Shown: one piece after another, positions 1-20,000 of the stretch
How positions within the stretch are numbered: the first letter of the stretch is position 1
Layout: each line of letters starts with the position of its first letter
Virus record (IMG/VR): IMGVR_UViG_3300025168_000066
Reading direction: 5' to 3' (one strand)
DNA length: 20,000 nt
From: an uncultured virus (IMG/VR IMGVR_UViG_3300025168_000066)
Taxonomy: Duplodnaviria > Heunggongvirae > Uroviricota > Caudoviricetes
Translations under genes and position numbers: made by a program
The notes under the pieces: model-generated
Seen by the model: the letters and a program-made list of their open reading frames with translations, nothing else
Told to the model about the DNA's origin: nothing
The model's database searches: none

Positions 1-599
1 TTATCAACATTAGCTAAAGAATTAAAATTAAACATTGTACTGTCTGTACATCCATATAGTATTTCTATACAGCTACCATCATTTGTGTTGCATGTGTCAC
101 AATAGTTAAATTGTGTAGGATTTATACACCCATATATTACAGGTACGCAAGAATTATCATCTACATTAGCATTAGGATTCCAATTAAAAGCTAATGTATC
201 AGTACATCCATACACTACCCCTATACAACTACCATCATCTATATTTGCTAATGAATCGTAATTAAGAGCTAATTGGCTCATACATCCATAAACTATAGCA
301 ATACATGTATCTGCAGTGTTAGCATTTGGATTATAATTAAATGCTAAAGGCTGCATACATCCAGTTACAATTGCTATACAAGAACCATTAAGTTCAGTGT
401 TTGCTAATGGATTGTAATTAAAAGCTAAACTGTCCATACATCCTAATACTACTAAAGTGCTGCATGATCCGTCGTCATAGTCATAATTACTATTATATTC
501 TAAATATACAGGGTTAGTACACCCTGGATTATAATAACAACTAACATCATCTGTATTAGCTAAGCTATCATAATTAATTGCTGTTGGATATGTACACCC
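1..599 (-). repeat. Tandem array of 8 ~25-27-aa GCTD/DDGSC protein repeats (last one truncated)
   Basis: GCTYPTAINYDSLANTDDVSC, GCTNPVYLEYNSNYDYDDGSC, GCMDSLAFNYNPLANTELNGSC, GCMQPLAFNYNPNANTADTC, GCMSQLALNYDSLANIDDGSC, GCTDTLAFNWNPNANVDDNSC, GCINPTQFNYCDTCNTNDGSC, GCTDSTMFNFNSLANVD...; two further copies at about 927-1073. Confidence 0.92.
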
Positions 600-1805
600 A
601 TAAACTATTTCTATACATTCATTACCACAATTTGTTATTAAAGGGTACATTAAACTTGGTGTAATAAAAGGAGGCATAATACTAATTAAAGTATCTCCGT
701 CTGGATTAATCATAGTAAATCCACATTCTATTGTTGTAAATTGTGCTAAAGGATCTATATTAAATACAAAAGCTATTGGATCTGGTGCTGTTATACCTAC
801 TTGATATTGATCAACAAATCCACCAGTGTGTGTAAAATCATAAAATGTGTCAGGTAACAATAATCTTAAATTAGATCCTACCCAACCATTACCCATAAGA
901 TCATGTAGTATAAGAGTAAACTCACAAGTATCTACCATGTCCATTGTATTAGCTAATGGATCAAAGTTATACATTGTTGTATCTGTACATCCAAATACTT
1001 TTAGTGTAACACAACTACTATCATCAACAGTAGCCCAATAGTTAAATTCTAAATAATCATTATCTGTACACCCTAATATAGGTGGGCATGAGTCAGAAAC
1101 AAAAGAGTGTGTACTATCAAGCCCAAAAGCTGGGTCTGTACCATATATTAGTGTATCATTACATTGCTTTACAAAATAAGAGCCATCGTTACCTTGCCAC
1201 AAAGAGCCTTGTAATCCGTCTCCATATATATCATTAATTGTAAAAAATAAAGGTCCTTTAGGTATCCAAACTGTTTCTTCTATAGTAGAATAAATAGGTT
1301 GTGTGCCATATCCTGATCCTGATGCGTGTACAGTACCATTTGAATCTGATATATTCCAAGAAGTTTCTGAAGGATATTGATCTAAGTTAATTATAACTTT
1401 AGCAGATACTAATTGTGGTGGTGCTGGTGGTGGACATGGATATATTGTTACAGTAGTATCTCTTTGAAAAAATGAACCTACTACAGGATTCCAATCTATT
1501 ATAAGCCCTTGACATGTATTACCCATTCTAAAAGAAGCTGGTTGAGATGACATCCATCCGTCTCCAAAACTATCTCTTAAACTTATAGTATAACTACCAC
1601 TATTAATAGCTAGAATAGTATCTAAGTATTCATACTGAGTAGTTGGTTGAAAAAACATAGAAGTATCTCCATAAGCATTAGACACCATAAAAAAGTTAGA
1701 CTCTGTTGGTGCATAGAAATCAAATTGCACTTCAAATCTAACCCAAGAATCTTGACTAAGTAATACCGTTGGTAATAATAATAATACTAATAATAACTTT
1801 TTCAT
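1..1805 (-). CDS. Secreted Cys-rich repeat protein resembling Bacteroidota T9SS cargo/surface proteins; >601 aa, 3' end outside the window
   Basis: Absent from the ORF track because there is no stop in the window. Hand translation from ATG at 1805 is open to the edge. It starts MKKLLLVLLLLPTVLLS|QDSW (Sec signal, Gln at +1), has three beta-domains with DSFGDGW / DIYGDGL / DLMGNGW motifs, and has 10 GC[TMI]...N[YFW]...A...DDGSC-type repeats. The start overlaps the upstream stop (ATGA). Confidence 0.9.
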   Translation of the reverse strand, partial: MKKLLLVLLLLPTVLLSQDSWVRFEVQFDFYAPTESNFFMVSNAYGDTSMFFQPTTQYEYLDTILAINSGSYTISLRDSFGDGWMSSQPASFRMGNTCQGLIIDWNPVVGSFFQRDTTVTIYPCPPPAPPQLVSAKVIINLDQYPSETSWNISDSNGTVHASGSGYGTQPIYSTIEETVWIPKGPLFFTINDIYGDGLQGSLWQGNDGSYFVKQCNDTLIYGTDPAFGLDSTHSFVSDSCPPILGCTDNDYLEFNYWATVDDSSCVTLKVFGCTDTTMYNFDPLANTMDMVDTCEFTLILHDLMGNGWVGSNLRLLLPDTFYDFTHTGGFVDQYQVGITAPDPIAFVFNIDPLAQFTTIECGFTMINPDGDTLISIMPPFITPSLMYPLITNCGNECIEIVYGCTYPTAINYDSLANTDDVSCYYNPGCTNPVYLEYNSNYDYDDGSCSTLVVLGCMDSLAFNYNPLANTELNGSCIAIVTGCMQPLAFNYNPNANTADTCIAIVYGCMSQLALNYDSLANIDDGSCIGVVYGCTDTLAFNWNPNANVDDNSCVPVIYGCINPTQFNYCDTCNTNDGSCIEILYGCTDSTMFNFNSLANVD

Positions 1806-1942
1806 TTAATTTTAAATTTATTGTCTACCCAACATTTATAATAATACAATCCCATTATTAAACCAACAGCTATTGCGCCATCAATCCAATTAGCTAATTC
1901 TTTATAGCCTTGTTTTTGCCATATGTCTCCTAATACTTCCAT
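1802..1942 (-). CDS. 46-aa small single-TM membrane protein
   Basis: Hand translation MEVLGDIWQKQGYKELANWIDGAIAVGLIMGLYYYKCWVDNKFKIK. The start overlaps the upstream stop (TAATG) and the stop overlaps the downstream start (ATGA), so it fills the gap exactly. A hydrophobic segment is followed by a basic tail. Confidence 0.8.
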   Translation of the reverse strand: MEVLGDIWQKQGYKELANWIDGAIAVGLIMGLYYYKCWVDNKFKIK

Positions 1943-2301
1943 TAAAAATCTGACATTATTTCTTCATTAATAATATTTTGTAGCTCTTTTCTAGTTGCAA
2001 GCATTTTAAAACTAAGATCTGCTTGAAATCTTTTTATTTCTTCTCCGTCTTTAAAAATAATAATAGTAGGTACTATAACTATTTTATGTTTTTGTTGCAG
2101 TTTTATTTCTTTTGTTATATCAACTTTTGCAATGTCACAATCAGATAATTTTACTAGCCATTCAACTTGATTTGCATTATTCCATTCTGCATTAAATTCT
2201 GTAACAACTATTTGTGAACTTACTGTACCCGCCCACATTACAAAAAGTACTATAAGCAAATAAATACTAAATACTTTCCAAGTTGTTTCTGTGTTTTCCA
2301 T
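1942..2301 (-). CDS. Exported thioredoxin-fold protein lacking the CxxC active site
   Basis: Signal peptide ends ...AGTVSS|Q. VVTEFNAEWNNAN aligns to thioredoxin VxVDFWAEWCGPC. It retains KVDI, the cis-Pro motif IVPTIIIFKDGEE and a C-terminal helix. Confidence 0.8.
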   Translation of the reverse strand: MENTETTWKVFSIYLLIVLFVMWAGTVSSQIVVTEFNAEWNNANQVEWLVKLSDCDIAKVDITKEIKLQQKHKIVIVPTIIIFKDGEEIKRFQADLSFKMLATRKELQNIINEEIMSDF

Positions 2302-2582
2302 TATCTGTTATATAATTTGTCTTCTATTTTTTCTATTGCTTTTAATATTTCTTCTACATCTTTCTGTGTAGTCATAATTGTATTACGAATCATTTGATCT
2401 TTCATATCAAACTCCATTCTTGTTACATCAGGTGGTGGAGGTTGAGGAAGTTTTTTTGCTTCGTTTATATCTGCTTGCAATGTAAACCACATACCAACTA
2501 AGGTAGCTATTAAGAAGGCTACTCCTCCTAATGTCTTTAGGCTTAATTGTACTGCTGTATTTTCGCTTAATTCCTTTGCCAT
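2301..2582 (-). CDS. 93-aa membrane-anchored protein (one TM, Pro linker, coiled coil)
   Basis: Hydrophobic TLGGVAFLIATLVGMWFTL, then LPQPPPP, then a heptad-like C-terminus DVEEILKAIEKIEDKL. TAATG-coupled on both sides. Confidence 0.8.
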   Translation of the reverse strand: MAKELSENTAVQLSLKTLGGVAFLIATLVGMWFTLQADINEAKKLPQPPPPDVTRMEFDMKDQMIRNTIMTTQKDVEEILKAIEKIEDKLYNR

Positions 2583-2752
2583 TATAATTCAAATCCTAAA
2601 TTACAAACCATTAGTCTAAATCTTTTTGCTGTACAGTTGTCATCACAAAATAAACATGCTTTTACTTCTAATATAGTAAAAGTACCAAGCCTAATATTTA
2701 ATTCATATTTTTGTTTTTTATTCCCTGCTGAAAATCCATTTATCCAATTCAT
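2582..2752 (-). CDS. 56-aa Cys-containing microprotein (CxxCxxxC...C)
   Basis: Hand translation MNWINGFSAGNKKQKYELNIRLGTFTILEVKACLFCDDNCTAKRFRLMVCNLGFEL. ATGA overlap at the start and TAATG overlap at the stop. Confidence 0.8.
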   Translation of the reverse strand: MNWINGFSAGNKKQKYELNIRLGTFTILEVKACLFCDDNCTAKRFRLMVCNLGFEL

Positions 2753-2841
2753 TTTATTTCTGTTTTTAGTGTTTTACTTGAATGAGAACCATCACAGTTT
2801 CCATCTTTGTCTTTTGTTTTACCACATGCACATTTATTCAT
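2749..2841 (-). CDS. 30-aa CDGSH-type iron-sulfur-motif microprotein
   Basis: Hand translation MNKCACGKTKDKDGNCDGSHSSKTLKTEIK, containing C-x-C-x2-T-x6-C-D-G-S-H. A-rich leader 10 nt after the upstream stop; ATGA coupling to the next gene. Confidence 0.82.
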   Translation of the reverse strand: MNKCACGKTKDKDGNCDGSHSSKTLKTEIK

Positions 2842-2851
2842 TTTTTTGTTT

Positions 2852-3904
2852 TTAAAATATTATATAATTAATTCCAAATTTAAAGTCGTACCATTCTCTG
2901 TTCCAATACTTATTATATTTACCTTCTATAAAAGCACCTAAACTTTTAGTGTATTTATATCCAAAAATTAATCCTCCACTATAATCTAACCATTGACCAT
3001 TATTATACTCGTGATATGAAAAATCATTTTTTAAATCTAAATGATAAGGCATTAAATTTGTCCATGTATGTACCCAAAAATTCTTTTTATAATAATAATA
3101 ATCAAGCCCTACTACAACTGAGTGTTGTATTGTTTTATCTAATTCGTCTCTTTTTCTTTCTGAATAATTAGCTAATATTTGTGGAATTACTACTTCTTCC
3201 CATACTTCTTTACTTGTTGCAACTACATTTCCATTAGGATCATTATATATATTTTCAAATACATCTACATTATATCCTTCTGTTATAGCTAAATACGTAT
3301 AATGTAAACTACCATTACTTAACATCCATTCTTCTAAAGGATCATATCCATAAGGTTCAGATAATCTTTGAGCTAATCCTGCATTAAAAGAAAACTTTCT
3401 ATTTACTTTATATCTATATCTTTCTGATGTTTCAAAGTATTTAATATCAGCAAATCCATCTTCTAAGTATTCACCTTTTAATATATAGTTATTATCTACA
3501 TATCTAATAAAATGATGTTGATCTAAATATTCAATACCTTGTTGTCTTTTATAATCTACTTCAAATAAAAATTCTAACCCTTGTACTTTACCTATATTAG
3601 CTCCATCTGACCAACTAGTTTCTGTACCGTCATAAAATGTTTGTGCTTTATTTTCATAACCAAATCTAGCTATTTTTCTTATACCTAAAGCTAAATTATA
3701 ATCATAAGGAGTTTTAACTGTTACAGTTTCTAAACCATTAGCAACAGAAAACACATCTACATCTGATATAGAATTACCACCATTAGCAGCAACATAAAAT
3801 GTAGAAAACTTTAATATTTTTTTAAAGTCAATTTGAGCACAACATTTTTTAGGTGTTACACACCCTACTAATGTAATCAATATTATAACTAATACTTTTT
3901 TCAT
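2852..3904 (-). CDS. Putative outer-membrane beta-barrel protein (350 aa)
   Basis: Likely start is ATG at 3904 (MKKVLVIILITLVGCVTPKKCCAQ), not 3940. Many Tyr/Phe/Trp-rich alternating strands (VVVGLDYYYY, FWVHTWTNL, YSGGLIFGYKY, LGAFIEGKY). C-terminal beta-signal-like WYDFKFGINYIIF ends in Phe. Confidence 0.72.
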   Translation of the reverse strand: MKKVLVIILITLVGCVTPKKCCAQIDFKKILKFSTFYVAANGGNSISDVDVFSVANGLETVTVKTPYDYNLALGIRKIARFGYENKAQTFYDGTETSWSDGANIGKVQGLEFLFEVDYKRQQGIEYLDQHHFIRYVDNNYILKGEYLEDGFADIKYFETSERYRYKVNRKFSFNAGLAQRLSEPYGYDPLEEWMLSNGSLHYTYLAITEGYNVDVFENIYNDPNGNVVATSKEVWEEVVIPQILANYSERKRDELDKTIQHSVVVGLDYYYYKKNFWVHTWTNLMPYHLDLKNDFSYHEYNNGQWLDYSGGLIFGYKYTKSLGAFIEGKYNKYWNREWYDFKFGINYIIF

Positions 3905-3920
3905 TTCTATTATTTTAAAC

Positions 3921-4745
3921 TTACCAAGGTGCATCATCACTAGTATCTAAATTAACGTTTCCATTTTTAGTTGTATCAAATGCAATACTACTTGCAAAAT
4001 CTGCTCCTGAAGCATCTTTATGTCCATTTGCATCTACCATTGGATACCAAGCTACAACTGCATTACTATTAGTATAACTAGTAGTATCAAAATTAGGATC
4101 TCTAGCAGCATTACCACCAGCATATAAATAACTTACTTCATCTGAAGATAATGTATTTTTCCAAAGTACTGCTTGCATCATTTTACCATCAAAGTCAAAA
4201 TCATTATCATCCATTCTACCAAGTTTAAAAGTAGCTGCAGTGTTTGTCATGTTTCCCCCACCATTACCAGCACTTGTTTGTAGTGTTCCTACATTACTTC
4301 CATTTAAATATATAATTATACCAGAATCAGGAGCACCATTATATGTTATAACCCAATGTTGCCAAGCCGTTGTACTAACATTTCCTGCACTATGTCTACT
4401 AAATGTAGTTGAATTACCTTGATGTATATCAACAATCGCAGAAGCAGCTGTAAAATAAAATCTATATTCCGCAGGACTTGATCCTGCTCCAGCGCTAGCT
4501 TTAGCCATTACACATTCATTTACTTCGTTATCATCTCTTTTAACCCATACAGCAAAACTAAAACGTTCGTCTACAGTACTGCCTGCAAAATGATTATCAA
4601 AAGAAAATTCATCATGATCTGCTGCTTCAAGAAAATCTCCCGTACCATCAAATACGTACCCCCTAGTATTCTGAGGGTTCGCAGGCTTATTGTCAGGTAA
4701 AAACCTTGACGGAGGCCTAGTTATTGATGATCCTAATCCTAACAT
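3921..4745 (-). CDS. LamG / concanavalin A-like lectin-fold protein, likely virion adhesin
   Basis: Motifs FDGTGDF, FSFAVWVK, WQHWVITYNG, IYLNG, LGR..FDGKM..LWKNTLSSDEVSYLY and VAWYPM are typical of Laminin_G_3 domains in aquatic phages. Confidence 0.82.
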   Translation of the reverse strand: MLGLGSSITRPPSRFLPDNKPANPQNTRGYVFDGTGDFLEAADHDEFSFDNHFAGSTVDERFSFAVWVKRDDNEVNECVMAKASAGAGSSPAEYRFYFTAASAIVDIHQGNSTTFSRHSAGNVSTTAWQHWVITYNGAPDSGIIIYLNGSNVGTLQTSAGNGGGNMTNTAATFKLGRMDDNDFDFDGKMMQAVLWKNTLSSDEVSYLYAGGNAARDPNFDTTSYTNSNAVVAWYPMVDANGHKDASGADFASSIAFDTTKNGNVNLDTSDDAPW

Positions 4746-4746
4746 A

Positions 4747-5028
4747 TTATAATTTGTATGCTATTATTGACCCACTTCCTAAAGAAAGTACGTTAAACTG
4801 CCCATAAATTGTAACCCCTTTAGGAATTGTAAAATCTACTGCATCTTCTATATTCATTTCACAGCTTGACACATCTAGCTCAGCATCTACTAAAGCAGTT
4901 ATTGCAAAGTATGGTCCTGTGTGATCTGCAGTATCATCTATTAATATAGATCCAGCTGTACCTAAAGGTAATGATGTATTATTTTTTACATCGTTTAATA
5001 GTGCGTCTTGTTCTGTTCTTATTGCCAT
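4747..5028 (-). CDS. Small beta-rich putative virion protein
   Basis: 93-aa ORF, all-beta character (FAITAL, TIPKGVTIYGQF, GSIIAY), 1 nt from the LamG gene, within the fibre region. Confidence 0.6.
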   Translation of the reverse strand: MAIRTEQDALLNDVKNNTSLPLGTAGSILIDDTADHTGPYFAITALVDAELDVSSCEMNIEDAVDFTIPKGVTIYGQFNVLSLGSGSIIAYKL

Positions 5029-5038
5029 TATTTTATAT

Positions 5039-5449
5039 TTAATTAAGTAGTGTTAATCCTAATATCTGTTTAGCATTAATAACTTCAGGATACATATCTT
5101 CTGTTATTGGTACTATTTCAATTTCAATTTCTTCTGCTAATAATAAATTAACATTGTCTATTTGTTTTTGTCTAGCTGAAATAACATCTTTGTATTCTGT
5201 TTCTAGTTTTTTTAATGCTCCTACAGATTTTTTATCTTTTTTACCTTCGTATACTTTTACTTTTTCAGATAATTCTACAAACTCTGGAGTAGCTGATAAT
5301 ACGCCTTCTAAATGAGTTAAGTTTTCTCTAAGAATAGCTATATTTTTAGATATTGCTAATGCGAAAGTTTTACTTGGTACTTCTGTTAATGTTGGTAAAT
5401 GGTTTGATAAATTTACCCATTCTCCGTTTTTTGCTTTAATTGTTTTCAT
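5039..5449 (-). CDS. Helical charged protein, possible tail-fibre assembly chaperone
   Basis: 136-aa Lys/Glu-rich helical ORF directly downstream of the fibre gene. Function is inferred from position only. Confidence 0.5.
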   Translation of the reverse strand: MKTIKAKNGEWVNLSNHLPTLTEVPSKTFALAISKNIAILRENLTHLEGVLSATPEFVELSEKVKVYEGKKDKKSVGALKKLETEYKDVISARQKQIDNVNLLLAEEIEIEIVPITEDMYPEVINAKQILGLTLLN

Positions 5450-5475
5450 CGTCTATTATGATTTTTATTAATAAT

Positions 5476-6921
5476 TTAGTTAATCACTAAAAAGTGAATT
5501 TTGCTGGCTGTTGTTGATGTTGATCCAGTAGCCGCTGGATTATGTATTGATATTTTAAAACTACCATCTACTATTGTATGTGTACATGCAGTTAGTTGTG
5601 CGTTATTAGTTGTATTTTCATCTTGTACTGTTAGCATAATTAGTGAATAAGTATATACAGTATTATTTGTTACAGTAAATTCAACATTAGTTGCTGCTGA
5701 TAAAGCTACAGCTGCTAATGTTATGCATCCAGCAGTTGCATGAAGTGTAACTCCTGTTGTATGATTTGTTGCTTGAGTAACTGTTCCTTTGCCTGTATGT
5801 ACAATTCCTTTTAGTGCTTGAGTAATAACTAAATTTCCTGAGTTTACTGTTACATCTTGACCTTCTCTTCCAACAGTTAATCCAGTTATTTCGTTTGATC
5901 CACTATAAGTTTTTAATTGTACTGTACCATCAGCGCTTCCCGAAGTGTCTCTACCTGCAGATATTACTACATCTCCTCCTGCTCCATTTCCTGATGCTGT
6001 ACCTCCTTTTAAATATAAATGCCCAGAAGCTGCTCCTGCACTACTTCCTCCTTCAATTGTTACTGATTGTCCAGCCGTACTAGATGTAGTAGCTGTAGGT
6101 TTTATTGTAGGTGCATCTGTATTAGTAAATCTAATACCTCCTTTAATATTTAATGTATCATCAAAAGCTGCAGTAGGAGTACTTTGTCCTATAAATACTT
6201 TACCAGCATTATCTACTGTTAATCCTTCTGCTGACCCATCTCCAGAAACAAATGCTGTTCCTCCAACTAAGTCTATATTATAAACAGCATTATCAGCTGC
6301 ATTACGCATATCTATATTTGATTCTGCATTCGTTATTGCTGCTGCTATTGCAATTGCTCCTGCAGTATTAGTTATTGTTATACCTGCTCCTGCAGTTAAT
6401 GTTGCTACTGATGGGTATCCATTAGTTGCGTTACCTATTAATAATTGTCCGTTTGTAGACATAGCTGTTGTAGCTGCAATTGAGTCTGTTGCACTAGCGT
6501 ATAACATTGCTCCTTTAGGAATTGTAGATAACCCAGTTCCTCCATTTGTTACAGCATTTACTCCTGTAACAGTACCTGTAAAATCTACTCCTGTCATAAA
6601 TCCAGCTGTAGCGTTATTACATAAACTAAGATCTATACCTGCTTCTAAAACTGTTAATACAAGATTACTAGAAGTAGTACCTACTGTTAATAACCCTGTG
6701 TCTCCACTTTTTATTCCTTTAAAAACTATTTGATTTTTATTTGTAAGTGTTGCACTATTATATAATGTTTCACTACCAGTTCCTGCAGTTGCTACTGCTG
6801 GAAACATACTTTCTACTGTTAATTTTTTTGACTGACCTGAAGCACTATTTGTAACAAGTAAAAAATCTGTACTTGCTGCACTAGTTTTTGCTAAAGTTGA
6901 TAAGTCTGTTACCTTTGCCAT
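5476..6921 (-). CDS. Tail fibre-like protein
   Basis: Thr/Ala/Gly-rich 481 aa. Fibre-type motifs AVTNGGTGLST and GQLLIGN, short beta-turn repeats (GQSVTIEGGS, GHLYLKGGT, GGDVVISAG) and a C-terminal beta-sandwich tip. Confidence 0.75.
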   Translation of the reverse strand: MAKVTDLSTLAKTSAASTDFLLVTNSASGQSKKLTVESMFPAVATAGTGSETLYNSATLTNKNQIVFKGIKSGDTGLLTVGTTSSNLVLTVLEAGIDLSLCNNATAGFMTGVDFTGTVTGVNAVTNGGTGLSTIPKGAMLYASATDSIAATTAMSTNGQLLIGNATNGYPSVATLTAGAGITITNTAGAIAIAAAITNAESNIDMRNAADNAVYNIDLVGGTAFVSGDGSAEGLTVDNAGKVFIGQSTPTAAFDDTLNIKGGIRFTNTDAPTIKPTATTSSTAGQSVTIEGGSSAGAASGHLYLKGGTASGNGAGGDVVISAGRDTSGSADGTVQLKTYSGSNEITGLTVGREGQDVTVNSGNLVITQALKGIVHTGKGTVTQATNHTTGVTLHATAGCITLAAVALSAATNVEFTVTNNTVYTYSLIMLTVQDENTTNNAQLTACTHTIVDGSFKISIHNPAATGSTSTTASKIHFLVIN

Positions 6922-6938
6922 ATTATATTTTTTTTATT

Positions 6939-9900
6939 TTATATTTCTAATCCGTTAATTCCATCTATTGGTAATCCTCCTCTTTTAGTTTTATTTTGAT
7001 TAACAGCTCTAGAAGTTTGGATTACATCGTCATTTACAATATTACAATCTACACAAAAGCTAGTTACAAATGTATTAAATTTATCTAAATAATTGATATT
7101 ATTATGAAACGAAGTTATTTGAGCGTTTGATACACACTGTTGCCAATGTCCAGATTTTGCTCCTTGTGATGTTTCTGGATTCCAACATCCATTTGTACAA
7201 GAAACAGGAGCTGGTGTTACTTCATAAATTAATCCACTTGGCATTTTAATTACATCTCCTGAAAATAATATTGTTGATGGTACAAAAAATAAAGCTGGAT
7301 TTGTTATTGTAGTTCCTTGACCTGTTGTTATACTAGATCCTGGAGCACCTTGATCGTTTAATCCTGTTGAAGGTCCTCCTGTTACCCAGTTAGTATTACA
7401 AGTAGGAAGATTACTTGCTGTTGAGTTTGTTCCACTATCAGCACAATTGTAAATACAACTACTTCCTCTTTTACTTACAAGATATTCTATTAATAATACT
7501 TTCCAAGAATTTAATACAGAACAGTCATCTGCTTGCCCTGTAACTAGTTTATTGTAATATCTAAATCCATTTTTAGCTACACAAGCTTGTAATAAATCTA
7601 TTAAATCATTTGTGTTAGCAGGAATACAAGGATTTGCTATAACTGGGTATACACATGATCCATCATCTGTAGATGCGTTTGGATTAAAATTTAATGCGTT
7701 TGGATCTGTACAACCTGGATATAAACAAGACCCATCATCTAATACTGCAGTTGGATCAAAGTTTGTTGCATTAGGATCTGTACAACCACAATTTGCAGCA
7801 TTACTTCCTATTGAAAAATTTACTGTCTCTTCACACCCGTAGTTATCTGTAATTGTAAAGTAATAAACTCCTGGTAAAAACAATGAGTATGTATATGTGT
7901 TAAAATGATTAGGAGAATTAGCATTACTATGTACTGTTGGGTCTGCATATATTAATACTCCTGCATTAGTGTAATATGAAATAGTTTTACTTTGACCTGC
8001 CATTATTCCTTGTTGGAAAAATGTAGTAACTGTTATACTTCCATCAGGATTTGATCCTCCACAATTACCTGTAGCATCTGTAGTTACAAAAGTACTTGGA
8101 GTTCCTTGATTTTGTTGACTACATGGATAAAAACAACATCCATCATCTATTGTTGCTACTACTGTTTGATTTGCACAATTTTTATTGTAGTTATGTGCAG
8201 TAGGATCAGTACAACCTAAAACTCCATATATACATGAACCATCGTCTATAGTAGCTGCAGGATTATAATTTGAAGCAGTTGGGTCAGTACATCCATAAAT
8301 TGGAGCAGTACATGAACCATCATCACAAGTAGCTAATGGATTATAGTTAGTAGCTAAAGGATCCATACATCCGTAAATACAAAATATACAAGAACCGTCA
8401 TCACAAGTTGCAGCAGGATTATAGTTTAAAGCTAAAGAATCTGTACAGCCATAAATTGCACTAGTAATAGTAATAATAGCACTAGTTACTGTACAAGTAC
8501 CTGCACCAATATAATCTGATGTTAATGTTACTCTGTAGTTTCCATCATCGATAAAACTAGTTGGATTAATAAAAGAAGATTGTGTGTAAGTGTGCGTATG
8601 AGTTGGTGATGTTGGAGTTAAACTGTTTGTGTTTATTACTACCCAATTAGTACCATCAAAATATTCTAAATCCCATCTTATAAAAGCAGGTTGTGGAGTA
8701 CAGTTAATGCTTGTTACTATCTGATTAATATTACATAATCCTGCATTTGGATTTGTTAAAACAGGGGGATCACAACAAAAATTATTTATTACTGAACAAA
8801 GAGATGGATTTGGATGCCATAATCTAGGATCTGTAATAACTAATGTACCAGGAGGATTATTTGTATCTGTAACAGCTGTTGCAAAATTACCACTTTGATC
8901 TACACATACTTCAATTGGTATTATAAAATAAAATACTTGGAAACAATCTTCTACTTCTACTACAGCATCTGGATCACTAACTGCAACTTGTACAGCAAAA
9001 TATCCATAGTTTAAATTTGCTCCAGTAGTAGTTGTATTAAATGTAGTTGTCCATCCTAAATTATTATTATTAAGAGCTGCAGCATGTGCTGTAAAATTAG
9101 TTAAATCATTTGGAATAAGACTACTTTGAGCATTATCCCAATCAATCATACTATTTGCTTCAAAAAGTCTTAAAGTAAAATCTACATTAACAACTCCACT
9201 AGAATTAACAATATCATTTACATAATTTTGAAAATTTAAAGTTGGGGATACATTTTGTATTAGTACAGATCCATCATTAGAATTTGTTCTTTGTGTAGGT
9301 GTTGCAACAAATGAATTTACCCCAGCTACTGCTATATCTCCAGCAGTAGGAATAACATTACCACTAGAATCAATTAAAGTTCCATTAGATGCATGACAAT
9401 ATTCACATGAACCATCATCTATAACTGCATTTGCATTATAATTTAAAGCTACTCCACCATTTGTATTTGCAGTATTATCTGTACATCCTATAGCTCCTAC
9501 TCCATCTTGAACACAAACATCTATTGAATCAAAACAAGGTGTTGTTGTTCCTGATGCATTTGCACTTTCATCATACACATATATTCTATAACATCCTGCT
9601 ACTAATCCAGTACTAAACGCTCCATTAACTGTACTTGCAGGAACTAATATATTTGTATTACCTCCAACTGTTACATTTAAAGCATTACTACCAGCAAATG
9701 CTGTATTTTGAGGAGTTGTTACATTGTCTTGAGCTAAATTAATTCCAAACCCATATGTAAAAGTTCCTCCTCCTGCCCCAGTATTACTTCCTCCTGGAAG
9801 ACCACTTACACCACAAACTACAGTTCCTGAGCCTAAACCTCCAATAGTTTGACCATTTAAAGCTTGAATAACATATGTGTATTTTGCATTTCCTGTAAGA

Positions 9901-11483
9901 TTTCCAAGACTATCATATAAAGTAACTTGTATTGATCCATCAGTTCCTCCTAAAGTACTTGCGTGATTAACAAAATCTAAACTTAAAGTTAAATTATTAC
10001 AATCTGTACAACAAGATCCAGTATTCCAATTAGCTAATTGAGGATTAGTAATATAATTAACTCCATTAACATTTGTTAAATCCGTACTTATACAATCTAC
10101 ATATGTATATCCATAATAATCAGATGATGCTGGATCTAAACAAGCATCAAATGATACAGGGGGTGGAGGTGCTGAAGCACAGTTAGGTGTATTTTCTGCA
10201 TAAATATGTACTGAACCAAATCTAAACATATTACCTCCTCCTTGGTAAGGATTAAGAACTTGAGTAATATTTTGCCATGGCAAAACTGAAATACTATTTG
10301 CTACATAGTCATAAGCGTTACCTGTTATATTTAATTTTAACCAGTCAACTGGAGCAAGTGGTCCAATTGTTTGTCCATTATTAAGATTACCTATAATTCC
10401 TTTATAGTGTTGTTCTCCTGTTACATTTTCTGCAGGTGATCCTATAGCTCCAAATGAAAATGGATTATCATTTGTATCATAACTAAAATCATAATATCTA
10501 TAATTATTCCAAACATCATTAAATACATATCCTTCAGGATGAGTTGGTTGAATATCTACATGCCCAGGCATATTATATGCACCGTTAGGAATTACTTCTT
10601 TAAAAAATCCTGTAAATGCATAAGGATTATGACTGTTACCCGAGTATGTTACGTAGTTTAAAGATTGAGAAGTTAAAGTAGGGCCACCAATTGTAGCACT
10701 ATCTCCTTCACATGCATCAACTCTAGTATTATCTACATAAGTTTGATGATTTGAATACCCCATATCTAAATATGCAGCACCTGGAAGAAGTACATCAAAT
10801 TCTTTTTCGTCTCCACTAGACCAAGTAACTCTTATTCTACGATAAAATGCAAACTCTGGTAAAGCTGAAGAATTATTTTCATACTCAATATAATATCTAT
10901 TAGTACCTACATTACTACTAATTGATAAGCTTTGTCCAAAAGCAAGTGCTAAAGTTTTATTTTGAAATCCATCATCATAATTTAATCCAACTGGTAAATT
11001 ATAAAAAGTATTACCAGGAAGTACTGTTCCTTGAGGGTCTGTAAAATATGGGGCTCCTTGTCCTGGAGCTGTTACATCTTCTAAAGCTACTACTTGATCA
11101 AAAAATTGATTAATTACAAGAGATCCTGTATTAAAATCTTCGTCAAGTACATATTCATTAACATAAATTCTTATAAATGCTTGAGATCCACTTGACATGT
11201 GCGGACCTGCATGAAGATGTATATGCTTAGATGAATTTAAAGGGGGAGGTGCACCAAATGATTGGCTAAATCTCCCTAAAGTAGTTTGATTAGGATTACC
11301 TACATAAGGTTGTACTCGTAAGTATCTTTCTCCAGTACCCCTTACTGCTGTTCTTTCTGAGCCAGTATTTGTGTTTGTGTCTTGTGACGAAGAAGATGCT
11401 TGTTTGTTTTCTGCACTTTCACTACTTCCTACTGCCTCACCAGCCCCTTCACCACCACCTGACTCTTCTCTTGATGCACTCAT
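6939..11483 (-). CDS. Giant adhesin-like virion protein with SprB-like domains, GCTD/DDGSC repeats and a C-terminal helical Cys-containing (tail-hub-like) domain
   Basis: 1514 aa, no signal peptide, disordered N-terminus. Seven GC[TM]D...NY/F...DDG[SC]C repeats. SprB-like motifs ASTLGGTDGSIQVT, PTQRTNSNDGSVLI and DATGNCGGSNPDGSITVT...PGVYYFTITDNYGC. Confidence 0.78.
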   Translation of the reverse strand: MSASREESGGGEGAGEAVGSSESAENKQASSSSQDTNTNTGSERTAVRGTGERYLRVQPYVGNPNQTTLGRFSQSFGAPPPLNSSKHIHLHAGPHMSSGSQAFIRIYVNEYVLDEDFNTGSLVINQFFDQVVALEDVTAPGQGAPYFTDPQGTVLPGNTFYNLPVGLNYDDGFQNKTLALAFGQSLSISSNVGTNRYYIEYENNSSALPEFAFYRRIRVTWSSGDEKEFDVLLPGAAYLDMGYSNHQTYVDNTRVDACEGDSATIGGPTLTSQSLNYVTYSGNSHNPYAFTGFFKEVIPNGAYNMPGHVDIQPTHPEGYVFNDVWNNYRYYDFSYDTNDNPFSFGAIGSPAENVTGEQHYKGIIGNLNNGQTIGPLAPVDWLKLNITGNAYDYVANSISVLPWQNITQVLNPYQGGGNMFRFGSVHIYAENTPNCASAPPPPVSFDACLDPASSDYYGYTYVDCISTDLTNVNGVNYITNPQLANWNTGSCCTDCNNLTLSLDFVNHASTLGGTDGSIQVTLYDSLGNLTGNAKYTYVIQALNGQTIGGLGSGTVVCGVSGLPGGSNTGAGGGTFTYGFGINLAQDNVTTPQNTAFAGSNALNVTVGGNTNILVPASTVNGAFSTGLVAGCYRIYVYDESANASGTTTPCFDSIDVCVQDGVGAIGCTDNTANTNGGVALNYNANAVIDDGSCEYCHASNGTLIDSSGNVIPTAGDIAVAGVNSFVATPTQRTNSNDGSVLIQNVSPTLNFQNYVNDIVNSSGVVNVDFTLRLFEANSMIDWDNAQSSLIPNDLTNFTAHAAALNNNNLGWTTTFNTTTTGANLNYGYFAVQVAVSDPDAVVEVEDCFQVFYFIIPIEVCVDQSGNFATAVTDTNNPPGTLVITDPRLWHPNPSLCSVINNFCCDPPVLTNPNAGLCNINQIVTSINCTPQPAFIRWDLEYFDGTNWVVINTNSLTPTSPTHTHTYTQSSFINPTSFIDDGNYRVTLTSDYIGAGTCTVTSAIITITSAIYGCTDSLALNYNPAATCDDGSCIFCIYGCMDPLATNYNPLATCDDGSCTAPIYGCTDPTASNYNPAATIDDGSCIYGVLGCTDPTAHNYNKNCANQTVVATIDDGCCFYPCSQQNQGTPSTFVTTDATGNCGGSNPDGSITVTTFFQQGIMAGQSKTISYYTNAGVLIYADPTVHSNANSPNHFNTYTYSLFLPGVYYFTITDNYGCEETVNFSIGSNAANCGCTDPNATNFDPTAVLDDGSCLYPGCTDPNALNFNPNASTDDGSCVYPVIANPCIPANTNDLIDLLQACVAKNGFRYYNKLVTGQADDCSVLNSWKVLLIEYLVSKRGSSCIYNCADSGTNSTASNLPTCNTNWVTGGPSTGLNDQGAPGSSITTGQGTTITNPALFFVPSTILFSGDVIKMPSGLIYEVTPAPVSCTNGCWNPETSQGAKSGHWQQCVSNAQITSFHNNINYLDKFNTFVTSFCVDCNIVNDDVIQTSRAVNQNKTKRGGLPIDGINGLEI
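7653..8450 (-). repeat. GCTD/DDGSC repeat blocks (4 copies at 8133-8450, 2 copies at 7653-7787) flanking a SprB-like domain
   Basis: GCTDSLALNYNPAATCDDGSC, GCMDPLATNYNPLATCDDGSC, GCTDPTASNYNPAATIDDGSC, GCTDPTAHNYNKNC..DDGCC, GCTDPNATNFDPTAVLDDGSC, GCTDPNALNFNPNASTDDGSC; one more copy near 9405-9490. Confidence 0.92.
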
Positions 11484-11536
11484 ATTATTTTATTTTGTCA
11501 TAAAGTTTTAAAAGTAATATACACATGTTTTATTCT

Positions 11537-12067
11537 TTAGCAGTCACACCCGCAACTATTATCACATACTTCTCTTGCTTTAGTATATTTATTATGTGCA
11601 TCTGTTATATAACCTGTCATTAAAGTTAGGTTAAGATAATTATTTGCTTCATTAACTGCATACTCAGCTGCTTTTAATAACAGCATAACTTTTTGAGCTT
11701 TTGCTAATGTTTTAGAACATCTTGCACAATCACAAGCACAATCAATTAATTCATTTGTTAATTTAGCTAGACAGCAATCAATATCACAATTTAGTATTGT
11801 AGTTTGTCTGTCTTTCTCTGCTCCATTAATGTAGGAGACTACGGTCATAACACCTCTAGTTTGTGTTAAAGCTGTTACAAATATAGGTATACTAAGAACA
11901 CCACTTGTAGCAGTAACGTTAAAAGAAGGAGATGTTATATTTAAGATATTATTTCCTTGTGCATCTAAAACAGCAAATGTTAAAGCTGTAGTAGTACTAG
12001 CACTGTAATAATCTGCAATAACATTTATTTGATTGCAAGAATTATCTGCGGATATTTGTAAGCCCAT
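11537..12067 (-). CDS. Cys-rich structural protein, possible tail hub (fibre-docking) protein
   Basis: N-terminal beta-sandwich-like half and C-terminal helical hairpin with 11 Cys (CDIDCC, CACDCARC, CDNSCGCDC). Position after the auxiliary capsid genes matches crAss tail hub genes as I recall them. Confidence 0.55.
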   Translation of the reverse strand: MGLQISADNSCNQINVIADYYSASTTTALTFAVLDAQGNNILNITSPSFNVTATSGVLSIPIFVTALTQTRGVMTVVSYINGAEKDRQTTILNCDIDCCLAKLTNELIDCACDCARCSKTLAKAQKVMLLLKAAEYAVNEANNYLNLTLMTGYITDAHNKYTKAREVCDNSCGCDC

Positions 12068-12088
12068 AGTTTATTTTATTTAAATATG

Positions 12089-12129
12089 AAAAAAAAGACC
12101 AGCAGGGGGATAATTCCCCCTGATAGTCT
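12089..12129 (-). terminator. Rho-independent terminator after the capsid-accessory genes
   Basis: Minus strand AGACTA-T-CAGGGGGA-ATTA-TCCCCCTG-C-TGGTCT followed by a T run (8 T including the last stem base). Confidence 0.9.
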
Positions 12130-12144
12130 AATTAAAATTTATTA

Positions 12145-12522
12145 CTAAGCTGAAATATCAGACTGGTAATATGTTATGTAGATTTCGATAACACCAGCTG
12201 TTAAAGCCGCTGTTCCAACTACAAGTTGTATTGCTCCATTAGCAGTAGTTTTATCTGCTACAGCGGTAACTGTAACTTTTTCATCTGCTAAAGATGCATG
12301 GTTAAAAGCTTGAGAACTAACTACTGTTAAACCACCTGCTTTAAATACACAAGTTGCTGAACCACCACTTGTACAAGCTGTAGTACATACTGTCATTGCG
12401 TCAACAATAATTGCATTTGCAGGAATAACTTCACCACTTGCTGGAGTAATTGTTCCAACTGCTCCTCCGTCTGCTGCAAAATCATATACTGCTTTTGCTG
12501 TTACTAAATTTGGATATGCCAT
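12145..12522 (-). CDS. Small beta-sandwich capsid decoration/cement-like protein
   Basis: 125 aa, Ala/Thr/Gly/Val-rich. YDFAADGGA, IPANAIIVDA and ALTAGVIEIYITY resemble phage decoration proteins. Lies just upstream of the terminator. Confidence 0.55.
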   Translation of the reverse strand: MAYPNLVTAKAVYDFAADGGAVGTITPASGEVIPANAIIVDAMTVCTTACTSGGSATCVFKAGGLTVVSSQAFNHASLADEKVTVTAVADKTTANGAIQLVVGTAALTAGVIEIYITYYQSDISA

Positions 12523-12548
12523 TTTCTTTTTATTTTTTTATATTAATA

Positions 12549-13472
12549 TTATAGGTTAACTGGTCCAAAATTAGCTGAAGATAAATACCCGTTTATTTGA
12601 GATTCAAATAAATTTGTAATAGCTGCTGTAGTTGGATCCATTGCAATGTTTACTTCAATTAAGTTATCAACTCCGTGAATCTGTGAAGCTGAAGAACCAT
12701 CTTTAGTAGCTGCAATAGTATACATGTCGTATGCTGTTGCTGTTACAGAAGTATCTGCAGGAGTATTTGGAAGGTGCCCTCTCATGTAGTATCCGTATTG
12801 GTTACCTTTTTGATCGTCTTCCATTTTTCTTACATAAAAACCATCACCAGTTCCTTGAGATCCAGGTGTACTAGAAGAGAAAACATTAACAGTTCCGTTA
12901 GAACCATCCATATTATCTGCTCCTCTCATTTCAACTAATTCTTCTTGAACTGATCCGTCTGCTTTTACTTCGCCTTTTTTGTAACCTGTAATACCAATGT
13001 TAGTACCACCGTTAGTTATAGACTTTACCCAATGAGGTAAATCAGCGTTGATAGCTGCTGTAAAAAGTACACATTGAGCTGTTGTATTCATAGTTGCTGT
13101 AACAGCAATTTCATATGATTTCATTTCAAATGGCTCAGCACCATTAGTCATGTTGATTAACTTAATCTCGTGAGTACCTACTGCTGTAGCACTTGTTGTT
13201 AATGCCATGTCAAATACTTGCGCTGTTTGAGCCGCTGCACTTCTACCACTCCAGTTAATTACGTCTTTACCATAGATCCAAGGACTTACGATATTCTTTG
13301 TAGCAGTTCCCTGCACAATTCTAAATTGTGTTGAACTTGCTATTGTGTCTCCAGGAACCATACTTGTTGGTCCTGTTGCACTTAGTTTTTGGACATCAAT
13401 TGCTTTATCTGCTAATACACCTGCTGTGTATGCATTTGCAACGTCGTTTCCAATGTATAAATGTCTTGCCAT
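12549..13472 (-). CDS. Putative auxiliary capsid (stabilisation) protein
   Basis: 307-aa Thr/Ala-rich ORF. PGSQGTGDG..VRKME...GNQYG and ATAYDMYTI motifs, plus position after the ring gene, resemble crAss-like auxiliary capsid proteins. Confidence 0.62.
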   Translation of the reverse strand: MARHLYIGNDVANAYTAGVLADKAIDVQKLSATGPTSMVPGDTIASSTQFRIVQGTATKNIVSPWIYGKDVINWSGRSAAAQTAQVFDMALTTSATAVGTHEIKLINMTNGAEPFEMKSYEIAVTATMNTTAQCVLFTAAINADLPHWVKSITNGGTNIGITGYKKGEVKADGSVQEELVEMRGADNMDGSNGTVNVFSSSTPGSQGTGDGFYVRKMEDDQKGNQYGYYMRGHLPNTPADTSVTATAYDMYTIAATKDGSSASQIHGVDNLIEVNIAMDPTTAAITNLFESQINGYLSSANFGPVNL

Positions 13473-13493
13473 TTTTTTAATTTTTTAAATTAT

Positions 13494-14609
13494 TTATTCA
13501 TTTTTGTTTACCTCTATTTGATGATTCTGATACCTTGGATCTGCTATCCCTTCGAGTATACTGCTCACAGTCATGTCCACTATCTCTTGATGACAATGTT
13601 CGGGTAATTCACAACTAATCCCCAAAGATAATGAAATCTTAGAGGGTTTTCTTATATATGTTATTTTCACTGCGTCTATTATAAATATATCATTCGTATA
13701 AAAATCTATTGCATTTCCACGTATGGTATATAAAGGGTCTGTATATTTTGTTGTATTAAAAGGATCTAACAATAAAGTAAATATATCATCATGTTGAATA
13801 AATTTACTACTTGATGAAACTTCTGTTGGATCTTGTAAAGTTCTTTTAGCTCCAAGAAATGCTTGAGAATATTGTAAACTTGCACTTCCTGCTATTGTTC
13901 CTGAATTCATGTTAGCTAATGCTGATACTGGTCCTACTGAAAAGTCCCAATTTAACCAAGGATGTACATCTGGATTTGGAATTACAATAAAACTTCCTGG
14001 GTAATTTAAATCTCCATATTGTTCCCAATATATTTGAAAACCTATTCCTGGGTATTGTATAATATCTTCTCTAACTGCATTTATATCTTGAGGATAAGTA
14101 TATCCATTATCATTTTGCCATAATACAGCTTGACCTAAAGTAAGGTTACTAGAATCTTCAAGCATTACAAGTGAAGGTGCTATTACGTTATTAAGTACAA
14201 CAAGAGAAAAAGGTAGAACAAAAAATTGTATTGGCTCTGCTTCTTCTAAATCAAATGATACAGGAGTACAATTATCATTAATATGTGCTCTTGACAATGT
14301 GCTTACTAAATATAAATAGTCATAAGGCAAAGTAAAAGTATCTACATTAAATCTATTCCCTAGTTCTTCTTTGTAATTTACCGGGGCTTCATATTCTCTA
14401 ACTAAAGATCTTAAATCATCAATTCTTTTTTGACTCTCTTCAAATCCTTTTCTATACTTATTATTTTTACCATACTTAGTATTAATAAATCTCATTTGAG
14501 ACTTATTTAATTCAATATCTATTTCTTGCGGTAAAAGCATATCAGCTTGGAGTGAATTTATTTTATCCACTCCTTGCTGTATTGCCAAATGCATTTCGTT
14601 TACATTCAT
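13494..14609 (-). CDS. Tail ring / tubular protein (P22 gp4-like, crAss-type) with an internal insertion
   Basis: N-terminal EIDIELNKSQMRFI..GFEESQKRIDDLRSLV..LPYDYLYLV and C-terminal DPF..ITYIRKP..CELPEHCHQEIVDMTV are characteristic of crAss-like ring proteins. Confidence 0.8.
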   Translation of the reverse strand: MNVNEMHLAIQQGVDKINSLQADMLLPQEIDIELNKSQMRFINTKYGKNNKYRKGFEESQKRIDDLRSLVREYEAPVNYKEELGNRFNVDTFTLPYDYLYLVSTLSRAHINDNCTPVSFDLEEAEPIQFFVLPFSLVVLNNVIAPSLVMLEDSSNLTLGQAVLWQNDNGYTYPQDINAVREDIIQYPGIGFQIYWEQYGDLNYPGSFIVIPNPDVHPWLNWDFSVGPVSALANMNSGTIAGSASLQYSQAFLGAKRTLQDPTEVSSSSKFIQHDDIFTLLLDPFNTTKYTDPLYTIRGNAIDFYTNDIFIIDAVKITYIRKPSKISLSLGISCELPEHCHQEIVDMTVSSILEGIADPRYQNHQIEVNKNE

Positions 14610-14610
14610 A

Positions 14611-15423
14611 TTATACTAATGCTAGTTCTTTTAGTTTAGCTCTTAATAATGTTAATTTACCAGAATTCTTTTTATCTTTTAGATAAATAACAGTATCATC
14701 TGTTGTGTCTCCAAGTATTTCATCAATAAAAATAATCTGATTTCCTATTTTTCTTAAAACTCCTGCTGATACCATTTCTTCGATTTCAGATTTTAGTTCT
14801 AAATGTTTATCTGTAACTATTCTAACAAATTTCTTTGGGTTAGAATTTTTAAATTCATATAAAGAATTTTCAATTTGTTCTAATGTCATTCTATCAGGAT
14901 TAGTATTAGCCATTAATCTTAATACTCTCTTCATAGATTTTTCATTAGATGAAACTTTAATAAATTCTTTGTCTGCATCTTTCTTAAGTTGAATTTCATT
15001 ATTCTTAACTTTATCATCTCGTGTAAGGTCTTGAATATAAAATCTTTTTTGAAAATCAGAATCCATTTCTTCTTTAGTCATTCCTACATGCGGATGTTTT
15101 AATGCAAACCTATATTTAATATAATCCATTATACTAATAGGAAAGTCATTTTCATCCATACCTATTTCCAGTTCTACTCCTGTAAATCCTACAGGTATTG
15201 TCATTTCTGCCCAATATTGTTTAGAATGTTTTGGCCAATCATTGTGCTCTGGATTAACATCTAATATTCCTAACATATATTTTTTTTCTTCTTCGGGAGT
15301 AAATCCTTTTAAGGGTTGTCTATTTACATAAACACTACTGAGTTTATATATAGCCTCAGCTCTTACTGCTTTAGGCAAATGGTTTAATAATTCCTTTTGT
15401 CTAATTGTTACTTTTTTGCTCAT
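14611..15423 (-). CDS. Conserved crAss-like protein encoded immediately downstream of the MCP
   Basis: 270 aa, basic and helical. Motifs YW..IPV, DYIKYRFALKHP, FYIQD, NPKKF, AGVLRK and YLKDKKN, plus synteny with the post-MCP gene of crAss-like phages. Confidence 0.7.
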   Translation of the reverse strand: MSKKVTIRQKELLNHLPKAVRAEAIYKLSSVYVNRQPLKGFTPEEEKKYMLGILDVNPEHNDWPKHSKQYWAEMTIPVGFTGVELEIGMDENDFPISIMDYIKYRFALKHPHVGMTKEEMDSDFQKRFYIQDLTRDDKVKNNEIQLKKDADKEFIKVSSNEKSMKRVLRLMANTNPDRMTLEQIENSLYEFKNSNPKKFVRIVTDKHLELKSEIEEMVSAGVLRKIGNQIIFIDEILGDTTDDTVIYLKDKKNSGKLTLLRAKLKELALV

Positions 15424-15450
15424 TTCAGTTCTTTTTTAAAGGTTAAGTTT

Positions 15451-15486
15451 GTTAGGAATAAAAGAATAACTCTCCTAACAGAGTTA
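15451..15486 (-). promoter_or_regulatory. Predicted H-type RNA pseudoknot in the leader of the post-MCP gene
   Basis: UAACUC-U-GUUAGGA-GAGUUA-UUCUUUUAU-UCCUAAC: S1 6 bp, L1 1 nt, S2 7 bp, L2 0 nt, L3 9 nt, all Watson-Crick. Ends 27 nt before the ATG at 15423. Confidence 0.62.
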
Positions 15487-15492
15487 GATTTT

Positions 15493-15534
15493 AAAATTAA
15501 AGCTATGGGGGATTGCTCCCCCACAACCTTAATC
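15493..15534 (-). terminator. Strong GNRA-loop hairpin after the MCP gene (leaky terminator or mRNA-stabilising stem)
   Basis: AAGGTTGTGGGGGA-GCAA-TCCCCCATAGCTTT forms 14 bp including G-U pairs, extendable to 18. It is followed by an imperfect U tract (TTTAATTTT). G-U pairs indicate minus-strand RNA. Confidence 0.75.
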
Positions 15535-15572
15535 AAAAACCAATATATAGACGCAAATTAATGCCTATAAAA

Positions 15573-17021
15573 TTATGACGCTACACACGTAATATCAAGC
15601 GAAGTATCAAATCTCTTAAGAGCAATACCAGCTGTTTTTAACATATGTACCGAAGCACCATCTACATCAGAAGCTCTAGATGAAGTTGAATCAAATCCTC
15701 TAGGGACTACAGATCCAGCTACACACCATCTCATTGCTTCACGACCTTTTTTAGAAATCATCTGAAGATTATTTTGACCATCATAATTTGACTGATCAAC
15801 AAATACCATTCTGTAAGATTCTAAAGAATATCCTGTTGTAGGGTGTTTTGCACGAGCTTGCGCCACGGCACCATGATCAAATAATGGTAATTTTACCACA
15901 TTGATCGTGTGTCCATCTACATGCTCATAGGAAGTGAAGTATCCAGTTAATCCTAGGTTACGTCCTGAACCTGTGATAAATCTGTTTTCTCCACCTACTT
16001 TCCAAGAATTAGCTGCTCCTGAAAAGTGATTTTTAAGAGCTTCATCGAATTCTCTTGCACCACCAGTACCAGTATATAAAGTTACTTGCTTAGTTGCTGC
16101 ATCTGTCATTCCGTAGAATAAGTCTCCGATTATGTTCTTAAGTTTAGTTTCAGTCATTGTAGAGTAAGTGTCAGTATTGACAATTTGCTCTAAAAGACCA
16201 GGACCTACAATTACTGGCTGTCCGTTTTCATCTTTCATGAAAGTTTGGCCATTTGAATCGTAAGTTTTTTGTCCATACCAGTAGTACATTTCACATTCTT
16301 CTTTAAAGTCTAACATGTGTAAGTACTCCTCGTAATCCATCCAAAGTTTAGTAGTAGATCCACCTTTAGTTGGTAGAGCAAATTCTGCTACAAAATCTTT
16401 AGCGTTTCCAGACATGTGGTAAGATTTTCTAACTGTAGTTAGTTTGTTTCTTACTTTACCTGGAGTTTCCCAATTAGAAGCATTACCTCTAGAGAAATCA
16501 ACTCCTACAGGTGCATACATTTGAGCCCAAAGAGCTCCGTTTGTAATATCTGCTGCTGCAACTGTTGCTGTTGCTGCTGGGTTAACTAATTGTAAAGTAT
16601 ACTTCCAGTTAGTACCTATTGCTTCTGGTTCTTTCATTATACGTGCTTGAGTACCTGCTTGAGATACTAATACGTATGGAAATACAAAATGTTTGTCAGG
16701 AAATTCAAGCTCGAAGCTTGCTCCTCCTAATCCTACATTTGTTGTTGATGCTGGTGTTACCGCTACTGGTCTCGTTCTCAATCTATGTGTTGCTACACGA
16801 TACTCATACTCTAAACGGTCAATAGACTTAGTATTACCAACACCTTCTGTTAAGAAAGATAGTGGGAATCTTTTATCGTCTTTTCCTGCTAAATGAGTAA
16901 TAATTGGAGAGAGTTCAGTTGGCTTAGATAACAATGCATTTGCAAGACTGTTCATATCAGTCATTTGCGAGTCATTGTAAAACGTCTTTTGAACGCTTAT
17001 GTTTGTTCCATTTACTGCCAT
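15573..17021 (-). CDS. Major capsid protein, crAss-like (Crassvirales) type
   Basis: 482 aa. Motifs NKLTTVRKSY, ECEMYYWYG, GPGLLEQI, LYTGTGGAREF and GYFTSYEHVDGHTINVVKLPLFD match crAss-like MCPs as I know them. Flanked by an acidic scaffold-like gene and a strong hairpin. Confidence 0.9.
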   Translation of the reverse strand: MAVNGTNISVQKTFYNDSQMTDMNSLANALLSKPTELSPIITHLAGKDDKRFPLSFLTEGVGNTKSIDRLEYEYRVATHRLRTRPVAVTPASTTNVGLGGASFELEFPDKHFVFPYVLVSQAGTQARIMKEPEAIGTNWKYTLQLVNPAATATVAAADITNGALWAQMYAPVGVDFSRGNASNWETPGKVRNKLTTVRKSYHMSGNAKDFVAEFALPTKGGSTTKLWMDYEEYLHMLDFKEECEMYYWYGQKTYDSNGQTFMKDENGQPVIVGPGLLEQIVNTDTYSTMTETKLKNIIGDLFYGMTDAATKQVTLYTGTGGAREFDEALKNHFSGAANSWKVGGENRFITGSGRNLGLTGYFTSYEHVDGHTINVVKLPLFDHGAVAQARAKHPTTGYSLESYRMVFVDQSNYDGQNNLQMISKKGREAMRWCVAGSVVPRGFDSTSSRASDVDGASVHMLKTAGIALKRFDTSLDITCVAS

Positions 17022-17070
17022 TTTCTATTCAATTTTATTAGGGTTCCTATCTCCCTGTTCAGGAATTTTT

Positions 17071-18150
17071 TTAAATATTAAGATCTAAACTATCTAAATC
17101 AAAACTTTTACTTCGTCTTGATTGTTTACGAGCACTTTTTACAGTCTCTTCATTTTTAGATATTTTTTCTCTCAATGTCTTCGTAGCCGTTGTTTTAGCT
17201 TTCTTGTTAATTATTTCTTCTAGATTAAATCCTTTATACATTAAATAATCTATAGCTAATTTTTGTTCCATTTCAGCTTTAGAGTGATCTACATCACGCT
17301 GTGTGTAACCATCTTTAGTTACTGGCTTCGAAAGATAGTTAAAGAATTTTGTTTTTTCTCTTTCTGGAACTTGCAATCCTGCAAATTCTTTTGATTCTTT
17401 AATTGTCTCTTGCACGCCATTCCAAAACTCTACTTGTTTATCTTGCTCTTCTTGTAAAGATTGTTGTTGACGTGTTACTAATTGTTCTTTTTCTTGCGCT
17501 TGTACTTTACCTAAAGCTTGTCTAGCTGCTTCTGCTTTATTATGTAACTTACCAGAATCTTCATAATCTTCAAGCATTTCTTTAATAAAACTTTCATCAT
17601 GTCCTTTTTGATAAAAGTAATCAGATAAAATTGCTTTTTGACTTCTTGAATCATCTTCAGAAATTTGCATCTCATTATAATCTAAATTTGGATCATAAGC
17701 TGTCATAAATTTTTGAGATTCTCCTCCAGCTAATACATAATCTAAATGTTGTTTAACTAATGGAAATTTTTCAAGAACTTCATCAATTCTATCATCTGCC
17801 ATTTGAGAAGCTACATCTTTAGTCATTTCTGTTAATCCTTCAGCTGTATCTGCATAATCACCTTCATACCCTAAAGTATTTAGTATTTCTGATACAACTG
17901 TAGTTTCAGAACTTTCTTCTTCTGTTTCTTCTTTTTCTTCTACTTCTTCTTCTTCTTTTTCTTCTTCAGCCTCTTCGTCATTATCTTCAATGTCTTCAAG
18001 TTCTGCTTCAGGTTTTTCTACTTCTTCTTTTACTTCTTCTGTTGCTCCTTCAATAGGTTCTATTTCGTCAATAGCCTCCATTGTAACTCCATCACCAATG
18101 ACATCGTCAAAGGTAATATCGTCTAATTGTATTTTTTCATTTGGGTCCAT
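17071..18150 (-). CDS. Acidic scaffold-like protein upstream of the MCP
   Basis: 359 aa with a very Glu/Asp-rich N-terminal 85 aa, coiled-coil middle and basic C-terminus. Syntenic with the conserved acidic pre-MCP gene of crAss-like phages. Confidence 0.72.
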   Translation of the reverse strand: MDPNEKIQLDDITFDDVIGDGVTMEAIDEIEPIEGATEEVKEEVEKPEAELEDIEDNDEEAEEEKEEEEVEEKEETEEESSETTVVSEILNTLGYEGDYADTAEGLTEMTKDVASQMADDRIDEVLEKFPLVKQHLDYVLAGGESQKFMTAYDPNLDYNEMQISEDDSRSQKAILSDYFYQKGHDESFIKEMLEDYEDSGKLHNKAEAARQALGKVQAQEKEQLVTRQQQSLQEEQDKQVEFWNGVQETIKESKEFAGLQVPEREKTKFFNYLSKPVTKDGYTQRDVDHSKAEMEQKLAIDYLMYKGFNLEEIINKKAKTTATKTLREKISKNEETVKSARKQSRRSKSFDLDSLDLNI

Positions 18151-18169
18151 ATATATTGGTTTTAGTTTA

Positions 18170-18177
18170 CAAAGTTA
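18170..18177 (-). promoter_or_regulatory. Bacteroidota primary-sigma -7 promoter element
   Basis: TAACTTTG on the minus strand matches the TAnnTTTG consensus, 19 nt upstream of the scaffold ATG in an intergenic gap. No clear -33 TTTG box. Confidence 0.72.
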
Positions 18178-18242
18178 ATATTTAATTTAATTGGTTTTTA
18201 ATTGTCTATAGTTTTATTTTTTCCTTTATTGTATAACACTTA

Positions 18243-20000
18243 CTATCTTTCATATCCTCCTTTTTTAAAAGAATATGTAAGTCCTGCGCTATATTTAGGT
18301 CTTTCTCCAGTTTTAAAATTTGCTCCTGCTCTAAAAGCTAAGTTGTCATTAGCTCTATATGTTCCAGCTAATCCTAAAGATCCTCCTAAATTTAAAGTAG
18401 GGGATCCATACTTACTAAAGTTTGTATTACTAGGATTCCATCCAAGCTTACTATCAACTCCTAATGAAGCTCTTAAATTTAAATTTTTATTATTTAAAAG
18501 TGTAGGGTTTGTATACTCATTAAAAGCAGTTGCAATATTATCTGCTCTTATTTCAAGATCAGACATTTGCTTTGGTTTAACAATTGTTTTACTATTTGTT
18601 GTATAATCAGAAAATCCTCCTTTTCTAAATTTATTTTTAGTATTAGCTCTCCATTTTTTTAATTCTAATGCTTTCTTATCAGCAGGTAAATTATCATAAG
18701 TATATTTTACAGTTTGTTCACCTCCTTTTGTTTGAACTTTATAAACAAAAAGTCTTTTATGATTTTTTCCCCAAAATTCAAATACTTCATCTGAGGTTGG
18801 AGAAGTACCATCATTTTTAACTAAATCATAAAATGCTTTAGATGAAGATGTATTTTTATTCATTTTATCTCCTAAAAATAGTCCATCTTGATCTTCTCTA
18901 GATAAGGTTGAAAAATCTGGACTTTCTTTTTTACCTTCAGTGTATACAGTTGGAAAATTACTAAAAGATCTATTTGTAGAGTCACGAGTAAACGAAGCGT
19001 TTCTATTCATAGCAGTACTAGCTGCTTGCTTACTTCCTATTTCATATTGATAAGCTCCTCTTGCAGGACCATCATAAAGAGTTCCATCGTCTCTTTTTGA
19101 AACTTGCTTTTGATCAGCTACATTTTTAGACTCATGTTCTGCAACAACCTGCATTACATCATTTACATAATTAGTATCTACTTTATTTGTGTCGTGTAGA
19201 AAATGCATCATACTTTGTCTATAACTTGTTTCTTTTCCAGTAGTTGCTTTTGTTGCTTTTTTAGTAGACTTTATTGGAGGGTTACTATAATCAATTTCTA
19301 GTTTTTCTTGAGGGTCATCATCAAATCCTCCAAGTTTTTTTTGATTTGAATATACTCCTGCTCCTACACCCATTACTGGCATTATAGCAGGAAGTTTGTT
19401 CATTTCGTTTGCTAGTAAAGTAAAATTCTTTTTTGTATTATCCATAAAATCAAGGATACGCGTACTACTTGAATAGCTTTCCTCCATAGGATTTAATACT
19501 CCAGAAGGTCTTATTTTATACATTGTTTTTGCACGATCTAATAGCTCAGGACTTATGTTTTGATAATAATTTTTAATTAATTTATCATCTAACATTTGTT
19601 GTCTTAGACCATGAACATATGCAGATGGTTCGTGCCCTGAATCTGTAAAATACTTATATGCTTTTTGATCTAACTCACTTAAATTTTTACTCGGTTTAAT
19701 ACCTTGTATAAGTCTTTTATCTACAGCCAGCTGTCTACTTCCTTGAAGTACATGCCCAAATTCATGTGCAGCAACTCTTCTACCGCTTGTACCAGTAAAT
19801 TTATTTCCTAGTGTTACTGATCCAGGATTTATTTTTCCTCCTAATGTAGTTGGTTTAGCAATATTAAATCGATTAGACACATCTAACACAGGTTCTCCCT
19901 GTTTTAAAAACAAATCATCCATGTTTCTTGGTCCTGGTCTATAAACTGCATTATTAAAATGATAAGAATCATTTGCAATATTTTCTATAGTTTTATTTTT
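18243..20000 (-). CDS. Multidomain putative internal virion/cargo protein (zincin HExxH domain + lysozyme-like domain + amphipathic beta-strand domain); 5' end outside the window
   Basis: The frame stays open from 19922 to 20000 (KNKTIENIANDSYHFNNAVYRPGPRNMDD...). HEFGH at 19752-19766 with a downstream Glu (HEPSAY). HES...GPARGAYQY...LSREDQD from 19136 downward. Terminal alternating strands ending YSAGLTYSF. Confidence 0.72.
   Translation of the reverse strand, partial: KNKTIENIANDSYHFNNAVYRPGPRNMDDLFLKQGEPVLDVSNRFNIAKPTTLGGKINPGSVTLGNKFTGTSGRRVAAHEFGHVLQGSRQLAVDKRLIQGIKPSKNLSELDQKAYKYFTDSGHEPSAYVHGLRQQMLDDKLIKNYYQNISPELLDRAKTMYKIRPSGVLNPMEESYSSSTRILDFMDNTKKNFTLLANEMNKLPAIMPVMGVGAGVYSNQKKLGGFDDDPQEKLEIDYSNPPIKSTKKATKATTGKETSYRQSMMHFLHDTNKVDTNYVNDVMQVVAEHESKNVADQKQVSKRDDGTLYDGPARGAYQYEIGSKQAASTAMNRNASFTRDSTNRSFSNFPTVYTEGKKESPDFSTLSREDQDGLFLGDKMNKNTSSSKAFYDLVKNDGTSPTSDEVFEFWGKNHKRLFVYKVQTKGGEQTVKYTYDNLPADKKALELKKWRANTKNKFRKGGFSDYTTNSKTIVKPKQMSDLEIRADNIATAFNEYTNPTLLNNKNLNLRASLGVDSKLGWNPSNTNFSKYGSPTLNLGGSLGLAGTYRANDNLAFRAGANFKTGERPKYSAGLTYSFKKGGYER

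Follow-up and report, generated by a model that had tools for sequence, protein, structure and literature searches.

An operator-like pseudoknot, conserved and previously undescribed, in the leader of crAss gene 75, with a likely competitor in one lineage

Which RNA structure in the leader behind the major capsid protein (MCP) gene has been kept by selection, and what does it do for the gene that follows? The window, a 20,000-nt stretch from an uncultured marine crAss-like phage of the Caudoviricetes (IMG/VR record IMGVR_UViG_3300025168_000066), holds in this leader a 36-nt segment that a sequence-only reading had described as a perfect H-type pseudoknot (stems S1 and S2) and proposed to be a translational operator or a nuclease-blocking 5´ structure. 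We find that the leader carries a conserved, previously undescribed pseudoknot of operator-like design, in which S2 (here P1) is combined with another stem, P2. The S1/S2 knot appears to be a lineage-specific competitor that was misread as the main element.

The description of that first knot was accurate. All 13 Watson-Crick pairs were confirmed on the minus strand (UAACUC with GAGUUA in S1, GUUAGGA with UCCUAAC in S2; strands in Table 1), as were the single-nucleotide L1 (U15480), the 9-nt L3 (15466-15458) and the 27 nt to the ATG at 15423, and U15480 could also pair with A15450 to give an S2 of 8 bp. In a scan for perfect H-type knots with at least 13 Watson-Crick pairs, stems of at least 6, an L1 of 1-2 nt and at least 4 G/C, criteria that were chosen after the finding, it was the only match on either strand of the window, and 25 dinucleotide shuffles gave one (mean 0.04). 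What had been overlooked is that UUCUUU within L3 is complementary to AAAGAA at 15434-15429. The latter lies in the stretch before the start that had been taken for an A/U-rich spacer, which has the length given for it but is not unstructured, since it carries the 3´ strand of P2, a stem that covaries.

Table 1. Features of the gene-75 leader and its surroundings in the window
Feature	Position	Strand	Remarks
S1 5´ arm, UAACUC	15481..15486	-	lineage-specific; in 9/147 leaders, invariant; -8.4 kcal/mol; predicted anti-operator helix with GAGUUA
P1 5´ strand (first-described S2), GUUAGGA	15473..15479	-	covariation
Loop segment, GAGUUA	15467..15472	-	L1 of the conserved knot; S1 3´ arm of the first-described knot
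P2 5´ strand, UUCUUU	15461..15466	-	five pairs Watson-Crick in 147/147; covarying pair U-A 128, A-U 19
P1 3´ strand, UCCUAAC	15451..15457	-	covariation
A-rich L3, UAAY motif at 15445-15442	15435..15450	-	UAAY in 140/147 versus 75 in shuffles (leaders related, not independent)
P2 3´ strand, AAAGAA(CU)	15427..15434	-	-11 to -6 here; -13/-8 or -14/-9 in 125/147; translation initiation region
MCP gene, crAss-type, 482 aa	15573..17021	-	PF23898, E 1.4e-83; phrog_11589, E 4.2e-93; upstream of leader
ORF assigned as crAss gene 75 homologue, 270 aa	14611..15423	-	N-terminal domain of unknown fold; weak SAP/HeH-like middle; RecA-CTD-like C-terminus
Small hairpin 3´ of MCP stop, GCA-UUAAUU-UGC	15553..15564	-	co-varying stems in relatives, judged by eye
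18-bp hairpin, GCAA tetraloop	15495..15534	-	z -5.4 for the 160-nt region

Loci for comparison were gathered by protein search and by DNA pattern search. Left out of the counts were L079 (no leader), L112, 22 pattern matches that lacked gene 75, loci in which the start of the gene was not covered, and duplicates; all 147 distinct leaders could be anchored, and gut and distant loci were read apart from these. The core pattern had at least 120 matches, with about 240 stretches estimated in the collection. Among the 120 listed, 119 precede gene 75 and 118 directly follow the MCP gene, and the phage's own 74-kb record contains one copy of the element. In cellular genomes (GTDB, 185,579) there were no real copies, the five pattern matches there being due to chance: none has P1 and most lie in coding frames. 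A further pattern search gave 41 matches, of which 19 lie before gene 75, 7 fall in a repeat region that is unrelated and belongs to a different type of phage, and the remainder are chance-like. L246, L247, L253, L259 and L263 carry, around 1000-1300, a non-coding TATAAAGAAT repeat array and a long inverted repeat; these are unrelated phage contigs and a chance match to the pattern.

The shared layout consists of the P1 5´ strand, a 15-nt loop (GAGUUA-UUCUUU-ACA), the P1 3´ strand, an A-rich linker with UAAY, and AAAGAAC, with the AUG 2-10 nt further on. At the level of sequence comparison, the P1 and P2 helices, their covariation, their position and their tie to one gene are established. The P1 hairpin and the UUCUUU/AAAGAA match were kept in 147 of 147 distinct leaders. 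Covariation in P2 is confined to one pair, which is swapped without a single mutant, and the sixth P2 pair is formed in 131/147. Covariation of S2, that is, of P1, had been put forward as a check and was found, as the top pair takes all four Watson-Crick types (A-U 53, G-C 40, C-G 8 and U-A 6, with G-U or U-G in 9 leaders and a non-canonical pair in 31). On a tree of 112 gp75 proteins (FastTree), the P2 swap sites underwent 11 changes each, a count that recombination of a linked block may inflate, given that leader types are scattered over the tree, so that the double change may have arisen fewer times; 7 of 7 independent pairs agree (p 0.016). For the P1 top pair, 11.8 of 15 pairs on the tree were the same versus 1.2 opposite (p 0.003). 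As the pattern used to choose 161 of the loci requires the loop, a check was made on the 54 leaders that protein search alone had found: 99.1% of their P2 cells are paired (U-A 45, A-U 9), and the covariation score is 0.171 versus at most 0.071 when slid.

P1 differs among relatives. In the sister clade, whose gp75 is about 49% identical, the loop and tail are kept and P1 has other stems, such as CUGAG/CUCAG and CAGG/CCUG, and another subclade has AGGC/GCCU and GGGU/ACCC. The best P1 reaches at most 3 bp in 71/129 leaders, so the knot is likely to need a partner; that it forms in some state is very probable. In GAGUUA, the final U and A are present in 147/147 leaders and the extension can form G-C or G-U in 127/147; the AG of this segment may pair with CU at 15428-15427, with UUA bulged. 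We infer that L3 contacts the minor groove of P1. Pairing of AGUUA with UAAYU in L3 was considered and rejected: it is enriched (118/147 versus 30), yet L3 ignores the loop variants in most of the nine cases listed, and we therefore read the complementarity as a sequence motif. In the subclade with the leaders L371, L373 and L375-L378, GAAAGG or GAAUGG stands 3´ of the P1 3´ strand, and CCU-GAAA-GG is possibly a small competing hairpin, another anti-operator.

The position of P2 suggests what its closure would do. Ahead of the phage's 50 long ORFs, A peaks at -13 (0.72), -12 and -3, and a Shine-Dalgarno-like word occurs in 1/50. Adenines at -14 to -11 serve Bacteroidota in place of a Shine-Dalgarno sequence, and in F. 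johnsoniae they promote initiation, four-base substitutions reducing output by 60-90% (PMC6847099). The A peaks and the near-absence of Shine-Dalgarno words match this pattern, from which we infer that the host belongs to the Bacteroidota. The 3´ strand of P2 overlaps -14..-11 in 138/147 leaders; since P2 thus covers the initiation adenines, its closure would repress gene 75, and control of gene-75 translation by the P1/P2 knot is probable. The earlier idea of an operator in the leader is supported insofar as the operator is pseudoknotted, but the conserved knot joins S2 to a second stem other than S1.

The 270-aa ORF is, by homology and synteny alike, the crAss gene 75 homologue. Its product resembles that of the gene after the MCP of gut crAss phages (22-31% identity, tblastn E 3e-9), a match in OQ198719.1 carries the label 'gene75', and the gene lies between the MCP gene and gene 74; the ORF next after it weakly matches crAss ring proteins (PF25710). 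The closest annotated MCP, the best of 146 annotated matches, is only about 31% identical, so the clade is without a close annotated relative. The core marker genes of crAss phages include gene 75, which to our knowledge has no known function. Many RefSeq crAss records call it 'RecA protein', a misleading label given that the RecA likeness is limited to the last ~60 residues. It is given as a putative structural protein in PMC7886860; the virion atlas (PMC10172136) does not name gp33, probably the crAss001 orthologue of gp75, anywhere in its main text, so this role is not established. Matching contigs came from RNA libraries of marine origin and span the element without differences (15155-15568 in X1, 15441-16088 in X3), although such contigs give neither strand nor single-transcript status; none among them shows a single transcript, and their depths cannot rank the MCP gene against gene 75. 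The 18-bp hairpin between the genes is likely a leaky terminator or an mRNA-end stabiliser, and distant relatives without the pseudoknot also have a hairpin at this place. The stem of the small hairpin closer to the MCP gene varies (GCA/UGC, GCAA/UUGC, GCG/CGC, CACG/CGUG), and the sister clade is without it.

We suggest, at what we judge to be a little under an even chance, that the leader knot is a repressive translational operator clamped by gp75 itself. Read-through of the post-capsid hairpin would deliver the leader, and the knot, with a P1 often of 3 bp, would on its own be marginally stable, with the open state as the default. As gp75 accumulates, it would bind the conserved loop and the bulge, and P2 would close, hiding the adenines required by Bacteroidota ribosomes and repressing gene 75. 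The same covariation and position would be expected of a static attenuator, in which P1/P2 folds free of ligand and fixes a low ratio of gp75 to capsid, the conserved loop bases making tertiary contacts, and a conserved A-rich L3 with UAAY suits such a self-contained fold. We consider this unlikely, as the short P1 of so many leaders and a P2 of -6.2 to -7.1 kcal/mol seem too weak alone, and a competing S1, invariant in nine leaders, better suits a switch.

For the operator reading, gp75 is the candidate ligand, an assignment that we make tentatively and at not quite even chances. Its predicted fold is confident (pLDDT 93). The C-terminus is RecA-CTD-like (Z 7.2, rmsd 1.5, 61 residues, where Z below 8 can reflect a common arrangement), and residues ~140-210 have weak SAP/Rho-N-like structural matches (Z 4.0-4.8). 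Foldseek matched gp75 to a phi14:2 protein (E 4e-12) and gave no match in the PDB at E 0.001, and the best ESM Atlas match of residues 1-135 (0.78) is unnamed. Some observations count against the operator reading with gp75 as the clamp. RecA-CTD and SAP folds are known DNA binders, and gp75, previously called basic, is only mildly so, its charge being near neutral (pI 8.7; 46 K+R versus 43 D+E). In addition, gene 75 stands without the element in 8/8 gut crAss phages and in 7/7 distant loci (26-43% identity, 5 distinct), as judged by eye and MFE fold; scans for distant gene-75 loci with P0125 and P0128 yielded none, two broad alignments gave no usable pattern, and several gut and distant loci keep only the long hairpin. 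The ligand could instead be the capsid protein in its free form, the scaffold (gene 77) or an RNA-binding protein of the host, which would couple gp75 to head assembly and would fit an element directly 3´ of the capsid gene in nearly all matches listed. This seems to us quite unlikely, with candidate nucleic-acid-binding modules in gp75, the protein examined for them, and with mimicry of a host site unsupported by any copy in cellular genomes.

How S1 fits with the operator reading is a separate question. Covariation of S1 could not be found: its 5´ arm never covaries in the nine leaders that have it. All nine carriers have a 7-bp P1, and the arm needs 4 changes on the gp75 tree. Across these nine, 26 of 26 stem positions are invariant beside an L1 that is U, A, C or G, an L2 of three forms and a variable 5´ flank, which suggests selection on S1; in L088 (74% gp75 identity), S1 is lengthened to 7 bp. 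S1 is slightly stronger than P2 and is transcribed first. Geometrically, forming both stems at once would place 12 of the 15 bases in the loop within helices, and S1 and P2 therefore likely compete. In the window's sublineage, the 5´ arm would capture GAGUUA first, forming an ON knot on the 7-bp P1 that must be displaced before the OFF knot (P1/P2) can form. The stability and early transcription of S1, like the invariance of its stems, would also suit the model of the sequence-only reading, in which the S1/S2 knot itself does the work, as a nucleation site of the gene-32 type or as a block to nucleases at the 5´ end, P2 then being incidental. That model is very unlikely to hold, since the arm is missing from 138/147 leaders, S1 does not covary and P2 is intact in 9/9 carriers; for a nuclease-blocking structure nothing was found in support.

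The repressive operator that we favor shares features with several known systems. The E. coli rpsO (S15) leader has a marginal pseudoknot that is in equilibrium with an alternative fold and is stabilised by its own product. The gene-75 leader would resemble it in its marginal knot, alternative fold and own-product clamp; unlike rpsO, gene 75 is not ribosomal, and no Rfam leader family matched. With gene 32 of T4 and RB69 (PMC535899), it shares an H-type knot in a phage leader 5´ of the start, with UUAAA/UAAA-like runs behind it, and autogenous repression by a nucleic-acid-binding product is what we propose here for gp75. The T4 knot, however, lies wholly upstream, with more than 40 nt including the ribosome site less structured, whereas the second stem here pairs with the initiation region (PMC535899). 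The likeness to gene 32 geometry drawn earlier thus holds for the 1-nt L1, found in the window and 8 other leaders, but not for an unpaired stretch before the start. A gp32-like fold was not among the matches of gp75 (crAss gene 75, RecA-CTD, weak SAP-like), in a comparison that barely extended to the N-terminal 130 residues.

The plan of the element is that of preQ1-I, described in PMC11625349 as a compact H-type knot whose L3 is rich in A and whose second stem occludes the ribosome site. The site masked here is the Bacteroidota A-run; in preQ1-I it is the Shine-Dalgarno sequence. The leader knot is also without the C before the P1 3´ strand (as UC or AC) and the U starting L1 that preQ1-I has (PMC11625349), and it is not associated with queuosine genes. 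At the site of C-specificity, the base before the P1 3´ strand is A in 138/147, and the next is C in 66, U in 63, G in 10 and A in 8 and covaries with its pair; the first loop base is G in 131 and U in 4 of the 147 leaders. That the element is a riboswitch of a new class, in which two exclusive knots on one hairpin are flipped between ON and OFF by a metabolite or signalling nucleotide whose binding buries the Shine-Dalgarno-free initiation adenines, is highly improbable, for although the element recalls preQ1-I (PMC11625349) in its size and H-type fold, in the invariant bases of its loop, in an L3 rich in A and in a second stem that lies over the ribosome site, and although the two-knot version supplies an expression platform, it precedes a single, non-metabolic phage gene, has no real match in the 185,579 genomes, lacks the preQ1-I bases and stays below the Rfam threshold. 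The gene-75 element is thus like the operators of T4 gene 32 and rpsO, has the plan of preQ1-I and belongs to neither group.

The expectation that no such element had been described at this locus was borne out in the sources searched. Rfam 15 gave no match at the gathering threshold for the whole window or a 171-nt region; the 171 bases had 23 weak matches, the best at 23.6 bits versus 57 required (RmaA). The Rfam matches, taken up to E 10, did not include the Mu-gpT-DE motif (RF03012), which has no mention in the main text of PMC5737381. A search of literature listings found no description of a pseudoknot, structured RNA or riboswitch in crAss-like phages, and none of RNA-level control in them. 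In one study, IMG/VR was mined for >10,000 RNA candidates (PMC10690425); its main text has no mention of crAss and its tables lack the core word, the supplementary alignments lying outside this comparison, and the hairpin part of our element may be an unnamed candidate there.

A covarying operator at the start of gene 75 makes it possible to test directly whether gp75 is an RNA-binding protein that limits its own dose. If our reading is correct, repression in Bacteroidota could work without Shine-Dalgarno pairing, by hiding the adenines at -14 to -11, and the nine-member sublineage would be a natural experiment in which a second, competing pseudoknot was added to the operator.

Other features of the window deserve mention. 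Conserved TATATATTGGTTTT (15549-15536, minus strand), 3´ of the MCP stop, is complementary over 14 bp to the start region of the scaffold gene (gene 77) at 18150-18163, 2.6 kb upstream. In relatives this pairing has a mean of -10.0 versus -6.1 kcal/mol in shuffles, with p 0.08 for own versus swapped partners and a median rank of 8.5% among windows; through it the scaffold-MCP mRNA could be closed as a loop, or TATATATTGGTTTT could be a promoter-like word. A strong terminator-like hairpin 3´ of the 125-aa gene (12103-12122, minus strand) probably ends the head-gene transcript. Also on the minus strand, 3-1805 and 6939-11483 encode two large proteins that contain many GCTD-type repeats with cysteine, as is typical of adhesin-like or fibre proteins.
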